From a virus (lineage: Duplodnaviria; Heunggongvirae; Uroviricota; Caudoviricetes): a stretch of 12,347 bases of DNA. Numbering within the stretch: position 1 is the first letter of the stretch; each line of letters starts with the position of its first letter. The DNA is taken from the IMG/VR virus record IMGVR_UViG_2541047882_000003, positions 1 to 12,347 of that record. One strand, given 5' to 3'. Under the pieces are notes generated by a model. That model had not been told where the DNA came from, made no database searches, and saw only the letters and a program-made list of their open reading frames with translations. Shown here piece by piece: positions 1 to 12,347 of this stretch. The position numbers and the translations under genes were made by a program.

Positions 1-372
1 TTACTTCCTGCGTTTATCCTGCTTTGTATGCCCGTGCTGAATGCCCCGCAGTGGATCTTCTTTTTTCAGGTCGATCCCCATGTCCGTTAGTGTTTTTGTG
101 GCGGCGGTTCTTATGGCACAAATCAGGTCTCTTTCCGGTTCCCGGGTTATGGTTGCCTTCCGGATGCATGCCGTTCGTCGTTCCGTTACATACTGACGCG
201 CTTCATCACTTGCCGCCTGTTTCAGTAACTCACCCCAGCGATTAGCCGCCCGTCGCCATAAACCTTTCGCTTCCAGTTCTTCCGCTTTGTCATCATGCAC
301 CATAAGCATAATCCCATTGATACCTGTTAAATCTGAATGGTTGGTTTCTGTTCTTTTGATAATTTTCCGCAT
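1..372 (-). CDS. PerC-family-like small transcriptional regulator (paralog 1)
   Basis: Complete ORF of 123 aa (ATG as reverse complement of 370-372, TAA as reverse complement of 1-3). Motif DDKAEELEAKGLWRRAANRW matches the conserved core I associate with PerC/Pch activators and is shared with the 95-aa paralog at 4277..4564 (DSKAEELEAKGLYRRAAARW...CIR.A). No good SD at 372; alignment with the paralog suggests the real start may be the internal ATG at 303. Confidence 0.6.
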   Translation of the reverse strand: MRKIIKRTETNHSDLTGINGIMLMVHDDKAEELEAKGLWRRAANRWGELLKQAASDEARQYVTERRTACIRKATITREPERDLICAIRTAATKTLTDMGIDLKKEDPLRGIQHGHTKQDKRRK

Positions 373-387
373 AGCTTATTGTATGAC

Positions 388-399
388 AGTACTGTCCCA
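388..399. promoter_or_regulatory. 12-bp perfect palindrome GACAGTACTGTC in the 45-bp divergent intergenic region (candidate operator)
   Basis: Read directly: GACAGTACTGTC equals its own reverse complement, flanked by ATTGT...ACAAT. It lies between the divergent starts at 372 (-) and 418 (+). Confidence 0.35.
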
Positions 400-417
400 C
401 AATAAGGAGTTGCACGC

Positions 418-708
418 ATGAGAATGACCAGGCACAAAAAACAGATCCTTGAACTCTACAAACCTGAGTATCGCGATTGGGTGCGGGTGGAGGCTGGAGA
501 TCCACCTTTTGATGTTCGTGGTGTTACAGTGCTGCTCTATGGTTCCGAATATCAGCGATATCACATAGAGGCAACACGAAGGACGCTAAACGCTATGGTT
601 CGTGATAAGTTGCTGGAGCGTGTGAAAGTCCGTGAGCCACGTTTTGATGTGCGTATTGGTGGCGATGGTGCGCATTGCACGGTAATCCGCTATGGCCTGG
701 TAAGGTAA
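418..708 (+). CDS. hypothetical protein (96 aa)
   Basis: ATG at 418 preceded by a strong SD, AAGGAG at 405-410 (7-nt spacer). The ORF ends about 70 nt before a stem-loop plus T-run. No family recognised. Confidence 0.6.
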   Translation: MRMTRHKKQILELYKPEYRDWVRVEAGDPPFDVRGVTVLLYGSEYQRYHIEATRRTLNAMVRDKLLERVKVREPRFDVRIGGDGAHCTVIRYGLVR

Positions 709-738
709 GCCATCGGGTAAATCAGATGATTAAATCAC

Positions 739-760
739 CAGAATGTAAATTTACATTCTG
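739..760. repeat. 22-bp perfect palindrome CAGAATGTAAATTTACATTCTG between convergent genes
   Basis: Read directly; it is self-complementary over 22 bp. Could be a hairpin contributing to bidirectional termination or a protein-binding site. Confidence 0.5.
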
Positions 761-776
761 CCAGCCACCAGCTACC

Positions 777-803
777 CTCCTCAAAATTGAGGAGCCTTTT
801 TAT
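777..803 (+). terminator. candidate rho-independent terminator for the 418..708 gene
   Basis: 7-bp stem CTCCTCA/TGAGGAG (777-783 pairs with 788-794), 4-nt loop AAAT, then CC followed by TTTTT. Confidence 0.45.
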
Positions 804-810
804 CAACTGG

Positions 811-1101
811 TTACCGCCGTAACCGCTCCGGCTTCTTCCACTGGTAAGTCTTTTTCTCGCTCTCCCGGTACATCTGCACGCGGCGACGGTAGGCCAATAA
901 CTCGAGTACCCTGGTGCGTATGTCGCGCATATCCACTCCGTTAAGCTCAATACCGTCACGGCGCATCACCTCAGCCACCACACGCGCATAGTTCTCAGCG
1001 ATAACGCTGTCCGGCTGCGTGGCCTCCTGTTTGCCTGCTGGTGGTCTGATCCCGGCAATCTGGCGAATCATTTTGAGCATTTCGGCTTCGGTCATTGTCA
1101 T
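811..1101 (-). CDS. hypothetical protein (about 96 aa; alternative starts at 1095 or 1125)
   Basis: Long ORF 811..1125. GGAGG lies immediately upstream of the tandem ATGs at 1101 and 1095 (minus-strand sequence GGAGGCCATGACAATGACC), so I favour one of these over 1125. No family recognised. Confidence 0.5.
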   Translation of the reverse strand: MTMTEAEMLKMIRQIAGIRPPAGKQEATQPDSVIAENYARVVAEVMRRDGIELNGVDMRDIRTRVLELLAYRRRVQMYRESEKKTYQWKKPERLRR

Positions 1102-1390
1102 GGCCTCCAGAGGATGGGGAAACAATGCCGTAATTGTGGCGACTGATAACGGGAAGGTGAAGCGCGTTTAAGCTGGTGGATGTGGTGCCATGTTTCCCAC
1201 CAATGGTGGAAAAGCCCACCAGCGCAACGCAGGACGCATAAAACCATTGCGATGACTCATGACAGGGGGATAACCACAAAAACAACGTCAGCGGCGCGAT
1301 TCTGGCTGTTCCTGTCCGGGATGTGCATACGTATTACGTACGCAGTTAATCCGGCATAACGCATGACGTTGATGAAACGCCCCGATCATC

Positions 1391-1465
1391 GCGGGTCCTC
1401 CTGGATGGGTACCCTTACCGCGGGGCGACGGACGCGCGGAAAAAGGCTGGTTTTTGCATTTTCAT
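1391..1465 (+). other. cos-like site A (cosQ-like CGGGTCCTCCTGG, cosN-like dyad CCGCG-N10-CGCGG at 1418-1439); orphan, no terS downstream
   Basis: Alignable to the phage lambda cosQ-cosN junction as I remember it (lambda ACGGGTCCTTTCCGG...GTTACGGGGCGGCGACCTCGCGGG). The 36-bp core CCTTACCGCGGGGCGACGGACGCGCGGAAAAAGGCT is identical to inverted copy C at 4085..4170. Confidence 0.5.
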
Positions 1466-1865
1466 GGCGGCGGCAGCATGTGTGGTAATATATTGATAAT
1501 TAAAAGTTATTTCTGTTTTCACCTGTACAATCTTTTTTCTCCCCTGTCATTAGACCAGTTCGCAATCAATTGAAATATATAAATAAATCTGATTTTCACC
1601 TGCCAGATGGAGTTGCCAGTGTCAAATGTGAGCGGAAGCGGTGATGCTTATCACTGAATCATGCCGCATCACGATACCAGACTCCCGGTACCGCTGCGTG
1701 ATAACCCACAAGGCTGGTGGCGATGCGTTATGGTCCGTGCATTGCCATTCTCCTGGCCTGGTGGCATTATCCGGCATGAACGAGCGGTTATTCTCCGTAC
1801 TCTTAATCGTTGTTCATGGTTATTTTCTTTGTGGTAGCTGACTTCTTGATGTCCTTATCCTCCTG

Positions 1866-1890
1866 CCCCGTAATCACGGGGTATTTTTTT
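1866..1890 (+). terminator. rho-independent terminator (plus strand)
   Basis: CCCCG (1866-1870) / CGGGG (1877-1881) stem, 6-nt loop, followed by TATTTTTTT. The T-run is on the plus strand only. Confidence 0.5.
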
Positions 1891-2424
1891 ATCTGTGATT
1901 TGCTGTTCTTCGCTGTGTTGGTATGGGGAGTTCTGGCAATGGTTCAGGCCGTCGCTTTCCTGGTACGTGATTTTTTACGTTCATTATTGTGCTGGTGGCA
2001 GCGTCACGGTGTGTCACGACATGTCACCATCACGTCACGCTGATTGCGAAAGCCAGGATTAACCAGTACCGGAACGGGTAGCCCGGTGTATTGTTACCGT
2101 CCTGCCTGCTGGTGGAGTAATTGATAACGGTTATCATCAACGGGAGGGGCGGATCAAATCCCTGCAGTCCTGGCTGTCCGGGACCGCCCGCCTACCCTTG
2201 TTCACATCGCCGCAGGTTCGAAAACTTTTTTTTGGGAAGGTGTGCACAGACTTGATAGGTAAAACCTATCAGGTAAAGCCACGTCAAACCCGCGCCATTG
2301 CTGGCATCGTTAAAAAAACTCACTCCACCAGCAGGCTAAAAAACTGTGATTTTTCCAGCTTTTGGGGCTCAAAAAGGGCTCCCTAAAAAAACTCTCACAC
2401 TGTCGGAGGGGGCGGGAAATTTTC

Positions 2425-2640
2425 ACGGGTCCTTTCCGGGATCTGAAACACCGCGGGGCGGTAGACGCGCAGGATTTCACTATTTATGAAAATTTTTCAG
2501 GGGAAAAGCGTGTCGGTACTTCTCGCGCATAACTGTTTGTTTTTATTAAAATCAACCACCAGAAACATACGACATCATAAAGCCAAAAAATCCTGTTTTT
2601 TTGGCGTTTCATGTCGGAGGTGGTTTTTGATAATAAATTG
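2425..2640 (+). other. lambda-like cos site B (cosQ, cosN-like, cosB R3/I1-like elements); orphan, no terS downstream
   Basis: ACGGGTCCTTTCCGG at 2425-2439 is identical to the lambda cosQ 15-mer. After a 16-nt spacer comes CCGCGGGGCGGTAGACGCGC (lambda has GGGCGGCGACCT here). CTATTTATGAAAATTTT at 2480-2496 is identical to lambda positions just right of cosN. Further lambda-cosB-like text follows (CATAACT..GTTTTTATTAAAAT, then a dyad). The ORF at the Nu1-equivalent position is only 25 codons and unrelated to Nu1. Confidence 0.65.
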
Positions 2641-2756
2641 GTGGATTAATGTTAATAAAAATGTTTTTACTACCTGATGGAAACAACCGGAAACGTGCCG
2701 GAGAAATTACGGCAACAGAAAGGTGAGTGACAGCCGCGCAATTATTGAACAAAACT

Positions 2757-2953
2757 GAGAAAGGATCTGATAACGTCATTTTTGGCCCAAAATGCCTACT
2801 GTCAGATCCTTTCTTTTTTTGATGATTTTACGATTAAACAATGAGTTACAGAGAAGAAGAACGGATCTGACTTTTCCCGAAAAATTTTCATAAACAGTTA
2901 AGAATTGCGCGTACCCGTACCCCCGGCGCTTAAGGTTCCGGGAAGGACCCGCC
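2757..2953 (-). other. lambda-like cos site D, inverted relative to B (cosQ-like, cosN-like, R3-like, distal 13-bp inverted repeat)
   Basis: On the minus strand: GCGGGTCCTTCCCGG (reverse complement of 2938-2953), a GC dyad GCGCC..GCGC (reverse complement of 2905-2933), CTGTTTATGAAAATTTTTCG (reverse complement of 2878-2897, against lambda CTATTTATGAAAATTTTCCG), TCCGTTCTTCTTC..TAACT (against lambda TCCGTTCTTCTTCGTCATAACT), then a 13-bp perfect inverted repeat AGAAAGGATCTGA (2758-2770) / TCAGATCCTTTCT (2802-2814) resembling the lambda GAAAGGAAACGACAG...CTGTCGTTTCCTTTC dyad. Confidence 0.55.
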
Positions 2954-3067
2954 GGAGATAGCTACCATAAGGCGTAATTAAATATCCGTGGATGTGCCAC
3001 GGAACAACCAGCTGAATACAGGTCAGCGTGATGACGGGAAATAAAGAGAATGGTTGCGAATCCTCCA

Positions 3068-3092
3068 CCTGGTGAATCTCCTGCACTACCTG
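3068..3092. repeat. 25-bp direct repeat copy 1 (CCTGGTGAATCTCCTGCACTACCTG); duplicate of the terS 3-prime end
   Basis: Exact 25-bp match to 3444..3468, which encodes the last 8 codons of the terS-like gene. Copy 1 is not in an intact gene. Confidence 0.85.
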
Positions 3093-3364
3093 TCATTTTT
3101 GCGCAAATACCCCTGGCATTTCTAAGCATGATCAACCTGATCATTGTTCGCGGTTTTTACGTGGCAAGGCCAGTAATTACGGGGCTTACATCAATGTTTA
3201 TTCCGCCCATCTCTGCGCAAAACAACTTAACAAACCTTAACATCACAGGCGGAACCATTGCGCAAATCTGGAGGCTTACCGCACGCACCAGCCTGATACA
3301 TTGCCAGAATGAACGAGGTGCGACACAATGTGTGTGCATGTCTTACTCATTGAACCTCAATCAA

Positions 3365-3397
3365 GGCGCATCCTTAGCGGTGCGCTTTTATTTTTTT
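3365..3397 (+). terminator. candidate rho-independent terminator (plus strand)
   Basis: GCGCA (3365-3369) pairs with TGCGC (3380-3384), with possible extra CC/GG pairs, followed by TTTTATTTTTTTG. Confidence 0.4.
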
Positions 3398-3435
3398 GTC
3401 GTTCCCTGCTGGTGGATGTTTTCCGGTACCGCGAA

Positions 3436-3945
3436 TTATTCCCCCTGGTGAATCTCCTGCACTACCTGCGGCGTGCTGTCGTGCCAGTCGTTAGCCTGTA
3501 TCACTCTGGTAGTAATTTGCCTGCACAGGTCATCAATAATCTGCCTGACGCGGTTTACTGCGTTCTGATTGATGCCTGCATCGTGCGCCAGAATGTCGGG
3601 GAGTTTTGCCAGTTCCTCGCTTAAGATTTTCCCAAAAATAACCAACTCCCTGCGCACATCCACGGCGGGGATAAGTTCAGCCGTTTCCTGCTCGAACTTA
3701 AGGCGCTCACGCTCAGACTGGTACCAGGCTTTACGGCTTTGTGGATCCATGTCTTCGAGTGATGCGGGGGCGGGTATATTCATGAATGCGCTGATTATAT
3801 CCGTCAGTCGGTACAGCTTTAATTTTTCATGCCCTCCGGCTGGCTGAATGTCCTTTAGCCTTTTCGCTACTGTCTGGCGGCAAACTCCCGCCAGTTCTGC
3901 GAGTTGATTGATATTAAGTTTCAGGTTTTTAAGCTCCCGATCCAT
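3436..3945 (-). CDS. phage small terminase subunit, lambda Nu1 family (TerS-like); longest ORF extends to 3984
   Basis: N-terminal LNINQLAELAGVCRQTVAKRLKD...EKLKLYRLTDIISAF aligns with the lambda Nu1 winged-HTH region (VNKKQLADIFGASIRTIQNWQEQ...NEVLYDSAAVIKWY), and the length is similar (169-182 aa against 181). GGAGG lies 4 nt upstream of the ATG at 3945, so I favour that start. No large terminase ORF follows. Confidence 0.7.
   Translation of the reverse strand: MDRELKNLKLNINQLAELAGVCRQTVAKRLKDIQPAGGHEKLKLYRLTDIISAFMNIPAPASLEDMDPQSRKAWYQSERERLKFEQETAELIPAVDVRRELVIFGKILSEELAKLPDILAHDAGINQNAVNRVRQIIDDLCRQITTRVIQANDWHDSTPQVVQEIHQGE
3444..3468. repeat. 25-bp direct repeat copy 2 (within the terS 3-prime end)
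   Basis: Exact match to 3068..3092. Confidence 0.85.
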
Positions 3946-4084
3946 TCGTCCTCCGGTAGTTTTAAATGCGTATCGTGCGCTCATCTTTCAGTGGGTTAAA
4001 AGTGTTCTGTATGTTGAACAAAAAACACCCCAAATTAACATAGTAAAAATATATTTCATTTTAATTCAACATGTTGGAAAGATG

Positions 4085-4170
4085 ATGATGACGGATGAAA
4101 ATGTAAAAATTAGCCTTTTTCCGCGCGTCCGTCGCCCCGCGGTAAGGCCACCCCTCCGGAAGGACCCGTA
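4085..4170 (-). other. cos-like site C (inverted copy of A) about 140 bp upstream of the terS-like gene
   Basis: On the minus strand: ACGGGTCCTTCCGG (reverse complement of 4155-4168), then CCGCGGGGCGACGGACGCGCGG (reverse complement of 4120-4141), then AAAAAGGCT..ATTTTTACATTTTCAT. This is the lambda arrangement cosQ-cosN-cosB followed by Nu1, with similar spacing to the terS start. Confidence 0.55.
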
Positions 4171-4191
4171 AAAAAAGCCGGAGTGTTCCGG
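4169..4191 (-). terminator. rho-independent terminator after the PerC-like/FinO-like operon
   Basis: On the minus strand GCCGGAACACTCCGGC (6-bp stem, 4-nt loop) is followed by TTTTTTT, about 85 nt after the stop of 4277..4564. Confidence 0.6.
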
Positions 4192-4276
4192 CTTCGTCTG
4201 TGTATGTGCGCATATGCAGGATTTTATGTTATCCGCCCACGGGAGTGATGGTCATTTTTCAGGATAATATCCGGCA

Positions 4277-4564
4277 TCACTGGTTACCGCCAGGCTGCTT
4301 CGGGTAGTTCCGCCAGACGGATTTACCCGCGTCTTCCATCCCCATCACCGCATGAGTGCGGTTTACAGCCTCTTTCAGTGCCCCGAAGTTATCCGCCATA
4401 ACGGGTGGGCGTGCTGCCCTGCGGATGCATTCCGCGCGACGCTTTGCCACCTGTTCGCGCTCCTTATCGGTGTTCACCAGCTGCATGACCTCAGCCCACC
4501 GCGCCGCCGCTCTCCGGTACAGGCCTTTAGCCTCCAGTTCTTCCGCTTTGCTGTCACGAATCAT
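4277..4564 (-). CDS. PerC-family-like small transcriptional regulator (paralog 2)
   Basis: 95 aa with DSKAEELEAKGLYRRAAARWAEV, matching the paralog at 1..372. Its start overlaps the stop of the upstream gene (ATGA at 4561-4564), indicating translational coupling. Confidence 0.6.
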   Translation of the reverse strand: MIRDSKAEELEAKGLYRRAAARWAEVMQLVNTDKEREQVAKRRAECIRRAARPPVMADNFGALKEAVNRTHAVMGMEDAGKSVWRNYPKQPGGNQ

Positions 4565-5097
4565 GCGCCTGTCTTCTCCTTTGTCGCCTGACGTTTGCGC
4601 TTTTCATTCAGTGCTGCCAGCCGCGTTTCTGCCTCCTGCTGTTCCTGTGGTGTCACTTCCCCACATGGCTGGCCTTTCAGGTCGTAACGTGTGCCACCAG
4701 CCATTAAGGCGCGGTAATAGCGCGGAGACTGCGCATAAGATGCCAGCGTCGCACGTAATGCCCCCGGCCCGAATGTCAGCCCCCTGGCGGCGATATCCTG
4801 TATCAGGTCGTCGAATATCCCCACCTTAAGCGGCTTCGGTGCTTTATGGCTGAATAAGTCAGGCCACATCTCAGTGAGGCGGTTAACGCGTCGGCGGTTT
4901 TTGCGCTGCCTTTTGGTCATATGCTGCCACGGTGTCGCCCCTGCGGTCTTCTGTTTGCGGCTCTGCTGTGCGTTCTGATTATCGGGTATCACTTTATGCG
5001 CCGATGTGGTTTTATCCTGCTCTTGTGCCGCCTGCGTCGTTTTCTGCGGCGTGCCGTAAATGCCTTTCGGTTTTCGGTTAATGGTCAGCTTTGTCAT
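4561..5097 (-). CDS. ProQ/FinO-domain RNA-binding protein
   Basis: 178 aa. PLKVGIFDDLI and LRATLASYAQSPRYYRALMAGGTRYDLKGQPCGEVTPQEQQEAE align closely with the E. coli ProQ N-terminal FinO-like domain (PLKIGIFQDLV...LRSALRLYTSSWRYL..GATRVDLDGNPCGEL) as I remember it. It is preceded by a basic, Q/K-rich N-terminus. Confidence 0.8.
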   Translation of the reverse strand: MTKLTINRKPKGIYGTPQKTTQAAQEQDKTTSAHKVIPDNQNAQQSRKQKTAGATPWQHMTKRQRKNRRRVNRLTEMWPDLFSHKAPKPLKVGIFDDLIQDIAARGLTFGPGALRATLASYAQSPRYYRALMAGGTRYDLKGQPCGEVTPQEQQEAETRLAALNEKRKRQATKEKTGA

Positions 5098-5211
5098 GCC
5101 TTCCCCTGTAATTACGCTGTTCGCTGTTGTGAATTAAAACGGTATGTTATCCCCGTACGGGTCATCGTGCTGGCTTGTCTGTTGTTTTGCCCTGTTCAGT
5201 GCGTCAGTGGC

Positions 5212-5559
5212 CTAGCCCTGTTGACCTTTTTTGCCGCCCGGTCGCGCCGTTCGCGCACTGATTACGCTGTCTGCAATAACCTGCCAGCCCTGCCGCGTTT
5301 CCCCGTTCTGGCCTGTCCACTGGCTTACCTGCATGTTACCCGCCACGCTCACAAGTTCGCCTTTCTGGTGCTTTGCCAGTGCATCGGCCTGTCTGCCAAA
5401 TGCCAGGACGGATAACCACATCGTCGCCGTTCCGTCATCTGCCTGGCTGCACGGCAGGGGAACCGCCATACTCGCCATCGCCATTTGTGTCCCTTTGCTG
5501 GTGGTCTTTAACTGCGGGTCAGCCACCAGCCGCCCGTAAGCCGCTATCTGTGCTGTCAT
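5212..5559 (-). CDS. single-stranded DNA-binding protein-like (OB fold, no acidic C-terminal tail)
   Basis: 115 aa. IAAYGRLVADPQLK and TMWLSVLAFGRQADALAKHQKGELVSVAGNMQVSQWTGQNGETRQGWQVIADSV align with the E. coli SSB core (ILVGNLGQDPEV...[52 protein letters not shown]). GGAGAG lies 9 nt upstream; the start overlaps the upstream stop (ATGA). Confidence 0.7.
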   Translation of the reverse strand: MTAQIAAYGRLVADPQLKTTSKGTQMAMASMAVPLPCSQADDGTATMWLSVLAFGRQADALAKHQKGELVSVAGNMQVSQWTGQNGETRQGWQVIADSVISARTARPGGKKGQQG

Positions 5560-5906
5560 GCTGTATGCTCTCCGTTTTTAACGTTGATGGTTGTCACCTG
5601 TTCCGCTGTGCTGTTAGCCGGATACCATGCAAGCGTTCCCGGTTCATCTGAAAGAATGAATTTTGTGTCAGGCAAATACAGGCATTCGCAATATCCCTCT
5701 GCGCTGTGATGTGGTGTCATTCCCATATCACCAGTGAGTACCGGTAATATTTCAGAGTAAACCTCAGAATCACCGGAATAAAACACATCGCAAATCGCCC
5801 ATGCAGCAACCGGACTCCACCACTCGCCGCAATCGTCATTCCGGAATCTTGCCCACCAGCCAGGAACAGCCGGAGAAATGCTTTTTGGTATGGCTTCAAG
5901 AAACAT
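5556..5906 (-). CDS. hypothetical protein (116 aa, Trp-rich), translationally coupled to the SSB-like gene
   Basis: ORF with GAGGTG 7 nt upstream of the ATG at 5906. Its stop overlaps the SSB-like start. No family recognised. Confidence 0.55.
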   Translation of the reverse strand: MFLEAIPKSISPAVPGWWARFRNDDCGEWWSPVAAWAICDVFYSGDSEVYSEILPVLTGDMGMTPHHSAEGYCECLYLPDTKFILSDEPGTLAWYPANSTAEQVTTINVKNGEHTA

Positions 5907-5982
5907 AAAAACACCTCAATTTTTGTATATCTACAGAACCGTGTGGGTTACACCCGGCCTTTTTTCATCCATTACAGTGATA

Positions 5983-6133
5983 TTTTGCGGGTTATAATCG
6001 CGCTTTTGCGGGTTATTTAGGCCCATTTGCGGGTTATTTGGGGTATTTTGCGGGTTACGATTTTTCTGTCATTTCTTTAATAATCATATGGATACTGACT
6101 TATCCACAGAAATAACCCGCATAACCCGCAAAA
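5983..6133. repeat. iteron array (TTTGCGGGTTA x4 direct at 21-22 bp spacing, plus 2 inverted copies) with an AT-rich spacer; candidate replication origin
   Basis: Direct copies of TTTTGCGGGTTAT at 5983-5995, 6004-6016, 6025-6037 and 6047-6058. AT-rich stretch 6061-6100. Inverted copies ATAACCCGC (6112-6120) and ATAACCCGCAAAA (6121-6133). Located immediately downstream of the replication-protein stop at 6159. Confidence 0.6.
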
Positions 6134-6158
6134 TTTTCACCCTACACGCGAGAAAAAA

Positions 6159-8282
6159 TTAATCTTCTTCGCTTTCTGGCTGGAACATCAGCACGTAAAA
6201 AACATGCTGCTTCCCCCCAATCCTGCCGAGCGCCTTTTTCTTGTAACGGCGGTCGTTACCCTTTTCCAGCATCCCCGCCGCATCAAGCGCCCTTGCAAAA
6301 TGCGACGGATTAAATCCCTGTGCTATCTCACCCTCAAATACATGCGGGAACGTGTAAAAACGGAACTCGTCATCTTCGTTTCTGATACTCCCCTTTCTGT
6401 ATCCGGCAAGCTCTTTAATCGGTAAATCACGCTCGTCGGTGTTGGGCCACGGAAGGTATCTGCTGAATCCGAACGACGCTAAAAAAGCCTCTGCCTGTTC
6501 AACCATCTGTTTAAACTCCCTGTTACCCGTGCCGAATTCCTTCACCCAGGCATTAAAATTATGCTGAATGGCATCGCGGCATTCCTGCTCATCCCAGCCA
6601 GTAACATGACCGGAAAGCACAAGCGCGGCCTCCAGTATGGCGAAACGCTCACCCACACGGTGTACCTGCTCGCCGTAGCTCTCCGGTATCAGGTTGCGCC
6701 ACCGTTCTCGGCATGACCTTACCGTGTCCTTTGCCTCCTGCTGGTGGTCTGCCAGCCATTTAACCCATTCACGACCCGCCGCCCCGTGATTTTCTGTCCA
6801 GGCATCTTTTAACGCGTCTGCGTGCGCCTTTCCGGTGCTGTATTCGTGAAATTGTGTGGCTTTTTCCATCGGCACGTTAAGCAGGCGGACAAGCTGCCCC
6901 GCCTTGACTTTTATCCCCTCCGTTTTGAGGAATGTTTCAACGTCCATTTCTCCGGTACTGATTGCCACCGTTCTCCAGTGTTTTATCTCCCTGTTGCCGC
7001 CGTCCTTCGCCCCCTGTAATTTCCCGGAACCGTTAAACAGCGTATAAGCAGACGTTGACACCTCCCGCGCGTTTCCGGCCTGGCCTATTTCATCCAGGGG
7101 TAACAGCCCGTCGTTGTGTGCCTCTGCCTCGTTGGCGATACCTAACGCTGTACCGTACCAGGTCAGCCGTTGTGCGTCCGGCTCTCCCCATAAACTTGAT
7201 GCGATGTTCTGTGTGGTGGTTTTCCCTGCCGATGACTGTTCGAAAAGATGTACCCCGAAGCCGTCAGCACCCACCAGCCCGATTAATGGTGCAGATAACG
7301 ATACCGCCACACCCAGCATCATGGACGGATTACCACCAGCCAGCCGCGCAACGGTATCGCGCCAGCCTTCCGCCGTTCCTGCCACGGAATAGCCATTAAC
7401 AGCGGCAGTTTTTCCGGTAAACAGAATCGGTTTTTCAGACTCACCAATGACCGAACCGTCCGGCATGATGTACGCGCCAAAATGCCAGCCCGTTGTTGTG
7501 CTTAACTGCCATTCCTCATGGTTTCCGCTTAACTGCATCCAGTCAGCCAGGATAGCCCTGTATTTGCCGTTGGTTGTCACGTTCAGGCCGTGGTCTTTCA
7601 GCAACCGCCAGCCGTCACGGTCGCCAATGCCACCGCACGGAATCGCCATTGTGATGACTTCATGATTTGCTGGCTTTTTCCAGCGCATCACGCGGTAATG
7701 CTCTTTACCGATTGTCCCCGTTCCCAGTAGTTCAAGCGGGGAACATAACCACGTCTCAGGCCGGATAATTTCGCCTGACTGCTTGTCAACTTTTGGCGTT
7801 ACCCAGAAAACACCATCGGCGCGGCTTTCAACGCGGGGCTTTAATTCATCATCGCTATAGCTTCCTGTGGCTTTTTTCTTTAAGGGCAACACCAGACTTT
7901 CCCCGCGCTCGTATTCGTCTTTCAGCCGGGCAAGCTGTGGTGTCCAGTCCTCCAGTAAATCGCCGTTCTCGTCACAAAAACAGGCTTCCTTAACACCAGC
8001 CACTGCCAGCAGGGTTTCAATCTGTAGCGCCAGTTTGTCATCCAGTTTTCCGGCACGTCTGACGATGGCGCGTGACCGACCCTCATCCACAATACGCAGG
8101 TTTTCCAGATTACCCAGGTCACGCCGTCCGAGATAAACAGGTGGTATTTTGTCGCCGCGCTTTCTGGCTTCTCCGCCCTGCATGTAATGCTCTGCGTGGC
8201 TGTATGCGTCATCCCCCGCAAAAATCACTGCATCCTCGCCTTTATCTTTCGGTAACAGTTTTACGTTCGGTGCCAGTTTCAT
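6159..8282 (-). CDS. replication protein with P-loop NTPase domain (putative primase/helicase-type initiator of the element)
   Basis: 707-aa ORF. Walker A-like SSAGKTT and Walker B-like LLPLDE are visible. Its start overlaps the upstream stop (ATGA at 8279-8282) and an iteron array follows its stop. Assignment to a specific primase/helicase family is not verified. Confidence 0.75.
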   Translation of the reverse strand: MKLAPNVKLLPKDKGEDAVIFAGDDAYSHAEHYMQGGEARKRGDKIPPVYLGRRDLGNLENLRIVDEGRSRAIVRRAGKLDDKLALQIETLLAVAGVKEACFCDENGDLLEDWTPQLARLKDEYERGESLVLPLKKKATGSYSDDELKPRVESRADGVFWVTPKVDKQSGEIIRPETWLCSPLELLGTGTIGKEHYRVMRWKKPANHEVITMAIPCGGIGDRDGWRLLKDHGLNVTTNGKYRAILADWMQLSGNHEEWQLSTTTGWHFGAYIMPDGSVIGESEKPILFTGKTAAVNGYSVAGTAEGWRDTVARLAGGNPSMMLGVAVSLSAPLIGLVGADGFGVHLFEQSSAGKTTTQNIASSLWGEPDAQRLTWYGTALGIANEAEAHNDGLLPLDEIGQAGNAREVSTSAYTLFNGSGKLQGAKDGGNREIKHWRTVAISTGEMDVETFLKTEGIKVKAGQLVRLLNVPMEKATQFHEYSTGKAHADALKDAWTENHGAAGREWVKWLADHQQEAKDTVRSCRERWRNLIPESYGEQVHRVGERFAILEAALVLSGHVTGWDEQECRDAIQHNFNAWVKEFGTGNREFKQMVEQAEAFLASFGFSRYLPWPNTDERDLPIKELAGYRKGSIRNEDDEFRFYTFPHVFEGEIAQGFNPSHFARALDAAGMLEKGNDRRYKKKALGRIGGKQHVFYVLMFQPESEED

Positions 8283-8593
8283 TTTGCTTTTCCCCGTTCA
8301 CGAATAATTTCACGTACTGCCTTAATGCGTTCCATACCTGTAACGCGCATGATTCTGTCGATGTCGCTTAAGTTCGCTGGTGGTGCTTTGCTTACCAGGG
8401 TGAATTCACTCTCAAAACGCATATGTGACGACACGCAGGGATGCGCATAACCTTCGCGAATATAAGTCACGCGAAAATCGTCAACGGTTTTTATCGTTAT
8501 TCGTCCACCATATTTATCTTTGAAAATATCGCCGGGGCGGATTTCAGGCCGAGCGGGGCCGCTGGCAGTAAAGCCAGAAATTTTCTGTTTCAT
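8279..8593 (-). CDS. hypothetical protein (104 aa), coupled to the replication protein
   Basis: ORF with ATG at 8593; 4-nt overlap with the downstream rep start. No family recognised with confidence. Confidence 0.6.
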   Translation of the reverse strand: MKQKISGFTASGPARPEIRPGDIFKDKYGGRITIKTVDDFRVTYIREGYAHPCVSSHMRFESEFTLVSKAPPANLSDIDRIMRVTGMERIKAVREIIRERGKAK

Positions 8594-8598
8594 GGTTT

Positions 8599-8832
8599 TT
8601 ATTTCCCGGTGTGTTGTTCTTTATATCTGTCGTGCAAAAGATCTATTTCTTGTAGTTCCATTATTACCGGCTCAAGAAGCGTTATTAACGCCGTCGCAAT
8701 ATTGCTGTTGCGTTTATCTCTTTCATTATCGCCAAGCGTTCCAAGCCATAAGCGCAATATTTCAAGCATGTTTTCACTGTAAGCAAGAGCACGGTATGCA
8801 CGGTCTACTGTGTCATTGTAAATATCACACAT
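8599..8832 (-). CDS. hypothetical protein (77 aa)
   Basis: ATG at 8832 with GGAGG 9 nt upstream; overlaps the upstream stop by 8 nt (ATGTGTGA). Confidence 0.55.
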   Translation of the reverse strand: MCDIYNDTVDRAYRALAYSENMLEILRLWLGTLGDNERDKRNSNIATALITLLEPVIMELQEIDLLHDRYKEQHTGK

Positions 8833-9070
8833 GGCTTACATCCTCCGGGAATTTTCTTCTGTAACGCGCCTCTGCCACATATTCCGCATAGTCCGACGCA
8901 ATATTGAGAATCTCCGCACCCTCTGACCTGTAGCCACTGGTATTGATAAGAAAAAATGCGGCTTTTATCATGTCAGCAACGCCCAACAATGCGTCTGCTT
9001 CGTGTTCCGGTGCGCCATCAAATTCCTGTTTCAGGGCATTAAAACGATCATCACGCATAACCCCCCCCAT
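8825..9070 (-). CDS. hypothetical protein (about 82 aa from the ATG at 9070; track shows an alternative TTG start at 9085)
   Basis: The first in-frame ATG is immediately followed by the G8 tract (ATGGGGGGGG on the coding strand). Overlaps the end of the upstream ORF in another frame. Confidence 0.5.
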   Translation of the reverse strand: MGGVMRDDRFNALKQEFDGAPEHEADALLGVADMIKAAFFLINTSGYRSEGAEILNIASDYAEYVAEARYRRKFPEDVSHV

Positions 9071-9290
9071 TTTCACAATCAGCAATCAGGATAGCCCTGG
9101 CCTCATTCAGTGCCATATCAGCACTAAATTGCATAACAGCCAGTGAGTGAGGAACGAAAGCCCCGGCATATTCTGTTTCGCTGGTGGCGTACTTATGCGC
9201 CTTGTCTGCGATAACAGAAATATCAATCAGCGCATCAATCAGTGTTTTTATAGCTTCGGCGGCTGCGTCCGGACGGGTGTTATTGCACAT
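9051..9290 (-). CDS. hypothetical protein (79 aa)
   Basis: ATG at 9290 with AGGAGG upstream; the start overlaps the stop of the 68-aa ORF (ATGTGCAATAA). Its C-terminus is encoded across the G8 tract. Confidence 0.55.
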   Translation of the reverse strand: MCNNTRPDAAAEAIKTLIDALIDISVIADKAHKYATSETEYAGAFVPHSLAVMQFSADMALNEARAILIADCENGGGYA

Positions 9291-9486
9291 GGCGTACCTC
9301 CTGACGAATACGGGCGGCGAATACCATCACGCAACCAGCCGGGGATTGCTGGCGTGCTTCCTGTTCGCTGGTGGCCTCGATGGTAATCACGCGCGGTTGT
9401 GCCGTGCTCAGGGCGATAAAACGCCAGATGTATTTATTCAGGTTGTGCGAGTCCCGCCCTTGCTGGTGTGTGGTATAATTTCTCAT
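9280..9486 (-). CDS. hypothetical protein (68 aa), first gene of the leftward replication operon
   Basis: ATG at 9486 with GAGGT 6 nt upstream. It is the in-frame C-terminal part of the spurious 371-aa track ORF. Its stop overlaps the next start. Confidence 0.5.
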   Translation of the reverse strand: MRNYTTHQQGRDSHNLNKYIWRFIALSTAQPRVITIEATSEQEARQQSPAGCVMVFAARIRQEVRHVQ

Positions 9487-9581
9487 AGCTACCTCGATAC
9501 TCTCGTTATCGTTGGTGGTTAGAGGCTGCGAAAGGACGGCAATCCTTTCCAGCCTCGTTTGCATTGAGTGATAGTTACTCA

Positions 9582-9664
9582 ACTGGATTCCAGTATAATC
9601 ACTAAGTGGAATCCACTTCAAGCATTTTGTTTTGGTCTTTTTCGTGTATACTGGATTCCAGTAA
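9582..9664. promoter_or_regulatory. divergent control region with three odd-length palindromes (candidate operators) overlapping -10-like hexamers
   Basis: ACTGGATTCCAGT at 9582-9594 and again at 9651-9663 (CTGGA-T-TCCAG), and GTGGAATCCAC at 9607-9617. TATAAT at 9593-9598 and TATACT at 9647-9652 on the plus strand. Lies between the minus-strand operon start (9486) and the plus-strand small gene (9683). Confidence 0.45.
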
Positions 9665-9682
9665 TCACAAAGGAAACCAGAA

Positions 9683-9862
9683 ATGGAAAGAGACCATATC
9701 AATAACAAATCACAGAAATTACAGGCTCGCGCCCCGCATGAAGTTGTTGAGGCAATGGAGCAAGTCAAAGAAACGGGCGAGAGTACTGCGCAGTTTATCG
9801 TTACAGCCATGCGTGGCGAGATCAAACGCCGCCAGCGCCGCAAGGCCAAAGAGCAGGAGTAA
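9683..9862 (+). CDS. small ribbon-helix-helix-like DNA-binding protein (59 aa); candidate repressor
   Basis: Not in the supplied track (below its length cutoff). ATG at 9683 with AGGAA 7-8 nt upstream; TAA at 9860-9862. The translation MERDHINNKSQKLQARAPHEVVEAMEQVKETGESTAQFIVTAMRGEIKRRQRRKAKEQE has a strand-helix-helix pattern typical of Arc/CopG-type proteins. Confidence 0.5.
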   Translation: MERDHINNKSQKLQARAPHEVVEAMEQVKETGESTAQFIVTAMRGEIKRRQRRKAKEQE

Positions 9863-9919
9863 CCATCACCAGCGCCGTGGTGCGGTGAACTGTGGCGCAC
9901 AGGGTTATAGGTATCTACG

Positions 9920-10117
9920 ATGACTGACAAATCATTAAAGAAATTATCCTCATCCAGGAAAAAACAACGCAAAAACGCGGTAAGAGAACATGAACAGGAA
10001 AGATTCGCGCCATGTGCGTTTGTCCTTGAAAAGTTCCTTAAAGAGTACAGGCGCACAAAAATGGGATCGCATGCCTGGAAAACATCGCAGCATGGCGATA
10101 CTAAAGAGCAGGAATAG
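9920..10117 (+). CDS. hypothetical small basic protein (65 aa)
   Basis: ATG at 9920 with AGG 8 nt upstream; Lys/Arg-rich. Followed about 100 nt later by a plus-strand terminator. Confidence 0.4.
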   Translation: MTDKSLKKLSSSRKKQRKNAVREHEQERFAPCAFVLEKFLKEYRRTKMGSHAWKTSQHGDTKEQE

Positions 10118-10220
10118 CCCACCAGCAAGCCAGCACACTGATCACATTGCCCACCAGCCGCAAATGTGGCATTGTTGATTATGCTCATGCGTTGGCGATA
10201 ACGTGTAGCTTGTGTCGAAG

Positions 10221-10248
10221 GGCCACCGTAGCGGGTGGCCTTTGTTTT
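10221..10248 (+). terminator. rho-independent terminator for the plus-strand small genes
   Basis: GGCCACC (10221-10227) / GGTGGCC (10234-10240) stem followed by TTTGTTTT. Confidence 0.5.
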
Positions 10249-10399
10249 GCCTGTTATCCGGCAATTGTGGCGCTTCGCCACACGGTTGATATAATTCTCC
10301 TGCACTGATCCATTTTTTTCGCAGCAGGTTAATTGTTCGCAAGGGCGCTCCGGCAACGGGGCGCTTTTTGTTATGTTCATCGCGTTACGCCTCACACCA

Positions 10400-10606
10400 T
10401 TACGCAGCCGTTCCGCGCGCTTCTTCCTCGCGCTCTTTCAGCCAGGCCAGCACTTCATCTTCATACCAGCCAACACGACGCAGACCGATTTTGAAGCCTT
10501 TCGGGAATTTTCCGGCGTTGATCATGTCCTGTAGCGAACTGTCTGCCTTGATGCGCAGAATATTTTTTACTTCCTGACGGGTAAGTATTTTTCTGATTGT
10601 TTCCAC
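10400..10606 (-). CDS. alpA: AlpA-family phage transcriptional regulator
   Basis: 68 aa. ILTRQEV..IL........DMINAGKFPK...GLRRVGWYEDEVLAWL matches the AlpA pattern (LRL..V......A..T.Y.W......P...........VGW.E.E...WL). GAGGT about 8 nt upstream of the ATG. Position relative to a P4-type int is typical. Confidence 0.75.
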   Translation of the reverse strand: METIRKILTRQEVKNILRIKADSSLQDMINAGKFPKGFKIGLRRVGWYEDEVLAWLKEREEEARGTAA

Positions 10607-10677
10607 TATGTTTTACCTCGTTAATCCGGCGTATTCCGGTGATAAATACGGTAAAACAGGGCAGGGCGGGAAAAACA

Positions 10678-10714
10678 GTACCCACCGTTTTAAAACGGTA
10701 CCCACTGTTTTTTA
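10678..10714. promoter_or_regulatory. repeats upstream of alpA: 16-bp perfect palindrome ACCGTTTTAAAACGGT and direct repeats GTACCCAC(C/T)GTTTT
   Basis: Read directly in the alpA 5-prime region. Candidate operator/promoter elements. Confidence 0.35.
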
Positions 10715-10740
10715 TCTCATTGATTACGCTTTTCTTTCTG

Positions 10741-10771
10741 CAAAAAAATAGCGACCGCAAGGGGCCGCTAT
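10741..10771 (-). terminator. rho-independent terminator after the int/76-aa ORF transcript
   Basis: On the minus strand ATAGCGGCCCCTTGCGGTCGCTAT forms a hairpin followed by TTTTTTT, 6 nt downstream of the stop at 10777. Confidence 0.5.
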
Positions 10772-10776
10772 TGTGA

Positions 10777-11007
10777 TTACCGTTTCCACTTCTTAGGTCG
10801 CCCACCGCATTTAAGGCTGGTGGGCCTCAGCACCTTGTCGATGCTTTCAGCCAGATTTTTCGATGCGCCACGCGAGCGTAAAAAACTGACTACCTCGTGT
10901 TTTGTGGGGGCTGTTGATTTGTCTTCCGGATCGTATGTTGACCAGAATTCACGATTTGCCATTAACGCCAGTTGCAGCCCTTCGCCGTAGGCGGTGGTAT
11001 TTTGCAT
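10777..11007 (-). CDS. hypothetical small protein (76 aa) between int and alpA
   Basis: ORF with a basic C-terminus (GGRPKKWKR). Weak, AT-rich region upstream of the start. No family recognised. Confidence 0.45.
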   Translation of the reverse strand: MQNTTAYGEGLQLALMANREFWSTYDPEDKSTAPTKHEVVSFLRSRGASKNLAESIDKVLRPTSLKCGGRPKKWKR

Positions 11008-11105
11008 AATAGAATTTTCATATACTCCGGCCTTGTCGTTAAATTTGTGGCAATTATACGATGGTTTGGCATGGTTTGCATCGCTTTTACTGGCTTTTTA
11101 TACAG

Positions 11106-12347
11106 TTACACGGCACGGATACCCCTTTTACCACTGGCTATGGTCACTCCGGTAGCTGCGGCCTCTACAAATTCCCCCCACCAGCGCATAAGCACCACGC
11201 GCTTTTCCAGGTAGTTACTTCGGTTATATGCTCGCCTTACCTCGTTTGTGTCCACGTGTGCGAGTGCGGCCTCGATTACGTCCGGCTCGAATCCTTCCTC
11301 GTTCGCTGCTGTACTGAATATGGCGCGTAATCCGTGAGACACCAGCACACCAGCGTAACCCATCCGGCGCAATGCGGCGTTAGCTGTCTGGCTGCTCATT
11401 GGCAGCATTGGATTTTTAAGGCTGGGAAAAACGTGTTCCCTGTGTGCGCTGATTGGCTTCATGGTTTCCAGTACAGCCATAGCCTGACCGCAAAGGGGGA
11501 TCACGTGGTCACGGCGCATCTTCATGCGTCCGGCTGGAATCGTCCAGGTTTCGGCATCGAGATCTATTTCTTCCCAGCGTGCGGCGGCTGCTTCGGCTGG
11601 GCGTGCTACGGTCAGCAGTTGCCACTCAATCAGCAATCTGGTTTGCCGTTCTATGCTGGCGACCGATAAATCGTGCATTAGCTGCGGTAGCTGTTCCGGT
11701 CGGATGGTTGGCATGTGCTTTTTGGTGGGTGAGGGGAATGCCTTGCGGACGTTCGCGGCGGTGTTGATGTCAATCAGCCCACTGTTGGCAGCAAAATCCA
11801 TCACTTCATTGATGCGTTGTAAAACGCGTTTCAGAGTTTCCAGGTTGCCGCGTGCTTTAATGGGTGTGAGTATCTCAACAAAGCGGCGAGCTGTGAGGGT
11901 ATCTATTGGCGTGTTTCCGATGTACGGGAATACGTATTTTTCCAGGGATCGCCAGATATCCTTAATCGTGTTGTAAGCCAGATTCTGGCCTTTTTTCATC
12001 TCGTACCAGTCCGAGGCAACTTTTTCGAACGTGTTGCCCTTTTTCCGACTCTCTGCTTCACGTTTCCGGCGTTCGTGGTCCTGTGGGTCAACTCCCTTCG
12101 CTATGAGTGACCTGTATTCATTCCGTCGTTCTCTGGCATCGGACAGGGAAACATCATTCAGCGATCCGAGGCTGATGATAGTCCGTTTTTTATCTGCCGG
12201 GCGGTAGTACGTAAAACGCCAGATTTTTGATCCGGAGGGTTTCACCAGAAGAAATAATCCTCCACCATCCTGCAGGGTGTATTCCTTTTCCCCTGGTCGT
12301 GCGTTTTTGATCTCCGTGATGGTTAGTGGAGTGGTTTTTCGTGCCAT
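11106..12347 (-). CDS. int: tyrosine-type site-specific integrase, P4-like
   Basis: 413 aa. N-terminal DGGGLFLLVKPSGSKIWRFTYY arm-binding-like region and C-terminal HGLRAIFST ... AALAHVDTNEVRRAYNRSNY catalytic region (H-x-x-R and the terminal Tyr) are typical of P4-family integrases. The ATG is the last three bases of the window, so the upstream region and att site are not visible. Confidence 0.9.
   Translation of the reverse strand: MARKTTPLTITEIKNARPGEKEYTLQDGGGLFLLVKPSGSKIWRFTYYRPADKKRTIISLGSLNDVSLSDARERRNEYRSLIAKGVDPQDHERRKREAESRKKGNTFEKVASDWYEMKKGQNLAYNTIKDIWRSLEKYVFPYIGNTPIDTLTARRFVEILTPIKARGNLETLKRVLQRINEVMDFAANSGLIDINTAANVRKAFPSPTKKHMPTIRPEQLPQLMHDLSVASIERQTRLLIEWQLLTVARPAEAAAARWEEIDLDAETWTIPAGRMKMRRDHVIPLCGQAMAVLETMKPISAHREHVFPSLKNPMLPMSSQTANAALRRMGYAGVLVSHGLRAIFSTAANEEGFEPDVIEAALAHVDTNEVRRAYNRSNYLEKRVVLMRWWGEFVEAAATGVTIASGKRGIRAV

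What the first reader, a model, noticed from the sequence alone, without database searches (positions are those of the whole stretch)
1286..3435. About 2 kb without convincing protein-coding genes but with several plus-strand intrinsic terminators
Besides the cos copies this stretch has clean terminators at 1866-1890 and 3365-3397, the hairpin plus T7 at 2757-2820, a T8 run at 2226-2233, and a 7-bp stem GATAGGT/ACCTATC at 2254-2270. An extended -10-like TGGTAATAT lies at 1483-1491 just after cos A. Mobile elements are usually gene-dense, so small RNAs or small proteins may be encoded here, for example the 66-aa ORF 1641-1841 that ends 25 nt before the 1866 terminator.
Basis: partly seen in the sequence, partly recalled or inferred. 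Interest (0 to 1): 0.4.

Follow-up and report, generated by a model that had tools for sequence, protein, structure and literature searches.

The report
Multi-phage packaging-site array of a satellite
The "gene-poor 2 kb" is the packaging-signal region of an E. coli phage satellite: it stacks cos sites copied from several different helper-phage types, with relics of their small-terminase genes, and contains one conserved candidate small-RNA unit.

Summary
The window is a ~13-kb PICI-type phage satellite of E. coli at tRNA-Pro. Interval 1286-3435 really lacks protein genes. No ORF hits Pfam or PHROGs, substitutions are mostly non-synonymous, and relatives carry frameshifts and stops.

About half of it is cis-acting packaging DNA. 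There are four cos sites: A (cdtI/HannyBb type), B (HK97 type), C (phage 21 type) and D (SerU-LTIIb type). A fifth, E (mEp460-like), lies at 3985-4168 beside an intact DUF1441 small-terminase gene. Stubs of terS genes lie between them.

- The hairpin+T7 at 2757-2820 is the R1/R2 pair of cosB of D.
- The T8 run and the GATAGGT/ACCTATC stem are conserved parts of the HK97-type cos.
- TGGTAATAT lies in cosB of A and is not conserved.

Terminators T1 (1864-1890) and T2 (3363-3397) are real: 2 found against 0.01 expected. T1 closes a conserved promoter-to-terminator unit (about 1776-1890), which is a candidate sRNA and remains untested. T2 travels with the DUF1441 cassette.

The cos sites form nested inverted pairs, and the DNA between them is found inverted in relatives. 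PICIs with two lambda-type cos sites are known; I found no description of a five-site, multi-specificity array. Packaging by several helpers is inferred, not shown.

The parts
1393..1434 (+). cos A: cosQ heptamer GGGTCCT (1393-1399) and the 12-nt cohesive-end segment GGGCGACGGACG (1423-1434)
   Evidence: Aligns with the left ends of phage cdtI and phage 21 and with the HannyBb cos. It is one arm of inverted repeat I1 with 4095-4168.
1435..1606 (+). cosB of cos A (cdtI/Tritos/HannyBb type). It has two TTTTCACCTG repeats (1516, 1593) at the same positions as in cdtI, and it contains the non-conserved TGGTAATAT (1483-1491).
   Evidence: 88-91% identical to phage genome left ends (alignment).
1607..1657 (+). 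5' stub of a phage DUF1441-type terS: 16 codons followed by a stop
   Evidence: tblastn shows cdtI TerS aa 1-16 at 75% identity at 1607-1654. Homology to the phage ends at 1656.
1742..1770 (+). Candidate sigma-70 promoter: TTGCCA, 17 nt, (TGn)CATTAT
   Evidence: Found by the scan. In 15 distinct relatives the hexamers are invariant (one TTGTCA variant), while the spacer varies at about 6 positions without indels.
1776..1890 (+). Candidate ~115-nt transcript (sRNA, or a leaderless 21-aa ORF at 1776-1841). It has a 5' 14-bp hairpin, a second hairpin, a variable linker and terminator T1.
   Evidence: Fold energy -31.3 kcal/mol, z -3.9. 1777-1825 is invariant except for one change that converts a G.U pair to A-U. 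No stem pair is broken and all other variation is in loops or the linker. There is no Rfam match.
1864..1890 (+). Intrinsic terminator T1
   Evidence: invariant in relatives.
1988..2118 (+). Satellite-specific spacer with a GTCAC/ATCAC array of ~10-bp period (2003-2042). It always accompanies cos B.
   Evidence: Read directly from the sequence. It co-travels with cos B in all relatives. A GTGAC x4 array sits upstream of the HK97-type cos in an unrelated PICI, L031.
2119..2297 (+). cos B: HK97-type cos region, with the T8 run (2226-2233) and the GATAGGT/ACCTATC stem (2254-2270). Its last ~26 nt are a degenerate stub of a P27-family terS.
   Evidence: 79-81% identical to the whole HNH-terS intergenic region of phi467 and vB_EcoM-606R7. 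It aligns across the HK97 genome-end junction. Homologues occur in 1089 of 5426 E. coli genomes, nearly always between HNH and P27-family terS genes.
2427..2467 (+). cos C: cosQ (2427-2433) and cohesive-end segment GGGCGGTAGACG (2456-2467)
   Evidence: Alignment with the phage 21 left end. It is one arm of inverted repeat I2.
2468..2644 (+). cosB of cos C (phage 21 specificity): R3 2506-2521, I1 2530-2542, R2 2564-2579, R1 2607-2623
   Evidence: R3 matches phage 21 R3 at 15 of 16 positions. Element positions match the OL657228 annotation. R elements are invariant while spacers vary in 13 distinct sequences.
2645..2721 (+). Relic of a Nu1-type terS. The start is mutated (ATG to ATT), 506 bp are deleted at 2662/2669, and the last 16 codons plus the stop remain.
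   Evidence: The gene is intact (585-603 bp) in L002, L007, L008 and others. tblastn places the relic. The intact relative hits lambda TerS chain 6hn7_B with E 1.6e-38.
2756..2909 (-). cosB of cos D (SerU-LTIIb type, 'AGATCC' R elements): R3 2856-2873, R2 2800-2815, R1 2756-2772.
   Evidence: Positions match the phage 21 R3/R2/R1 coordinates. The same R elements occur in the SerU-LTIIb prophage upstream of its own terS. They are invariant even in an O157:H7 PICI that is 84% identical overall.
2910..2950 (-). cos D: cohesive-end segment (about 2910-2923) and cosQ (2944-2950)
3063..3092 (-). Duplicated 3' end (last 10 codons) of a DUF1441 terS
   Evidence: Direct repeat D9, 97% identical to 3440-3468; tblastn.
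3131..3435 (+). Non-coding tail of the DUF1441 cassette, with terminator T2 (3363-3397) and a promoter-like TTGCCA-17-CACAAT (3301-3329)
   Evidence: The block 3131-4009 is present or absent as one unit among relatives. The block occurs in only 24 E. coli genomes, with almost no diversity.
3436..3984 (-). Intact small-terminase gene of the DUF1441 family. It lies outside the finding but is part of the array. RefSeq starts it at 3945.
   Evidence: Pfam DUF1441 E 4.7e-35; phrog_141 'terminase small subunit' E 2e-55; 35% identical to cdtI TerS.
3985..4168 (-). cos E: cosB (3985-4125), cohesive-end segment (4126-4137) and cosQ. It is preceded by the minus-strand terminator 4193-4176 that ends the perC operon.
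   Evidence: Inverted repeat I1. It is ~71% identical to the cos-terS region of PhiR40_1/mEp460-like phages, and the mEp460_4F5 record starts at this cos.

Best explanation
The interval is the core of a packaging-signal array of a PICI-type phage satellite. It is gene-poor because about half of it is cis-acting DNA.

Shown:
- There are five cos sites in 2.8 kb (1392-4168).
- Four are lambda-type cosQ-cosN-cosB sites. Their cosB specificities match four different phage groups: A = cdtI/HannyBb, C = phage 21, D = SerU-LTIIb, E = mEp460-like.
- One (B) is an HK97-type cos.
- Each was evidently captured together with the start of the neighbouring phage terS gene. Stubs remain next to A, B and C, and a full DUF1441 terS remains next to E. 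Relatives keep a full Nu1-type terS next to C.

Inferred:
- After helper induction the satellite replicates as concatemers, and the terminase of whichever helper family is present finds a cognate cos and packages the satellite.
- The satellite's own TerS homologues probably pair with helper TerL.

Three are cos subsites. T2 is the tail-to-tail terminator that moves with the DUF1441 cassette. T1 ends a conserved ~115-nt promoter-to-terminator unit that most likely makes a small RNA (probability about 0.45), conceivably a partner of the satellite's ProQ/FinO protein.

The cos cores form two nested inverted pairs (A/E and C/D). Recombination between them has inverted the enclosed DNA in natural relatives.
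For: Element identity:
- The closest E. coli match (99.4%) is annotated with an integrase at tRNA-Pro, a DUF927 primase-helicase, SSB, ProQ/FinO, two PerC genes and DUF1441.

cos homology to phage genome ends or annotated cos sites:
-.

Selection on the cos sites:
- cosQ GGGTCCT and the nick-flanking bases are kept in all four lambda-type copies in every relative.
- R3, R2 and R1 of C and D are invariant while the spacers diverge, even in an unrelated O157 PICI.

terS relics:
-.

Non-coding status:
-.

Array conservation and rearrangement:
- The same five-site array is found in 18 relatives from E. coli genomes, metagenomes and IMG/VR.
- The whole array occurs in both orientations relative to the backbone. 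The flipped state is in L011, L017, L018, L021, L022 and L025.
- The C/D segment is flipped in L010 and L023.

T1 unit:
-.

Candidate helpers are common:
- The HK97-type site occurs in 1089 of 5426 genomes, next to HNH and P27-family terS genes.
Against: - No experiment shows that any of these sites is cut or used.
- The 12-nt cohesive-end sequences differ from those of the matching phages. For example, A is GGGCGACGGACG against cdtI/HannyBb GGGCGGGAGCGT (5 of 12 differ). C differs from phage 21 at 4 of 12. Helper TerL may therefore cut them poorly.
- In this window the Nu1-type terS is deleted and two other terS genes are stubs, which shows decay.
- cos sites of one orientation lie about 1 kb apart. 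This could cause termination at a non-matching site and give ends that cannot anneal.
- About half of the interval (1655-2118, 2298-2425, 2964-3435) has no phage homologue, and apart from T1 it is not explained.
- For the T1 RNA there is no compensatory covariation, no Rfam family and no predicted target. The two changes seen also fit a 21-aa ORF (ATG to GTG; GAG to GAA).
Confidence: 0.78

Rival explanations
1. cos graveyard. The array is debris left by repeated recombination with helper phages at the conserved cosQ-cosN core. Only one site (probably E, with its intact DUF1441 terS) is used, and the others are decaying passengers.
For: - There are terS stubs at 1607-1657, about 2272-2297 and 3063-3092, and a 506-bp deletion of the Nu1-type terS in this window.
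- The cohesive-end sequences differ from those of the matching phages.
- The DUF1441 cassette and cos D are missing in some relatives.
Against: - All five sites are kept in nearly all 18 relatives.
- cosQ, the nick-flanking bases and the R elements are invariant while neighbouring spacers diverge 10-18%.
- cosB of A stays 93-99% conserved.
- The HK97-type site keeps the positions that are conserved with phages.
- Neutral debris would not show this pattern.
Confidence: 0.2
2. One reading: the interval is mainly a set of small-RNA or small-protein genes, each ending at one of the plus-strand terminators.
For: - T1 and T2 are well above chance.
- A conserved promoter-like site lies 94 nt upstream of T1, and the intervening sequence is strongly conserved and structured.
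- A weaker promoter-like site lies 34 nt upstream of T2.
- The element encodes a ProQ/FinO RNA-binding protein.
Against: - Three of the five cited features are cos subsites.
- The ORFs fail conservation tests.
- There are no Rfam, Pfam or PHROG matches.
- At most about 180 of the 2150 nt would be transcribed into such RNAs.
Confidence: 0.1
3. Programmed inversion switch. The inverted cos pairs act as recombination sites, and flipping them changes which terS is expressed or in which direction the satellite is packaged.
For: Both orientations of the whole array and of the C/D segment occur among close relatives. The breakpoints fall inside the 74-76-bp inverted cos cores.
Against: - No invertase or recombinase gene lies next to the array.
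- After inversion each outer cos still has a complete cosQ-cosN-cosB pointing into the array, so little would change functionally.
- Ordinary homologous recombination between 74-bp repeats of 74-89% identity is enough to explain the inversions.
- Orientation follows lineage, and mixed populations were not examined.
Confidence: 0.07

Closest known systems
EcCICFT073-type Gram-negative PICIs with cos1/cos2 and Rpp (Fillol-Salom 2018, PMC6092414; Fillol-Salom 2019, PMC6739421; Murialdo & Feiss 2022, PMC9026076)
   Same: Both are satellites with an integrase, a primase-helicase and iterons, about 13 kb long, that carry lambda-like cosQ and cosN and depend on helper terminase. Both have more than one cos site per element.
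   Different: - The known elements have one or two lambda-type sites whose cosB is non-phage (R3-like only). That cosB is read by an Rpp-TerS heterodimer.
- Here there are five sites. Four have full phage-type cosB architecture with four specificities, and one is an HK97-type site.
- This family carries TerS homologues (DUF1441 and, in relatives, Nu1-type) rather than a detectable Rpp.
Phage cos regions: lambda/21 (cosQ-cosN-cosB with R3, I1, R2, R1), cdtI/mEp460 (DUF1441 TerS) and HK97 (HNH-cos-terS)
   Same: The sequence is homologous and the sub-site spacing is the same. The R2/R1 inverted pair followed by a T-run is also a feature of lambda cosB (lambda sequence recalled from memory).
   Different: In a phage there is one cos, followed by terS and terL. 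Here the sites are stacked, mostly without functional terS and with no terL, and the internal cohesive-end bases differ from the phage versions.
Cos-type SaPIs (SaPIbov5, SaPIbov4)
   Same: Both are satellites that carry the helper's cos site so that helper terminase packages them. SaPIbov4 is reported to have two putative cos sites (PMC6092414).
   Different: They are Gram-positive and use a single helper cos type. No array or inverted pairs are described.
Satellite small RNAs: P4 CI RNA (from memory) and the PLE sRNA of Vibrio cholerae (bioRxiv 10.1101/2022.04.08.487710)
   Same: They are precedents for satellites using small RNAs in helper or satellite gene control. The T1 unit has the same promoter, structured RNA and terminator layout.
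   Different: The T1 unit has no sequence or Rfam relationship to them, and no target or expression evidence.

Membership tests
lambda-type cos site | cosQ heptamer about 25-30 bp upstream of the nick region | tested here: met
   GGGTCCT is present in A, C, D and E, and in all four copies of every relative.
lambda-type cos site | cosN: a 12-nt cohesive-end segment that aligns with phage genome termini | tested here: inconclusive
   It aligns base-for-base with the left ends of phage 21 and cdtI, and the flanking bases are conserved. However, 4-5 of the 12 internal bases differ from the matching phage.
lambda-type cos site | cosB with R3, IHF site I1, inverted R2 and R1 at fixed distances from cosN | tested here: met
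   Met for C (R3 15/16 identical to phage 21) and for D (AGATCC-type elements at the phage 21 coordinates). A shares its repeated TTTTCACCTG elements with cdtI.
lambda-type cos site | Cleavage and packaging by a terminase in vivo | not testable with these tools
   This needs transduction and end-mapping experiments.
HK97-type (HNH-dependent) cos site | Homology to the HNH-terS intergenic region, including the genome-end junction | tested here: met
   79-81% identity to phi467 and 606R7 across the entire intergenic region. The motif GGGGCGGATCAAATC...GACCGCC aligns across the HK97 end junction. The genomic context in 1089 genomes is.
HK97-type (HNH-dependent) cos site | Adjacent HNH endonuclease and P27-family terS/terL | tested here: not met
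   The satellite has no HNH gene and only a degenerate ~26-nt terS stub. These proteins would have to come from a helper.
Gram-negative PICI | Integrase at a specific att site, own replication module with iterons, size about 10-15 kb, no virion structural genes | tested here: met
   Integrase next to tRNA-Pro, a DUF927 primase-helicase, 21-bp-spaced TTTGCGGGTTA iterons at 5984-6057, and SSB. IMG/VR relatives are 11-13.7 kb.
Gram-negative PICI | Helper-phage-dependent induction and transfer | not testable with these tools
   No experimental data are available here.
Rpp-dependent PICI packaging (EcCICFT073 type) | An Rpp protein and a cosB that lacks the phage R2/R1 elements | tested here: not met
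   The two small ORFs beside the array do not hit RppC in the PDB. The relatives' terS hits lambda TerS, not RppC. C and D have a full R3-I1-R2-R1 set. Other window ORFs were not screened for Rpp.
Rho-independent terminator | G+C-rich hairpin followed by a U-tract, conserved, at the end of a transcription unit | tested here: met
   T1 and T2. T1 is invariant in 15 relatives. Termination in vivo was not testable.
Known sRNA families (Rfam 15) | Covariance-model match at or near the gathering score | tested here: not met
   Nothing in the interval scores better than E 3, and all hits are far below gathering scores.

The most novel reading that the evidence does not exclude
A phage satellite keeps a modular, recombining array of five packaging sites with five specificities from three small-terminase families (Nu1, DUF1441 and P27/HNH). 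Unrelated helper phages could therefore each package it. The inverted cos pairs drive capture, loss and inversion of modules. A satellite-encoded sRNA (the T1 unit), possibly working with the satellite's ProQ/FinO protein, belongs to the same module. [quoted passage not shown]
Probability: 0.35. Interest if true: 0.7.

Novelty: new variant of a known kind. Interest (0 to 1): 0.5.

Why it matters
Satellites such as PICIs move virulence and defence genes at very high frequency, and the range of helpers that can package them limits their spread. Published E. coli PICIs rely on one helper family, through Rpp and one or two lambda-type cos sites. Why some have two sites was left as an open question (PMC6739421).

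An element that stacks cos sites for several phage families, including the HK97 type that is insensitive to Rpp, suggests a simple way to widen helper range. The idea can be tested directly with cos-plasmid transduction assays. It also shows the conserved cosQ-cosN core acting as a recombination point for exchanging modules between phages and satellites.

For annotation, it warns that 'empty' regions with hairpins and T-runs in mobile elements may be packaging sites rather than RNA genes.

Tried and rejected
- Known RNA families and tRNAs: Rfam on the whole window and on the interval with lax filters gave nothing relevant, and there are no tRNA or tmRNA genes.
- Protein families for ORFs in the interval: Pfam and PHROGs on all ORFs of 40 aa or more gave no hits.
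- Decayed terL next to T2, or other terS remnants: none found by tblastn.
- Phage origin of blocks 1650-2125 and 2950-3440: no match in 50,697 phage records.
- More diversity for the T1 block:
  - No hit in GTDB species representatives.
  - 5 metagenome loci and 7 IMG/VR loci, all close relatives.
  - As a result there are only two informative substitutions and no compensatory pairs.
- T2 block: only 24 E. coli genomes carry it, at 97.7% identity or more, so its promoter-like site could not be tested.
- Target search for the T1 RNA: RNAduplex against translation-start regions of window genes and of helper terS/terL genes gave nothing beyond shuffled controls (best z -1.4).
- Rpp hypothesis for the ORFs flanking the array (811-1095 and 418-708): no PDB match to RppC.
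- Idea that cos B mimics a capsid-forming PICI: the small 'phage' record ON470600 that matched is a partial phage genome with tail genes, not a cf-PICI. The idea was dropped.
- Extended -10 at 1483-1491: rejected because it is not conserved.
- First strict terminator scan: it allowed no G.U pairs and missed T1 and T2. It was redone with G.U pairs allowed.
- Literature: six full-text searches found no description of a multi-type cos array in a satellite. The library is incomplete.
Full report
**What the window is**

The interval matches 21 complete E. coli genomes over at least 80% of its length, with a best identity of 99.4%. In strain PSS-15 the surrounding DNA lies between yejO/narP and tRNA-Pro. 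Its genes are almost all on the minus strand of the window. They encode an integrase, small HTH regulators, an Icd-like protein, a DUF927 primase-helicase, SSB, a ProQ/FinO protein, two PerC regulators and a DUF1441 protein (Pfam confirmation). Iterons (TTTGCGGGTTA at 21-bp spacing, 5984-6057, with inverted copies at 6110-6134) lie upstream of the primase-helicase gene. IMG/VR holds relatives as 11-13.7-kb units. This is a PICI-type phage satellite.

**Is the interval non-coding?**

Yes, on three lines of evidence:
- None of the ORFs of 40 aa or more in 1286-3435 matches Pfam or PHROGs. The neighbouring 3436-3984 gene matches phrog_141 'terminase small subunit' at E 2e-55.
- Against twelve relatives, the ORFs in the interval show non-synonymous changes outnumbering synonymous ones by 3-6 to 1, plus frameshifting indels and premature stops. 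Flanking genes look like real genes, for example 811-1095 with S15/N4.
Its 47-aa core has 6 of 6 non-synonymous changes against L008. One lineage loses both its start (a 28-bp deletion) and its stop.

**What fills the interval: cos sites**

Repeat finding shows two nested inverted pairs: 1392-1465 with 4095-4168 (89%), and 2426-2501 with 2876-2951 (74%). Aligned with the left ends of phages 21 and cdtI, all four copies have a cosQ heptamer GGGTCCT, a 12-nt cohesive-end segment and a cosB. The individual sites are as follows.

- **cos A (+).** It is 88-91% identical to the genome ends of cdtI, Tritos and HannyBb through 1656. This stretch includes the two TTTTCACCTG repeats and the first 16 codons of the phage DUF1441 terS, after which there is a stop.
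- **cos C (+).** It has phage 21 specificity. R3 matches at 15 of 16 positions, and I1, R2 and R1 sit at the annotated phage 21 coordinates. In relatives it is followed by an intact Nu1-type terS. In this window 506 bp of that gene are deleted, leaving a mutated start and the last 16 codons.
- **cos D (-).** It has lambda architecture but 'AGATCC' R elements. The SerU-LTIIb prophage has the same elements upstream of its own terS.
- **cos E (-).** It lies just outside the interval and precedes the intact DUF1441 terS. It is about 71% identical to the cos-terS region of mEp460-like phages.
- **cos B (+, 2119-2297).** It is the complete HNH-terS intergenic region of HK97-like phages (79-81% identity) and aligns across the HK97 genome-end junction. 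Homologues occur in 1089 of 5426 E. coli genomes, nearly always between an HNH gene and a P27-family terS gene.

A duplicated 3' end of a DUF1441 gene lies at 3063-3092.

**Are the sites under selection?**

In 13-14 distinct sequences, R3, R2 and R1 of C and D are invariant while the spacers diverge. For D this holds even in an unrelated O157:H7 PICI that is 84% identical overall. cosQ and the nick-flanking bases are kept in all four lambda-type copies of all relatives. This argues against pure debris.

Two points argue the other way. The internal cohesive-end bases differ from the matching phages at 4-5 of 12 positions, and three terS genes have decayed. Function is therefore inferred, not shown.

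- **Hairpin plus T7 at 2757-2820.** This is R1 (2756-2772) and inverted R2 (2800-2815) of cos D, read on the other strand. In relatives it also sits directly after the stop codon of the Nu1-type terS.
- **T8 run and GATAGGT/ACCTATC stem.** These are invariant positions shared by the satellite and phage HK97-type cos regions.
- **TGGTAATAT at 1483-1491.** This is the most variable spot of cosB of A.
- **T1 and T2.** Both are genuine terminators. A strict scan finds exactly these two in the interval, against 0.01 expected.

**T1 and the candidate small RNA**

The block 1655-2118 has no phage homologue. It occurs in only 28 E. coli genomes, and in relatives it always sits between the first cos and cos B.

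Within it, TTGCCA (1742-1747) and TGnCATTAT (ending at 1770) are invariant in 15 distinct sequences, while the 17-nt spacer varies at about six positions with no length change. This is the usual signature of a working promoter.

From about 1776 the next 50 nt are invariant apart from G1784A. They fold into a 14-bp hairpin that starts at the predicted +1, followed by a second hairpin, a variable linker with indels, and T1. The fold energy is -31.3 kcal/mol with z -3.9.

No stem pair is broken in any relative, and the two substitutions in stems keep pairing (A-U to G.U, and G.U to A-U). There is no compensatory double change. Both changes also fit a leaderless 21-aa ORF (ATG to GTG; GAG to GAA), although one lineage loses its stop.

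I rate a discrete transcript here at about 0.6, and an sRNA rather than a peptide mRNA at about 0.45 overall. No Rfam family matches and no target emerged. The link to the satellite's ProQ/FinO protein is speculation.

**T2**

The block 3131-4009 (T2 tail plus DUF1441 terS) is present or absent as one unit among relatives. T2 lies 48 nt beyond the terS stop on the opposite strand. It would stop plus-strand transcription, for example from the Nu1-type terS of relatives, before it runs antisense into the DUF1441 gene. A promoter-like TTGCCA-17-CACAAT sits 34 nt upstream, but the available sequences are too similar to test it.

**Rearrangements**

Relative to the backbone (perC ... orf94), the whole array is found in both orientations:
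- Window-like: L002, L007, L008, L016, L019, L024, L026.
- Flipped: L011, L017, L018, L021, L022, L025.

The inner C/D segment is flipped in L010 and L023. The breakpoints lie in the inverted cos cores. Ordinary homologous recombination is the simplest cause.

**Comparison with the literature**

EcCICFT073 carries two lambda-type cos sites with a non-phage cosB. [quoted passage not shown]

This element differs in four ways. It has five sites. Its cosB regions are phage-type, with four specificities. It has an HK97-type site. It carries TerS homologues instead of a detectable Rpp.

A second, CFT073-like PICI family also combines a lambda-type and an HK97-type cos, so mixed arrays may be widespread. 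Six full-text searches found no description of such arrays, but the library is incomplete.

**Verdict**

I classify it as a new variant of a known kind, of moderate interest.

Noticed in passing
whole window, e.g. 1037, 1172, 1713, 1991, 2108, 3408 (+) and 765, 1216, 2325 (-): The Chi sequence GCTGGTGG occurs 23 times in 12,347 bp (12 on +, 11 on -), against 0.41 expected from shuffles. The 'TTGCCTGCTGGTGG' repeat family is simply Chi with flanking context. This may protect a cos-cut linear satellite that has no Gam from RecBCD. Chi enrichment in phages lacking recombination or anti-RecBCD functions is described in PMC3784561 (judged from its title and abstract only).
   Followed up: partly
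window 1392-4168; relatives L010, L011, L017, L018, L021-L023, L025: The DNA between the inverted cos pairs is found inverted in natural relatives. This applies to the whole array (A/E pair) and to the inner segment holding the Nu1-type terS (C/D pair).
   Followed up: yes
window 2003-2042; L031 about 3826-3864: A GTCAC/ATCAC array of ~10-bp period lies 80-115 bp upstream of the HK97-type cos. An unrelated PICI family has a GTGAC x4 array upstream of its own HK97-type cos, in the opposite orientation. Phages have the HNH gene at that position. It may be a satellite-specific protein-binding site.
   Followed up: partly
window 2662/2669, compared with L007 4377-4883: The window (like L001, L012, L020 and L026) has a clean 506-bp deletion of the Nu1-type terS, which is intact in most relatives. 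L011 also lacks it. Its start codon is also changed from ATG to ATT.
   Followed up: yes
L028 5175-5717 and L007 4360-4944: PICI-encoded Nu1-type TerS proteins from two PICI families share a similar C-terminal half but have unrelated N-terminal DNA-binding domains. One has the phage 21-type 'VDPRTIERWQ' helix and the other does not. This suggests domain swapping of packaging specificity.
   Followed up: no
window 4561-5097 (-), 1-372 (-), 4277-4564 (-): The satellite encodes a ProQ/FinO-family RNA-binding protein (Pfam E 7.6e-25) and two PerC-family regulators. The ProQ gene evolves fast (S79/N160 across relatives).
   Followed up: partly
window 5984-6057 and 6110-6134: There are four TTTGCGGGTTA iterons at 21-bp spacing, plus inverted copies, upstream of the DUF927 primase-helicase gene. 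This is the likely replication origin.
   Followed up: no
L001 14893-17195 (corresponds to just right of window 4168): In strain PSS-15 an IS21-family element (ISEc12) is inserted immediately next to cosQ of cos E, between the array and perC.
   Followed up: no
window 418-708 (+): A conserved 96-aa ORF of unknown function (S8/N2 across relatives) has an internal 40-nt direct repeat (480-519 and 615-654). It has no Pfam or PDB match.
   Followed up: partly
window 4176-4193 (-) and 2985-3003 (-): A minus-strand terminator-like hairpin lies directly upstream of cosQ of both cos E and cos D, so transcription from the backbone appears to stop just before each cos.
   Followed up: no

Follow-up and report, generated by a model that had tools for sequence, protein, structure and literature searches.

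Two nested pairs of convergent lambda-like cos sites in an Escherichia coli phage-inducible chromosomal island of the EcCICFT073 family

Introduction

Phage-inducible chromosomal islands (PICIs) carry virulence and defence genes between E. coli strains, and the classical lambda picture of their cohesive-end helpers is one of a single shared cohesive end. Islands that bear a helper's cos are packaged by the helper terminase, as in cos-type SaPIs (summarized in PMC6092414). Why an island should bear more than one cos is a question asked of EcCICFT073, for which two sites were reported, and left open (PMC6739421). The question is raised again by the 12,347-nt stretch of viral DNA analysed here (the window), which has four lambda-like cos sites between 1390 and 4170. 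A plan of cos, specificity gene and inverted cos is already known from EcCICFT073; the two nested pairs, making four sites, are new here. The searched text of the EcCICFT073 papers (PMC6092414, PMC6739421) makes no mention of orientation, nesting or inversion of cos, and a literature search on multiple or inverted cos in PICIs, on Chi with PICIs and on DUF1441 returned nothing beyond these two papers.

Results

The window is a PICI

PICIs of the EcCICFT073 type were recognized by an integrase (int), an alpA-type regulator, a primase/replicase with adjacent origin, a length of about 12-13 kb without lysis or tail genes, and site-specific integration. All were found for the window, through Pfam matches and the annotation of a 98% identical island beside tRNA-Pro, and the window is thus a PICI of the EcCICFT073 family from E. 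coli. Near-identical islands adjoin tRNA-Pro and carry int, an HTH regulator, a DUF927 primase, SSB, ProQ and PerC; the EcCICFT073 backbone is homologous to that of the window. Two backbone features are:

5984-6134: iteron array
11106-12347: integrase, the sole recombinase in the window among the ORFs tested (small ORFs in part)

Among the same ORFs, with small ORFs partly covered, neither a recombinase nor a dedicated invertase was found in or beside 1390-4170. Chi sites are highly enriched and surround the cos pairs. Rfam and tRNA scans of the window gave nothing relevant, and a GC-rich stretch near 2150-2200 matches no known RNA in Rfam.

Four cos sites form two convergent pairs

The sequence-only reading had placed four cos copies here in both orientations, and inverted repeats and a composite pattern agree with it on positions and strands: A at 1393 (+), B at 2427 (+), D at 2950 (-) and C at 4167 (-). 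The pattern GGGTCCT-N17-24-GGGG-N6-8-ACGCGC has exactly 4 matches in the window (0/200 shuffles). A and C form an inverted repeat of 74 nt (1392-1465 versus 4095-4168, 89% complementary), and B and D one of 76 nt (2426-2501 versus 2876-2951, 74% complementary). The packaging region consists of two phage-derived packaging cassettes, the inner nested in the outer, each with complete cos sites at both ends in convergent orientation. Lambdoid phages whose small terminase is of the DUF1441 type are the source of the outer pair, A/C, and lambda/21-type phages with a Nu1-type small terminase that of the inner pair, B/D. The cores are:

1390-1439, plus strand: core of cos A (cosQ GGGTCCT 1393-1399; CCGCG 1418-1422; CGCGG 1435-1439)
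1423-1434, plus strand: presumptive 12-nt overhang of A, GGGCGACGGACG
2424-2472, plus strand: core of cos B (cosQ 2427-2433; CCGCG 2451-2455; presumptive overhang GGGCGGTAGACG 2456-2467)
2907-2953, minus strand: core of cos D (cosQ 2950-2944; cosN region 2926-2907)
2923-2912, minus strand: presumptive overhang of D, GGGGTACGGGTA, in a register set by alignment
4121-4170, minus strand: core of cos C (cosQ 4167-4161; CCGCG 4142-4138; CGCGG 4125-4121)
4137-4126, minus strand: presumptive overhang of C, GGGCGACGGACG

The cosQ heptamer GGGTCCT lies about 17-22 nt upstream of cosN in 4/4 sites, and cosN is GC-rich with partial two-fold symmetry around a 12-bp interval. In A and C the 5-bp arms CCGCG and CGCGG stand exactly 12 bp apart; in B 4/5 arm positions pair, and in D the symmetry is weaker, with a register taken from alignment only. 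As had been noticed from the letters alone, the cosN of A equals that of C (CCGCG, GGGCGACGGACG, CGCGG, within a 36-nt identical run centred on cosN), B and D are each distinct, and the lambda overhang GGGCGGCGACCT, the cohesive end of lambda, 21 and phi80, is present in none of the four. At no site is cos followed directly by terS and then terL: C precedes an intact terS without terL, A a stub, B a deleted gene and D no gene. Gene alignments thus bear out the claim that only C is followed by an intact terS. All four cos cores and cosB regions are intact.

Each site is also 77-89% identical over 215-275 nt to a terminase-linked phage cos, the four counterparts belonging to four different TerS groups. 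The likeness therefore reaches far beyond the short blocks first noticed, to matches with phage and prophage cos for B, D, C and A alike, and the sites are genuine phage-derived cos of different origins.

The inner pair and a lost Nu1-type terS

The inner cassette holds the following features.

2480-2644, plus strand: phage-21-type cosB of B, as mapped on the annotated cos of phage 21 (M81255); I2 2485-2499, R3 2506-2521 (AAGCGTGTCGGTACTT), I1 2528-2542, R2 2565-2580, R1 2607-2622, I0 about 2629-2643
2645-2730, plus strand: remnant of a Nu1-type terS, with ATG changed to ATT (2645-2647) and the 3' end kept to TGA 2728-2730
2757-2892, minus strand: complete cosB of D; I2 2892-2878, R3 2871-2854 (GTCAGATCCGTTCTTCTT), I1 region, R2 2818-2801 (inverted), R1 2772-2757; no terS downstream

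Both sites have a full cosB in the phage 21 order I2-R3-I1-R2-R1 and align element by element with the lambda and phage 21 cos, from cosQ GGGTCCT to an R2 that runs opposite to R3 and R1. B has an exact copy of the 17-mer CTATTTATGAAAATTTT (2480-2496); this 17-mer had been taken for R3, but the phage 21 alignment places it over I2, an IHF site lying between cosN and R3. The R-box core of B is GTGTCGG, as in phage 21, and that of D is CAGATCC, against CGTTTCC in lambda. The presumptive overhangs are unlike those of lambda and phage 21 at positions 6-12, and the island has four sites to the phages' one, with D lacking the terS that in phages is always next. B is 78% identical to a terminase-linked phage site (L278) and matches the cos of phage 21 and PhiR5_1 (E 4e-28 to 4e-41); D is 77% identical to another such site (L044) and matches phage SerU-LTIIb (E 5e-27). 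Aligned with its intact counterpart in sister island L003, the terS after B is short of about 500 bp between about 2663 and about 2669; L002-L004, L008, L011-L013 and L016 all keep the whole gene.

The outer pair and an intact DUF1441-type TerS

The outer cassette is marked by these features.

1440-1618, plus strand: cosB of A, phage type, with repeat TTTTCACCTG at 1516-1525 and 1593-1602
1619-1657, plus strand: stub of a phage DUF1441-type terS (GTG for the ATG start, 12 codons, TGA)
3985-4120, minus strand: cosB of C, with a CAACAT motif at 4067-4076 (palindrome) and also within 4019-4011
3436-3945, minus strand: intact island small terminase (TerS) of the DUF1441 family, 169 aa from ATG 3945
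3064-3092, minus strand: 29-nt copy of the DUF1441 terS 3' end, a direct repeat of 3440-3468, upstream of cos D

The cosB regions of A and C have repeated motifs other than those of the inner pair and match the cosB of terminase-linked DUF1441-type phage sites over its full length. A is 89% identical over 275 nt to one such site (L183), of a second subtype found in a prophage of ATCC 25922; it is about 89.5% identical to that prophage's cos, which lies upstream of the prophage DUF1441 terS and terL, and the homology downstream of A stops at about 1656. C is 81% identical to a further site (L249), aligns with PhiR40_1, and matches the cos of PhiR40_1 and mEp460 (E 3e-32). Taken with its gene, C resembles the cos-terS of mEp460, PhiR40_1 and Gifsy-type lambdoid phages at 74% in DNA and 57-63% in protein. 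The 29-nt copy at 3064-3092 is a recombination scar.

The island TerS (182 aa if the alternative ATG 3984 is used) matches Pfam PF07278 (E 4.7e-35) and shares 57-63% identity with TerS proteins of mEp460, PhiR40_1 and their relatives, whose terS genes lie directly upstream of terL; the island has no terL there. The cosB of C is 81% like phage cosB, so that the island TerS, which differs by about 40% from phage TerS, may not have a private specificity. We also considered that the gene after C encodes an Rpp protein and rejected this for a TerS homologue, with no support from PDB or tblastn searches. The PDB chain library, a copy that may omit RppC, gave no match at E <=10 save six chance ones (best E 0.14), tblastn with RppA matched CFT073 only, and RppA is 18% identical to the island Nu1-type TerS.

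Comparison with known packaging modules

One of the closest known systems is the CFT073 module, with cos1 at 2528 (+), rppA at 2659-3093 (+) and cos2 at 3338 (-) in our locus L005. Beyond island family and backbone, it shares with the window cosQ, a lambda-type overall plan, a small wHTH specificity gene with a cos immediately before it, then a second, inverted cos that has a full three-box cosB of another specificity and lies just before a homologue of window ORF 811-1125. The window differs in nesting two such modules, in having as specificity genes true TerS homologues (DUF1441-type and Nu1-type) rather than Rpp, in four cosB regions that all resemble real phage cosB whereas that of cos1 is private, and in cosN, since cos1 and cos2 both carry the lambda overhang and the window sites do not. 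Like TerS-encoding SaPIs, the island encodes its own TerS beside its own site; those SaPIs use pac/headful packaging, whereas the window combines TerS with cos and would address several helper classes. SaPIbov5 is a cos-type SaPI, and SaPIbov4 has two putative cos sites.

Candidate helpers and cohesive ends

Potential helpers are common: among 5426 complete E. coli genomes, at least 80% of the cos-terS query was found in 736 for the A type, 1363 for the C type, 676 for the B type and 57 for the D type. Strains A36 and cq9 have a complete prophage terminase module with an R3 box matching the B-type cosB of the island, as P393-F10 has for the D type, and 4/5 of the best genomes for the B-type phage query host islands with the B-terS-D cassette; these co-residence cases come from best-match lists rather than a controlled survey.

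Island cosN sequences, compared in class-wise tables (a pooled entropy profile mixed several cos classes and was uninformative), are unlike those of the nearest phages, and co-resident prophages that share an island cosB box have other cosN interiors, so helper TerL would need to tolerate the difference. DUF1441-type phages invariably have GGGCGGGAGCGT (at least 55 terminase-linked sites) where A and C have GGGCGACGGACG. In a cos context the A/C 21-mer was found in islands only; of its 20 loci in a metagenome scan, only L319 and L327 are cos sites, the others being chance matches in GC-rich DNA. An exact search of IMG/VR with the B cosN 22-mer found none.

Sister islands recur, diverge and invert

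The four-site plan occurs in at least ten sister elements, which differ by 5-15%, by gene swaps and by inversions; among the first 268 loci, 11 have four sites and nine have three. The two gene-less cosB regions show the lowest divergence of all non-coding DNA in the region (3.0% for D and 4.5% for A, figures blurred by recombination). Some sister elements differ by clean inversions with junctions inside cos cores: L012 9262-10286 is L016 10625-9601 reversed (1025 bp, 91%) with collinear flanks. Typing of upstream and cosB flanks gave parental pairings in the window, L001-L004, L012 and L014, and recombinant pairings in L007, L011 and L016. The inner cosN pair is identical or 1 nt apart in 3/3 elements with an inverted inner segment and unlike in the parental arrangement. 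The Nu1-type terS points the same way as the operon in L013, L016, L020 and L069 but against it in the window family. These comparisons show cos sites serving as recombination junctions at which packaging modules are inverted and re-paired. Neither these inversions nor the nested convergent architecture and its likeness to cos1-rppA-cos2 figured in the sequence-only reading.

Discussion

The reading we consider probable is that C with its TerS serves as the island's packaging start, that A, D and B serve as entry points for other helper terminases, and that the inverted pairs recombine. Transcription running from the upstream ProQ-PerC genes through cos C would express the island TerS (3945-3436), which would bind the cosB of C and recruit the helper large terminase, whereupon cosN of C would be cut and island concatemers packaged toward lower coordinates, intervening cos being skipped until three to four units fill the helper head. 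Such skipping of successive cos sites is the published view of how islands of this 12-13 kb type enter a full-sized capsid (PMC6092414), which weakens the earlier objection that tandem cos about 1 kb apart would be unpackageable. Since A and D have unmodified phage-type cosB of two further specificities and B a phage-21-type cosB, native terminases of other helper lineages could start at these sites without any island protein, in B even though its partner gene is lost in the window copy. With cosB regions of several specificities, four sites would widen the helper range. Each pair is a 75-105 bp inverted repeat that terminase would cut, with Chi sites around it, and breaks at cosN may be repaired from the partner site, which would homogenize cosN and sometimes invert the intervening segment, as the island comparisons illustrate.

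Serial recombination was the earlier explanation for the four copies, most of them taken to be non-functional, and its scars are real: the terS after A is a 13-codon stub, and that after B lacks its start codon (now ATT) and about 500 bp, so there has certainly been some decay. On this account only C with its terS works, and A, B and D are inert traces of serial cassette capture, too young to have been erased; D has no gene, cosN is unlike all nearest phages, and the terS 3'-end scar adds to the signs of capture. Decay of the sites themselves is not supported. No core or R box is damaged, the four-site plan survives the divergence, swaps and inversions of sister islands, the gene-less cosB regions are conserved as no other non-coding DNA of the region and match R3 boxes of resident prophages in three host genomes, and the corresponding site without a gene in EcCICFT073, cos2, is functional (PMC6092414). 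Dead remnants are a reading that fits the terS genes only, and for the sites we hold it unlikely. The earlier alternatives of helper-specific entry sites or decoys appear to fit better. As decoys, phage-type cos on an amplified island would soak up helper terminase or provoke unproductive cuts, a means of interference rather than transfer. The unmodified cosB of A and D would suit this, as would the geometry, convergent sites cut on one copy freeing only a 0.5-2.7 kb fragment. Both EcCICFT073 sites are functional (PMC6092414, PMC6739421), yet deletion of cos2 raised transfer (PMC6092414), so a second cos is not an unqualified gain with every helper; the rise suits a role outside transfer. A cos that binds terminase, however, also starts island packaging, which makes decoy and entry site hard to separate, and the island already encodes a TerS that could compete for TerL; a pure decoy role seems to us quite improbable.

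An invertible switch, in which cos pairs flip the cassettes at useful frequency, change the terS that faces the operon and re-pair cosQ and cosB halves, is less probable still. Inner and outer segments do occur in both orientations with junctions inside the cores, the facing of the Nu1-type terS varies, Chi sites are enriched, and convergent cos with the same overhang would give inversion-compatible ends. The likeness to the phage Mu G and P1 C segments and to shufflons, where inverted repeats bound segments found in both orientations and alter the promoter-facing gene, is plain, but the window has no dedicated invertase, its repeats are predicted terminase cleavage sites, and inversion is seen between lineages only, not within a strain. 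Just three inverted variants occur among sister lineages, which marks them as evolutionary events; in the window, B and D have no more than short stretches of identity and their overhangs differ, so that recombination between them can hardly occur any longer; and orientation states map poorly onto which terS is intact. Three further ideas were dropped. Bidirectional lateral transduction from the integrated island was rejected on two grounds: cos phages are said not to carry out lateral transduction (PMC12829572), and a second cos is required for termination. A B-terS-D cassette excised by terminase and entering another cut cos like a transposon would have two identical, non-complementary overhangs, leaving inversion alone end-compatible. 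Salvage of a free concatemer end by an inverted site was set aside because the pairs are convergent and simultaneous cuts would be wasteful.

Packaging from C with helper entry at A, D and B would also suggest an answer to why EcCICFT073 has two cos: extra sites would be complete cos of other helper specificities, placed convergently around the specificity gene. If so, helper range would be set by a small collection of cis sites and could be predicted from sequence by comparing the cosB boxes of islands with those of prophages. The findings bear on engineered PICI or cosmid delivery vectors. We advance only tentatively, as possible though doubtful, that selection has made paired inverted cos a general device of E. 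coli PICIs, one that combines helper keys with self-renewal at each helper encounter. Each site would be keyed to one terminase class, so that a four-site island could be packaged by four phage lineages, and cosN broken by terminase would undergo Chi-assisted repair templated by the partner, reshuffling the key set as cosN is homogenized, cosQ and cosB halves are re-paired and cassettes are flipped; islands would meanwhile keep overhang positions 6-12 unlike those of their helpers. The cohesive-end sequence varies between islands and likely helpers, which the classical lambda picture did not anticipate. Overhang positions 6-12 are hypervariable in one lambdoid phage lineage, which on this tentative reading suggests selection on cohesive-end compatibility beyond terminase recognition.

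Four cos sites in the packaging region

The packaging region of the window contains four lambda-like cos sites that form two inverted repeats, one inside the other. According to a repeat finder, these are the two longest inverted repeats in the region. A composite pattern (cosQ, spacer, G-run and ACGCGC) has exactly four matches, one at each site, and matched none of 200 shuffled sequences. The four sites are thus present as the sequence-only reading of this DNA had claimed. Its statements on cosN also held when the sequences were read directly: A and C share one cosN, B and D each have their own, and none of the four equals the lambda sequence.

Cos sites and inverted repeats of the packaging region
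1393, plus strand: cos site A; cosN CCGCG-GGGCGACGGACG-CGCGG, perfect 5-bp dyad arms 12 bp apart
2427, plus strand: cos site B; cosN GGGCGGTAGACG
2950, minus strand: cos site D; cosN GGGGTACGGGTA, register inferred from alignment
4167, minus strand: cos site C; cosN as in A
1392-1465 and 4095-4168: A/C inverted repeat, 74 nt, 89%
2426-2501 and 2876-2951: B/D inverted repeat, 76 nt, 74%

The cosB of B has the order I2, R3 (AAGCGTGTCGGTACTT), I1, R2, R1, I0, as in phage 21. The 17-mer CTATTTATGAAAATTTT, previously assigned to the R3 region, is indeed exact in B (2480-2496), but alignment to the annotated phage 21 cos places it over the I2 IHF site rather than R3. In the cosB of D we find I2, R3, I1, an inverted R2 and R1, with a box core of CAGATCC(G/T)TTCT versus CGTTTCC(G/T)TTCT in lambda. 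A and C carry other repeats (TTTTCACCTG and CAACAT, respectively), both of which are kept in their respective phage counterparts.

Genes beside the cos sites

Only C heads an intact terS, in line with the earlier observation. Its product, a 169-aa DUF1441 protein (PF07278, E 4.7e-35), shows 57-63% identity with small terminases from mEp460-type phages, whose genes sit directly upstream of terL. After A, a GTG, 12 codons and a stop are left (1619-1657). In sister islands, B is followed by an intact Nu1-type terS (194-200 aa; 58% identity to 21-like prophage TerS and 52% to lambda Nu1). The window copy of this gene has lost its start (ATG to ATT at 2645-2647) and about 500 bp internally, keeping the last 60 nt up to the TGA at 2728-2730. 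D has no gene and adjoins the 3′ end of this remnant.

We considered whether the gene after C could be Rpp and rejected this assignment, as the protein is a DUF1441 TerS homologue. RppA (144 aa) is unrelated to it, and tblastn with RppA gave a match in CFT073 only. A search of the DUF1441 protein against the PDB chain library returned only six chance matches at E up to 10.

Two side observations concern the DUF1441 terS locus. The 3′ end of this gene recurs as a direct repeat of 29 nt (3064-3092 and 3440-3468). Enclosed between the two copies is a 347-bp segment (3093-3439) confined to islands with this allele of terS (coverage of 3.3 among 9 sister elements); the repeat looks like a scar of allele replacement through recombination at the 3′ end of the gene. 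In place of this terS, some sister islands have a gene for a 261-aa secreted protein (L007 5334-6119, L011 9985-10779, L016 8466-9254). One relative has a RefSeq annotation of ‘F4 family fimbrial subunit’, perhaps for the same gene; if so, an accessory or virulence-type gene would lie inside the packaging cassette.

Phage counterparts, conservation and potential helpers

All four sites align with phage or prophage cos regions. BLAST searches of phage records aligned B with phage 21 and PhiR5_1 (E 4e-28 to 4e-41) and D with SerU-LTIIb (E 5e-27). C, taken together with the first part of its gene, hit PhiR40_1, phi458 and mEp460 (best E 3e-32). A with 190 nt 3′ of it matches, at 89.5% identity, the cos in a lambdoid prophage of ATCC 25922; a DUF1441 gene, terL and portal come directly after that cos. 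The comparison was then extended to some 330 loci drawn from IMG/VR, metagenomes and E. coli genomes, in which a cos with terL after it counted as phage-type. A terminase-linked phage counterpart was found for every window site, over alignments of 215-275 nt. Each copy thus appears, from sequence, to be a complete phage-type cos, each with a different specificity.

Terminase-linked phage counterparts of the window sites
A: 89%, ATCC 25922-type DUF1441 TerS
C: 81%, mEp460-type DUF1441 TerS
B: 78%, 21-like Nu1 TerS
D: 77%, 21-like Nu1 TerS, with a different cosB

Divergence between the window and nine sister elements is 3.0% for the cosB of D and 4.5% for that of A, compared with 5-10% for neighbouring non-coding DNA and 4-8.5% for backbone genes. 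The greatest variation is in the cosB of B (16.8%) and C (12.5%), those adjoining the island's own terS genes, as if these two changed along with the terS alleles. That the extra sites are maintained is weakly suggested by these figures, which are blurred by recombination.

Phage-type cos-terS queries, run against 5426 complete E. coli genomes to survey potential helpers, proved widespread: coverage of the query reached 80% or more in 736 genomes for the A type, 1363 for the C type, 676 for the B type and 57 for the D type. For the B-type query, four of the five top genomes host islands with a B-terS-D cassette. Among genomes that are not a random sample, A36 and cq9 have a complete prophage terminase module with the R3 box of the island B-type cosB, and P393-F10 has one with that of the D-type cosB.

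Recombination at the cos cores

Every site was typed on two segments, the 100 nt before cosQ (Q) and a 108-nt stretch of cosB (B), by comparison with the four sites of the window. The pairings QA.BA, QB.BB, QC.BC and QD.BD are found in the window and in six compared loci (L001-L004, L012, L014). L007 has QA.BC, QC.BA, QB.BD and QD.BB; L011 has QA.BC, QB.BD and QD.BB, with a cosB of another type next to QC; and L016 has QB.BD and QD.BB. Positions 9262-10286 of L012 align with 10625-9601 of L016 on the opposite strand (1025 bp, 91%), and the flanks are collinear; the inner segment has been cleanly inverted between the two cos cores. In L007 and L011 the outer segment is inverted and the inner one re-inverted, and L013 has a block inversion. 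The inner cosN pair is identical or differs by one base in all three elements with an inverted inner segment, and is unlike where the arrangement is parental. A and C have flanks from different phage lineages, yet match each other without a mismatch over 36 nt with cosN at the centre.

Comparison of the loci thus identifies the cos cores as recombination junctions, with inversions between lineages. Homogenisation of cosN together with inversion is what would follow from repair of a cosN break on the inverted partner as template, with crossover in some cases. Terminase would be the maker of the break, and would presumably drive this recombination.

The window is also rich in Chi (GCTGGTGG), with 23 copies in 12.3 kb on both strands versus 0.41 expected (for example 1037+, 1172+, 1713+, 1991+, 2108+, 2325-, 3408+ and 4694-). 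The enrichment is shared by these islands in general: Chi density is 10.8 per 10 kb in 59 PICI loci versus 3.8 in phage loci, and among 168 permutations of its letters Chi is the most frequent (616 versus a median of 11). With orientation relative to cos ends derived by hand from coordinates, correctly oriented Chi lies within about 1 kb of both DNA ends expected from cutting at A or C and of the cosQ-side end at B, with none near D. The enrichment may point to protection from RecBCD and to stimulated recombination at cos. A literature search on Chi with PICI found no paper.

Variation in cosN

The cosN of terminase-linked phages fall into classes, the first three of which are invariant. Class 4 belongs to one lambdoid lineage with Nu1-type TerS and 21-type TerL, in which seven interior bases are near-random from phage to phage, while lambda-class and mEp460-class cosN do not vary. 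On these alignments, class 4 would amount to hypervariable cohesive ends.

Classes of terminase-linked phage cosN
Class 1: GGGCGGCGACCT; Nu1-type TerS; at least 50 sites; invariant
Class 2: GGGCGGGAGCGT; DUF1441-type TerS; at least 55 sites; invariant
Class 3: GGGCGGCAGCGG; 16 sites; invariant
Class 4: CCGGGGG-N7-ACGCGCAA; 11-13 variants in 22-23 sites; flanks near-identical; loci L048, L051, L055, L060, L085, L271, L278, L280, L281, L285-L287, L290-L293, L296, L298, L301, L302, L310, L311

The window cosN resemble class 4, even those of A and C, whose flanks derive from the invariant DUF1441 class, and ACG-CGC closes the variable part in all four. In cos context, the A/C 21-mer was found in islands only and always as an A/C pair (four IMG/VR contigs, two metagenome contigs). 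Co-resident prophages have the R3 box of the island but not its cosN interior. Either the large terminase is indifferent to overhang positions 6-12, or the true helpers lie outside our sample.

Nested layout and interpretation

Along the minus strand, the direction of the ProQ-PerC genes, the order is C, terS (DUF1441), D, an opposed Nu1-type terS remnant, opposed B, opposed A and a homologue of ORF 811-1125: two convergent cos pairs, one nested in the other. CFT073 has cos1 (+), rppA (+) and cos2 (-), followed by the downstream gene just named. The plan of EcCICFT073 is therefore that of the window, but with one cos pair instead of two. PMC6092414 and PMC6739421 report that cos1 and cos2 are both functional, that Rpp dependence is limited to cos1 and that transfer goes up on cos2 deletion; the authors posed the question of why certain PICIs have two cos sites. 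Because its cosB boxes (CATGTCCGGTTTC) recur at terminase-linked phage sites among the roughly 330 loci, cos2 too is of phage type. Of the first 268 loci gathered, 11 have four sites and nine have three, and all four-site islands show the + + - - pattern.

As far as sequence can tell, the four sites and their phage ancestry, a nested convergent plan identical to that of EcCICFT073, the states of the adjacent genes, the inversions between lineages and the cosN differences are well established. We infer that C with the island TerS is the active packaging start, with A, D and B as points of entry for the terminases of other helpers. The sequence-only reading had taken most copies for probable non-functional remnants, which accounts in part for what is seen, namely the dead terS genes, but leaves intact, conserved and recurrent cos sites unexplained. 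Its alternative of decoys cannot be separated on sequence from entry sites. A programmed inversion switch is not supported: no invertase is present, and heterogeneity is seen between lineages only, not within a strain. The finding is best filed with the known multi-cos PICI packaging modules, as a variant, and makes the question of multiple cos sites in PICIs directly testable.

The island and its relatives

The window (12,347 bp) is a nearly complete phage-inducible chromosomal island (PICI) whose backbone is common to EcCICFT073 of strain CFT073. At least 80% of it is present in six complete E. coli genomes. In the best match (98.2% identity, 99% coverage) the element lies between tRNA-Pro/yejM and yejO and is annotated with an integrase, an HTH regulator, an Icd-like protein, a DUF927 primase, SSB, ProQ/FinO, two PerC regulators and a DUF1441 protein, assignments with which Pfam agrees. 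Directly 3′ of the DUF927 primase gene is an iteron array, the likely replication origin of the island.

Iteron array (5984-6134)
5984-6057: TTTGCGGGTTA every 21 bp, four copies in three overlapping 32-nt units
6110-6134: inverted copies

The two PerC-family regulator genes (1-372 and 4277-4564; 42% identity to each other) flank the packaging region. Just upstream of the cos module, CFT073 (L005 1-3700) and the island of strain cq9 (L008 6093-7488) have an annotated major capsid protein and head decoration protein; a 2018 paper reports EcCICFT073 as being without capsid morphogenesis genes (PMC6092414). A second island family of about 10 kb (L160, L164-L166, L169, L176, L195, L210, L218, L225, L228, L235) combines a phage-type cos with a TerS-linked cos, both DUF1441-class; the two sites point the same way and lie about 2.5 kb from each other, and their two cosN differ at one position (GGGCGGGAGCGT versus GGGCGGGAGCGG).

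Follow-up and report, generated by a model that had tools for sequence, protein, structure and literature searches.

The locus analysed here presents two lambda-like cos sites, B on the plus strand and D on the minus strand, that point towards one another in DNA where neither is followed by an intact terminase gene. The question is what an element of this kind would gain from two packaging sites, and why they should face each other. A first-pass annotation had regarded them as orphans and had suggested that two packaging regions adjoin here as the result of an inversion or insertion.

Identity and gene content of the element

Judged from its sequence, the window, by which the whole stretch of 12,347 nt is meant, is an Escherichia coli satellite of the EcCICFT073 family, that is, a phage-inducible chromosomal island (PICI). 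Several E. coli genomes contain an island 98% identical to the window over its whole 12.3 kb, and the insertion point is bounded by yejO on one side and tRNA-Pro/yejM on the other. The identification follows from the integrase, DUF927 primase, SSB, PerC and Icd-like genes adjoining tRNA-Pro and yejM. The window combines an integrase with a primase/replication module and lacks a full set of virion genes, as PICIs do, and its gene order is that of EcCICFT073. Public records carry no annotation at all between approximately 1290 and 3436, the stretch within which the B/D pair falls, and the genome records examined mark none of the cos sites of the window. A scan of the whole window against Rfam yielded no known structured RNA at the gathering score. 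Read from left to right, the array comprises A (+), a phiP27-type site (+), B (+), a terS remnant, D (-), a DUF1441 gene (-) and A' (-). By sequence comparison this is a five-site cos array representing four terminase classes within one 12-kb satellite (Table 1).

Table 1. Positions of cos sites, their sub-elements and genes in the window, and of the corresponding packaging cassettes in related islands (each in the coordinates of its own sequence).
Sequence	Feature	Position	Strand	Basis or remark
Window	cos A, cdtI-type, helper-type ('public') cosB	1392-1654	+	88-92% identity to phages cdtI, Tritos, HannyBb
Window	A: cosQ	1392-1399	+	
Window	A: cohesive end GGGCGACGGACG	1423-1434	+	
Window	A: cosB	to ~1606	+	
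Window	phiP27/HK97-type cos (HNH endonuclease + Terminase_4 TerS phages)	2119-2297	+	HNH-terS intergenic matches
Window	10-nt cos equivalent CGCCCGCCTA	~2185-2194	+	phiP27 comparison
Window	cos B (cos1 position), phage-21-type lambda-like cos	2426-2649	+	homology to annotated phage 21 cos
Window	B: cosQ/R4	2426-2437	+	
Window	B: putative 12-nt cohesive end GGGCGGTAGACG	2456-2467	+	inferred from phage records starting at cos
Window	B: I2	2485-2499	+	
Window	B: R3	2506-2521	+	
Window	B: I1	2528-2542	+	
Window	B: R2	2564-2579	+	
Window	B: R1	2607-2622	+	
Window	B: I0	2629-2642	+	
Window	Nu1-family terS remnant	2650-2748	+	L002 comparison, tblastn
Window	dyad of R1 and R2 of D, then T run	2750-2822	+	RNA fold
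Window	cos D (cos2 position), lambda-like cos, Gifsy-1/SerU-LTIIb-type cosB	2755-2951	-	alignment with phages and PICI copies
Window	D: R1	2757-2772	-	
Window	D: R2	2800-2815	-	
Window	D: R3	2857-2872	-	
Window	D: I2-like	2878-2892	-	
Window	D: putative cohesive end GGGTACGGGTAC	~2911-2922	-	
Window	D: cosQ	2944-2951	-	
Window	DUF1441 protein	3436-3945	-	Pfam DUF1441, E = 5e-35
Window	cos A' ('private')	3946-4168	-	cosQ-cosN pattern matches
Window	A': cosQ	4161-4168	-	
Window	DUF927 primase	6159-8282	-	island gene
Window	integrase	11106-12347	-	island gene
Window	HTH regulator, Icd-like protein, SSB, ProQ/FinO protein, two PerC regulators		-	island genes
L002 (window's backbone)	upstream cos	5251	+	
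L002	terS	5469-6071		
L002	downstream cos	6273	-	
L012 (capsid-gene island, at yejO)	upstream cos	4010	+	
L012	terS	4227-4811		
L012	downstream cos	5031	-	
L011 (island at phoQ)	upstream cos	2343	+	
L011	terS	2518-3060		
L011	downstream cos	3281	-	
EcCICFT073 (L017, prototype)	upstream cos	15529	+	
EcCICFT073	144-aa gene	15660-16094		
EcCICFT073	downstream cos	16339	-	

Structure of the facing cos sites B and D

The description of B and D as genuine, convergent lambda-type cos sites was borne out, with cosQ, a putative cosN, I2 and the R3, R2 and R1 boxes present in both. Four copies of the cosQ core CGGGTCCT were counted (1392 and 2426 on the plus strand, 2951 and 4168 on the minus strand) against an expectation of 0.29 for the window, and the composite cosQ-cosN pattern GGGTCCT-N18-30-GGGG-N6-8-ACGCGC yielded four matches at the same four places, as opposed to 0.00 in 200 shuffles. 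In B and D alike the GGGTCCT core of cosQ/R4 lies approximately 20-30 bp upstream of cosN, and the cosB that follows has R3, an inverted R2 and R1 arranged around an IHF site. Alignment with lambda gave 76% identity between window 2468-2551 (+) and lambda 13-95 and, on the opposite strand, 71% between window 2799-2897 and lambda 124-25. The outer parts of the two sites form an imperfect inverted repeat, also recovered by self-BLAST, with arms of 76 nt (2426-2501 and 2876-2951) that are 74% complementary.

The position and flanks of cosN (GGG...ACG/CGC) align with those of lambda, 21, Gifsy-1 and cdtI, whereas the central bases are unlike those of all phages compared. The core of B (GGGCGGTAGACG) differs from that of D (GGGTACGGGTAC), and both differ from every phage copy compared, so that cutting by the TerL of a given helper is an assumption. 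A small-terminase gene directly after cosB is missing from both sites, B being followed by a deletion remnant only and D by nothing. The absence of a downstream terS is typical of satellite cos sites, unlike those of phages.

Site B and the deletion of terS

Site B aligned with the experimentally annotated cos of phage 21 (M81255) at 74% identity over 236 nt, and the order and spacing of the elements (R4, cosN, I2, R3, I1, R2, R1, I0) are the same in both. Agreement is closest in R4/cosQ (12/12), I2 (15/15), R3 (15/16) and I1 (17/19 aligned columns), and R2 (11/16) and R1 (12/16) have diverged. The two sites differ in six of the twelve cohesive-end bases and in the ribosome-binding site (1/4), and the terminase gene of B has been destroyed. 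In those phage records that begin at the cohesive end, the left end corresponds to window 2456; the 12 nt from this position are therefore the putative cohesive end of B. Counterparts of B in related islands are 90% (L012) and 88% (L002) identical to it.

The 25-codon ORF at 2650-2727 had been listed as the ORF at the Nu1-equivalent position. It is not a native short ORF but a frameshifted remnant of terS that crosses a deletion out of frame. L002, an island with the backbone of the window, has approximately 507 extra bp between the equivalents of window 2661 and 2669, which complete a small terminase of 200 aa belonging to the Phage_Nu1 family. What is left in the window is the start and first codons (2650-2662), a short filler, and, still in the original frame, the final 25 codons with the stop (2671-2748); residues 176-200 of the L002 protein were mapped by tblastn to window 2671-2745 at 92% identity. 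In a set of 5,426 complete E. coli genomes, 10 had the deleted form and approximately 20 the intact gene, and the region spanning the deletion junction (2540-2800) is at least 98.9% identical in the 10 genomes, which derive from different hosts and countries. From these alignments, one internal deletion of approximately 507 bp is common to the window and 10 other genomes. The earlier statement that neither site has a terS thus holds insofar as the window contains no intact copy, but B is an orphan only through this recent deletion. The loss may mean that the cassette is decaying in the lineage of the window.

Site D and its dyad

Site D could be aligned from end to end with the cos of SerU-LTIIb, Gifsy-1 and lambda. 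When these phages and four PICI copies were compared with D, the R boxes, cosQ and I2 were invariant and the cosN core was variable; neither cosQ nor I2 nor any of the three R boxes changes between island copies and phages that are 20-30% different elsewhere. All island copies, Gifsy-1, SerU-LTIIb and L019 have the same R3, R2 and R1 boxes (core CAGATCC[G/T]TTCT); L019 is an authentic lambdoid prophage of E. coli, and in it boxes of this type lie directly upstream of terS-terL. Gifsy-1, SerU-LTIIb and L019 share with D the cosQ, I2 and R boxes at the same spacing. D differs from them in having no terS or terL of its own, in being inverted against the end of another terS within a satellite, and in its cosN core. 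Searches of the window by tblastn with Nu1-type TerS proteins gave no match after D, and none of the relatives examined has a terS there either.

The perfect 13-bp inverted repeat noted previously at 2758-2770 and 2802-2814 is present, and its proposed resemblance to the lambda dyad upstream of Nu1 reflects homology. The repeat had also been taken as the point near which B and D meet, which is not the case, since it consists wholly of the R2 and R1 boxes of D. A third copy of the same box is R3 (2857-2872), where the repeat AGAACGGATCTGA was also detected. Transcribed from the plus strand, the dyad would form a hairpin of -27.7 kcal/mol (z = -6.2, with none of 200 shuffles as stable), and it is followed by TTTCTTTTTTT. 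The loop is too long for the dyad to be listed by a simple promoter and terminator scan, and it was folded directly instead. A strong plus-strand hairpin succeeded by a T run suggests that the dyad could double as a transcription terminator for the former terS upstream, although the R2 and R1 boxes explain the same sequence.

The cassette in related islands and in prophages

The convergent layout is not peculiar to the window. In L002, L012 and L011 a plus-strand cos lies upstream of terS and a minus-strand cos downstream of it, and a convergent pair likewise flanks terS in O157:H7 EC4115 (L018). In Nissle 1917 (L020), where the scan covered the downstream site only, that site faces the end of terS. 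The prototype EcCICFT073, which adjoins phoQ, has a plus-strand cosQ-cosN unit immediately 5' of its 144-aa gene and a minus-strand unit immediately 3' of it; the gene is rppA, and its product matches RppC (PDB 6HLK) with E = 5e-31. Both sites of EcCICFT073 are printed in Fig. S1A of Fillol-Salom et al. (2019, PMC6739421), cos1 lying upstream of the gene and running into the RppA start MIDKACF, and cos2 lying inverted downstream. Each has been demonstrated experimentally to be functional, cos1 being dependent on Rpp and read by an RppA-TerS complex, and cloned cos2 supports transduction (PMC6092414, PMC6739421). Deletion of cos2 resulted in higher lambda-mediated transfer, which indicates that the second site can cost the island with some helpers, and the authors left open why some PICIs carry two cos sites (PMC6092414, PMC6739421).

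Prophages served as a control. The loci were obtained by a TerS-alignment search of a contig collection with one genome per species, which returned almost only prophage TerS and so provides a prophage control rather than PICI statistics. A single cosQ was found approximately 218 bp upstream of terS in 22 of 24 Nu1-type TerS loci from many enterobacterial species, and in none of the 24 was there an inverted cosQ within 700 bp downstream of terS. The cassette occurs on distinct island backbones inserted at distinct places in the chromosome and is absent from all 24 prophage loci, which argues that the convergent partner is a feature of satellites. As a separate observation, the 21-type prophage at icd in CFT073 was used as a reference for 21-type cos and TerS and as a Chi-free control.

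On the basis of these alignments, a cos site followed by terS or rpp and then by an inverted cos is the standard packaging cassette of E. coli PICIs, and B and D correspond to the published cos1 and cos2 in a cassette of the terS type from which the intervening gene has been deleted. The two systems belong to the same element family, and in both, convergent lambda-type cosQ-cosN units, each with its own cosB, flank a specificity gene. That gene is rppA in EcCICFT073 and was a Nu1-family terS, now deleted, in the window. No rpp homologue was detected in the window by tblastn with RppA, and the relatives carry Nu1-family TerS at that position. The cosB of cos1 is specific for Rpp whereas B has R boxes of the phage 21 type, and the boxes of cos2 are of the ATGTCCGG type whereas those of D are of the Gifsy-1/L019 type. 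The two cosN of EcCICFT073 are identical and of lambda type; those of the window differ from lambda and from each other. The window additionally has an outer pair, A and A' with DUF1441, and the phiP27-type cos. Literature searches on multiple cos sites in PICIs and on Chi sites in PICIs or satellites returned nothing specific.

The outer pair and the phiP27/HK97-type site

Site A resembles the cos region of phages cdtI and Tritos, whose records begin at the equivalent of window 1423. Its cosB segment is 92% identical to that of cdtI, and the site ends in a stub of 16 codons (1607-1654) from a cdtI-type (DUF1441) terS. On the opposite strand, 4095-4168 is an inverted copy of 1392-1465 (89% over 74 nt), and the cosN of A' is identical to that of A. 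In contrast, the cosB segment of A', which runs into the DUF1441 gene, matches both cdtI and A at only 57% identity. The DUF1441 protein shares 35% identity with cdtI gp01, a member of the DUF1441 family encoded directly before the cdtI terL, and is a cdtI-type small-terminase homologue and a candidate specificity factor for A'. The module looks intact. The protein was also considered as a possible Rpp and rejected, since it had no match to RppC in the PDB at E values up to 10 and no similarity to RppA, being a homologue of the cdtI small terminase instead. A and A' form a second convergent pair around B and D, and this pair suggests the same design in another terminase family, a private site with its own TerS-like gene facing a public site of the helper type.

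The fifth site, at 2119-2297, matches the intergenic region between the HNH endonuclease gene and terS in phi467 (79%), mEp235 (at the right end of the genome) and phiP27, the match to the last being 94% over 51 nt and reaching into the annotated cos-site. A perfect inverted repeat of 15 nt that contains Chi (2104-2118 and 2322-2336) encloses the module.

Specificity of the sites and of the small terminase

The R boxes of B (core [C/G]ATGTCGG) are of the phage 21 type, and the TerS proteins of L002 and L012 have the 21-type recognition helix DPRTIERWQ; over the whole protein, L002 TerS is 63% identical to 21-type TerS. The TerS proteins of L019 and Gifsy-1, with which D shares its boxes, have the helix DVRT(I/V)TAWQ in common. 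Two unrelated kinds of N-terminal DNA-binding domain occur among the island TerS proteins, and the kind present changes with the sequence of the upstream cos, whereas the downstream cos is of the D type throughout. The C-terminal half is common to all four island TerS and is 52-55% identical to L019 TerS, compared with 27-38% identity to the 21-type, lambda and Gifsy-1 proteins. In lambda, the N-terminus of Nu1 reads cosB and its C-terminus binds the large subunit. Given these domain roles, the mosaic construction of the island protein suggests that it couples a private DNA specificity to the large terminase of the helper. The simplest reading of the downstream site is that it would be a copy of the helper's own site, paralleling the cos1/Rpp logic of EcCICFT073. 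Which protein reads which site is predicted from these boxes and helices, and the helper assignment, drawn from the 52-55% identity of one half of a protein, is correspondingly putative.

Proposed mode of packaging and alternative explanations

Taken together, these data suggest that B and D are probably the paired packaging-initiation sites of a PICI, one a private cos and the other a public cos of the helper type. The ancestral cassette would have comprised an upstream cos, a specificity gene (a Nu1-type terS, or rppA in EcCICFT073) and an inverted downstream cos. The cosB of the upstream site (B) would be read by the 21-type DNA-binding domain of the island's factor, in which that domain is fused to a C-terminal half like that of the presumed helper TerS. 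The downstream site (D) would present the cosB of the helper itself, with R boxes of the Gifsy-1/L019 type. After induction the island would replicate, and the helper terminase would start at any cos readable by its own small subunit or by the island factor, so that island concatemers could be packaged either through the island factor or directly by the helper enzyme. With terS deleted, we infer that B would be usable only with a helper encoding a 21-type TerS and D only with a helper of the Gifsy/L019 type. A' and its DUF1441 gene, facing A, may apply the same private and public design to cdtI-type helpers, and the phiP27/HK97-type cos would add a fourth terminase class.

A benefit of the facing orientation can be suggested along similar lines. 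Termination dependent on cosQ is directional in lambda. If cos-dependent termination reads orientation here as well, the opposed B and D should not terminate packaging begun at each other. However, A and B have the same orientation and lie approximately 1 kb apart, and the same applies to D and A', so that avoidance of cross-termination is not the whole story.

The sites might alternatively be independent landing pads (B, D, A, A' and the phiP27-type cos) that serve only to widen the range of helpers, the convergence being incidental. Four terminase classes are represented, each with close phage counterparts, and with terS deleted the island in the window would effectively have to work in this manner. 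Independent landing pads do not account for the strict pairing and orientation around terS or rpp, which all islands examined show and all 24 prophages lack, nor for an upstream cos that co-varies with the DNA-binding domain of TerS while the downstream cos and the C-terminal half remain constant, and as a full explanation it is considered unlikely. A smaller probability still is attached to the sites being functionless relics, that is, decaying helper DNA acquired by recombination during co-replication. The gene stubs beside the sites (16 codons of terS after A, the deleted terS after B) and the cosN cores unlike those of the phages compared are what would be expected of relics. The invariance of cosQ, I2 and three R boxes in D against 20-30% divergence elsewhere is not; homologous cos1 and cos2 function in EcCICFT073, and even the deleted variant is nearly identical across its junction in the 10 genomes that carry it, whose hosts and countries differ.

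Interference, as opposed to transfer, could also be the purpose of the downstream site, which would then titrate the TerS or terminase of the helper. The packaging of helper phages is known to be subject to interference by PICIs (PMC6739421), and D has perfect R boxes of the helper type. A pure sink for TerS would have no need of the complete cosQ-cosN-I2 that D has kept, and cloned cos2 of EcCICFT073 supports transduction, which leaves a decoy very improbable. The junction proposed at the outset, at which two formerly separate packaging regions would have been joined tail to tail by inversion or insertion, must be rated hardly credible. It would explain the 76-nt imperfect inverted repeat with its unrelated interior and the lack of a gene at both sites in the window, and the refutation named with it, a unit unrelated to phage cos, does not apply, the region being clearly derived from cos. 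Nevertheless, relatives including the prototype present a continuous cassette with an intact terS or rppA on varied backbones and at varied chromosomal loci, and the sole rearrangement detectable is the internal deletion in terS.

A wider formulation of the proposal that B and D are a private and a public site is put forward only tentatively. It states that the pairing of a private cos with an inverted public cos may be a general design of PICIs that can be stacked or nested, and that the island in the window may be a packaging hub whose five cos sites serve four classes of terminase (21-type Nu1, Gifsy/L019-type Nu1, cdtI-type DUF1441 and phiP27/HK97-type HNH), with an exceptional density of Chi keeping it intact while it replicates by rolling circle and after it has been cut at cos.

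Implications for satellite biology

Two strategies have been described for SaPIs, in which either the island's own TerS (pac islands) redirects the large terminase of the helper, or a helper cos is carried (SaPIbov5) (PMC6092414). Both appear to stand side by side in the cassette of the window, although the staphylococcal examples are pac or HNH-cos systems whereas those of the window are of the lambda/Nu1 and DUF1441 types.

The island and its relatives offer a concrete and testable answer to the question of why two cos sites are carried. The inverted downstream site has the R boxes of real helper prophages, and the upstream site changes together with the DNA-binding domain of the TerS or Rpp that the island encodes. 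If true, the general two-site design would answer the published open question on PICIs with two cos sites. The presence of cos sites for four terminase families bears on how widely islands of this kind, which are often carriers of virulence or defence genes, can spread among strains whose prophages differ.

Packaging sites and small terminase genes

The 12-nt cohesive-end core of cosN was strongly variable among cos copies that are near-identical elsewhere. The upstream cos site of the related island L012 carries a core (GGGTACGTGTAC) resembling that of D, the minus-strand member of the convergent lambda-type pair, and differing from that of B, its plus-strand partner. This variation suggests that the two arms have swapped sequence or that the bases at the centre drift freely.

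The satellite Nu1-family TerS proteins of four related islands (L002, L012, L011 and L018) are mosaics, with a C-terminal half common to all and an N-terminal DNA-binding domain of one of two unrelated types, which share 29-33% identity. The type of N-terminal domain co-varies with the upstream cos.

Assemblies of unrelated taxa, among them Kitasatospora, Paenibacillus, Oceanobacillus, Bradyrhizobium and Limosilactobacillus, also contain short contigs that encode a Nu1-type TerS. In the TerS alignment scan of genome_contigs, a collection of one genome per species, these exhibited 53% identity to the query, the same value as the lambda-like loci, and they may be contamination of the assemblies with lambda DNA.

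Coordinates of the features described (window positions unless a locus is named)
Feature	Location	Strand
cosN cores, window	2456-2467; ~2911-2922	
cosN cores, L012	4010; 5031	
cosN cores, L002	5251; 6273	
Satellite terS, L002	5469-6071	
Satellite terS, L012	4227-4811	
Satellite terS, L011	2518-3060	
Satellite terS, L018	3726-4268	
TerS contigs, unrelated taxa	L027-L034, L044, L051-L055, L057, L058, L060, L063, L064, L067, L078	
Inverted repeat, 15 nt	2104-2118 / 2322-2336	
12-mer of inverted repeat, further copy	3405-3416	
Direct repeat, 29 nt	3064-3092; 3440-3468	
PerC-family genes	1-372; 4277-4564	-; -
Chi, examples	1037, 1172, 1713, 1991, 2108, 3408	+
Chi, example	2325	-

Repeats and extent of the island

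The phiP27/HK97-type cos module is bracketed exactly by a perfect inverted repeat (GCCTGCTGGTGGAGT) with Chi inside, and a 12-mer of this repeat occurs once more in the window. Since the module occupies a different position relative to B and D in L012, the repeats may represent the boundary of a mobile cassette. Of the two copies of a direct repeat (97%), the one at 3440-3468 forms the 3' end of the DUF1441 gene. The other, at 3064-3092, lies in non-coding DNA just past D, where tblastn recovered 10 C-terminal DUF1441 codons; this copy is probably left over from a module junction or from another, second DUF1441 gene.

A 73-nt stretch just 3' of the primase gene (6002-6074) has an inverted match of 77% to positions 2256-2329 of the related island L001, which lie approximately 700 bp left of the window's start in related islands. 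Chi density is also high in this left flank, and the island therefore probably continues past the left edge of the window. The island encodes two PerC-family regulators, whose genes have in common a 27-nt stretch at 93% identity. The prototype EcCICFT073 has one PerC gene.

Chi sites

Chi (GCTGGTGG) occurs 23 times in the 12.3-kb window, 12 on the plus and 11 on the minus strand, against an expectation of 0.41 from shuffles. This island and L002 had 1.5-1.9 Chi sites per kb and EcCICFT073 had 0.9, compared with 0.17-0.33 in the chromosomal flanks and none in a 42-kb lambdoid prophage encoding Gam. A search of a literature library on Chi in PICIs or satellites found no paper specific to the subject. 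Enrichment over shuffled sequence, flanks and the Gam-encoding prophage suggests that Chi abundance shields the linear or rolling-circle DNA of the satellite from RecBCD.

Follow-up and report, generated by a model that had tools for sequence, protein, structure and literature searches.

The exact 25-bp direct repeat described here corresponds, on sequence identity, to one consensus unit of the ori iteron of mEp460/PhiR40_1-type lambdoid phages. The window, that is the whole stretch of 12,347 nucleotides analysed, is a PICI-like phage satellite of E. coli, and the likely helpers of this satellite are phages carrying the same iteron. By analogy with iteron plasmids, we tentatively propose, as a reading that falls a little short of an even chance, that the two units have been kept because the initiator of a helper phage would bind them, and that they would titrate or handcuff this initiator or couple expression of the packaging region to it.

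The satellite is ∼13 kb in length and is inserted beside tRNA-Pro, between yejM and yejO. It has the composition of a PICI-like cos satellite, with an integrase at a tRNA, a replicase of its own, helper-type cos sites and no structural genes. Pfam additionally identifies an SSB, a ProQ/FinO-family protein, PerC and a DUF1441 small terminase (terS) among the island genes, while a tRNA scan and an Rfam scan of the window returned no match. Four cos-like sites of two types are present, two of them being assigned by alignment to what we take to be the lambda cos sequence (cos B and cos C). A second, truncated terS of the lambda Nu1 type (2645-2730, + strand, with a 505-bp internal deletion) is unrelated to the 25-mer repeat. 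The features discussed below are as follows.

1392-1465, + strand: cos A, aligning with the PhiR40_1 cos; inverted paralogue of cos D
2426-2508, + strand: cos B, aligning with the lambda cos; inverted paralogue of cos C
2871-2951, - strand: cos C, lambda-type cos, 117 bp from repeat copy 1
3068-3092 (29 nt from 3064), + strand: repeat copy 1, the consensus phage ori iteron GGTGAATCTCCTGCACTACC with flanks; first 25 nt of the 63-bp satellite element
3068-3130, + strand: 63-bp composite, the iteron followed by TCATTTTT and then GCGCAAATACCCCTGGCATTTCTAAGCATG; kept in several satellite lineages
3093-3439: inter-repeat segment, 347 bp, at a single locus and in this island family only
3099-3106, 3213-3220 and 3258-3265: three TTTGCGCAAA-type palindromes
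3101-3129, + strand: 29-nt stretch, matching part of the Terminase_2 terS gene of Rac-like headful (pac) phages at 26/29 positions
3363-3397, + strand: intrinsic terminator-like hairpin with a T run, convergent with terS and kept downstream of the terS homologue in L008
3436-3984, - strand: satellite small terminase, 182 aa, DUF1441 (Pfam) and phrog_141 'terminase small subunit' (PHROGs)
3444-3468 (29 nt from 3440), + strand: repeat copy 2, the same iteron sequence; its - strand encodes QVVQEIHQ, the C-terminus of the DUF1441 terS
4095-4168, - strand: cos D, mEp460/PhiR40_1-type cos (cosQ-cosN), upstream of terS
5984-6134: iteron-like cluster of the window's own, beside the primase gene
6159-8282: DUF927 primase
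11106-12347, - strand: integrase, adjoining tRNA-Pro

An earlier note on this DNA, made from the letters alone, had reported the repeat, its coding copy at the end of terS (...QVVQEIHQGE), a second copy in non-coding DNA 376 bp away, and three palindromes and a plus-strand terminator in between, and all of these observations hold. In a scan of the window the 25-mer, CCTGGTGAATCTCCTGCACTACCTG, occurs exactly twice, with both copies on the + strand and therefore in direct orientation; no third copy was found in the window on either strand at up to 3 mismatches, and two matches were obtained in 0/200 dinucleotide-preserving shuffles. When one mismatch is allowed, a repeat search extends the repeat to 29 nt (3064-3092 and 3440-3468); reading of the sequence shows a sharp right boundary and, to the left, a weaker ungapped similarity with 10/14 identities. 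No credible gene contains copy 1. A 56-aa 'hypothetical protein' ending beside it is annotated in some RefSeq records; we do not regard this open reading frame as a gene, since part of it coincides with a cos-like site and it matches no family. Both copies are present within the 2700-4300 stretch of at least 17 complete E. coli genomes at 97–99.4% identity, and in independent IMG/VR and metagenome contigs (L024, L028, L039 and L047). The occurrence of the two-copy layout in so many independently assembled genomes and contigs excludes the assembly artefact that the note had named as its refutation. Single-nucleotide differences are seen in copy 2 of L013/L046 and L008, and in copy 1 of L002, L006 and L035.

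A scan of IMG/VR with the 22-nt core of the repeat returned satellites together with six phage contigs of 12–45 kb that carry it in a tandem array, described by Tandem Repeats Finder as 4.8 copies with a period of 24 and the consensus GGTGAATCTCCTGCACTACCCCCT. The array lies inside a gene of 271 aa, the product of which begins with an HTH_36/DnaD_N domain; DnaC-like and DnaB genes come next. The homologue of this gene in GenBank phages is annotated as 'DNA replication protein O' or 'replication protein' (PhiR40_1, PhiR49_2 and mEp460 gp43) and contains five units. In lambda, the iterons of ori are found inside the initiator gene, and the layout of the phage array matches this arrangement. The 25-mer carries the iteron consensus of these arrays: it is found without a mismatch among the array units in the O genes of six IMG/VR phage contigs and four metagenome contigs, and its 20-nt core (20/20), or 25–28 nt with flanks, is identical to units in L020-L027, L038 and L041. 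The 20-nt core is also exact in mEp460 and PhiR49_2. The possibility that the iteron also occurs near the phage cos was considered and rejected, as in PhiR40_1 it is found in the O gene only.

The same 20-nt core is found in arrays of 38%-GC contigs binned as Clostridia, in which the N-domain of the initiator is merely 36–38% identical. The matches in these 'Clostridia' MAGs are real iteron arrays in distantly related initiator genes and cannot be attributed to chance; given this divergence, the sequence is likely to be constrained by protein recognition and not merely recently shared.

Several features of the satellite point to the same group of phages. The cos-terS region of PhiR40_1 aligns with positions 4169-3644 of the window at 72.5%, and the satellite TerS shares 57–63% identity with its counterparts in PhiR40_1 and mEp460-type phages. 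The best TerS matches among phages are PhiR40_1, PhiR47_1, PhiR55_1, mEp460, Ayreon and 1720a-02 (52–63% identity). There is overlap between this set and the phages that encode the initiator, and the latter also carry a cos like cos D. As the iteron, the closest phage TerS and a matching cos are all found in PhiR40_1/mEp460-type phages, PhiR40_1, mEp460 and their relatives are likely to be the helpers of the satellite.

The repeat is not a replication origin of the phage type. The window contains two units only, with no phased array of at least 4 units spaced ∼21–24 bp apart, and no further iteron-like site was found in it at up to 6/20 mismatches. It also contains no HTH_36 gene, and tblastn of the window with two O proteins gives iteron-encoded peptides only (E > 0.1). 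Without an array and without an initiator in cis, the locus falls outside the definition of a phage replication origin. Nor do we take the 25-mers for the origin of the satellite itself, since the satellites that carry the element use different replicases and the window has an iteron-like cluster of its own by the primase. Compared with the lambdoid O/ori iterons (lambda; P22 gene 18-type; mEp460 gp43), the satellite 25-mer is identical to the array unit and has the same flanking CCCT...CTG, but the satellite units are isolated, two in number and 376 bp apart, instead of forming a phased array of 4–5, and they are situated outside any initiator gene.

Iteron plasmids offer a possible parallel. 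Iterons outside the origin, such as P1 incA and F incC, titrate or handcuff the plasmid initiator and thereby limit replication. The satellite 25-mers resemble these in being proposed initiator-binding units outside an origin, with the differences that the initiator would belong to the helper phage and that only one or two units are present. In the mechanism that we tentatively prefer, the helper initiator would bind the isolated iteron units in the satellite, and its titration or handcuffing after amplification of the satellite would slow replication of the helper; alternatively, expression of the satellite packaging region may be coupled to the presence of the helper initiator. The satellite would replicate with its own DUF927 primase, and the role of the iteron is most likely not origin firing. 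For titration, one or two isolated iterons would be few unless the copy number of the satellite is high.

Copy 1 forms part of a larger element, in which the 25-mer is followed by TCATTTTTGCGCAAATAcCCCTGGCATTTCTAAGCATG to give a unit of 63 bp. This unit is present in 29/5426 complete E. coli genomes and in at least four satellite groups, the flanks of which are unrelated between groups.

Group 1: satellites of the window type
Group 2: L005, L006, L019, L035, L042 and L043
Group 3: L025, L033 and L045
Group 4: L034 and L048

The carriers differ in their replicase, which may be a DUF927 protein, a RepA-type helicase or another primase. L033 has capsid genes. In several lineages a cos site lies no more than a few hundred bp from the composite, which is on the packaging side of that site; in the window, terS lies between cos D and the composite. 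The DUF1441 gene is absent from L005 and L006, yet copy 1 is still joined in them to the right-hand sequence (3051-3130).

The second part of the composite matches a different phage family. In a related satellite, L007, the identity to the same stretch of Rac-like phage terS (e.g. vB_EcoS-666R9) is 28/28, and in these phages a Terminase_6 terL and a P22-type coat come after the Terminase_2 terS. Headful phages commonly carry their pac site inside terS, and the 29-nt stretch may accordingly be a pac-site mimic. The same iteron is not found in the Rac-like pac phages, where O/ori is different, and each half of the composite thus has its match in a separate phage family. The iteron is absent from L007, where the homologous region contains five occurrences of a TTGACACTTTTTCGCG motif, two of which are partial; these TTGACAC... 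motifs were considered as phage iterons and rejected, there being no phage match apart from the 28-mer. Two further readings of the composite were also discarded. The - strand open reading frame 2962-3144 reads it in the frames of the phage genes (MLRNAR..., SAGDSPGG); in the L025/L033 group, however, a stop codon breaks this frame, and we do not take it as coding. A sigma-54 reading of CTGGCATTTCTAAGCA fails by manual count, the GG-GC spacing being one base below consensus.

The alternative that must be weighed most carefully is that the 25-mer is a functionless recombination linker or scar at a module boundary, and that two modules each ending in the 25-mer were joined to give a direct repeat that has persisted by descent; we consider this possible but somewhat improbable. 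The packaging region is highly mosaic and the flanks switch exactly at the edges of the element. Breakpoints are found at 3050/3051 and 3130/3131 in L005 and L006, with an inverted arrangement in L006; L003 lacks 3432-5614, the deletion beginning 8 nt away from copy 2; and the 505-bp deletion in the second terS is nearby. All satellite copies share ∼10 extra nt on the left (GAAT..TCC.CCT) that are absent from the phage arrays. This common left flank indicates one satellite ancestor and not repeated capture, as a linker captured once would also predict.

That the repeat does recombine is shown by alleles in two complete genomes, L001 (CFIAFB20190172) and L011 (ETEC6335), which align as 1-3092 joined to 3440 onward with a 29-bp overlap. 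Each has a single hybrid copy, composed of the left flank of copy 1, the repeat and the right flank of copy 2, with exactly 376 bp missing. Because both flanks are at least 99% identical to those of two-copy islands, these alleles are better explained as deletions, and we read them as recent and possibly independent deletions between the direct repeats: the two differ in linked SNPs, in island background and in chromosomal context, L011 being beside thiM. Recombination between copies in direct orientation, or slippage during replication, removes 376 bp. Such an outcome is ordinary for deletion between short direct repeats by slipped misalignment or short-homology recombination, given repeats of 25–29 bp at a distance of 376 bp and alleles with one hybrid copy. 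The deletion takes away the palindromes, the 29-mer and the terminator while the island persists, and terS then runs into a foreign tail (...HQVEDSQPF...) and is flagged by PGAP as a pseudogene. The earlier suggestion that the repeat marks a deletion or illegitimate recombination is therefore correct in so far as the spot is prone to recombination, but no relative that retains sequence behind terS has a gene there that is missing from the window.

A linker would, however, leave three observations unexplained. What was captured corresponds precisely to a single consensus iteron of the likely helper; the unit is near-invariant while the adjacent 38 nt and a terS of 80% identity diverge; and the element occupies a similar position downstream of cos across satellite lineages. 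Across 13 distinct satellite contexts, the 20-nt core is variable at 1/20 sites as against ∼8/38 in the adjacent sequence, a contrast that is suggestive only and not significant on its own, and the 25-mer of L008 has 1 change where ∼5 would be expected at 80% identity. A short conserved sequence between variable flanks is also typical of a recombination linker. Binding by a helper initiator would account for the choice and the constancy of the unit, and we retain it as the preferred reading.

It is unlikely, in our view, that the repeat acts as part of an RNA. Here, a + strand transcript would run from upstream of copy 1 to the 3363-3397 terminator and be antisense to the helper O mRNA, to the Rac-like terS mRNA and to the 3'-terminal part of the satellite terS mRNA, with ProQ/FinO as a possible chaperone. 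The matches in both phage genes are oriented so that a + strand RNA is antisense to both, the terminator on this strand is 270 nt downstream and is kept in L008, and a ProQ/FinO-family protein is encoded by the island. The agreement in orientation is nevertheless expected by chance roughly 1-in-4, and copy 2 is beyond the terminator. No convincing sigma-70 promoter was found in the composite or upstream of copy 1; the sole + strand promoter-like match (3301-3329) is downstream of the composite, and the number of matches equals that expected from shuffles. Rfam gave no match in 2700-4300 even at E ≤ 1.

Whether sequence has been lost around terS can be judged from its homologues. The locus L008 encodes a homologue (P0002) with 75% amino-acid and 80% DNA identity to terS, and aligns with the window from cos D across terS to 3358. 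The QV(A/V)QEIHQG tail and the terminator are retained there, as is the 25-mer apart from one change, from which it follows that copy 2 and the sequence downstream are the native end of the satellite terS. The satellite protein stops ∼20 codons past the point where homology to phage TerS fades; these last ∼20 residues are peculiar to the satellite proteins and are unlike the acidic tails of other DUF1441 proteins, those of phages included. In phages, terL (gpA) begins at the stop codon of terS. No terL or other gene was found downstream of the satellite terS in any relative examined, including those that retain the downstream sequence, where terS ends and is followed by the conserved terminator. 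The comparison called for by the earlier note thus speaks against its proposal that a gene, possibly terL, had been removed from behind terS.

The same note had alternatively suggested a second, truncated terS, with copy 1 representing the last ∼39 nt of a paralogous DUF1441 gene the body of which was deleted. This has some attraction: the ungapped similarity continues for ∼14 nt past the 25-mer on the side of the stop codon (10/14), copy 1 is 89% identical over 37 nt to the 3' end of the L008 terS, and duplicated packaging modules are present in the island in the form of the paired cos sites. The suggestion is weak, however, and we regard it as very unlikely. Read in the frame of terS, a TGA stands right before copy 1, and in-frame coding homology does not extend beyond the repeat. 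Copy 1 remains joined to the same non-terS sequence on its right in islands that lack DUF1441 and in islands with unrelated left flanks, and in the latter conservation begins at the iteron and not at the terS codons.

Within the inter-repeat segment, TTGCGCAA is exact at 3099-3106 and 3258-3265 and matches at 7/8 at 3213-3220; these palindromes look like operator or R-site-type protein-binding sites. The open reading frame 3050-3451 (+), the only one of the segment area run on Pfam, had no match there, and neither this frame nor those at 2898-3086, 2962-3144 and 3157-3339 (-) had a match in PHROGs. The terS-proximal end of the segment (3358-3443) shares homology with the sequence that natively follows a diverged terS, while the opposite end adjoins copy 1 in islands that have no terS; with separate homologies at its two ends, the segment is not one inserted unit. 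A target-site duplication or att pair left by a small mobile element in the 3' end of terS, which together with the artefact excluded above we consider extremely improbable, would account for the 'empty-site-like' alleles with one repeat and no insert in L001 and L011, but not for these separate homologies or for a segment that is confined to one locus in 24/5426 genomes and encodes no recombinase.

Satellites are known to copy the packaging signals of their helpers (cos, pac) and to redirect the terminase; in the literature we found no report of a satellite copying a helper ori iteron. The E. coli PICI EcCICFT073 carries several cos sites (cos1/cos2) and Rpp, and provides an example of helper cis-site mimicry (PMC6739421). 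The present satellite is likewise an E. coli satellite with several helper-like cosQ/cosN copies and packaging proteins of its own. It differs in that the copied site is an ori iteron and not a packaging site, and in that its DUF1441-type TerS matches no solved structure, Rpp included, and is for this reason not demonstrably Rpp-like. A more general reading, which we hold to be rather doubtful, is that E. coli satellites carry isolated helper ori iterons in order to sense the helper or to interfere with it, as a decoy or by handcuffing; the iteron, lying within a 63-bp cis-site mimic together with a pac-like stretch and among four cos sites of two types, would then belong to a toolkit directed at several helper families.

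Should the sites prove functionless, they would amount to nothing more unusual than a recombination scar, in a packaging region that is strongly mosaic. If the helper initiator does bind them, capture of a replication initiator would be added to the ways in which satellites interfere with or sense their helpers. The iteron match would then also serve as a simple sequence marker for pairing satellites with helper phages in genome data, and the natural 376-bp deletion alleles would constitute ready-made mutants.

The neighbourhood of the 25-bp direct repeat is not disrupted only in the alleles that retain a single hybrid copy, in which the fused terS is classed by PGAP as a pseudogene 'missing C-terminus' (L001 4417-4869). 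Strain TUM9812 (L003, NZ_CP128926.1) carries a 2.2-kb deletion relative to window 3432-5614, with the loss of terS, PerC, ProQ and SSB, and the left end of this deletion lies 8 nt from copy 2; the repeat neighbourhood is therefore a recurrent breakpoint. Exchange of sequence between the copies is also conceivable. A common terS allele (protein P0001, a cluster of 105 sequences) ends ...HQVE*, versus ...HQGE* in the window (3436-3441). With this ending, copy 2 has the same flanking sequence as copy 1 (TCCACCTGG), and the allele may have arisen through gene conversion between the two copies.

Packaging-related and neighbouring features of the window
1392-1465, plus strand: cos-like site A, matching the PhiR40_1/mEp460-type cos
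2426-2508, plus strand: cos-like site B, matching the lambda-type cos
2645-2730, plus strand: remains of a second terS, lambda Nu1-type (phrog_57)
2871-2951, minus strand: cos-like site C, matching the lambda-type cos
2899-3069, minus strand: 56-aa 'hypothetical protein' annotated by RefSeq, overlapping site C and ending at copy 1
4095-4168, minus strand: cos-like site D, matching the PhiR40_1/mEp460-type cos

The four cos-like sites form two inverted pairs (A with D, B with C), and the island seems to be equipped for two families of cos helper, each pair going with its own type of terS. The Nu1-type gene is whole (194-200 aa) in L002, L005, L012 and L013; in the window its start codon is mutated from ATG to ATT and 505 bp are deleted internally at 2662/2669. 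The 56-aa ORF is probably spurious.

A short stretch of the satellite element next to copy 1 resembles a sequence that Rac-like headful phages carry inside their Terminase_2 terS gene, with 26 of 29 positions identical at window 3101-3129 and full identity over 28 nt in L007 (3009-3036), a related satellite lacking the iteron.

Phage stretch matched by the satellite element
L036 (ON470614.1), about 23229-23256: inside the Terminase_2 terS gene

Judged from this similarity, the 28-29-nt stretch may be a pac-site mimic. Within the homologous region each satellite has its own, different recurring short motif: L007 2986-3200 has TTGACACTTTTTCGCG at five places (two of them partial), and window 3088-3270 contains three palindromes of the TTTGCGCAAA type; these look like protein-binding sites whose specificity has diverged.

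Conservation of the iteron extends far outside the enterobacterial phages. Its 20-nt core recurs in arrays on L015-L018 (GTDB 'Clostridia' MAG contigs), L040 and L044, all of 37-40% GC, where the arrays lie inside or beside an initiator gene and are followed by a very AT-rich stretch. In tblastn searches with the E. coli phage O protein, the initiator N-domain was only 35-38% identical in L015, L018, L040 and L044, and L016 and L017 gave no match. The satellite's own origin is probably a cluster at 5984-6134, directly downstream of the DUF927 primase gene, made up of TTTGCGGGTTA units at a spacing of 21 bp and, at 6110-6134, inverted copies of them.

Other genes of the island
4561-5097, minus strand: ProQ/FinO-family protein, RNA-chaperone-like
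5212-5559, minus strand: SSB
4277-4564 and 1-372, minus strand: PerC-family regulators
9280-10395, minus strand: 371-aa ORF, Icd-like/'transcriptional repressor' PHROGs families

In mEp460 a PerC-family gene directly follows the O gene, and the island likewise encodes two such regulators. The 371-aa ORF has no match in Pfam or PADLOC, and its PHROGs match is limited to the C-terminal ~95 residues; related islands carry much shorter, Icd-like genes at the same position.

Follow-up and report, generated by a model that had tools for sequence, protein, structure and literature searches.

The stretch of DNA that was analyzed (the window) is 12,347 nt long, and the segment considered here lies on its minus strand. 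Read from 4195 to 3436, that strand carries an intrinsic terminator, cosQ-like and cosN-like elements, a cosB-like region with repeated R-like elements, a GGAGGA sequence, and a gene for a 169-aa protein that resembles the small subunit of phage terminases (TerS). The cos site is one of four in the window and is designated cos C. The coordinates of these features, and of those used to classify the surrounding element, are collected in Table 1.

Table 1. Features of the cos C–terS segment and of the element that carries it.
Feature	Position	Strand	Basis or remark
Integrase gene	11106-12347		
AlpA gene	10400-10606		
DUF927 primase gene (707 aa)	6159-8282		
Iterons	5984-6057		beside the primase gene
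PerC-family gene	4277-4564	minus	upstream of the terminator
Intrinsic terminator, 9-bp stem GAAGCCGGA/UCCGGCUUU, loop ACAC, U-run	4195-4170	minus	between the perC-family gene and cosQ
cosQ-like ACGGGTCCTTCCGG	4169-4156	minus	near-identical in related phages and satellites, at equal distance from cosN
cosN-like 22-mer CCGCGGGGCGACGGACGCGCGG	4142-4121	minus	aligned with the left end of lambda and the start of the cdtI record
Predicted 12-nt cohesive end GGGCGACGGACG	4137-4126	minus	CG and CGCGG flanks; nick positions from alignment only
cosB-like region	4005-4120	minus	aligns with the cosN-terS interval of phages and satellites
R-like ATGTTGAAT inside palindrome CAACATGTTG	4076-4064	minus	alignment
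Promoter-like TTGAAT, 18-nt spacer, TACTAT	4069-4064, 4045-4040	minus	named in the preliminary description
A/T-rich spacer, 22 nt	4063-4042	minus	between the first two R-like elements
R-like ATGTTAATT	4041-4033	minus	alignment
Inverted R-like TTCAACAT	4018-4011	minus	alignment
13-codon ORF extension	3946-3984	minus	probably untranslated
Shine-Dalgarno GGAGGA for the 169-aa start	3954-3949	minus	CCGGAGG before the ATG conserved in phage and satellite homologues
terS-like gene (169 aa; DUF1441, PHROG 141)	3945-3436	minus	Pfam and PHROG matches

The backbone of the element features an integrase, AlpA, and a primase with an adjacent putative ori, together with DUF4222, SSB, and ProQ/FinO proteins and two PerC-family regulators. 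It has no structural or lysis genes, its length falls in the range of ca. 10–15 kb, and it is inserted site-specifically; near-identical elements were found in IMG/VR as contigs of 12–13 kb. As judged from this gene content, it is a PICI-type E. coli phage satellite adjoining tRNA-Pro. In E. coli STEC313, the element is flanked by yejO/narP/ccm on one side and by tRNA-Pro/yejM on the other. The tRNA and Rfam scans of the window itself returned nothing. The four cos sites in the window belong to at least three phage types, and only cos C is accompanied by its own candidate reader; cos A is followed by the stump of a cdtI-type terS.

A gene for the large terminase subunit (TerL) was sought in the window by tblastn using four gpA-type TerLs, and none was found (best E value 0.1). 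The chromosomal flanks in STEC313 contained neither a TerL nor phage morphogenesis genes. The window gene thus does not stand directly upstream of a gpA-type TerL, which is the position held by the phage members of its family. A preliminary description, made from the letters of the sequence, had portrayed a satellite carrying its own cos and a small terminase but no large terminase. Both parts of that portrayal are borne out, the element being of the PICI type and its small terminase a DUF1441 TerS homologue.

The organization of cos C is that expected of a lambda-type cos: putative cosQ, cosN (with symmetric CG-rich flanks), and cosB elements occur in the same order and with the same spacing. 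The cosQ-like element resembles cosQ of lambda, which we take to be ACGGGTCCTTTCCGG, at the right end of the lambda genome. The cohesive end was placed by reference to the lambda left end (GGGCGGCGACCT, then CGCGGG) and to the beginning of the cdtI phage record (GGGCGGGAGCGT, then CGCGG). Counted from the predicted mature end, the ATG at 3945 is at bp 193, compared to bp 191 for the start of lambda Nu1 and bp 186–201 in 60 distinct related cos-terS units (in which the cohesive end begins 185–200 nt upstream). The lambda geometry is therefore matched almost to the base, as the preliminary description had held. Its figure of about 140 bp between cos and gene is true of the interval from cosN to the ATG of a longer ORF at 3984, but the likely start is at 3945.

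The similarity to phages extends over the entire upstream region. Over about 221–235 nt, the sequence preceding the terS-like gene is similar to that ahead of terS in the lambdoid phages PhiR40_1, PhiR55_1, vB_EcoS-606R10, phi458, and mEp460, with 72–76% DNA identity (72–74% across cosQ-cosN-cosB) and E values down to 4e-23. On these alignments, and with 60–63% identity between the encoded proteins, homology to mEp460-like lambdoid phages extends over the whole cos-terS block. The exact cosN 22-mer was found in only four IMG/VR contigs, all of them satellite-sized. No phage or prophage with an identical cosN was present in INPHARED or in the complete E. coli genomes, and identities of at least 90% were confined to 18 genomes. 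A helper search with a 14-mer of cosN was uninformative; it returned at least 119 contigs, most of which were random GC-rich matches.

The length of the protein had been given as 169–182 aa. An ORF of 182 aa (3436-3984) does exist, but its 13 additional residues were aligned by no homologue, and the DNA that encodes them aligns with non-coding phage sequence. The RefSeq start in a 99.9%-identical E. coli copy is at 3945 (169 aa, 3436-3945). The homologues, RefSeq, and the GGAGGA sequence thus favor the 169-aa version from the second ATG, and a start at 3984 probably makes the ORF too long.

The terminator upstream of cosQ has a calculated RNA folding energy of –14.4 kcal/mol (z = –3.55), and none of 200 shuffled sequences was as stable; a consensus scan for terminators listed none on the minus strand. 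The promoter that had been named on this strand fared less well. Its hexamers exist, but they match the consensus at only 8 of 12 positions, are poorly spaced, and fall under the scan threshold. Moreover, the –35 hexamer is located within the first of the conserved R-like elements of cosB, and the –10 hexamer overlaps the second and is not conserved in relatives. Promoter-like sites were no more frequent in the scan than in shuffled sequence.

Profile searches against terminase small-subunit families, which had been suggested as a check, placed the protein within one of them. Pfam DUF1441 (PF07278) matched residues 23–161 of the 182-aa ORF with 121 bits (cutoff 35.1; E = 4.7e-35), and PHROG 141, annotated as “terminase small subunit”, was matched with E = 2.2e-55; the matches thus span most of the protein's length. 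No NCBIfam model was obtained for it. A tblastn search of 50,697 phage records matched 60 phages. The identity is 57–63% to the TerS proteins of vB_EcoS-606R10, 569R4, mEp460, and Ayreon and to an unannotated equivalent in PhiR55_1, ca. 48% to those of Stx phages and VT1-Sakai, 40% to that of Gifsy-2, and 35% to that of cdtI. The phage homologues sit between a cos and a 700-aa TerL having GpA_ATPase and GpA_nuclease domains. A literature search located no experimental work on DUF1441 proteins; mentions of the name were phage-genome descriptions.

The relationship to Nu1 is remote. Pfam Phage_Nu1 (PF07471), which gives 333 bits for lambda Nu1 itself, did not match the 169-aa protein at E ≤ 1. 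Reciprocal but weak cross-matches were observed between the PHROG families, Nu1 matching PHROG 141 (5.6e-08) and the terS-like protein matching PHROG 57 (3e-06). An hhalign comparison was too weak to establish homology to Nu1 by itself, covering about 45 residues of the helix-turn-helix and wing (E = 0.0025, probability 12%). In the AlphaFold2 model (pLDDT 83.5), a winged helix-turn-helix (residues 1–55) is followed by a long helix (68–89), three further helices (94–152), and a disordered tail (155–169). The top Foldseek matches were MerR-type regulators (E ≥ 0.06), and matches to helix-turn-helix families were weak and sub-threshold. The DNA-binding domain of lambda Nu1 has been described as MerR-like in fold. 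Because the two proteins share a winged-helix DNA-binding fold and a genomic role but PF07471 is not matched, the initial label of “Nu1-family” is valid only in a loose sense. By its sequence relationships, the protein is a homologue of the type of TerS found in mEp460-, cdtI-, Stx-, and Gifsy-2-type phages and a distant relative of Nu1.

An identity as Rpp was also considered and was rejected on the basis of sequence. No similarity to RppC was detected by sequence, profile, or fold searches, and when the protein and a 39-sequence family profile were compared to all PDB sequences, neither an Rpp nor a TerS was matched. The protein also falls outside of the length range of the Rpp proteins (139–154 aa) and lacks detectable similarity to RppA or RppC. 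The gene is annotated as intact in all of the E. coli copies listed. The dN/dS ratios were 0.07–0.13 for the N-terminal half (compared to satellite and phage copies) and 0.26–0.29 for the C-terminal half (compared to class ii satellites, as defined below); both halves are under purifying selection.

The cosB-like region has counterparts in phage 606R10, where ATGTCGAA and TTCGACAT occupy the places corresponding to the window's R-like elements. The core of these elements co-varies with residue 22 of the protein, which falls in helix 2 (the recognition helix) of the predicted helix-turn-helix. In 62 distinct cos-terS sequences taken from IMG/VR and other fetched loci, Cys at this position accompanied the core TCAACAT in 35 of 36 sequences, and His accompanied TCGACAT in 26 of 26; in all, 61 of the 62 agreed. 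Linkage adds to this association because this half of the gene and the site are physically adjacent. The single-base difference is, nevertheless, repeated in both orientations of the repeat, as expected for a protein-site pair. With several R-like elements in the interval from cosN to terS, spaced as in lambda, the region is a candidate cognate cosB to which the protein is predicted to bind. The preliminary description had suggested a role in packaging specificity, and the agreement of the protein's recognition helix with the R repeats of the adjoining cosB is in line with such a role.

Three C-terminal classes were apparent in an alignment of satellite and phage proteins. The window protein is of class i and ends in IQANDWHDSTPQVVQEIHQGE; related satellites feature class ii, ending in MVKNDVVNEVAKQA; and the phage proteins make up class iii, with the acidic end TEAGADDEEELQQEE. 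In 80 IMG/VR loci, a TerL match was located within 30 nt downstream of 42 of the 43 class iii genes (sequence continued for 1.5 kb or more beyond the gene in 40 of these 42 loci and was lacking for the 43rd). An intact TerL followed none of the class i or ii genes in the 17 loci for which 1.5 kb or more of downstream sequence was available. Two loci were rejected as instances of a satellite-class TerS beside a TerL: L147, the sole TerL match in the set of 17, and L139, with 1.1 kb of downstream sequence. In both, the TerL match begins at residue 326, and the satellites are inserted in a prophage terL.

The two halves of the protein differ in their similarity to phage TerS. The N-terminal half (residues 1–94) is 69–78% identical to its phage equivalents, and the sequence RKAWYQSERERLKFEQE in the long central helix is nearly invariant. 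Residues 95–152 form homologous helices that are 50% identical to the phage class, with the conserved motifs LPDIL and IIDDL; the tail is unrelated. Several proteins combine halves of different provenance. Over residues 1–94, prophage protein P0008 and satellite protein P0005 share 98% identity (dS 0.11), but P0008 has a phage C-terminus (dS saturated); protein P0003 joins a window-type N-terminal half to a class ii C-terminal half, and in satellite L135 a His-type DNA-binding half is found with a class ii C-terminus. Phage L133 and satellite L127 have essentially identical DNA-binding halves and cosB regions. The C-terminal class thus appears to track lifestyle (phage or satellite) and not the type of DNA binding, and DNA-binding halves and cosB seem to be swapped freely with phages. 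Because the class follows lifestyle, the pattern is unlike that expected if the satellite had merely copied the TerL-binding domain of its helper. With satellite C-terminal halves never found beside an intact TerL and N-terminal halves swapping with phages, direct recruitment of TerL is something that we infer.

In a collection of 5.8 billion proteins, the nearest relatives of the window protein were other satellite proteins. Their islands carry an integrase, AlpA or HTH_17, DUF4222, a D5-type primase or AAA_25 helicase, and SSB, followed by a cos, the DUF1441 gene, and a 93-aa PHROG 1561 gene; some also carry a 638-aa ClpP-capsid fusion. No TerL was present in those relative islands whose contexts were read, and the possibility that the 93-aa ORF following terS is an N-terminal fragment of TerL was ruled out. 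A cos-DUF1441 pair has been retained on three different satellite backbones, and one group of relatives occupies the same tRNA-Pro/yejO locus as the window. The module was found in 27 of 5,426 complete E. coli genomes (the full kilobase in 18), and the broader cos family in 2,167 (ca. 40% of the complete E. coli genomes) at ca. 77–85% identity. Satellites L004 and L005 have the window's integrase (99%) and four cos sites each, with no terS; the primase of L005 matches that of the window at 97%, and that of L004 does so only partly. Satellite L006 has an unrelated integrase and an identical cos-terS cassette. The cassette is therefore both optional and mobile.

The likely helpers are suggested by two lines of evidence. 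The protein belongs to the DUF1441/PHROG 141 family and not to PF07471, and therefore mEp460-like lambdoid phages having a gpA-family TerL are the likely candidates. Some related satellites interrupt the terL of an mEp460-like prophage at TerL residue 326, which likewise points to mEp460-like phages; this arrangement resembles that of helper-embedded PICIs (PMC10111431). The lambda-like helpers envisaged in the preliminary description would thus be lambdoid and would have a gpA-family TerL, but they are likely to be mEp460-like phages rather than lambda itself.

We propose, with a probability of roughly 70%, that the segment is a DNA-packaging module of a PICI-type satellite, that cos and terS were acquired as one block from an mEp460-like lambdoid phage, and that the TerS homologue places a helper TerL on the satellite cosN. 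The protein would read the R elements of its own cosB, and the gpA-family TerL of an mEp460-like helper would thereby reach the satellite cosN. The terminase would cut at this site, leaving 12-nt ends predicted as GGGCGACGGACG, and satellite concatemers would be pumped into capsids of the helper. TerL, portal, and capsid are not encoded by the satellite and must therefore be supplied by the helper. TerL could be engaged directly, via the conserved helical core (residues 94–152, including LPDIL and IIDDL), or indirectly, by oligomers in which the protein is mixed with the TerS of the helper, as is the case for Rpp and lambda TerS (PMC6739421, PMC9026076). Of the two routes, we slightly favor the direct one, given that the protein has its full length and a conserved C-terminal half. 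Some observations were counted against the proposal. The absence of terS from L004 and L005 indicates that the gene is dispensable in that lineage; the sharing of a DNA-binding half and cosB by phage L133 and satellite L127 means that the module confers no satellite-unique specificity; the terminator ahead of cos was coupled with no convincing promoter; no phage with the window's cosN turned up in the collections searched; and the C-terminal class of the protein differs from the acidic-tailed class of the phages, so that any TerL-binding surface in it is putative.

The protein might instead be unable to recruit TerL by itself. It would then form mixed dimers or oligomers with the DUF1441 TerS of the helper through its DNA-binding and central-helix region. 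In such assemblies, it would determine the preference for the satellite cosB, and the TerL-binding tail would be that of the helper TerS; phage packaging would be poisoned as well. The identity of the N-terminal halves and the near-invariance of RKAWYQSERERLKFEQE make mixed assembly plausible, and Rpp proteins are a precedent in cos PICIs (PMC6739421). Also consistent with this scheme are the retention of classes i and ii by satellites and of acidic class iii by phages across differing DNA-binding domains, and the presence of a class ii-tailed satellite inside a prophage whose own TerS is of class iii. However, the protein is full length (169 aa, compared to 163 in phages), helices 94–152 are still homologous, with LPDIL and IIDDL conserved and dN/dS at 0.26–0.29, and RppC is matched by neither sequence nor structure. 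We consider this alternative unlikely. A broader proposal in the same vein is tentative, and we would call it possible but not probable: the C-terminal halves of satellite DUF1441 proteins may be satellite-only classes that are kept while the N-terminal half and cosB are exchanged with those of phages by recombination at residue ca. 94, making the protein a second, independent TerS-derived adaptor that is Rpp-like or “orthogonalised”. Such an adaptor would ride on the helper TerS, or it would bind TerL by a different surface and out-compete the phage subunit. If so, the window, with four cos sites and a reader for one of them, may be a multi-helper packaging platform.

Two further explanations assign the gene no part in packaging. 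It could be a passenger or remnant, i.e. phage DNA gained by recombination at cosN with no present role, mobilization proceeding from the other cos sites by the helper's terminase. Satellites sharing the window's integrase (and, for L005, its primase) do without terS, the window offers three cos sites besides cos C, of other phage types, and the stump after cos A demonstrates that such genes decay here. This explanation is quite improbable because both halves of an ORF that is intact in all copies listed are under purifying selection, and because the cassette recurs, identical, on a satellite with an unrelated integrase, and the cos-DUF1441 pair on three backbones. Alternatively, the protein could act as a helix-turn-helix regulator of satellite or helper transcription and stand beside cos incidentally, as its sub-threshold helix-turn-helix matches and the MerR-type regulators at the top of the Foldseek results (E ≥ 0.06) might suggest. 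Its family is, however, annotated as terminase small subunit, the phage members hold the TerS position between cos and TerL, and the R repeats are found at lambda-like positions in cosB; a purely regulatory function is thus very improbable.

The preferred reading, in which a satellite TerS homologue and its cosB would redirect the TerL of an mEp460-like helper, has implications for how satellites exploit lambdoid phages. To our knowledge, cos-type satellites of E. coli have so far been understood through one mechanism, i.e. the action of Rpp on the TerS of lambda or phi80. The present module points to a second lambdoid family, defined by a DUF1441 TerS and a gpA-type TerL, that would be parasitized by satellites using a full-length TerS homologue and a matching cosB. 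It also offers a testable system for learning what each half of TerS, DNA-binding or TerL-binding, contributes to packaging specificity and how these halves are exchanged between satellites and helpers. Because its hosts include producers of Shiga toxin and the island carries two PerC-family genes, the route of mobilization bears on the spread of such genes. Most worth following are the C-terminal classes peculiar to satellites and the presence of four cos sites in one element.

The idea of hijacked packaging is itself already known. Redirection of helper packaging by satellite TerS homologues is established for SaPIs. Such homologues are recognized among the components by which PICIs divert packaging (PMC6092414, PMC10085698). 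They were noted in maps of Gram-negative PICIs in 2018 (PMC6092414) and are a core component of the PICI model in SatelliteFinder (PMC10085698). Through work on Rpp, PICIs of the cos type are known in E. coli that have several cos sites and encode a small winged-helix protein after cos1 (PMC6739421). What appears to be new, judging from the sequences compared, is a cos-type PICI with a full-length DUF1441 TerS homologue instead of Rpp as its specificity factor. The TerS proteins of SaPI1, SaPIbov1 (TerS-S), and PmCI172 (terS) are similar in being satellite proteins that have no TerL and are thought to steer the helper terminase; however, those that have been characterized belong to headful (pac) systems and to unrelated TerS families, whereas the window features a cos system with a candidate cognate cosB. 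Lambda gpNu1 (Phage_Nu1, PHROG 57) with its cos is more distant, the window protein having no PF07471 match and only the weak PHROG cross-matches. The Rpp/cos1 arrangement of EcCICFT073-type PICIs is alike in its layout of a cos followed by a small winged-helix gene, in having a reader for its own cosB, and in the multiple cos sites per island. Rpp proteins, in contrast, are 139–154 aa long, derive from or resemble Nu1-type DNA-binding domains, function solely as heterodimers with the TerS of lambda or phi80, and have a cosB without R repeats, whereas the window protein is a TerS homologue of full length and from a different family, with no detectable RppC similarity and a cosB that keeps its R repeats. 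The mEp460-like TerS proteins (mEp460, Ayreon, vB_EcoS-606R10, and PhiR55_1) share with it the family, the cosQ-cosN-cosB order, the spacing from cos to ATG, and the architecture of the R elements; they differ in being followed directly by a gpA-type TerL and in ending with the acidic tail DDEEELQQEE, whereas the window gene has no TerL and its residues 95–169 are of another class.

The cassette comprising cos C (a lambda-type cos of the window) and terS, the adjoining small-terminase gene, is exchanged among satellite backbones. The related satellites L004 and L005 (IMG/VR contigs 2721755711_000005 and 2802429224_000008) both encoded an integrase 99% identical to that of the window; the L005 primase was 97% identical, and the match of the L004 primase was limited to the first 137 residues. 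Four cos sites were found in each of these contigs, and both were devoid of terS. The cassette of another related satellite, L006, was identical to that of the window, yet its integrase was unrelated (22% identity). Transfer of the cassette probably proceeded via recombination at the common cosN. Read in the orientation of the island, the window's four cos sites are arranged forward, forward, reverse, reverse, and the same pattern was observed in L004-L007.

The small terminases were also compared between satellites and phages. Residues 1-94 and the upstream cosB of a prophage TerS (P0008, locus L133) were almost identical to those of a satellite protein (P0005, locus L127), with a dS of 0.11. 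The C-terminal half of P0008, however, was of the standard phage type, and its dS relative to P0005 was saturated. Thus, the data indicate that a cos and DNA-binding module was recently traded between satellite and phage, with the breakpoint located at the domain boundary. In three IMG/VR satellites (L139, L147, and L152), a DUF1441 (TerS-family) gene of class ii, the C-terminal type of other satellites, was accompanied by two cos sites, an SSB, and a ClpP-capsid fusion. All three were adjoined by a prophage gpA-type terL starting at residue 326, where the ATPase domain meets the nuclease domain. On the opposite flank of L152 lay TerL residues 1-65, together with the terS belonging to the prophage itself. 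These satellites look like helper-embedded PICIs.

Features located in the window, with coordinates
Feature	Position	Strand	Details
PerC-family activator gene (PF06069)	1-372	-	E = 7.5e-23
104-aa ORF (PHROG 1561)	811-1125	-	
cos A, second cos of the window	1393-1660	+	predicted cohesive end identical to that of cos C
Additional lambda-like cos	2427-2500	+	faces the next site, 374 nt between
Additional lambda-like cos	2876-2950	-	
29-nt direct repeat	3064-3092 and 3440-3468		28/29 identical
PerC-family activator gene (PF06069)	4277-4564	-	E = 7.5e-36
Iterons containing TTTGCGGGTTA	5984-6057 and 6110-6132		three at 21-nt spacing, plus an inverted copy

The direct repeat is a second copy of the final ten terS codons, placed 376 bp downstream of the gene, and it looks like a scar left by recombination or insertion at the terS 3' end. 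In other DUF1441-bearing satellites, terS was directly followed by a 93-95-aa gene whose product was 76-89% identical to that of the PHROG 1561 ORF; in the window, 2.3 kb with three extra cos sites lie between the two. No Pfam match was obtained for this ORF, and its assignment as a TerL fragment was rejected.

One PerC-family transcriptional activator gene is directly upstream of the terminator-cos-terS block. The satellite, which carries two such genes, occurred mainly in Shiga-toxin-producing E. coli of meat and livestock origin. The iterons are situated immediately 3' of the DUF927 primase gene, and this region is the probable replication origin.

The predicted ends of the two facing cos sites were unlike each other (GGGCGGTAGACG on the plus strand and GGGGTACGGGTA on the minus strand), and an R3-like CCGTTCTTCTTC was present at the latter. 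Neither site is followed in the window by an rpp (packaging-redirecting protein) or terS gene. Downstream of cos A, a 12-codon remnant of a cdtI-type terS was found (GTG 1619 to TGA 1657); cos A looks like a site retained for the own TerS of a cdtI-type helper. The cosB of phage cdtI is nearly identical to that of cos A, with the likeness extending to the ribosome-binding site. Of the facing sites, the plus-strand cos resembles those of Stx1-converting and lambda-like phages, and the minus-strand cos those of Gifsy-1 and SerU-LTIIb.

Follow-up and report, generated by a model that had tools for sequence, protein, structure and literature searches.

The single-stranded DNA-binding protein (SSB) annotated as a 115-aa product in this phage-inducible chromosomal island (PICI) is very probably an ordinary satellite SSB that carries a private amber codon in one strain. 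It is accompanied by an independent upstream gene, orf116, and does not appear to have evolved a tail-less design. What looks like a tail-less SSB is best read as a private nonsense allele, limited to one strain, of a common SSB that has a tail, and the value of this reading lies mainly in a correct annotation. The analysis covers one stretch of 12,347 nucleotides, called the window below. A preliminary description of the window had proposed that an SSB without the acidic tail is coupled to an unrecognised Trp-rich protein. Its two ORFs are present as described, both on the minus strand, with 115 aa and with 116 aa including 6 Trp. Its functional interpretation is revised here.

The island and its replication module

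The window is a cos-type Gram-negative PICI, whose insertion site in E. coli UMEA 3150-1 is tRNA-Pro, with yejM on one side and yejO on the other. It is 100% identical to contig KE701672.1 of this strain. The near-identical island of strain VTB97432v is flanked by tRNA-Pro/yejM and yejO. The features by which PICIs are recognised (PMC6092414) are present: an integrase at one end, an AlpA-type regulator, an operon running in one direction and a pri-rep gene followed by an iteron ori. In addition, the island is devoid of phage structural and lysis genes, falls into the size range of about 10-15 kb and contains a TerS-like gene and cos-like stretches. Its main features are:

11106-12347, minus strand: integrase
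10400-10606, minus strand: Phage_AlpA regulator
8279-8593, minus strand: DUF4222 protein
6159-8282, minus strand: DUF927 primase/helicase (Pri-Rep), upstream of the ori (PF06048, E 3e-46; phrog_1139 DNA primase, E 3.4e-177)
about 5950-6140: intergenic origin
5984-6134: iteron ori found by repeat search, with four direct TTTGCGGGTTA(T/C), one every 21 bp (5984-6058), followed by an AT-rich spacer and by copies in inverted orientation (6110-6134)
4561-5097, minus strand: ProQ/FinO-domain protein, 178 aa, the conserved downstream neighbour of ssb (PF04352, E 7.6e-25)
4277-4564, minus strand: PerC, a PerC-family protein
3436-3984, minus strand: DUF1441 TerS-like protein, matching phrog_141 (terminase small subunit)

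The replication module is thus ordered DUF927 primase/helicase, iteron ori, orf116, ssb, ProQ/FinO, PerC. The AT-rich spacer of the ori comprises ~50 bp and is followed by two to three inverted iteron copies. Two iteron sets flanking an AT-rich spacer are the published ori layout of Gram-negative PICIs (PMC6092414), and the ori of the window matches it. Helper-dependent induction, replication and packaging have been demonstrated for a relative, the prototype E. coli PICI EcCICFT073 (PMC6092414, PMC6739421). The order primase, ori, small gene, ssb is also found in EcCICFT073, which is located beside phoQ, and in the capsid-forming PICI of JP538. The island SSB itself is already known: The gene is named "single-stranded DNA-binding protein" by PGAP, and SSB has been listed with primase and DUF5906 among the PICI replication genes that colocalise with mapped origins (PMC10111431). 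Downstream, the order ssb, ProQ/FinO recurs in seven of the loci compared (L001, L003, L005, L010, L011, L013 and L023). It is kept in classical as well as capsid-forming PICIs and in several genera. The ProQ/FinO and PerC genes (4277-5097), which lie directly 3' of ssb, overlap by ATGA. ProQ/FinO is an RNA-chaperone domain.

Several observations concern the remainder of the window. Between ~1300 and 3400, about 2 kb lack a convincing ORF and hold two cos-like segments, 1392-1656 and 2419-2661. One cos-like segment has 88-91% identity to phages HannyBb, Tritos and cdtI, at their left end and the start of terS, and the second one has 74-77% identity to the cos-Nu1 region of phage 21 / PhiR5_1. 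EcCICFT073 has likewise been reported with two cos sites. A second PerC-family gene is found at the left edge of the window (1-372) and is listed from position 1. The 371-aa ORF at 9280-10395, which starts with GTG, is probably spurious. Related annotated islands hold several small genes there (Icd-like, hypothetical). On the opposite strand, related annotated islands have a YlcI/YnfO gene (window 9683-9862). Rfam searches at the gathering threshold yielded 0 matches in the window and, hence, no known ncRNA or recoding element. PADLOC detected no defence genes among nine window proteins. A promoter scan around the operon found 2 candidates, compared to 1.7 expected from shuffled sequence. Terminator-like signals were set aside: All of them are on the plus strand, opposite to the genes.

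The SSB and its amber codon

The ssb reading frame and its continuation comprise the following elements:

5212-5559, minus strand: truncated ssb ORF, 115 aa, consisting of the OB-fold domain and the start of the linker; it ends at the amber codon TAG (5212-5214)
5214, minus strand: private single-base change, plus strand A instead of the G of relatives, coding strand TAG instead of CAG (Gln116)
5134-5211, minus strand: orphaned in-frame tail, 25 codons ATDALNRAKQQTSQHDDPYGDNIPF and the ancestral TAA stop (5134-5136); rest of the linker and SSB C-terminal tip

Profiles and the predicted structure confirm the proposal that the 115-aa protein is a genuine homolog of SSBs with an OB fold. A profile search, which the preliminary description had named as a way to disprove this homology, finds it: The product scores 60.1 bits against PF00436 (SSB; cut-off 26, E 2.4e-16) in the Pfam search and matches phrog_44 (single-strand DNA-binding protein) with E 2.4e-35. 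The read-through sequence matches TIGR00621 with 63 bits, above the cut-off of 53.95. By sequence, 27 distinct solved SSBs in the PDB are matched. The best among them are SSBs of Thermus and Thermotoga and Gram-positive SsbA/SsbB, and the matches to enterobacterial SSBs are weaker than those to Thermus and Gram-positive proteins. In the AF2 model (pLDDT 84, pTM 0.72), the strands are those expected of an SSB, and residues 55-62 form a helix. When the model was compared with the PDB by Foldseek, the top 50 matches were all bacterial SSBs (probability 1.00, TM ~0.65-0.78). The model agrees with the SSB fold, a five-stranded beta-barrel with one helix between strands 3 and 4, and is superposable on solved SSBs.

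Pairwise alignment with E. coli SSB yields 26% identity over the OB domain. In E. coli SSB, the aromatic residues W40, W54, F60 and W88 stack on ssDNA. W54, F60 and W88 of E. coli SSB correspond to W48, F54 and W81 in the island SSB. W40 is replaced by Gln39 within a shortened loop, and the tetramer-interface residue His55 by Leu49. Due to these last two replacements, the oligomeric state and the binding mode of the island SSB may differ. As the whole OB domain is retained, the truncated SSB probably still folds and binds ssDNA, but would do so without recruiting partners.

The Gly/Lys-rich end that had been described for the annotated ORF is literally there: The product terminates with RPGGKKGQQG. 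The claim of a missing acidic tail stands for the annotated ORF, which has no tip, but not for the gene. Translation past the TAG (5212-5214) continues for the 25 codons listed above and ends ...HDDPYGDNIPF, followed by TAA. The acidic C-terminal tip of E. coli SSB reads ...DFDDDIPF. The tip is, hence, absent from the ORF of the window and present in its in-frame continuation (...DDPYGDNIPF). At the amber position, TUM1881, VTB97432v and JP538 have CAG, and close relatives are 140-141 aa long; overall, relatives with CAG (Gln) encode proteins of 136-149 aa. TUM1881 is the closest complete genome. Its SSB has 140 aa, shares residues 1-115 with the protein of the window and ends ...DDPYGDNIPF. 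In the part encoding the OB domain, the two sequences differ at 5 nucleotides, and 5/5 differences are synonymous. Compared with JP538 over the 61-mer 5183-5243, the sole mismatch is position 5214 (plus strand A vs G). The orphaned tail has the same sequence as in four homologs of full length, P0010, P0038, P0045 and P0057. As no decay is visible behind the stop, the base change is either recent or a base-call error. The TAG allele appears to be a recent private nonsense mutation, with the base-call error being less likely. A single C-to-T transition would have converted Gln116 (CAG) into amber (TAG) and would cut off the last 25 residues in this one strain.

The allele is rare. Among 153 billion gene positions, the exact 115-aa protein (ERB19749.1) was found on 1 contig, KE701672.1 of UMEA 3150-1, while the 141-aa form in the same 90% cluster is present on 428 contigs. 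The full-length 61-mer is present in 973 complete E. coli genomes, none of which matches the TAG allele exactly; the best have one mismatch. In contrast, the tip is well conserved: 107 of the 120 best homolog clusters end IPF, and most others LPF, VPF, APF or ISF. An acidic run and PF also terminate the SSBs of E. albertii, Enterobacter, Leclercia, Citrobacter, Pectobacterium, Edwardsiella and Scandinavium. Together with the in-frame continuation, these 107 clusters indicate that loss of the tip is allelic and not a family trait. The clade keeps the tip, and its absence as a trait of an orthologous group, as in SsbB, was not found. Taillessness as an evolved property is not supported by these data, since it depends on one C-to-T change (CAG to TAG) in one strain of a family that otherwise ends with the acidic D-x-I-P-F tip.

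Other broken ssb alleles occur sporadically. Frameshifts are found around an A6 run (P0143, P0097, P0146), another one lies earlier in the gene (P0145, 21 contigs), P0155 is interrupted by a stop, and the copy of Pectobacterium zantedeschiae is truncated. The A6 run is located at 5227-5232 (coding strand GGC AAA AAA GGT), and the independent frameshifts P0143 and P0097 start at or near it, which suggests that it might be a slippage-prone site. The scattered broken alleles fit an occasional decay of ssb, with the gene being silent while the island is integrated.

The SSB clade appears, from the sequences searched, to be satellite-specific. Among 50,697 phage genomes, no close relative was found; the best match has 31% identity, and the matches are mostly to Gram-positive phages. 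Plasmid relatives amount to only a handful with ~70% identity. A recent acquisition of the SSB from a helper phage was rejected in view of the 31% identity of the best phage match.

Three other explanations of the short ORF have to be weighed against a private nonsense mutation. According to the original proposal, an evolved tail-less SSB coats ssDNA without host factors and forms a module with its Trp-rich partner, e.g. for interference with the helper. The annotated ORF has no tip, its frame overlaps that of orf116 by ATGA, tail-less paralogs such as B. subtilis SsbB are known elsewhere, and the SsbB OB domain is among the PDB matches. However, the tail is intact in frame past one amber codon, the allele is private to one strain, and the family keeps its tip. 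The two-protein module is further weakened by the pairing with orf116 in just 23/5426 genomes and by orf116 relatives that occur without ssb. Helper interference is not favoured either: When the post-ori genes of EcCICFT073 were cloned singly, none except rppA caused a drop in lambda plaquing (PMC6739421). This proposal is largely refuted and has next to no probability left. More credit, but still little, can be given to an error in the UMEA 3150-1 draft, made in sequencing or assembly; the SSB of the strain would then have its full 141 aa. Such an error would account for a one-base difference in a single assembly with a perfectly intact downstream tail. Nevertheless, Illumina consensus assemblies seldom contain substitution errors, and real disrupted ssb alleles are found on several contigs each, so that such mutations do arise. 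Finally, the amber codon might be read through by a supE-type glnV suppressor or by leaky termination, and some full-length tailed SSB would be made. A glutamine-inserting amber suppressor would reverse exactly the change from CAG to TAG, and the frame of the tail is intact. By contrast, there is no sign of a suppressor in the clinical isolate UMEA 3150-1, and basal UAG read-through is low. Moreover, the allele is private and shows no sign of a maintained recoding signal, and Rfam reveals no structured element in the window. Read-through is, hence, extremely improbable, and a private nonsense mutation in an ordinary satellite ssb gene remains the preferred explanation.

orf116 and the junction ahead of ssb

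Two elements lie between the ori and the ssb start codon:

5556-5906, minus strand: orf116, 116 aa, 6 Trp, predicted all-beta; first gene after the ori
5560-5607, minus strand: ssb leader and mosaic junction, 48 nt, which encodes the C-terminal ...AEQVTTINVKNGEHTA of the upstream gene and carries GGAG before the ssb ATG

orf116 has a Shine-Dalgarno sequence, GAGGTG, 5 nt ahead of its ATG. Its stop codon and the ssb start codon overlap as ATGA, and the GGAG is located 10 nt 5' of the ssb ATG. The two genes had been described as coupled. The overlapping frames hold true, but the pairing is rare: Of 5426 complete E. coli genomes, only 23 contain at least 80% of orf116, while 1373 contain its last 48 nt, the ssb leader. 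A query spanning ssb and orf116 matches 1324/5426 complete E. coli genomes at megablast stringency, mostly via its ssb part. At the same overlapping junction, EcCICFT073, the capsid-forming PICI of JP538 and a Shigella flexneri island have an unrelated 81-92-aa gene whose product also terminates with ...AEQVTTINVKNGEHTA. The unrelated upstream proteins all end AEQVTTINVK(T/N)GE, encoded by the junction 5560-5607. By sequence comparison, the 48-nt junction resembles a joint at which cassettes in front of ssb are exchanged by recombination. orf116 would have inherited the shared ssb leader, which explains the ATGA overlap. Since the overlap belongs to this leader, it indicates nothing specific to the orf116-ssb pair.

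That the 116-aa protein is unrecognised was confirmed, as no library tried gave it a family identity. It has no match in Pfam, NCBIfam or PADLOC, no match by Foldseek against viral structures at E <=0.001 and no tblastn match in 50,697 phage genomes. It matches phrog_27268, a PHROG of unknown function, with E 1.8e-11. A word-indexed search recovered relatives in 10 clusters. An exhaustive search of 1.84 billion representatives yielded 19 matches, all of ~60-150 aa except one. P0187 (1152 aa), which matches in five stretches, was judged spurious, as it is a repetitive LGFP/RTX protein. The family is about 90-120 aa in length and has the motifs PGWWA.F, PVAAWALC, ILPV..GM and LYLPD.KF. orf116 represents a small, narrow orphan family that is predicted to be all-beta.

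The gene is not a dedicated partner of the SSB: Its position is filled by other genes or by none, and its relatives occur without an adjoining ssb. In the S. flexneri island, an orf116-type gene and the 81-92-aa gene are arranged in tandem ahead of an ssb remnant. Between primase/ori and ssb, 9 of 12 loci from enterobacterial species have no convincing gene and 2 of 12 a PerC-like gene. The E. albertii locus (L005) is without orf116, although its primase is 77% identical. In E. coli GCA_012725375.1 (L022, 5001-5874), a 50%-identical relative lies between the DUF927 gene and ProQ/FinO without ssb and is directly fused to the ProQ/FinO gene. In Salmonella GCA_011546955.1 (L023, 5001-7216), the orf116 relative is followed by an integrase-family gene, a 104-aa gene and only then ssb. 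In every context recovered, orf116 takes the first position behind the primase/helicase gene and the ori; this applies to the window, L022 and L023 with their DUF927-type gene as well as to L020 with its shorter primase.

orf116 might still cooperate functionally with the island SSB or the replisome, e.g. as a loader or regulator at the ori. This constant first position, the strong Shine-Dalgarno sequence GAGGTG and the conserved Trp-rich motifs GWWA and PVAAWALC argue for such a role. On the other hand, orf116 is missing from most islands with the same ssb and similar primases (e.g. E. albertii L005), L022 lacks ssb, and neither a fold nor a family match was obtained, so that a partner role is unlikely. 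Somewhat more room can be given to a doubtful but wider reading, in which the family has an undescribed fold and acts after the ori as a new factor for replication control, helper interference or counter-defence, independent of the SSB. The position that orf116 occupies between ori and ssb is variable, and the gene is most likely independent of ssb; our best guess on its role, with low confidence, is that of an accessory gene in the post-ori operon.

Proposed mechanism and comparison with known systems

Homology and gene position suggest how the intact island SSB might act. Upon induction by a helper phage, the DNA would be opened by the island Pri-Rep at the AT-rich spacer that separates the two iteron sets. 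The exposed single strands would then be coated by the island SSB, whose tip would dock host proteins that read the SSB C-terminus. Partners of the host SSB tip include the Pol III chi subunit, DnaG, PriA, RecQ and ExoI. The truncation is probably tolerated, as the cell has its host SSB and pri-rep-ori can by itself sustain replication. For EcCICFT073, a pri-ori fragment alone maintains a plasmid (PMC6092414). When the post-ori genes of EcCICFT073 were expressed singly, only c1503 (rppA) lowered lambda plaquing; judging by the description of these experiments, the genes assayed probably included the ssb homolog (PMC6739421). By analogy with EcCICFT073, these data suggest that the island ssb may be dispensable or at least non-toxic (PMC6092414, PMC6739421).

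For the PICI SSB clade, which has no close relative among sequenced phages, no experimental characterisation was found in the literature. The private amber allele would offer a tail-less SSB of natural origin, with which consequences for the replication of satellite and helper could be measured. The 48-nt ssb leader marks what looks like a recombination joint at which different genes swap in ahead of ssb. orf116, a small orphan family, would be cheap to test for a laboratory working on satellite biology.

The closest known counterpart is the SSB of EcCICFT073 (WP_000126698.1, 136 aa, cluster P0082), which belongs to the same clade and has 82% identity to the read-through protein of the window. 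Its gene likewise follows primase and ori and forms an overlapping junction with a small upstream gene. However, the EcCICFT073 SSB is complete and ends ...GGDDPYGDDIPF, whereas the copy in the window is cut by the amber codon. Furthermore, the gene ahead of ssb in EcCICFT073 encodes an 85-aa protein unrelated to orf116. With E. coli chromosomal SSB (PF00436/TIGR00621; PDB 1EQQ, 1EYG), the island family has the OB fold and the acidic tip with IPF in common. Island SSBs comprise ~140 aa compared to 178 aa of the chromosomal protein, and their linker is far shorter. It is common for mobile elements such as phages and conjugative plasmids to encode an SSB of their own whose tip resembles that of the host protein, as does the island family; one phage SSB-like protein ends FDDDIPF (bioRxiv 10.64898/2026.04.29.721553). 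B. subtilis SsbB (PDB 3VDY) has about 113-116 aa and an OB fold, and the truncated product of the window resembles it in the loss of the tip. SsbB is a naturally tail-less SSB paralog, whose family as a whole lacks the tip. By contrast, the island family keeps its tip, and one strain has lost it by a nonsense mutation.

Follow-up and report, generated by a model that had tools for sequence, protein, structure and literature searches.

The DNA analysed here is a stretch of 12,347 nucleotides (the window), in which all of the called genes lie on one strand, those around the block of repeats that concerns us all being on the minus strand. Read in the direction of transcription, the stop codon of the replication gene, rep, is followed by a tandem pair of short repeats, an AT-rich spacer and four repeats of opposed orientation, and then by genes for a 116-aa protein, an SSB, a ProQ/FinO protein, a PerC protein and a DUF1441 protein, the last of which belongs to the small-terminase (TerS-like) family. 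To the 5' side of rep lie a DUF4222 gene, several small ORFs, an Icd-like gene, AlpA and a tyrosine integrase; domain searches of the island's proteins give an AlpA match at E 4.5e-8 and find the integrase domains present. In E. coli PSS-15 a chromosomal island essentially identical to the window adjoins tRNA-Pro and yejM, an integration site listed for published Gram-negative phage-inducible chromosomal islands (PICIs). The gene order of the window matches that of EcCICFT073, the reference Gram-negative PICI, and is also syntenic with that of EcCIEDL933. Since an integrase and AlpA, the tRNA-Pro/yejM site and synteny with EcCICFT073 are found together, the element is, judged by its gene content and location, a PICI, a satellite type, of E. 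coli. Such islands are recognised by an integrase, an AlpA-type regulator, a rightward unidirectional operon, a length of about 10-15 kb and the lack of lysis and tail genes, a description to which the element conforms. The published att core of the yejM-site PICIs is absent from the window, which stops at the integrase start.

The rep gene (6159..8282, minus strand) encodes a 707-aa DUF927 initiator-helicase, a homologue of SaPIbov1 Rep and of SCCmec Cch. DUF927 (E 3e-46) is the sole Pfam domain found in it. The protein matches PDB 8tch, the SaPIbov1 replication initiator, which has helicase activity, with E 2e-15 as a single sequence and 2.9e-17 as a profile, the sequence match to SCCmec Cch (5dgk) being weaker, and Cch and SaPIbov1 Rep are the only significant matches in a fold search. 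Identity with SaPIbov1 Rep is about 15% in the aligned core, and the C-terminal domains do not align. Across 51 Rep homologues the residues G353-K354-T355 and D397-E398 are invariant; we read these as the Walker A and Walker B motifs, respectively, of an intact P-loop ATPase. On the strength of these matches, Rep is a member of the SaPIbov1 Rep/SCCmec Cch (DUF927) family, with a predicted role as a helicase. No primase domain is recognisable in it by Pfam or PHROG searches: a phage 'DNA primase' profile matches Rep from position 243 onwards only, and longer relatives are annotated as carrying TOPRIM plus DUF927. None of the plasmid Rep families was found among the island proteins scanned. The satellite family to which the window belongs is present in 253 of 5,426 complete E. 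coli genomes (about 5%), O157:H7 EDL933 included; a DUF927 rep as such occurs in 738 E. coli genomes.

The repeat array lies on the 3' side of rep, at a distance of 26 nt from the stop codon (6159-6161). Its distal set (5984..6057, plus strand) consists of four exact copies of TTTGCGGGTTA, at 5984-5994, 6005-6015, 6026-6036 and 6047-6057, with start-to-start distances of 21, 21 and 21 bp. The proximal pair (6113..6132, minus strand) has the opposite orientation and, read in the direction of rep, is made up of an exact copy of TTTGCGGGTTA (6122-6132) followed in tandem, 9 bp apart, by TATGCGGGTTA (6113-6123), which carries one mismatch. When up to one mismatch is allowed, TTTGCGGGTTA occurs six times in the window, in each case within the block 5984-6132, where 0.33 occurrences are expected, and none of 200 dinucleotide-preserving shuffles gave six matches. 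The 8-nt core of the repeat, GCGGGTTA, is also found six times as an exact match, again always in the repeat block. Between the two sets lies a spacer of 54 bp (6058..6111) with a GC content of 29.6%, compared with 50.4% for the window as a whole, which places it at the 1.8th percentile of 54-nt windows; by its low GC content, and by the AT-rich gaps found in related origins, it is the presumed site of melting (unwinding). An Rfam scan of the repeat region, with E values up to 1, matched no family, and the putative origin of the window contains no IHF consensus site.

These results bear out the initial annotation in its description of four direct repeats at about two-helical-turn spacing, of an AT-rich spacer with two inverted copies beyond it, and of an array directly downstream of the gene for the replication protein. 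The block had been given as 5983-6133 and does hold six copies, but a seventh, degenerate copy, TGTGGGTTA (5942..5950, plus strand), lies outside it. Many relatives, EcCIEDL933 included, have another iteron unit, in mirrored arrangement, downstream of the first, and in locus L004 the final tandem iteron of that second unit is the one with which TGTGGGTTA aligns; by this alignment, the degenerate copy is a remnant of such a unit, which is intact in EcCIEDL933-type and other relatives.

The initial annotation also held that the same region 'must also contain' the promoter of an SSB-like operon downstream. An SSB gene is indeed present (5212..5559, minus strand; Pfam SSB, E 2.4e-16), cut to 115 aa by a premature stop, the intact allele of 140 aa being found in locus L001, but it stands second. 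Directly downstream of the repeats is the first downstream gene of the ORF list (5556..5906, minus strand), whose 116-aa product is annotated as hypothetical in L001 too, has no Pfam match and falls in PHROG 27268, for which the function is not known. That a promoter must lie within the region is not established. No intrinsic terminator was found 3' of rep on the coding strand, so read-through may suffice and a promoter would not be required; transcription of Gram-negative PICIs is described as running in one direction (PMC6092414). The region has a single sigma-70-like match (minus strand, 6072 to 6045), a weak one that agrees at 9 of 12 positions, and sigma-70-like sites are no commoner there than in shuffles, their number being equal. 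A stronger candidate than this match, for either a promoter or an operator, is a better-conserved TATATA-rich, near-palindromic motif, TGTAGATATACA (5924..5935, minus strand), which lies beyond the originally annotated block and 17 nt upstream of the ATG of the 116-aa gene, where it may serve as a -10 element or a regulator site. Ten loci, which between them represent all iteron classes, have related motifs resembling GTTTTGTATATATAC some 15-26 nt to the 5' side of their first downstream gene. On account of the motif's likeness to an SOS box we considered a LexA site, and rejected it because the CTGT...ACAG ends are missing in most loci. Chi density is extreme across the whole island. The Chi sequence CTGGCTGGTGG, found just past the last iteron in several loci, was likewise set aside as an origin-specific element, since the island is saturated with Chi and its proximity to the repeats is not special in the window.

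We compared the window with 26 loci that carry relatives of Rep, from E. coli, E. albertii, Salmonella, Klebsiella, Serratia, Yersinia, Plesiomonas, Tenebrionibacter and metagenomic assemblies, representing at least seven genera; these loci share ancestry, and the effective sample is that of six specificity classes. Every intact locus has two or three tandem copies of a repeat, 9 bp apart, beginning 24-30 nt past the rep stop codon. In the position of the spacer every related origin has a gap of 50-60 bp that is visibly AT-rich and diverges in sequence, and beyond this gap there are three or four opposed copies at a spacing of 11 or 21 bp. Across the 26 loci this geometry is constant and the iteron core varies with the last ~110 residues of Rep alone, six subtypes of the C-terminal domain being matched by six cores: GCGGGTTA for subtype A1, to which the window belongs, GTGGGTTA for A2, TTGTCCCA for B1, TTATCCCA for B2, TTGTCTCA for D and GTTGGTTCA for C. 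C-terminal domains that are 47-67% identical go with cores one base apart and more distant domains with unrelated cores; the C-terminal domains of class C, which are 69-71% identical to one another, have one common core. The remainder of Rep does not follow this pattern, residues 145-595 being nearly identical in six E. coli alleles, and both the N-terminal class of Rep and the downstream gene vary independently of the iteron type. A Klebsiella relative with class C iterons has been deposited as a 16-kb circular molecule (episome).

Two pairs of loci, L004 with L005 and L003 with L006, make the boundaries of the variable segment visible. In both, rep is mostly 84-100% identical up to about 350 nt before its stop codon and the DNA beyond the repeats is mostly 86-100% identical again, with the C-terminal domain and the iterons between them just 22-64% identical. 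Because the drop in identity is limited to the C-terminal domain and the repeats, these alignments indicate that the two are exchanged as one cassette between otherwise near-identical elements. Where the rep-ori module has DNA homology with other islands, this homology breaks off at most a few bases from the outermost iteron. In an alignment of eight class-A1 origins, 39 of the 41 columns that fall in iteron cores are invariant, compared with 61 of the 116 that fall outside them, a difference (Fisher p 1.7e-7) that shows the iteron cores, in this alignment, to be under purifying selection.

From the way in which the C-terminal domain and the iterons vary together and are transferred together we infer that Rep reads the repeats through this domain, presumably by binding them. 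Co-variation alone tells us that Rep reads the repeats; it is by itself no proof that replication starts there. The inferred iteron-recognition domain comprises approximately residues 596-707 (6162..6497, minus strand), its class tracking the repeat sequence and its coding segment being swapped together with the repeats. In isolation it matches the Pfam family HTH_56, 'Cch helix turn helix domain', at E 9.5e-4 and 19.6 bits, under the cut-off of 26.2, and HTH_56 is matched in just one of 51 full-length Rep homologues. A colinear match of Rep to the C-terminus of Cch is non-significant. The AF2 model of the domain has the order of elements helix-helix-hairpin and low confidence (pLDDT 46), the underlying alignment being shallow (51 sequences, at least 64% identical) and the models of both the C-terminal domain and the ATPase core unreliable. 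Together these observations hint at a winged-helix/HTH fold. Cch, itself a DUF927 protein, is related to SaPIbov1 Rep, and the SaPI Reps recognise, by means of the C-terminal domain, iterons directly downstream of rep and open the AT-rich region at the centre of these (PMC7581432, PMC9371898).

A further element of the class-A1 origins is a consensus DnaA box, TTATCCACA (6100..6108, plus strand), which lies inside the spacer and abuts the proximal iteron pair. It is present as a single copy in the window, with 0.07 copies expected. The sequence TGTGNATAA is kept in all eight class-A1 origins, which are from E. coli, its sole variable base (G, T or C) coinciding with the N of the consensus, and the rest of the class-A1 spacer diverges around it. 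In the other iteron classes the DnaA box is weaker or absent, and the hypothesis that host DnaA may assist opening is one that we limit to class A1.

Taking these observations together, we consider it very probable that the block 5984-6132 is the replication origin of the E. coli PICI adjoining tRNA-Pro/yejM. The initial annotation had proposed that the region is an iteron-type origin with a location like that in satellite pri-rep-ori modules, and this proposal is upheld by the homology of Rep, by synteny with EcCICFT073 and by the co-variation of the C-terminal domain with the iterons. It had further called the architecture that of a 'classic' iteron array with an unwinding element; the iterons and the AT-rich element are there, but their arrangement is of the PICI/SaPI type and not that of a classical plasmid origin, because the initiator is a helicase homologue and the iterons form two opposed sets. 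In Gram-negative PICIs, two iteron sets flanking an AT-rich region are always found 3' of the initiator gene, and the rep-ori segment of EcCICFT073 maintains a plasmid, which rep or ori mutants do not (PMC6092414). The window conforms to this plan of opposed sets, with at least two iterons per side, around an AT-rich region 3' of the initiator gene: two iterons lie on one side of the 54-bp spacer and four on the other, in opposed orientations. Judged by this anatomy and by the homology of Rep, the origin is of the PICI/SaPI type, with an initiator of the SaPIbov1 Rep/Cch family. The design itself is already known from the literature, where it was described first for SaPIs and then, in 2018, for Gram-negative PICIs. 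A full-text literature search for the core GCGGGTTA returned primer lists only.

Other roles for the repeats have to be weighed against that of an origin. They might be Rep sites that serve mainly for control, through autoregulation, repression of the SSB operon, or copy control and incompatibility by handcuffing, with initiation taking place elsewhere. Co-variation shows only that Rep reads the sites; the second, mirrored unit of many relatives abuts the TATATA-rich motif upstream of the downstream gene and looks regulatory, and transcription from the weak promoter-like match at 6072 to 6045 (minus strand) would run through the four direct copies. We nevertheless regard this as unlikely. The unit adjoining rep has the full anatomy of an origin, with opposed sets, an AT-rich gap and a DnaA box, the same arrangement is a functional ori in EcCICFT073 and in SaPIs (PMC6092414, PMC9371898), and the window has no other iteron cluster; control and origin roles are, moreover, not mutually exclusive. 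A promoter or operator array recognised not by Rep but by another regulator, for example AlpA, PerC or a host factor, would suit the intergenic position of the repeats upstream of the 116-aa, SSB, ProQ and PerC genes and could draw on the one weak sigma-70-like match. Such an array would, however, have to change with the C-terminal domain of Rep where the flanking and downstream genes stay the same, and to remain unchanged where the downstream genes differ; with promoter-like sites no commoner than in shuffles and no terminator after rep, we hold this to be very unlikely.

The case for a packaging site (cos/pac, bound by TerS) or a recombination site is more remote again. The repeats follow the C-terminal domain of Rep, and they are the same despite different packaging modules, that of a classical PICI here and that of the capsid-forming EcCIEDL933; the sole lambda-type cosN-like match in the window (two mismatches, at 10795) is far away. 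These observations outweigh, in our opinion, the facts that satellites carry packaging sites, that repeated protein-binding elements are typical of cosB-like regions and that the island encodes the TerS-like DUF1441 protein. Least credible of all is a chance or neutral tandem duplication without function, which has nothing in its favour beyond being a general possibility and which would have to account for six matches where 0.33 are expected and no shuffle reached six, for an architecture kept across genera with different sequences and for the conservation of the cores (p 1.7e-7).

If the block is the origin, then by analogy with the SaPI system replication might proceed as follows. Upon induction the island's 707-aa Rep, a DUF927, MCM-like helicase-initiator, would be made, and its C-terminal ~110 residues would recognise the 8-11-nt iteron (T)TTGCGGGTTA. 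Rep, most likely in the form of two hexamers, would assemble on both iteron sets, the tandem pair by the rep stop codon and the four copies of opposed orientation phased at two helical turns. The 54-bp AT-rich spacer would then melt and the helicases would self-load onto the single strands, after which host or helper priming and polymerase would copy the excised circle. In class A1, host DnaA, acting at the box on the spacer's edge, may help with the opening. Within this scheme we infer the binding, melting, helicase loading, bidirectionality and the role of DnaA, the biochemical steps being carried over from the SaPI system.

A more speculative reading, which we think more likely to be wrong than right, is that the class-A1 origin has a self-loading helicase-initiator that works with DnaA and so would be a hybrid of the plasmid type and the SaPI/SV40 type; in addition, the C-terminal domain and the iterons behave as an exchangeable specificity cassette of which there are at least six orthogonal versions. 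Were this true, satellite replication would be tied to the host initiator DnaA, and the specificity cassette could set the cross-activation or interference among co-resident satellites. The finding of the origin as such leaves knowledge of how PICIs and SaPIs replicate unchanged. It does mark a previously unannotated origin for a satellite family found in about 5% of complete E. coli genomes, and the predicted Rep/iteron specificity pairs provide a set for binding and replication assays, which could be of use in the study of satellite replication and cross-talk or in the construction of small orthogonal replicons.

Among known systems, phage P4 offers a resemblance in concept, being an Enterobacterial phage satellite in which a large replication protein (alpha) acts on short repeats (ori/crr). 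The alpha protein of P4 is a single large replication protein in which a helicase is joined to a C-terminal origin-binding domain that recognises short repeats, the octamer TGTTCACC. The Rep of the window is unlike it in having none of the P4-alpha-type domains, Pfam giving DUF927 only. A P4-type replicon was rejected on this ground and because TGTTCACC occurs once, at 4471, which is at chance level and outside the repeat block. The Pri-Rep alleles of PICIs have also been reported to differ from P4 alpha (PMC6092414).

The likeness to classical iteron plasmids (pSC101, F, P1, RK2 and R6K; PMC4980987) lies in the direct repeats phased at about two helical turns, the adjacent AT-rich element and the DnaA box. 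Tandem direct iterons at a period of about 22 bp beside an AT-rich element and one or more DnaA boxes, the mark of such plasmids, have their counterpart here in the 21-bp period, the AT-rich spacer and TTATCCACA. The initiator of a classical iteron plasmid is a small winged-helix Rep that has no helicase activity and needs DnaA together with DnaB-DnaC. That of the window, in contrast, is homologous to the DUF927 P-loop helicases, and its iterons stand in two opposed sets around the AT-rich stretch.

SaPIbov1 (PDB 8tch) is closer. Its initiator-helicase is a DUF927 homologue of the Rep described here, its ori is directly downstream of rep, opposed iterons flank a central AT-rich region, and the C-terminal domain of the initiator determines origin recognition (PMC9371898, PMC7581432). 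The SaPI iterons are, however, of 5-6 nt, compared with a core of 8-11 nt here with a strict phasing of 9, 11 or 21 bp, and the island of the window differs from SaPIbov1 in its Gram-negative host and in the DnaA box of class A1.

Two further islands are themselves Gram-negative PICIs. EcCICFT073 shares with the window the order int, alpA, icd-like, DUF4222, rep, ori, small gene, SSB and PerC, and in its ori (L008) the stop codon is likewise followed by two tandem iterons 9 bp apart, these by an AT-rich gap and the gap by copies in the opposite orientation. Its initiator, in contrast, is a 584-aa 'DNA primase family protein' and not a DUF927 protein, and its iteron, TGTCTACC, is unrelated and set in a more complex layout. 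EcCIEDL933, the prototype of the capsid-forming PICIs, replicates after induction by the helper HK106, and its rep is described as being present also in EcCIED1a (bioRxiv 10.1101/2022.09.08.507074), one of the four Pri-Rep alleles in PMC6092414; the EcCIED1a allele is probably of the DUF927 type. We found no functional dissection of the EcCIEDL933 ori in the literature. EcCIEDL933 differs from the window in the spacing of its third and fourth distal iterons (11 bp in place of 21 bp), in its spacer sequence, in a second, mirrored iteron unit that is complete where the window retains one degenerate copy, in a packaging module that encodes its own capsid and in its integration at roxA-phoQ. It nonetheless has a class-A1 DUF927 Rep that is 84% identical to that of the window overall and 89% identical in the C-terminal domain, and it shares with the window the GCGGGTTA iterons, the position of the DnaA box and the DUF4222 gene upstream.

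The predicted origin of the window, which belongs to iteron class A1 (the iteron classes match the C-terminal subtypes of the Rep initiator-helicase), carries a match to the consensus DnaA box, TTATCCACA, at 6100-6108, on the edge of its AT-rich spacer. The box is retained in all eight class-A1 origins, the degenerate base being the only position that varies, and because of this conservation the sequences hint that host DnaA may take part at a helicase-initiator origin. Many related rep-ori loci (L004, at 2310-2443, L005, L010, L013, L018, L026, L028, L029 and L035) also possess a second iteron unit, a mirror image of the first, in which two copies 21 bp apart are followed by a gap and then by a tandem pair or triplet at 9 bp, such that the whole region forms a large palindromic arrangement. 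The window retains a single degenerate copy of this second unit, at 5942-5950; a second origin, a control site and a handcuffing site are all candidate roles for the unit.

Close to this degenerate copy, at 5924-5935 on the minus strand, lies a TATATA-rich, near-palindromic motif, TGTAGATATACA, that is conserved across loci: motifs resembling GTTTTGTATATATAC occur approximately 15-26 nt upstream of the first post-origin gene in 10 loci that span all of the iteron classes. The motif may be a -10 element or a site for a regulator; it was also considered as a LexA box, which was rejected since it does not resemble a proper one. The SSB gene (5212-5559, minus strand) contains a premature stop, as revealed by comparison with the allele of E. 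coli PSS-15, and encodes 115 rather than 140 amino acids. The OB-fold part of the truncated protein is intact and the C-terminal tail (...DDPYGDNIPF), a region of SSB expected to mediate partner binding, is missing.

The Chi hotspot, GCTGGTGG, is found throughout the 12.3-kb window (at 765, 1037, 1172 and 11178, for example), in 23 copies against the 0.41 expected from shuffles, with 12 on the plus strand and 11 on the minus strand. Eight other PICI loci, including the reference Gram-negative island EcCICFT073, have Chi densities of 0.86-1.25 per kb, and a Klebsiella cf-PICI episome has 13 copies, 12 of them on the same strand. These counts suggest that the islands depend on host RecBCD, or are protected from it. 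Several Chi sites, together with several very AT-rich patches, fall within 1400-3400, a stretch of about 2 kb at the island's far end that has no convincing ORF; every ORF listed there is of 133 amino acids or fewer, the longest beginning at 3050, and the PSS-15 annotation places no gene in the matching stretch (1660-3463 of the PSS-15 locus, L001).

The PSS-15 island is otherwise identical to the window but carries the IS21-family element ISEc12 (istA/istB) at 4743-7045 of L001, between the DUF1441 and PerC genes, which the window lacks at the corresponding place (about 3990-4270). Two PerC-family genes are present in the window (1-372 and 4277-4564, both minus strand), and certain of the PICI PerC homologues are noted as activators of the LEE pathogenicity island (PMC6092414).

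Finally, the start codon of rep is overlapped by a DUF4222 gene (8279-8593, minus strand), and DUF4222 genes lie upstream of three different initiator families, namely DUF927, the 'DNA primase family' and RepA helicase. This position recalls the arrangement in SCCmec, in which a gene for a small ssDNA-binding protein lies upstream of cch (PMC7581432).

Follow-up and report, generated by a model that had tools for sequence, protein, structure and literature searches.

The five small open reading frames (ORFs) ahead of the primase gene in a 12,347-nucleotide viral stretch (IMGVR_UViG_2541047882_000003, analysed whole and called the window here) form, by gene content and order, the early regulation and replication operon of a Gram-negative phage-inducible chromosomal island (PICI) of the EcCICFT073 type. 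They amount to four genetic units: ORF1, a bipartite ORF2/ORF3, ORF4, and ORF5. Judged from sequence, the block is already known in kind, with ORF1 and ORF5 belonging to families that have studied members and ORF2, ORF3, and ORF4 being uncharacterised.

Identity of the element and coding content of the block

We classified the element by asking for co-oriented int, alpA, and pri genes within about 10-15 kb and without lysis or tail genes. All three genes lie on the minus strand (Table 1), and none of the window ORFs scanned matched a structural or lysis family, in keeping with the initial annotation of the element as a phage satellite. Genes are ordered int, alpA, a divergent YlcI/YnfO-like gene, the block, a DUF927 primase, SSB, ProQ/FinO, PerC, and DUF1441. 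In E. coli PSS-15, a 98.8%-identical copy with the same gene set adjoins tRNA-Pro near yejM.

The closest model is EcCICFT073, which is equated with O-island 51 (CP-933C) and in which an orthologous, syntenic block likewise lies between alpA and the primase gene (PMC6092414). Shared in order and orientation are int, alpA, the divergent YlcI/YnfO-like gene, the Icd-like gene, the small ORFs, the DUF4222 gene, the primase gene, a hypothetical gene, SSB, and PerC. ORF1 is 94% identical to the Icd-like protein of CFT073, ORF2 47% to h2 (both end in GGGYA), ORF3 56% to h3, ORF4 71% to h4, and ORF5 52% to C1493. The two elements differ in that an additional gene of 76 aa separates the Icd-like gene of CFT073 from the ORF2 counterpart, in their operator sequences, and in their primases, the 584-aa 'DNA primase family' protein of CFT073 resembling the 707-aa DUF927 protein of the window over the first ~160 residues only. 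The window also lacks capsid or decoration genes and instead has ProQ/FinO, a second PerC, and DUF1441. Because the block is orthologous throughout to that of this model Gram-negative PICI, it is not an unseen module, and the original interpretation is partly supported. In EcCICFT073, AlpA is induced by the helper phage and activates island genes, transfer requires int, alpA, and pri, and helper dependence of induction, replication, and transfer has been demonstrated (PMC6092414).

Table 1. Coordinates of the features in the window
Feature	Position	Strand	Description
int	11106-12347	minus	
AlpA-family regulator	10400..10606	minus	upstream of unit; PF05930 E=4.5e-8; blastp E=3.6e-8 to P4 Vis/ORF88
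Terminator-like hairpin	10218-10243	plus	past the 65-aa ORF
65-aa ORF	9920-10117		follows YlcI/YnfO-like gene
YlcI/YnfO-like gene	9683..9862	plus	59 aa; divergent; 69% identical to CFT073 family protein at same position
ORF1-frame upstream extension	9487..10395	minus	303 stop-free codons from alpA stop to ORF1
Candidate operon promoter	9621-9592	minus	-35 TTGAAG, 18-nt spacer, -10 TATACT; sigma-70-like
Three 11-bp palindromes	9584-9594, 9606-9616, 9652-9662		CTGGAATCCAG twice, GTGGATTCCAC once
5' leader with two hairpins	9492..9556	minus	RNAalifold
ORF1	9486..9280	minus	68 aa; ATG; GAGG Shine-Dalgarno (SD); first gene of operon
ORF2	9290..9051	minus	79 aa; AGGAGG SD; N-terminal half of bipartite gene
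Poly-G tract	9061..9068	minus	G8 on coding strand at ORF2/ORF3 junction; length sets fused or split phase
ORF3	9058..8825	minus	77 aa from ATG 9058; C-terminal half of bipartite gene
ORF4	8832..8599	minus	77 aa; conserved
ORF5	8593..8279	minus	104 aa; DUF4222/RgdR-family; ATGA coupling to primase
DUF927 primase-helicase	8282..6159	minus	PF06048 E=3e-46, phrog_1139; last coupled gene of unit

The five ORFs, at 8279-9486 and all on the minus strand, are indeed overlapping and tightly packed. The stop/start junctions first described were right for ORF1/ORF2 (ATGTGCAATAA, an 11-nt overlap), ORF3/ORF4 (ATGTGTGA, an 8-nt overlap), and ORF5/primase, where the primase start codon shares bases with the ORF5 stop codon (ATGA). 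ORF4 and ORF5 are separated by a 5-nt gap, and ORF2 and ORF3 overlap by 8 nt if ORF3 starts at ATG 9058 (ATG 9070 would give 81 aa and TTG 9085 86 aa). Order and junctions were preserved in about 110 related loci, with spacings of -11 in 57 of 58, -8 or +1 in 81 of 86, and +5 in all 82, and with ATGA in 102 of 103. Given that these spacings are kept in related loci, the tight packing is more than chance. Estimates of dN/dS for ORF1 to ORF5 were 0.42, 0.38, 0.32, 0.32, and 0.43 (Nei-Gojobori; dS 0.34-0.65), and each exact window protein was found again on between 5 and 222 public contigs. The conserved order and junctions, together with a dN/dS of 0.32-0.43, imply that all five ORFs are coding, and the original picture of small ORFs that are translationally coupled, as read from the sequence, ahead of a replication gene holds up.

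The poly-G junction and the uncharacterised ORFs

The count of five ORFs hinges on the length of the hypermutable poly-G tract, because ORF2 and ORF3 are halves of a 154-155 aa frame that is a single ORF in many relatives. Across 134 contigs the tract was G7 in 33 and G10 in 5 (both fused) and G8 in 60, G9 in 31, and G11 in 2 (all split), with the fused state making up ~29% of contigs and the split state about 70%. EcCICFT073 shares the G8 split state of the window. We took as the mark of a phase-variable (contingency) locus an uninterrupted homopolymer of at least 7 bases in coding sequence whose length is polymorphic between otherwise identical sequences. Both features were present at the junction: the G run was uninterrupted in 80 of 88 loci found by a flank-only pattern, and tract length differed between haplotypes with identical flanks (more than one length in 3 of 11 multi-member haplotypes) and in 21 of 53 near-identical pairs. 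Homopolymer sequencing errors in older assemblies could account for some of this variation in tract length. At out-of-phase lengths both halves remain intact ORFs under constraint, and the junction supplies a start codon, which suggests a choice between fused and split rather than between on and off. In the G8 state of the window, the ORF3 ATG precedes the ORF2 stop by 4 nt and comes right after a G-rich SD-like run, and the tract may also act as the SD for ORF3.

It is highly improbable that the split is a biologically meaningless pseudogene frameshift or homopolymer sequencing error. Such a reading could draw on the 98.8%-identical relative, which has one 154-aa ORF in place of ORF2 and ORF3, on the existence of at least 120 protein clusters of 154-156 aa, and on the error-prone nature of G8-G11 runs in some sequencing chemistries. 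However, the split state predominates among the contigs and includes the CFT073 reference genome, exact split products recurred on 11 and 222 contigs (the latter for the 77-aa ORF3), and each half had the same dN/dS whether the locus was split or fused (0.40 versus 0.37 and 0.33 versus 0.35). Interrupted tracts, which are expected to be stable, were all in the split phase, distant relatives mostly had separate half-length proteins, and the placement of the ORF3 start behind an SD-like run also argues against an error. This explanation is largely refuted. The fuse/split tract merits follow-up in its own right.

Profile searches matched ORF2 to phrog_5146 and to phrog_2512 (residues 1-76), and ORF3 to phrog_2512 (residues 72-153) and to phrog_24341, where the match starts at residue 10 of the 86-aa form. 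ORF2 is predicted to be a helical hairpin, with low-confidence AlphaFold2 helices at residues 7-37 and 39-73; the AlphaFold2 model of ORF2-3 was unreliable (pLDDT 53). ORF4 matched phrog_2196 and had 469 database relatives, all named 'hypothetical' among the matches listed. It also aligned (hhalign probability 95.7%) to a 72-aa ORF directly upstream of the primase gene in vB_KppS-Ant, a relative carrying a capsid gene. Searches of Pfam, NCBIfam, PHROGs, PADLOC, PDB sequences, and the literature returned no assigned function for ORF2, ORF3, or ORF4. The initial annotation had recognised none of the five proteins, which stands for these three within the databases and literature searched but was wrong for ORF1 and ORF5.

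ORF1, ORF5, and the promoter region

ORF1 scored 69.8 bits (E=1.5e-19) against the Icd-like model NF033153, above its curated cut-off of 25, and P4 Kil scored 76.1 bits on the same NCBIfam model. This match places ORF1 in the Icd/Kil family. We also asked for a short product of 65-73 aa that ends a longer frame starting upstream of the proximal promoter, as in P4 eta/kil, and ORF1, at 68 aa, is such a short form, its frame staying open far upstream. The extension had no stops, whereas the two alternative minus-strand frames had 19 and 15, and over 56 alleles the mean number of stops was 1.0 versus 11.5 and 13.1. Long Icd-like forms were annotated by NCBI's PGAP in two relatives (L001 and L002). 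The dN/dS of the long frame (0.38) is ambiguous because a plausible antisense plus-strand gene has aligned wobble positions. The resemblance of the long frame to P4 eta/kil merits follow-up.

The P4 left operon runs vis, eta/kil, cI RNA, epsilon, orf151, orf106, and alpha, with 8-nt overlaps. Both P4 and the window place an AlpA/Vis-like regulator first, followed by a Kil/Icd-family gene ending a longer open frame and small overlapping ORFs running into the primase gene. In contrast, ORF2 to ORF5 had no detectable similarity to P4 epsilon (PF25738), orf151, or orf106 (DUF5375), and the window has a divergent protein-coding regulator where P4 has none. The immI operon of phage P1 (c4 RNA, icd, ant) likewise begins with a small Icd-family gene, after which NF033153 is named. 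Riedel, Heinrich, Schuster and co-workers reportedly found in 1993 that icd is translated first and that the next gene overlaps and depends on it. Unlike immI, the window has no Ant homologue and no C4/CI-type RNA detected by Rfam, and its downstream genes lead into a primase.

A consensus scan placed the candidate promoter ~105 nt upstream of ORF1, in a region where 3 sites were found versus 3.9 expected by chance. Many other alleles carry a TTGAC[GA]/TTGAAG hexamer at the matching position. There were no terminator-like sites on the minus strand within the block, and a single promoter for the block is plausible. The palindromes are candidate operators between divergent promoters, and other alleles have a repeat of their own at the two matching places around the -10. 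The YlcI/YnfO-like protein is a candidate regulator of the operon promoter. In the leader, RNAalifold on 13 alleles predicted a fold of 16 pairs, 7 with double changes. Hairpin 1 (9556-9522) is variable in sequence with compensatory changes, and hairpin 2 (9515-9492) is invariant, its CC pairing with the GG of the ORF1 SD.

ORF5 matched Pfam PF13973 (DUF4222) at residues 16-67 with 66.3 bits versus a gathering cut-off of 27, and its predicted fold is of the nucleic-acid-binding type. By family and position it is the syntenic counterpart of C1493/RgdR (ECs1581), which holds the same place directly upstream of the island primase gene, in CFT073 as C1493. The resemblance covers the N-terminal 70 residues. 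ORF5 is 104 aa versus 99 aa for RgdR/C1493, its C-terminal helical third belongs to another allele type, and the RGD tripeptide at residues 20-22 is replaced by P20-G21-D22. P20 was nearly invariant among 46 sampled DUF4222 members and PGD was present in most, with RGD being a feature of the EHEC/CFT073 subgroup. In published work RgdR regulates motility and type III secretion and binds DNA non-specifically; like C1493, RgdR/ECs1581 activates LEE1 and is a repressor of motility, and a change at residue 20 altered the activity of RgdR (PMC3378721).

Alternative readings and the proposed working of the unit

We considered how else the unit might act. The initial annotation favoured one or more small proteins acting on the helper, by derepressing a prophage or interfering with its development. 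Their position matches that of P4 epsilon and orf151, after kil and before the primase gene, and their mosaic diversification is as expected in an arms race. The best hhalign alignment to epsilon, a weak local one, paired ORF2 residues 44-67 with epsilon 53-76 (probability 14.7%). However, no window ORF matched the epsilon 'Derepression' family PF25738 even at E=1, versus 168 bits for P4 epsilon itself, which speaks against a derepression factor, and dN/dS of 0.3-0.4 gave no overall sign of positive selection. Moreover, no helper induction by incoming Gram-negative PICIs was seen, and it is the helper that induces PICIs through alpA rather than the reverse (Fillol-Salom et al. 2018; PMC6092414). 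We regard action on the helper as decidedly unlikely. Slightly less so, but still unlikely, is a replication accessory set in which ORF2 to ORF5 would be loader, origin-binding, or primase-modulating subunits and would work with the primase-helicase at its conserved N-terminal domain. The kept ATGA coupling, the SSB gene downstream, and the predicted fold of ORF5 are consistent with such a set, as is the tendency of the small-ORF block to accompany the first ~160 aa of the primase even as the remainder of the replicase is swapped among DUF927, 'DNA primase family', and RepA-helicase types. Yet profile, PDB, and other homology searches gave no known loader or initiator, and homology of all five ORFs to well-characterised replication accessory proteins, named at the outset as evidence against the helper-acting view, was looked for and not found. 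RgdR also works in trans on host promoters (PMC3378721), and a cloned EcCICFT073 pri-ori segment, which may or may not have included the small ORFs, was tried as a replicon (PMC6092414).

The third alternative, somewhat unlikely, is an abortive-infection or superinfection-exclusion module in which the Icd-like protein would be a toxic effector, the small proteins and primase would restrain it or sense infection, and an invading-phage protein would trigger growth arrest. In the ECOR61 prophage, phage orf24 triggers a cell-death module in which a primase gene is joined by an Icd-like gene and two small genes that overlap (QOYT01000045.1:8940-9317), with suppressor insertions in the Icd-like gene and in both small genes downstream of it; the reconstituted effect was described as muted (Silas et al.; bioRxiv 10.1101/2023.04.06.535777). 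From descriptions and supplementary coordinates, the window has the same architecture, including a long N-terminal extension of the Icd-like gene, small genes that overlap, and linkage to a primase gene. The ORF4 homologue of vB_KppS-Ant sits in a two-small-ORF arrangement as well, and EcCIMP1 has a part in superinfection immunity. Against this, the transposon-hit ECOR61 genes are 61 and 63 aa versus 79, 77, 77, and 104 aa in the window, and PADLOC matched none of the window ORFs. The interference of EcCICFT073 with lambda was reportedly put down later to packaging redirection by Fillol-Salom and co-workers in 2019. Abortive infection is compatible with the explanation that we prefer.

That explanation, which joins the identity of the block as a PICI early operon to the working set out here, is in our judgement rather probable as a whole. 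In a resident island the unit would be silent until a helper phage turns on AlpA, leading to transcription from upstream and/or from the operator-flanked promoter. Ribosomes would read ORF1, possibly as a long form from just past alpA as in P4 eta/kil, and stop/start coupling would take translation through ORF2, ORF3, ORF4, and ORF5 into the primase gene, giving fixed stoichiometry and shielding the RNA from Rho-dependent polarity. Judging by its family, ORF1 would halt division or growth of the host. ORF5 may reprogram transcription as a low-specificity DNA- or RNA-polymerase-associated factor, with the published effects on LEE and motility as by-products. ORF2/3 and ORF4 would be small helical proteins that partner this set, the N-terminal domain of the primase, or the helper.

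The five-ORF block as part of an EcCICFT073-type island

As placed in the initial annotation, five small consecutive ORFs on the minus strand (ORF1-ORF5) precede the replication gene, and the window's ORF list and sequence agree that they fill positions 8279-9486 without gaps. The junction strings reported for them, ATGTGCAATAA, ATGTGTGA and ATGA, are all found in the sequence. Shine-Dalgarno (SD) sequences are good for ORF1, ORF2 and ORF4 and weak for ORF5, and a run of eight G precedes the ORF3 start at ATG 9058.

Features of the window and their counterparts in the CFT073 region (positions in brackets are those of the CFT073 region)
Feature	Position	Strand	Length	CFT073 counterpart and identity
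Tyrosine integrase	11106-12347	minus		
AlpA-family regulator	10400-10606	minus		
Open frame upstream of ORF1	9487-10395	minus	303 codons	
YlcI/YnfO-like gene (divergent)	9683-9862	plus		YlcI/YnfO family protein, 69%
65-aa ORF		plus	65 aa	57-aa ORF, 55%
Palindromes	9584-9594, 9606-9616, 9652-9662		11 bp each	
Sigma-70-like site	9621-9592	minus		
Leader hairpins	9492-9556	minus		
ORF1	9486..9280	minus	68 aa	Icd-like, 94%
ORF2	9290..9051	minus	79 aa	h2 (small gene), 47%
ORF3	TTG 9085, ATG 9070 or ATG 9058 to 8825	minus	86, 81 or 77 aa	h3 (small gene), 56%
ORF4	8832..8599	minus	77 aa	h4 (small gene), 71%
ORF5	8593..8279	minus	104 aa	C1493, 52% over residues 1-71
DUF927 primase	8282 (start)	minus	707 aa	
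Primase N-terminus	7800-8282	minus	~160 residues	Primase (4478-4970), 41%
ProQ/FinO-family gene	4561-5097	minus		
PerC-family gene	4277-4564	minus		
PerC-family gene (window edge)	1-372	minus		
Stretch with no ORF above ~130 aa	1130-3430		~2.3 kb	
Additional small gene			76 aa	Present in CFT073 only (3286-3516)

We gathered 134 related contigs from IMG/VR and metagenomes by an exact junction pattern, 109 of which (window included) had flanks long enough for analysis. ORF order and approximate lengths were preserved across these 109 loci. Junction spacings were conserved among related loci, at -11 in 57 of 58, -8 or +1 in 81 of 86, +5 in 82 of 82, and ATGA in 102 of 103. Nei-Gojobori dN/dS was 0.42, 0.38, 0.32, 0.32 and 0.43 for ORF1 through ORF5, with dS of 0.34-0.65, and the exact window proteins are recorded on 5 to 222 contigs each. 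The conserved order, lengths and junctions, the dN/dS values and the recurrence of exact proteins together establish ORF1-ORF5 as real genes. Parts of the 1.2-kb block were matched in 1632 of 5426 complete E. coli genomes. Individual variants of the proteins are found on hundreds of contigs. The block's DNA had no match in a phage DNA collection, and a phage-collection protein search with ORF1 matched a single record, vB_KppS-Ant, an induced element of 16.5 kb that carries genes for capsid, portal and terminase.

After alpA, the minus strand of the window carries the five ORFs, the primase, a 116-aa ORF and SSB, then ProQ/FinO, PerC-family, DUF1441 and a second PerC-family gene. E. coli PSS-15 has a copy 98.8% identical, adjoining tRNA-Pro beside yejM. 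Flockhart et al. gave the RgdR homologue C1493 as a gene in a region of CFT073 (PMC3378721), and Fillol-Salom et al. equated EcCICFT073 with O-island 51 (PMC6092414); the CFT073 region of C1493 is the island EcCICFT073. Its layout is that of the window: int, an AlpA-type HTH gene, a divergent pair (a 57-aa ORF and a YlcI/YnfO family protein), an Icd-like gene, four small hypothetical genes, DUF4222, primase, a hypothetical gene, SSB and PerC. Given this shared layout and the identities in the table, the window is a Gram-negative phage-inducible chromosomal island (PICI) of the EcCICFT073 type, and the "five tiny ORFs" are the alpA-to-pri segment of such islands. The block is an allele of their early operon, an ordinary conserved satellite module. 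The initial observation is confirmed and its interpretation partly supported.

The islands also differ. EcCICFT073 has one additional small gene that the window lacks, placed after the Icd-like gene and before the homologue of ORF2, and the count of small ORFs in the block varies between islands. The CFT073 and window primases are common only over their N-terminal part; the start of the vB_KppS-Ant primase is also similar to the window primase N-terminus, judged by eye. The remaining replicase differs in type (DUF927, "DNA primase family" or RepA helicase), with the small-ORF block retained. Two PerC-family genes lie in this one island, and with ORF5, of the RgdR family, the element holds three homologues of LEE regulators. 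Downstream of SSB is a gene for a ProQ/FinO-family RNA-binding protein, where CFT073 has none. One stretch of the window has no ORF above ~130 aa on either strand; in PSS-15, an IS21-family element between the PerC and DUF1441 genes adjoins its counterpart.

A poly-G tract between ORF2 and ORF3

ORF2 and ORF3 match the two halves of a single PHROG, phrog_2512 (154 positions). In PSS-15 they are united as one 154-aa CDS, and at least 120 protein clusters (78-100% identity) have lengths of 154-156 aa. A homopolymer distinguishes the alleles: the window reads AAT-G8-TT-ATG, PSS-15 G8-T and strain tcmA_3 G9-TT. Across the 134 contigs, the tract was G7 in 33 (fused), G8 in 60 (split, as in the window and CFT073), G9 in 31 (split), G10 in 5 (fused), G11 in 2 (split), G8+T in 1 (fused) and interrupted in 2. 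Fused alleles thus make up ~29% of contigs, near the one third expected under unconstrained phase. A second pattern, with fixed flanks only, yielded 88 IMG/VR loci; the G run was uninterrupted in 80 of them, and all 8 interrupted tracts were in split phase. Among 11 haplotypes with identical flanks, 3 varied internally in tract length, and so did 21 out of 53 pairs of near-identical sequences, which implies that the tract changes faster than point substitutions, with homopolymer sequencing errors possibly accounting for part of the variation.

With G8, the ATG of ORF3 sits 4 nt ahead of the ORF2 stop and immediately 3' of the G run, a position from which both halves could be made in every phase. 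Per-half dN/dS was equal between fused and split loci. Only 50 clusters matched among 1.84 billion representative proteins, the more distant ones being mostly half-length. This pattern points to a pair of genes that have become joined in certain alleles, and not to a single gene that other alleles have broken. A contig scan with the fused protein confirmed no locus, and comparing the ORF2, ORF3 and ORF4 families with each other detected no relation.

Homologues of the block proteins and the upstream control region

Translating the P4 record (X51522) revealed that Kil forms the last 65 residues of an obsolete "cI gene product (AA 1-137)" CDS (8168-8584). The Kil peptide scored 76.1 bits on the Icd-like NCBIfam model NF033153, which ORF1 also matches, and ORF1 is therefore a P4 Kil homologue. 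The PHROG label "transcriptional repressor" for the ORF1 family most likely traces to the obsolete cI annotation. Fillol-Salom et al. listed only AlpA, Pri-Rep and Int as common to PICIs and P4 (PMC6092414); the link between ORF1 and Kil adds a fourth gene to the three of that founding paper.

ORF5 matched DUF4222 at 66.3 bits (cut-off 27). Characterised members of this family are RgdR (ECs1581, 99 aa) of EHEC O-island 51 and C1493 of CFT073 (PMC3378721). Each is an activator of LEE1 and type III secretion and a repressor of motility, and DNA binding by purified RgdR is non-specific (PMC3378721; review PMC10877973). EcCICFT073 has C1493 immediately before its primase gene, so ORF5 corresponds to C1493 in position. 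Positions 20-22 of ORF5 read PGD, not RGD, as in most of 46 aligned family members, and its C-terminal third is of a different allele type, seen also in Salmonella, Citrobacter, Kosakonia and Enterobacter.

Structure prediction, proposed initially for each ORF, gave a more confident model for ORF5 than for fused ORF2-3. With the 46-member alignment, AlphaFold2 predicted ORF5 to be a five-stranded SH3-like barrel at residues 23-68 with two helices after it (pLDDT 76). The ORF2-3 model showed helices only, with a disordered junction (pLDDT 53). The predicted ORF5 fold is compatible with, and no proof of, a nucleic-acid- or RNA-polymerase-binding module. Its fold-match scores were low, at the level usual for small barrels, and a search against viral models returned uncharacterised small barrels and DUF1653, nothing else. 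A possible match of ORF5 to the N-terminus of P4 orf151 had a probability of only 4%.

The sole family assignment of ORF4 is a PHROG of unknown function; among its 469 database relatives, those listed are all named "hypothetical" and nearly all are exactly 77 aa. It is homologous to a 72-aa ORF directly before the vB_KppS-Ant primase (hhalign probability 95.7%). The statement that none of the five was recognised thus no longer holds for ORF1 and ORF5, and stands for ORF2, ORF3 and ORF4, which are without assigned function. None of the ORFs matched PF25738, the "Derepression" family of P4 epsilon, and blastp and hhalign against P4 epsilon, orf151 and orf106 gave no convincing match, leaving the suggested role in helper derepression without support. 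PDB sequence and profile searches with ORF1, ORF2-3, ORF4 and ORF5 returned nothing below E=0.5.

Upstream of ORF1 by ~105 nt is a sigma-70-like site (TTGAAG, 18-nt spacer, TATACT), in a promoter scan that was overall not above chance. A TTGAC[GA]/TTGAAG hexamer occupies the equivalent place in 46 distinct leader alleles, and a short sequence peculiar to the allele lies between -35 and -10 and recurs just past -10. In the window, three palindromes that share a TGGAWTCCA core flank the divergent promoters, the third adjoining the divergent YlcI/YnfO-like gene. The different repeats found at these positions in other islands suggest candidate allele-specific operators for the YlcI/YnfO-like small protein, a candidate repressor. 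Islands of this class reportedly lack a known master repressor. The leader forms two hairpins, the first variable with compensatory changes and the second invariant, its CC pairing with the GG of the ORF1 SD. Rfam, searched at permissive thresholds over the whole window, gave one chance snoRNA match and no C4/CI-type RNA, which leaves no support for reading the leader as an RNA-immunity element. The ProQ/FinO-family protein could act on this structured leader.

The ORF1 frame stays open far upstream; it has 0 stops, compared to 19 in one of the remaining frames and 15 in the other. Over 56 alleles, the mean was 1.0 stop per 200 codons in the ORF1 frame versus 11.5 and 13.1. The open stretch fills the interval between the stop codon of alpA and ORF1 in the window, CFT073, two other annotated genomes and most of the 56 alleles, and NCBI PGAP annotations place long "Icd-like" forms over it. 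This resembles the eta/kil arrangement of P4, in which, as Forti et al. reportedly described in 1999, kil is the end of a longer eta frame read only from the upstream promoter. The window frame also agrees with the "long N-terminal extension" that Silas et al. note for the Icd-like gene of ECOR61, a prophage cell-death locus (bioRxiv 10.1101/2023.04.06.535777). Because the long frame is antisense to plus-strand genes and shares their wobble positions, its low dN/dS of 0.38 is not assignable to a strand and is uninformative.

Possible roles of the block

The sequence analysis establishes which genes these are and that they are conserved, along with their coupling architecture, the polymorphism of the tract and the homologies described here. 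AlpA is helper-induced and activates EcCICFT073 genes, and pri and int are required for replication and transfer of that island (PMC6092414). RgdR proteins alter host transcription (PMC3378721). We infer that the block would be expressed upon induction as a single translationally coupled unit, in which ORF1 would arrest the host, ORF5 would serve as a transcription modulator or primase helper, and ORF2/3 and ORF4 would be small helical partner proteins. Abortive infection is a tentative reading of the block, and we consider it doubtful. In ECOR61, an Icd-like gene together with overlapping small genes and a primase causes phage-triggered cell death (bioRxiv 10.1101/2023.04.06.535777). PADLOC matched none of the five ORFs, the primase or three neighbouring ORFs. 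A replication-accessory function for the block seems unlikely. These two readings are not mutually exclusive.

A more elaborate proposal, which we regard as improbable, runs as follows. The poly-G tract would be a heritable fast switch between one two-domain chain and two separately translated subunits. An eta-like long Kil form would be made from AlpA-driven transcripts, carrying ribosomes across the regulatory region. With Icd/Kil and ORF4, the products of the tract locus and of the long frame would constitute a growth-arrest module of the ECOR61 kind. If true, this module would determine which of helper and island, if either, is supported by an infected cell.

The tract, the long frame and the links to Kil and RgdR leave the classification unchanged. 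The block is very common in E. coli and part of the model island for Gram-negative satellites. No role is known for three of the block's products, and knowledge of the remaining two comes via distant relatives or virulence-gene side effects only. The literature on EcCICFT073 small ORFs holds no functional study apart from that of RgdR, a published virulence regulator that is here returned to its satellite context as a primase-coupled gene of a PICI early operon. The points of interest are the poly-G tract with its fused and split states, the long frame that resembles eta/kil, and what ORF2, ORF3 and ORF4 do in so common an element.

What the first reader, a model, noticed from the sequence alone, without database searches (positions are those of the whole stretch)
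9487..9682. Divergent switch region with three near-identical odd-length palindromes
CTGGA-T-TCCAG at 9583-9593 and 9652-9662 and GTGGA-A-TCCAC at 9607-9617 overlap -10-like hexamers on the plus strand and sit between the leftward replication operon and the rightward RHH-like gene. This resembles a repressor/operator arrangement in which the small plus-strand protein may keep the replication operon silent until a helper signal arrives. A 14-15 bp imperfect hairpin (GAGGCTGCGAAAGGA...TCCTTTCCAGCCTC, 9522-9556) lies in the operon leader.
Basis: partly seen in the sequence, partly recalled or inferred. Interest (0 to 1): 0.55.

Follow-up and report, generated by a model that had tools for sequence, protein, structure and literature searches.

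The report
Satellite repressor-operator switch with antisense RNA
The three short repeats are the binding sites of a small, previously uncharacterised repressor that most likely keeps the replication genes of an E. coli phage satellite switched off, and the neighbouring hairpin belongs to a predicted antisense RNA that adds a second lock.

Summary
The three 11-bp boxes are real: 9583-9593, 9606-9616 and 9651-9661. They are far beyond chance.

The window is a Gram-negative phage-inducible chromosomal island (PICI). The model island EcCICFT073 carries the same module.

In all 97 related loci the boxes sit at fixed offsets from the start of the 59-aa gene. The conserved form is (G/C)TG-N5-CAC, so palindromy is incidental. 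The 5-bp core differs between elements (about 19 types) but matches among the boxes of one element.

The core tracks only the N-terminal part of the adjacent YlcI/YnfO-family protein, never AlpA, Icd or the replication protein. That protein models as ribbon-helix-helix.

The boxes interleave with conserved promoter hexamers: a leftward promoter for the icd-like/replication operon and a rightward promoter for the repressor gene. This is a compact, exchangeable specificity cassette.

The hairpin at 9522-9556 folds on the plus strand. It is the terminator of a predicted RNA of about 80 nt, antisense to the icd-like start region. No paper or Rfam family found describes either element.

All of this rests on comparative sequence evidence. 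Binding, promoter activity and the RNA are untested.

The parts
9583..9593 (.). Box 1 (O1), CTGGATTCCAG. It overlaps the -10 and start region of the leftward promoter.
   Evidence: Found 22-36 bp upstream of box 2 in all related loci, in direct or inverted orientation.
9606..9616 (.). Box 2 (O2), GTGGAATCCAC. It lies in the spacer of the leftward promoter, abutting its -35.
   Evidence: It starts 77 nt before the YlcI-like ATG in nearly all loci. TCAA follows it in 64-66 of 66 distinct regions.
9651..9661 (.). Box 3 (O3), CTGGATTCCAG. It overlaps the -10 and start region of the rightward promoter.
   Evidence: It starts 32 nt before the ATG and 45 bp from box 2 in 62 of 65 regions. It is often the most deviant copy.
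9592..9621 (-). Predicted leftward promoter P_L for the icd-like/replication operon: -35 TTGAAG 9621-9616, 18-nt spacer, -10 TATACT 9597-9592.
   Evidence: for the scan; for conservation of both hexamers across 42-66 distinct regions.
9647..9652 (+). Predicted -10 (TATACT) of the rightward promoter P_R for the YlcI-like gene.
   Evidence: GTATACTG is conserved in 64-68 of 68 distinct regions. No good -35 is present.
9683..9862 (+). 59-aa YlcI/YnfO-family protein, the predicted ribbon-helix-helix repressor. Codons 1-48 form the variable, specificity-bearing part.
9522..9826 (.). Exchangeable specificity cassette: hairpin 2, the three boxes, both promoters and the first 48 codons of the repressor gene. 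Near-identical DNA flanks it in elements of other types.
   Evidence: Four-element alignment. In one search, many E. coli matches end at base 127 of the query (window 9526), and other matches split into two pieces.
9471..9479 (+). Predicted extended -10 (TGgTATAAT) of an antisense promoter, inside codons 3-6 of the icd-like gene.
   Evidence: The T, A and T at hexamer positions 1, 2 and 6 are present in 42, 41 and 42 of 42 diverse sequences, while the inner bases vary. The distance to the start codon varies from 4 to 10 nt, so the reading frame differs.
9486..9566 (+). Predicted cis-antisense RNA of about 80 nt. Hairpin 1 (9486-9521) covers the icd-like start codon and Shine-Dalgarno sequence. 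Hairpin 2 (9522-9556) plus a U-rich tail forms the terminator.
9280..9486 (-). Icd-like gene, first gene of the leftward operon. It is the predicted target of both controls.
   Evidence: NCBIfam NF033153 at 69.8 bits; annotation.
9564..9582 (.). Inverted repeat TTGAGTGATAGTTACTCAA at the predicted 5' end of the P_L transcript.
   Evidence: An inverted repeat of differing sequence occupies the same place in other loci. Its function was not resolved.
9920..10117 (+). 65-aa ORF downstream of the repressor gene, probably co-transcribed with it. A plus-strand terminator follows at 10218-10243.
   Evidence: phrog_21027, unknown function. Absent from EcCICFT073.

Best explanation
The region is the control switch of a Gram-negative PICI-type phage satellite.

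The 59-aa YlcI/YnfO-family protein is a ribbon-helix-helix repressor. One dimer probably binds each 11-bp box of the form (G/C)TG-N5-CAC. Invariant Arg16 probably reads the constant outer GTG/CAC. Variable strand residues 12 and 14, with neighbours, probably read the element-specific 5-bp core.

Boxes 2 and 1 occupy the spacer and the -10/start region of the leftward promoter. Their occupancy would shut off the icd-like gene and, behind it, the DUF4222/primase replication operon. Box 3 sits on the -10 of the repressor's own promoter and is often the weakest copy. It would give negative autoregulation at high repressor levels.

The repressor's N-terminal part, its boxes and both promoters travel together as one exchangeable cassette. 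This defines specificity types, like heteroimmune phages.

A second layer is a constitutive antisense RNA of about 80 nt, made from a -10 element inside the first icd codons. It is fully complementary to the icd start codon and ribosome-binding site and ends at the 9522-9556 hairpin. It would block icd translation and, through polarity, lower expression of the genes behind it.

What is shown: the sites, their conservation, the co-variation, the fold resemblance and the strand of the RNA structure. What is inferred: binding, repression, promoter activity, existence of the RNA, and how the helper overcomes the block. The most likely route for the last is AlpA-driven leftward transcription that converges on the repressor gene and reads into the operon.
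For: Context: the element carries int, alpA, the YlcI-like gene, icd-like, DUF4222, a DUF927 primase, ssb, ProQ/FinO, PerC and DUF1441, next to tRNA-Pro. EcCICFT073 carries the same module.

Box positions: in 85 loci the boxes start 32, 77 and about 100 nt (97-113) before the ATG. The 12 loci my pattern missed follow the same rule. The box 2 to box 3 spacing is 45 bp in 62 of 65 distinct regions.

Concerted change: the cores of all three boxes switch together between elements, while the interleaved hexamers stay constant. These are TCAA after box 2, TATA after box 1 and GTATA before box 3.

Specificity: among pairs of loci whose YlcI-like N-terminal 48 aa are at least 90% identical, 271 share the core and 0 differ. 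For Icd the counts are 66 and 85; for AlpA, 52 and 37. Replication-protein clusters are also shuffled across core types.

Cassette: the four-element alignment has identical flanks and a variable middle. Two elements in one Tenebrionibacter genome carry different types.

Slot replacement: a related island at the same tRNA-Pro site has, in the same slot, an unrelated small protein with an RHH-like pattern and its own palindromes.

RNA: the plus-strand consensus structure scores -27.8 kcal/mol against -8.0 for the minus strand. There are 145 G.U cells against 4 A.C cells, 13 of 22 pairs show compensatory changes, and the plus strand is more stable in 42 of 42 sequences. A T-rich tail follows hairpin 2 in most loci. 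A covariance model finds one plus-strand hit in every island locus tested, including 15 not used to build it, two in L096, and none in the K-12 ylcI locus.
Against: There is no experimental evidence of binding, promoter use or the RNA.

The repressor gene is the closest neighbour of the boxes, so part of the co-variation could reflect linkage. However, icd starts about as far from box 1 as the strand codons lie from box 3, and icd has been separated from the boxes many times.

The RHH assignment is modest. No Pfam RHH family passes threshold; the best weak hit is PSK_trans_fac at E 0.0096-0.027. Foldseek and a PDB sequence search found nothing. The monomer model shows short helices instead of a strand at residues 8-16.

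The same strand sequence KVQARAP goes with several related cores (GATTC, GCATC, GAGTC), so residues outside the strand must also contribute.

P_R has no recognisable -35. In this window the U-tract after hairpin 2 is weak (GUUUGCAUU), and hairpin 2 on its own is slightly more stable on the minus strand (-22.8 against -21.6 kcal/mol).

Overexpressed AlpA alone induces EcCICFT073 (PMC6092414). Any repression must therefore be one that AlpA can override.
Confidence: 0.72

Rival explanations
1. The boxes are bound by the YlcI-like protein, but it acts mainly as an activator or as a λ CI-like dual regulator, for example switching on its own weak promoter from boxes 1 and 2. Silencing of the operon would then depend mostly on the antisense RNA and on the absence of AlpA.
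For: From the predicted P_R start, boxes 2 and 1 are centred near -48 and -71, which are typical activator positions. P_R lacks a -35. Box 3 is often degenerate, like a weak autoregulatory site.
Against: Boxes 1 and 2 lie on the -10/start region and inside the spacer of P_L in every locus. A bound protein there would normally exclude RNA polymerase. Activating P_R and repressing P_L are not mutually exclusive.
Confidence: 0.12
2. The boxes are read by another protein of the island: AlpA, the Icd-like protein (labelled 'transcriptional repressor' in PHROGs), or the primase/replication protein, in which case they would be origin iterons.
For: AlpA is the known activator of island genes (PMC6092414). 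phrog_6196 and phrog_1743 label Icd-like proteins as repressors. Short repeats near replication genes can be iterons.
Against: Alleles of all three proteins are shuffled relative to the box core. Of pairs with at least 90% identical Icd, 85 have different cores, and of such AlpA pairs, 37 do. One replication-protein cluster occurs with six core types. The boxes occur nowhere else in the window.
Confidence: 0.04
3. The boxes are targets of a helper-phage or host protein, and the YlcI-like gene is an unrelated passenger.
For: Induction of these islands depends on a helper phage (PMC6092414). The YlcI/YnfO family also occurs in lambdoid prophages such as DLP12.
Against: About 19 core types are exchanged as a unit with the adjacent gene's N-terminal part. 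A host or helper factor could not follow that diversity. tblastn found no close homologue in 50,697 phage records. The K-12 ylcI upstream region has no such boxes.
Confidence: 0.04
4. The 9522-9556 hairpin works in the leftward mRNA leader, for example as a stabilising or regulatory stem. No antisense RNA exists.
For: In this window the minus-strand hairpin is as stable as the plus-strand one (-22.8 against -21.6 kcal/mol), and the minus-strand leader still folds well (z -4.9). The plus-strand U-tract is weak here.
Against: Across 42 diverse sequences the structure is kept on the plus strand through 145 G.U pairs, which would be C.A mismatches on the minus strand. The consensus energies are -27.8 against -8.0 kcal/mol. 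A -10 with the invariant T, A, T pattern sits at the correct distance upstream. T-rich tails follow the stem in most loci.
Confidence: 0.15

Closest known systems
Phage P22 immunity I region (Mnt and Arc ribbon-helix-helix repressors, Pant/Pmnt, sar antisense RNA)
   Same: A small RHH repressor gene is transcribed divergently from the operon it controls. Its operators lie on overlapping back-to-back promoters, and a short cis-antisense RNA acts on the first gene's start region. PMC2629481 describes the parts; the operator details are from my own knowledge.
   Different: The regulated operon here starts with an icd-like gene followed by satellite replication genes, not an antirepressor. There are three 11-bp boxes with an asymmetric variable core instead of one symmetric operator per repressor. 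The protein matches no Pfam RHH family at threshold, Arc included. The RNA has no Rfam match.
Phage P1/P7 immI (c4 RNA - icd - ant)
   Same: An Icd-family gene heads the operon, and an RNA is predicted to block its translation and so the genes behind it. The Icd-like match is; the P1 mechanism is from my own knowledge.
   Different: c4 lies on the same strand as its target and acts in trans on short target sites. Here the RNA is fully complementary cis-antisense. The Rfam C4 and isrK models do not hit. A protein repressor is present in addition.
Lambdoid immunity regions (cI/cro with OR1-3)
   Same: Three related operator copies are shared between two divergent promoters. The copy on the repressor's own promoter is the most deviant. 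The repressor plus its operators are exchanged as a mosaic cassette that sets specificity.
   Different: The protein is RHH, not helix-turn-helix. There is no second Cro-like protein in the slot. The element is a satellite with no lytic genes of its own.
Omega repressor of inc18 plasmids (RHH binding heptad repeats)
   Different: The boxes are 11 bp with constant outer GTG/CAC, spaced 22-45 bp apart, not contiguous heptads.
Stl/Rpr master repressors of Gram-positive PICIs
   Same: The repressor gene is divergent from the replication module of a phage satellite (PMC6092414).
   Different: There is no sequence or fold relation. Stl is relieved by binding a helper protein. Here the known helper-dependent step is AlpA expression, and a repressor has not been reported for Gram-negative islands.
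P4 CI RNA / seqA immunity, reported for some Gram-negative PICIs
   Same: It is an RNA-based control placed ahead of the satellite's replication genes (PMC10111431).
   Different: CI acts on the same strand through transcription termination. No C4 or isrK hit exists here. The RNA predicted here is antisense to a translation start.

Membership tests
YlcI/YnfO family (NCBIfam NF041551) | Score above the curated cut-off of the family model | tested here: met
   72.3 bits against a cut-off of 30, residues 9-50. Also phrog_949, E 2.6e-27.
Ribbon-helix-helix (Arc/MetJ-type) repressors | Strand-helix-helix fold | tested here: inconclusive
Ribbon-helix-helix (Arc/MetJ-type) repressors | Significant sequence match to a curated RHH family | tested here: not met
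   No Pfam family at E 0.01 or better. Only weak PSK_trans_fac (7 of 37 members, best E 0.0096) and HicB (1 member) hits. hhalign to Arc is in register but weak (P 0.0013).
Ribbon-helix-helix (Arc/MetJ-type) repressors | Dimer that inserts a two-stranded sheet into the major groove of repeated subsites | not testable with these tools
Indirect support: variable residues 12 and 14 and invariant R16 align with the base-contacting Arc residues (the Arc contacts are from my own knowledge).
Ribbon-helix-helix (Arc/MetJ-type) repressors | Repeated operator subsites overlapping the regulated promoter | tested here: met
   Three boxes lie on the -10/start region, the spacer and the -10 of two predicted promoters, conserved in 97 loci.
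Gram-negative PICI (AlpA type) | Gene set int, alpA, primase/replication module and packaging module, about 10-15 kb, inserted at a specific site | tested here: met
   int, AlpA (PF05930), DUF927 primase, ssb, DUF1441 and cos-like segments next to tRNA-Pro/yejM. The module shows 75% DNA identity to EcCICFT073.
Gram-negative PICI (AlpA type) | Induction and packaging by a helper phage | not testable with these tools
   Shown experimentally only for EcCICFT073 and relatives (PMC6092414).
P1-type immI (c4-icd-ant) | C4-family RNA upstream of icd | tested here: not met
   No Rfam hit with E of 1 or better in 9400-9700.
P1-type immI (c4-icd-ant) | Icd-family first gene | tested here: met
   NF033153 at 69.8 bits against a cut-off of 25.
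Intrinsic terminator (for hairpin 9522-9556, plus strand) | G+C-rich stem directly followed by a U-run | tested here: inconclusive
   The stem is good (-21.6 kcal/mol). The tail in this window, GTTTGCATT, has 5 T in 9, so the scan did not call it. Most related loci have 5-7 T in 9.
cis-antisense regulatory RNA | Own promoter, conserved structure on the antisense strand, overlap with the target's translation start | tested here: met
   A -10 with T, A, T in 42, 41 and 42 of 42 sequences. Plus-strand structure with 13 compensatory pairs and a 145 to 4 G.U to A.C asymmetry. It covers the icd ATG and Shine-Dalgarno sequence. Expression itself is untested.

The most novel reading that the evidence does not exclude
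The YlcI/YnfO-type protein is the missing master repressor of AlpA-type Gram-negative PICIs. Together with its three boxes it forms a hypervariable immunity cassette of about 19 or more types. The cassette lets several islands share one cell without cross-repression and sets which island responds to what. A new family of cis-antisense RNA adds a translational lock on the icd-led replication operon. Helper induction would work through AlpA-driven convergent transcription that runs over the repressor gene and both locks.
Probability: 0.4. Interest if true: 0.8.

Novelty: new variant of a known kind. Interest (0 to 1): 0.66.

Why it matters
Gram-negative PICIs are in roughly a quarter of complete E. 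coli genomes: this module matched 1,353-1,440 of 5,426. They move virulence and defence genes.

The founding paper states that it is unclear whether they have a global repressor, and identifies only the activator AlpA (PMC6092414). Later genomic work places 'immunity' in Bro-zone RNAs (PMC10111431).

A conserved repressor-operator cassette and an antisense RNA directly ahead of the replication operon are also present in the model island EcCICFT073. Together they give a concrete, testable answer to how these islands stay silent.

The work also assigns a function to the uncharacterised YlcI/YnfO (DUF3950) family. It further provides a natural series of matched protein-strand and DNA-core pairs that could be used to study, or engineer, RHH recognition and orthogonal switches.

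Tried and rejected
- Rfam on the whole window at E up to 1 gave only a spurious eukaryotic scaRNA hit elsewhere.
- Megablast and blastn of the window or the region against 50,697 phage records gave only cos-related hits and one weak icd hit. P4 and P1 do not share this DNA.
- tblastn of the 59-aa protein against phages found no match.
- A PDB sequence search with the family profile and Foldseek with the model both found nothing useful.
- Pfam on the small proteins hit only AlpA, DUF4222 and DUF927.
It was repeated with database proteins.
- AlpA, Icd-like and the replication protein were rejected as readers of the boxes, by allele shuffling.
- The idea that a helper-phage YlcI/YnfO homologue poisons the repressor was not pursued. 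A partial E. coli hit that looked like a prophage copy turned out to be another island. The K-12 DLP12 ylcI locus has neither the boxes nor the RNA.
- The plus-strand TATAAT at 9594-9599 was rejected as a conserved promoter. Only its minus-strand mirror is conserved across loci.
- Literature searches for YlcI, YnfO, DUF3950, EcCICFT073, PICI with ribbon-helix-helix, and satellite with Icd and antisense RNA found no description of this switch.

Full report
**What the window is**

The region matches 1,440 of 5,426 complete E. coli genomes. In the closest one it lies in a 12-kb island between yejO and tRNA-Pro/yejM. The island carries an integrase, a small hypothetical gene, an AlpA-type HTH gene, and a plus-strand YlcI/YnfO-family gene with a second small gene. 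A leftward operon follows: an Icd-like gene, small ORFs, DUF4222, a DUF927 primase, ssb, ProQ/FinO, PerC and DUF1441.

Family scans agree. Two segments resemble lambdoid cos/terminase regions. This is the organisation of a Gram-negative phage-inducible chromosomal island (PICI). The model island EcCICFT073 carries the same divergent module at 75% DNA identity.

**The observation**

The boxes are CTGGATTCCAG at 9583-9593 and 9651-9661, and GTGGAATCCAC at 9606-9616. TGGAWTCCA occurs three times in the window, against 0.15 expected, and 0 of 200 shuffles reached three.

A consensus scan finds a leftward promoter: -35 TTGAAG at 9621-9616, an 18-nt spacer and -10 TATACT at 9597-9592. Box 2 therefore fills the spacer next to the -35, and box 1 covers the end of the -10 and the start site. 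Box 3 overlaps a plus-strand TATACT (9647-9652), 31 nt before the ATG of the 59-aa gene.

**Comparative anatomy**

I collected 15 loci from other Enterobacterales, 80 from IMG/VR and seven further E. coli loci.

- In 85 loci that a simple pattern could parse, boxes start 32, 77 and about 100 nt (97-113) before the ATG. The 12 loci the pattern missed follow the same rule.
- The box 2 to box 3 spacing is 45 bp in 62 of 65 distinct regions. The box 1 to box 2 spacing is 22/23 bp (42 regions), 25/26 bp (7) or 35/36 bp (17).
- The conserved form is (G/C)TG-N5-CAC. The 5-bp core is specific to each element, with about 19 types. Examples are GATTC/GAATC here, TGGCC in EcCICFT073, then AATCG, AAATA, GCACC, AACAC, TCTTA, TCAGC and TTGAA.
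- The core is usually not palindromic. Box 1 is inverted relative to boxes 2 and 3 in some types. The perfect dyads in this window are a property of its type, not of the family.
- Between the variable cores the promoter hexamers are constant. TCAA follows box 2 in 64-66 of 66 regions; this is the start of the -35 on the other strand. TATA follows box 1 in the 22/23-bp class. GTATA precedes box 3 in 63-67 of 68 regions.
- All three boxes of an element have switched to a new core while the promoters around them stayed the same. That requires a common, element-specific reader.

**Who reads the boxes**

The strand-like segment of the YlcI-like protein (residues 9-18, K-S-Q-x-x-x-x-R-x-P) maps almost one-to-one onto the core:

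| Strand segment | Box core |
|---|---|
| KLQARAP | GATTC |
| ALKARVP | TGGCC |
| KMSARVP | GCACC |
| QLNARFP | AATCG |
| MTTVRIP | AAATA |
| LTTVRVP | AAACA |
| SVTARIA | TCTTA |
| KLEARVP | TCAGC |
| TIAARVP | TTGAA |

- Among non-redundant locus pairs whose N-terminal 48 aa are at least 90% identical, 271 share the core and none differ.
- For Icd the counts are 66 and 85. For AlpA they are 52 and 37.
- Replication-protein clusters are likewise mixed across types.
- An alignment of four E. coli islands shows near-identical DNA up to GGTTAGA before hairpin 2. A variable block follows, running through the boxes and the first 48 codons. The sequence is near-identical again in the C-terminal codons.
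- The unit of exchange is therefore operator plus the reading part of the protein, as in heteroimmune lambdoid phages.
- Two islands in one Tenebrionibacter genome carry different types.

**What kind of protein**

There is no Pfam hit. The protein matches NCBIfam YlcI_YnfO_N at 72 bits. An AF2 model built on 37 homologues reaches pLDDT 84, with two helices after a less confident N-terminal segment.

R16 is invariant, and positions 12-15 and 17 are the variable ones. A related island at the same tRNA-Pro site has, in the same slot, an unrelated small protein with an RHH-like pattern and its own TGTAATTACA palindromes. That fits a slot reserved for a repressor and its operators.

**The hairpin**

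Folding the leader region in 69 distinct contexts showed that the 9522-9556 stem is more stable on the plus strand in 64 of them. An alignment of 42 diverse sequences gives two hairpins with 22 pairs, 13 of them with compensatory changes.

| Measure | Plus strand | Minus strand |
|---|---|---|
| Cells that pair | 97.3% | 82.0% |
| Consensus energy | -27.8 kcal/mol | -8.0 kcal/mol |
| Mean per-sequence energy | -35.3 kcal/mol | -23.8 kcal/mol |

- There are 145 G.U cells on the plus strand against 4 A.C cells.
- The plus strand is the more stable one in all 42 sequences.
- The second hairpin is followed by a T-rich tail in most loci.
- Seven to nine bases before the first hairpin lies a hexamer whose first, second and last positions are T, A and T in 42, 41 and 42 of 42 sequences, while the inner bases vary. 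A G sits two bases upstream in 39.
- The hexamer's distance to the icd start codon differs between lineages, so the pattern is not a codon constraint.
- In the window this element is TGgTATAAT at 9471-9479.

The predicted product is an RNA of about 80 nt (about 9486-9566; -36.3 kcal/mol, z -6.1). It is fully complementary to the icd-like start codon and Shine-Dalgarno sequence. A covariance model finds one plus-strand copy in every island locus tested, including 15 not used to build it and the island with the different repressor. It finds two copies in L096 and none in the K-12 ylcI locus. Rfam has no matching family.

**How it most likely works**

*Shown:* site positions, concerted core changes, exclusive co-variation with the YlcI-like protein, the cassette structure, the RHH-like fold, and the plus-strand RNA structure with a -10 and a terminator-like end.

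*Inferred:*
- Repressor dimers on boxes 2 and 1 block the leftward promoter. Box 3 autoregulates the repressor promoter.
- The antisense RNA blocks icd translation and, through polarity, the replication genes behind it.
- On induction, AlpA, the helper-dependent activator that by itself induces EcCICFT073 (PMC6092414), drives leftward transcription.
- The two strong terminators between alpA and the repressor gene have T-runs only on the plus strand. That transcription could therefore converge on the repressor gene and read into the operon.
- In other islands a Bro or AntA/AntB gene lies behind alpA. An antirepressor route is therefore also possible.

**Comparison and novelty**

The nearest known design is the P22 immunity I region, with RHH repressors, divergent promoters and the sar antisense RNA (PMC2629481). 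There are echoes of P1 c4-icd-ant and of lambdoid OR. It is not a member of those families by sequence.

None of the papers found connects YlcI/YnfO with island regulation. The founding paper says a global repressor in Gram-negative islands is unclear. I therefore rate this a new variant of a known kind, with good practical interest. All functional statements await experiments.

Noticed in passing
window 8825-9290 (-): The gene after the icd-like gene is split into two ORFs (9051-9290 and 8825-9085). Together they cover one 154-aa phrog_2512 protein that is intact in strain VTB97432v (L001 10547-11011). This is a frameshift or a sequencing error in the window.
   Followed up: partly
window 10286-10373 (+): A TTGATATAAT promoter-like element (-10 at 10290-10295) lies about 45 nt before a strong plus-strand terminator (10341-10368 plus a T-run). 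The pair sits in the 280-bp non-coding gap between the 65-aa ORF and alpA. It could encode a second small RNA of about 70 nt, convergent with alpA.
   Followed up: no
window 10676-10707: Upstream of alpA, two direct GTACCCAC repeats (10678-10685 and 10698-10705) flank the perfect palindrome ACCGTTTTAAAACGGT (10684-10699). These are candidate sites for AlpA autoactivation.
   Followed up: no
window 1392-1656 and 2426-2661: Two separate segments resemble the cos/small-terminase ends of different lambdoid phages: about 90% identity to the cdtI/Tritos type and about 76-82% to the phage 21 type. The island may be packageable by more than one helper type.
   Followed up: no
L039 about 2945-2980 (IMG/VR contig): A deletion variant in which boxes start only 55 and 32 nt before the ATG. 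Box 2 and the leftward -35 are missing, as if box 1 and box 2 had recombined.
   Followed up: no
L101 3594-3872 (E. coli STEC308, same tRNA-Pro site): The cassette is replaced by a different 59-aa protein with an RHH-like pattern (PPFQFRLDPDLREKM...) and by repeats built on GTGTAATTACAC. The antisense-RNA motif is kept.
   Followed up: partly
L096 2765-2868 and 3511-3615: This locus has two copies of the antisense-RNA motif about 750 bp apart, both on the plus strand.
   Followed up: no
window 9564-9582: The inverted repeat TTGAGTGATAGTTACTCAA lies at the predicted 5' end of the leftward transcript. Other loci have an inverted repeat of different sequence in the same place, often including the first bases of box 1. 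It could be a 5' stabilising stem or an extension of the operator.
   Followed up: partly
L103 4252-4834 (E. coli K-12 DLP12): K-12 ylcI is divergent from nohD across the cos region. Its protein also has an RHH-like pattern (RNIRFPNQMIEQINIALEQKGSGNFSAWVIEA), but the upstream DNA has neither the boxes nor the RNA motif.
   Followed up: partly
window 4561-5097 (-): The island encodes a ProQ/FinO-family protein. FinO-type proteins chaperone antisense RNAs that end in terminator hairpins, so it might act on the predicted RNA.
   Followed up: no
L100 3285-3590: Some islands carry a 101-aa version of the YlcI-like protein with a C-terminal extension (phrog_6522 type). Its boxes have the core AAACA.
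   Followed up: partly

What the first reader, a model, noticed from the sequence alone, without database searches (positions are those of the whole stretch)
9683..10117. Unlisted 59-aa RHH-like ORF and a basic 65-aa ORF as candidate master regulators
The 59-aa ORF is absent from the supplied track (below its length cutoff) but has a good SD and an Arc/CopG-like pattern. Together with the downstream basic ORF and a shared terminator at 10221-10248 it forms a small rightward unit convergent with alpA. The spurious 371-aa minus-strand ORF covering this region would mask these genes in automated annotation.
Basis: partly seen in the sequence, partly recalled or inferred. Interest (0 to 1): 0.45.

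Follow-up and report, generated by a model that had tools for sequence, protein, structure and literature searches.

The report
Candidate repressor of a phage satellite
The 59-codon gene is real, is already annotated in public genomes, and most likely encodes the missing repressor that keeps an E. coli phage-satellite island silent, while the long opposite-strand reading frame dismissed as spurious is itself kept open by selection.

Summary
The window is an E. coli phage-inducible chromosomal island (a P4-like satellite) closely related to EcCICFT073.

- **Not hidden genes.** NCBI's annotation pipeline already calls them a "YlcI/YnfO family protein" and a "hypothetical protein".
- **The 59-aa protein.** It is conserved across Enterobacterales. 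Its own frame, not the antisense frame, carries the amino-acid constraint. Its model resembles ribbon-helix-helix (RHH) proteins, though weakly.
- **Operators.** Three 11-bp sites (9583-9593, 9606-9616, 9651-9661) overlap two back-to-back promoters. About 21 element-specific site versions track residues 12-15 of the protein's N-terminal strand (AMI 0.85-0.89). They do not track AlpA (0.29) or the Icd-like gene (0.26). I read it as an operator-specific repressor of the leftward replication operon, standing where P4 has its CI RNA, which is absent here.
- **orf65.** It is coding but weakly constrained, present in 66 of 158 relatives, and of unknown function.
- **The 371-aa minus-strand ORF is not spurious.** The frame stays open for a median of 320 codons in 146 relatives. 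It begins next to the alpA stop and ends in the Icd/Kil-like gene, like the nested eta/kil genes of P4. Synonymous sites of the RHH gene avoid creating stops in it.

All of this is computational; no binding or repression was tested.

The parts
9683..9862 (+). ylcI-like gene, 59 aa, predicted ribbon-helix-helix DNA-binding protein; candidate island repressor
9670..9675 (+). Shine-Dalgarno-like AAGGAA for ylcI
   Evidence: Read from the sequence. An SD-like motif occurs in 97 of 102 distinct upstream regions.
9583..9593 (.). Operator-like site 1, CTGGATTCCAG; overlaps the -10 and start region of the leftward promoter
   Evidence: Exact match, one of only 3 in the window, all within 80 bp. Fixed position relative to the ylcI ATG in relatives, with an element-specific core.
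9606..9616 (.). Operator-like site 2, GTGGAATCCAC; lies between -35 and -10 of the leftward promoter
   Evidence: Followed by NTCAAN (= TTGANN -35 on the minus strand) in 96 of 102 distinct upstream regions.
9651..9661 (.). Operator-like site 3, CTGGATTCCAG; directly follows the -10-like TATACT of the rightward (ylcI) promoter
   Evidence: A TATACT-like hexamer precedes site 3 in 93 of 102 distinct upstream regions.
9592..9621 (-). Leftward promoter-like site (TTGAAG, 18 nt, TATACT) for the icd-like/primase operon; counterpart of P4 PLE
   Evidence: Consensus scan. The same site in EcCICFT073 scores 10 of 12.
9647..9652 (+). -10-like TATACT of the inferred ylcI promoter (weak -35)
   Evidence: Read from the sequence; conserved. 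Not found by the two-hexamer scan.
9920..10117 (+). orf65, a basic 65-aa protein of unknown function; accessory second gene of the rightward unit
   Evidence: phrog_21027, E 4e-46. 36 Escherichia relatives. Present in 66 of 158 loci. Plus frame favoured, p 0.009. AF2 mean pLDDT 63, two helices.
10218..10252 (+). Intrinsic-terminator-like hairpin plus T-run ending the ylcI-orf65 unit
   Evidence: Also conserved in EcCICFT073.
9280..10395 (-). Long eta-like ORF (371 aa from GTG 10395; likely start ATG 10380 with GAGG at 10393-10390). Runs antisense through both plus-strand genes and the promoter region and ends in the Icd/Kil-like gene.
   Evidence: Stop-free for 385 codons against 10-24 stops in the other frames. 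Median 320 codons open in 146 loci. Starts next to the upstream gene's stop. No amino-acid constraint outside icd. T-ending codons avoided before CAN/TAN inside ylcI.
9280..9486 (-). icd/kil-like gene, 68 aa, nested at the 3' end of the long ORF; first annotated gene of the leftward operon
   Evidence: NF033153, E 1.5e-19. The P4 137-aa 'cI' ORF carries the same domain at its C-terminus. Minus frame pN/pS 0.31.
10400..10606 (-). alpA, the activator gene whose stop abuts the start of the long ORF
   Evidence: Pfam Phage_AlpA. Its role in EcCICFT073 comes from PMC6092414.
9523..9557 (-). Structured hairpin in the leader of the leftward transcript
   Evidence: -24.2 kcal/mol, z -5.3. The structure is kept with different stem sequences in relatives.

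Best explanation
The window is a Gram-negative phage-inducible chromosomal island of the EcCICFT073 type. Its order is int, alpA, [ylcI-like, orf65 on the other strand], icd/kil-like, and so on to the primase.

The 59-aa product is a small ribbon-helix-helix DNA-binding protein. As a dimer it would bind three 11-bp sites of the form (G/C)TG-N5-CA(C/G).
- Sites 1 and 2 cover the spacer, the -10 and the start region of the leftward promoter, which drives the icd/kil-like gene and the primase operon. Binding there would keep replication and the cell-division inhibitor off in the resting island.
- Site 3 sits at the start of its own promoter, so the protein would autoregulate.

This is the job done in P4 by the CI RNA, which this lineage lacks.

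Induction would bypass the repressor. The helper phage turns on alpA, and AlpA activates its own promoter. That transcript runs leftward through the region while ribosomes translate the long eta-like ORF that starts next to the alpA stop. As in P4, translation would protect the transcript from premature termination. The leftward transcription runs antisense across ylcI and orf65 and should also shut off repressor synthesis.

orf65 is a real but dispensable small helical basic protein co-transcribed with ylcI; its function is unknown.

**Shown here:** the genes, their conservation and coding frames; the operator-like sites and their covariation with the strand residues; the conserved open antisense frame and the selection that maintains it; the absence of a CI RNA match.

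**Inferred:** DNA binding, repression, the promoters, protection from termination, and transcriptional interference.
For: **Gene and fold**
- NF041551 hit; 108 relatives of 59-64 aa.
- AF2 mean pLDDT 84 with helices at 19-28 and 35-58.
- Sub-threshold hits to PSK_trans_fac, RHH_1, TacA1 and HicB-like families among distant relatives.
- hhalign puts Arc residues 9/11/13 opposite YlcI residues 12/14/16.

**Coding frame**
- Plus frame pN/pS 0.41, the lowest of the six frames.
- Changes synonymous in plus and non-synonymous in minus: 20 observed against 10.7 expected. The reverse class: 16 against 24.5.

**Operators**
- Three exact sites within 80 bp and none elsewhere in the window.
- Fixed at -99/-76/-31 from the ATG in relatives, with about 21 class-specific cores shared by the copies within an element.
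- AMI of the core with strand residues 12-15 is 0.85-0.89. With AlpA alleles it is 0.29, with icd alleles 0.26-0.28, with the next leftward gene 0.19, and with the YlcI C-terminal tail 0.31.

**Promoter overlap**
- Consensus scan hits in the window and in EcCICFT073.
- Promoter elements are conserved while the operator cores vary.

**No CI RNA**
- No Rfam C4 or isrK match, while P4 scores 75 and 61 bits as a positive control.

**Long ORF**
-.
- P4 logic as summarised in PMC10111431.
- The P4 ORF carries the Icd-like domain.

**AlpA**
- AlpA is an activator, sufficient for induction, and activates a fusion to 'ORF3'. The existence of a repressor in Gram-negative islands was 'unclear' (PMC6092414).
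Against: - There is no experimental evidence of binding or repression.
- Operators and the gene's 5' end lie 30-100 bp apart, so part of the covariation is linkage. The controls with icd and alpA reduce this concern but do not remove it.
- The rightward promoter has a poor -35 and was not found by the scan.
- A bound repressor might also block read-through from alpA; this is unexamined.
- No YlcI-type site lies near alpA, so the protein cannot by itself explain dependence on the helper phage.
Confidence: 0.55

Rival explanations
1. The two plus-strand ORFs form a type II toxin-antitoxin pair: an RHH antitoxin (59 aa) followed by a small basic toxin (65 aa). The operators would serve only to autoregulate the pair.
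Against: orf65 matches no toxin family in Pfam, NCBIfam or PADLOC. It is absent from 92 of 158 loci that keep ylcI and the operators, and from the twelve loci of other genera (L003-L014). The genes are 57 nt apart rather than overlapping. The RHH protein has only a short basic tail and no toxin-binding extension. Two of the three sites lie on the leftward promoter, not on its own.
Confidence: 0.05
2. The RHH protein binds the three sites but is not the maintenance repressor. It could act after induction, like a Cro- or Cox-type switch protein, or as an activator or architectural factor for the leftward promoter.
For: The site layout shows only that it acts on both promoters. Its own promoter looks weak. 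The experiments in PMC6092414 could explain induction by AlpA alone.
Against: Sites between -35 and -10 and over the transcription start are typical of repression. The gene is oriented against the induced leftward transcription, which would silence it during induction rather than express it. The hypervariable protein-operator pairs resemble phage immunity modules.
Confidence: 0.17
3. The three sites are recognised by another factor, such as AlpA, a product of the leftward operon, or a helper-phage or host protein. Their match with YlcI-like variants would then be only co-inheritance of adjacent DNA.
For: The sites lie within 100 bp of the gene's 5' end, and helix segments not expected to read bases also track operator type (AMI 0.75-0.80).
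Against: Equally close or nearby genes do not track the sites: icd 0.26-0.28, the next gene 0.19, AlpA 0.29. One AlpA allele cluster occurs with four operator types. A host factor could not explain about 21 element-specific cores. The most variable residues align with the base-contacting residues of Arc.
Confidence: 0.1
4. One or both plus-strand ORFs are non-coding shadows of the long minus-strand ORF, with which they share third codon positions.
For: Both lie in the one frame that shares third positions with the minus-strand ORF (and the sequence). For orf65 the two frames differ little: pN/pS 0.29 against 0.38, constraint is weak and the structure model is poor.
Against: For ylcI this is excluded in practice. 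It is a family member with an RHH-like pattern, the plus frame is the constrained one, and the minus frame shows no constraint beyond staying open. For orf65, discordant changes favour the plus frame (30 of 61 against 0.33 expected, p 0.009), and it has its own PHROG family.
Confidence: 0.08

Closest known systems
Satellite phage P4 immunity and late read-through region (vis, nested eta/kil, CI RNA, promoters PLE and PLL)
   Same: The order is the same: an AlpA/Vis-type gene, a long ORF starting at its stop, an internal leftward promoter, an Icd/Kil-like gene nested at the 3' end of the long ORF, then the primase. Literature summarised in PMC10111431 says translation of eta lets the upstream promoter read through.
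   Different: P4 blocks the internal promoter's transcripts with the CI RNA and its target sites (Rfam C4 and isrK, found in P4). This island has neither. In the corresponding place it carries an opposite-strand RHH gene and three protein-type operators. No plus-strand gene is annotated inside eta in the P4 record.
EcCICFT073, the model Gram-negative phage-inducible chromosomal island
   Same: It has the same module: Icd-like gene, YlcI/YnfO-family gene (69% identical), a shorter orf65 relative, both terminators and alpA. AlpA is the activator, and the existence of a repressor was 'unclear' (PMC6092414).
   Different: The operator cores differ (TGGCC/TCCCC against GAWTC), as do strand residues 12-15 (ALKA against KLQA) and the AlpA, integrase and primase alleles. 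None of the papers found discusses these two small genes.
Arc/Mnt (phage P22 immI) and CopG-type ribbon-helix-helix repressors
   Same: They are small proteins of about 45-60 aa with a strand-helix-helix pattern and a G-x-S/T turn. They bind short repeated operators overlapping promoters and autoregulate. The variable residues align with the base-contacting positions of Arc.
   Different: No significant sequence similarity at database level. The site is an 11-bp unit with GTG/CAC ends present in three separated copies. The gene lies antisense inside a translated ORF.
Stl/Rpr master repressors of Gram-positive islands (SaPIs)
   Same: Stl/Rpr is a regulator gene divergent from the excision and replication operon that keeps the island silent (PMC6092414).
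   Different: The predicted fold here is RHH, and no similarity to Stl/Rpr was tested or found. Derepression in SaPIs is by a helper protein binding the repressor. Here induction goes through AlpA, and no contact with the helper is known.
E. coli K-12 YlcI and YnfO (DLP12 and Qin prophages; Pfam DUF3950)
   Same: They belong to the same NCBIfam family and show the same RHH-like pattern.
   Different: YlcI is only about 20% identical. The window protein does not hit Pfam DUF3950, whereas YlcI does. YlcI sits beside the terminase gene nohD in a lambdoid prophage, not in a satellite regulatory region.

Membership tests
YlcI/YnfO family (NCBIfam NF041551) | Score above the curated cutoff of the family model | tested here: met
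   72.3 bits against a cutoff of 30, E 2.4e-20, residues 9-50.
Pfam DUF3950 (PF13132) | Match to the Pfam model | tested here: not met
   No hit for the window protein. K-12 YlcI hits at E 1.9e-20.
Ribbon-helix-helix superfamily (Arc/MetJ/CopG) | Strand-helix-helix topology | tested here: inconclusive
   The AF2 monomer shows helices at 19-28 and 35-58, but residues 13-16 come out helical rather than as a strand. The strand of an RHH protein forms only in the dimer, which could not be modelled.
Ribbon-helix-helix superfamily (Arc/MetJ/CopG) | Structural similarity to solved RHH proteins | tested here: inconclusive
Ribbon-helix-helix superfamily (Arc/MetJ/CopG) | Sequence-profile match to a curated RHH family | tested here: not met
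   PSK_trans_fac at E 0.027, below its cutoff. Distant relatives give RHH_1 at 4.5e-4 and PSK_trans_fac at 2.9e-4, not shown to reach the curated cutoffs. The PDB profile search was negative.
Ribbon-helix-helix superfamily (Arc/MetJ/CopG) | Strand residues determine operator specificity | tested here: met
   This is indirect. Residues 12-15 track the operator core (AMI 0.85-0.89), while flanking genes do not. They align with Arc residues 9/11/13.
Ribbon-helix-helix superfamily (Arc/MetJ/CopG) | Obligate dimer | not testable with these tools
   Only single chains can be predicted.
P4-type eta/kil read-through module | Icd/Kil-like domain nested at the 3' end of a longer same-frame ORF | tested here: met
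   NF033153 matches residues 322-365 of the 371-aa ORF. P4 has the same arrangement.
P4-type eta/kil read-through module | The long ORF starts at or next to the stop of the alpA/vis homologue | tested here: met
   The alpA stop is at 10400-10402, with GTG at 10395 and ATG at 10380 preceded by GAGG. In P4, ATGs at 8767-8761 abut the vis stop. In 83 of 135 loci the first start codon lies within -35 to +15 nt of the upstream stop.
P4-type eta/kil read-through module | Translation of the long ORF prevents premature termination | not testable with these tools
   This is supported only indirectly: by selection for an open frame without amino-acid constraint.
P4-type CI RNA immunity | CI RNA (Rfam C4) and seqA-like target (isrK) inside the long ORF | tested here: not met
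   No match in the window, L001 or EcCICFT073, even at E up to 10. P4 scores 74.9 and 60.8 bits.
Type II toxin-antitoxin system | Obligatory adjacent toxin gene of a recognisable family | tested here: not met
   orf65 has no toxin hits and is present in only 66 of 158 loci.
Gram-negative phage-inducible chromosomal island | int, alpA and a primase-type replication gene in the canonical order next to a tRNA or host attachment site | tested here: met
   The annotated twin locus has integrase, AlpA-type HTH, DUF927 primase, SSB and PerC genes next to tRNA-Pro. It is homologous to EcCICFT073.

The most novel reading that the evidence does not exclude
This family of Gram-negative phage satellites has replaced the RNA-based immunity of P4 with a protein repressor. 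The repressor is a hypervariable RHH protein whose strand residues and three operators have diversified together into about 20 specificity (immunity) classes. Its gene is embedded antisense inside a long ORF that is translated for the sake of translation and carries the induced read-through transcript. Induction and repression would then be two convergent, mutually exclusive readings of the same DNA, with both strands under selection: amino-acid constraint on one, and stop avoidance on the other.
Probability: 0.4. Interest if true: 0.72.

Novelty: new variant of a known kind. Interest (0 to 1): 0.6.

Why it matters
The founding paper on Gram-negative phage-inducible chromosomal islands states that whether they have a global repressor is unclear, and that only the activator AlpA is known (PMC6092414). 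Sequences similar to this region occur in 1420 of 5426 complete E. coli genomes.

A candidate repressor with mapped operators in the model island EcCICFT073 makes that question directly testable, using a gel shift, a reporter fusion and one deletion.

The roughly 20 matched protein-operator classes would define immunity groups among co-resident satellites. They would also offer a natural set of orthogonal small repressors.

The region is also a clean bacterial example of selection acting on both strands at once. It is a caution for annotation, because neither the short genes nor the long frame should be discarded as an artefact of the other.

Tried and rejected
**Searches that found nothing**
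- A profile search of PDB sequences with the family alignment found nothing relevant.
- Foldseek against the PDB had no significant hit.
- tblastn of the 59-aa protein against 50,697 phage records found no match, so lambdoid YlcI/YnfO had to be fetched from K-12 directly.
- Rfam at gathering and at permissive thresholds gave only chance-level hits, such as the R1162 antisense RNA at E 0.23 in the icd leader.
- PADLOC gave no defence-system hit.

**Limited or failed analyses**
- The orf65 structure came out at mean pLDDT 63, too poor for a fold search.
- The P4 paper by Forti et al. 1999 (PMC94026) is not held, so P4 biology is cited through the summary in PMC10111431.
- Window-coordinate frames cannot be used for stop counts in the highly divergent leader because of indels, so frames were scored in each locus's own coordinates instead.
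- A Markov simulation of the open frame timed out and was replaced by a composition estimate.

**Ideas considered and rejected**
- A toxin-antitoxin pair.
- AlpA as the operator-binding factor.
- ylcI as a shadow ORF.

Full report
**What is there.** The two plus-strand ORFs exist as described: 9683-9862 (59 aa) and 9920-10117 (65 aa, net basic). They share one frame. An AAGGAA lies 8 nt before the first ATG. The second ORF has only a weak AGG. A hairpin at 10218-10243 followed by TTTGTTTTG is terminator-like; folded in its 51-nt context (10205-10255) it gives about -20 kcal/mol. The unit is convergent with alpA (10400-10606, minus strand).

**Context.** A 1-kb query around the finding matches 1420 of 5426 complete E. 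coli genomes. In a 99% identical genome the order is tRNA-Pro, integrase, a small ORF, an AlpA-type HTH gene, then on the other strand a "YlcI/YnfO family protein" and a "hypothetical protein". After these come an Icd-like protein, small ORFs, DUF4222, a DUF927 primase, SSB, ProQ/FinO and PerC. This is a Gram-negative phage-inducible chromosomal island. The model island EcCICFT073 carries the same module.

Both ORFs are therefore already called by NCBI's pipeline, and both have PHROG families of unknown function.

**The 59-aa gene is real and RHH-like.**
- It matches NCBIfam NF041551 (72 bits, cutoff 30), but not Pfam DUF3950.
- It has 108 relatives of 59-64 aa in Escherichia, Salmonella, Klebsiella, Serratia, Yersinia, Xenorhabdus, Pantoea, Pectobacterium and others. 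An exhaustive profile search found only 93 cluster representatives among 1.84 billion proteins, so the family is narrow.
- The AF2 model has mean pLDDT 84, with helices at 19-28 and 35-58.
- Distant relatives give sub-threshold hits to RHH families.
- hhalign against Arc and CopG aligns strand, helix A, the G-x-S turn and helix B in register, with single-comparison E of 0.009 and 0.014.

I take the RHH assignment as likely but not proven.

**Coding frames.** In a 44-sequence alignment, the plus frame of ylcI has the lowest pN/pS of the six frames (0.41). The antisense frame that shares its third positions comes next (0.60).

On a parsimony tree, changes synonymous in plus but non-synonymous in minus number 20 against 10.7 expected. 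The reverse class numbers 16 against 24.5. The icd control gives the opposite pattern, as it should.

For orf65 with 43 distinct sequences, the discordant classes split 30 to 31 against an expected plus-favouring fraction of 0.33 (p 0.009). Overall constraint is weak. orf65 relatives occur in 66 of 158 unique loci. They are absent from the twelve loci of other genera (L003-L014). Its model is poor, at pLDDT 63 with two helices. orf65 is a real but accessory gene of unknown function.

**Operators.** The 196-bp gap between the icd-like start and the ylcI start holds three exact copies of (G/C)TGGAWTCCA(G/C), at 9583-9593, 9606-9616 and 9651-9661. None occurs elsewhere in the window, even with one mismatch allowed.

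In relatives the sites sit at fixed distances from the ATG (-99, -76, -31). The five central bases differ between elements, and within an element the three copies are identical or near-identical (sometimes inverted). About 21 classes were seen, for example GAWTC, GCACC, TGGCC, TCAGC, TCTTA, AATCG and AAATA.

Each class goes with its own residues 12-15 of the protein, for example KLQA, KMSA, ALKA, KLEA, SVTA, QLNA and MTTV. The table gives the adjusted mutual information (AMI) between the operator core and each neighbouring feature:

| Feature compared with the operator core | AMI |
|---|---|
| YlcI strand residues 12-15 | 0.85-0.89 |
| AlpA allele clusters | 0.29 |
| Icd-like alleles (equally close on the other side) | 0.26-0.28 |
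| Next leftward gene | 0.19 |
| YlcI C-terminal tail | 0.31 |

One AlpA cluster, the window's own, occurs with four operator types. Residues 12, 14 and 16 align with Arc Gln9, Asn11 and Arg13, which by established knowledge contact the bases. Residue 16 is invariant, as are the GTG/CAC ends of the sites.

The sites overlap promoter elements that stay conserved while the cores vary:
- Site 2 lies between a minus-strand -35 (TTGAAG or TTGACG) and a -10 (TATACT or TATAGT). Site 1 lies over the start region.
- Site 3 follows a plus-strand TATACT. The counts in 102 distinct upstream regions are 96 for the -35 element and 93 for the plus-strand -10.

**The minus-strand ORF is not spurious.** The frame of the 371-aa ORF is open for 385 codons at 50% G+C. 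The other five frames have 10-24 stops over the same span. From composition, the chance is about 1.5e-8 overall, and 2.4e-4 for the 178 codons outside annotated genes.

In 146 unique related loci this frame is open for a median of 320 codons, and in only 6 for fewer than 150. The other two antisense frames have medians of 14 and 30.

The frame ends in the Icd-like gene. The first possible start lies within -35 to +15 nt of the stop of the upstream leftward gene (alpA or a Bro-type gene) in 83 of 135 loci. In the window the alpA stop is at 10400-10402, followed by GTG at 10395 and by ATG at 10380 behind a GAGG.

P4 has the same design. Its 137-aa "cI" ORF carries the Icd-like domain at its C-terminus. 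That frame is open back to ATGs abutting the vis stop. The literature describes eta/kil as nested genes, with eta coupled to the alpA homologue, whose translation prevents termination of the late transcript (PMC10111431).

Outside icd, the long frame shows no amino-acid constraint: pN/pS is 1.07 in the leader, and no depletion of minus-strand non-synonymous changes is seen inside ylcI. What is selected is openness:
- In this register a minus-strand stop arises from NNT-CAN, NNT-TAN or NNC-TAN on the plus strand.
- In 110 distinct ylcI sequences, T-ending codons make up 7 of 497 codons before CAN or TAN, against 1188 of 3717 elsewhere (p 3e-65).
- With one sequence per class the counts are 2 of 85 against 233 of 728 (p 4e-11).
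- No stop-creating change was inferred in orf65, against 6.7 expected.

**No RNA immunity.** Rfam finds C4 (the CI RNA) and isrK (seqA) in P4. It finds nothing in the window, its twin locus or EcCICFT073.

**Model.** In the resting island the RHH protein holds the internal leftward promoter shut and limits its own synthesis. When a helper phage switches on alpA, AlpA activates its own promoter and a fusion to "ORF3" (PMC6092414). The alpA transcript would continue leftward under cover of translation of the long ORF. It would cross ylcI and orf65 antisense, silencing them, and express icd, the primase and the rest.

The genes, sites, covariation and frame selection are shown here. Binding, repression, promoter activity, protection from termination and interference are inferred.

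**Literature.** No held paper links YlcI/YnfO-type or RHH proteins to island regulation. PMC10111431 describes a "Bro zone" with immunity RNAs but not this gene.

**Verdict.** It offers a testable answer to the open question of how these islands are repressed.

Noticed in passing
window 9523-9557 (minus-strand RNA), with the invariant stretch 9487-9522: The leader of the icd-like gene has a strong hairpin (-24.2 kcal/mol, z -5.3). Its stems differ in sequence between relatives but still pair. It is followed by an invariant CUAACCACCAACGAUA...GUAUCGAGGUAGCU running up to the icd start codon. There is no U-run, so it is not an intrinsic terminator. Its function is unknown, and it sits where P4 has its CI RNA.
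   Followed up: partly
window 10281-10376, + strand: This is a candidate small RNA of about 80 nt. It has a perfect extended -10 (TTGATATAAT), two hairpins (-30.7 kcal/mol, z -4.1) and a second plus-strand terminator at 10341-10368. It is antisense to the first codons of the long eta-like ORF. The same module lies in EcCICFT073 (L002 9842-9930) and in 28 of 146 loci, at a fixed 58-nt spacing. It could block translation of the long ORF from basal alpA transcripts.
   Followed up: partly
L017 911-1138 and 12 other loci: A second family of 75-aa plus-strand ORFs occupies the orf65 position. It shares with orf65 the motif F-x-L-E-x-F-x-x-x-Y-x-R-R, so a second small gene may be more widespread than BLAST detects.
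   Followed up: no
window 9280-10606 compared with L033, L132, L136, L175, L021 and others: The region is mosaic. alpA with its 3' flank is 95-98% identical to loci whose ylcI-operator segment is only 71-82% identical, and icd is nearly invariant across operator classes. Exchange points lie in the YlcI C-terminal tail and between the operators and icd, as in phage immunity regions.
   Followed up: partly
L176 4252-4446 (E. coli K-12 ylcI, DLP12 prophage): K-12 YlcI shows the same strand-helix-helix pattern (RNIRFPNQMIEQINIALEQKGSGNFSAWVIEACRRRL). It lies 388 bp from the terminase gene nohD, on the opposite strand. Its function in lambdoid prophages is also unknown.
   Followed up: partly
window 9280-9560 (C-terminal 93 aa of the long ORF); L015 8168-8584: PHROGs 6196 and 1743 and the P4 RefSeq record label the Icd/Kil-like ORF 'transcriptional repressor' or 'cI gene product'. 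From what I know of P4, and not from anything retrieved here, this label probably dates from before the P4 immunity factor was identified as an RNA. It is misleading for homologues.
   Followed up: partly
window 1-9280 (via L001): The island also carries two PerC-family regulators, a ProQ/FinO-family protein, an SSB, a DUF1441 protein and several small conserved ORFs of unknown function (phrog_2512, 5146, 2196).
   Followed up: no
L003, L006, L007, L009, L010, L013, L014: In other genera a Bro-N/AntA-like gene sits between alpA and the long ORF. The long ORF then starts at that gene's stop, often with a 4-nt overlap. The coupling is therefore to whatever gene lies upstream, not to alpA specifically.
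   Followed up: partly
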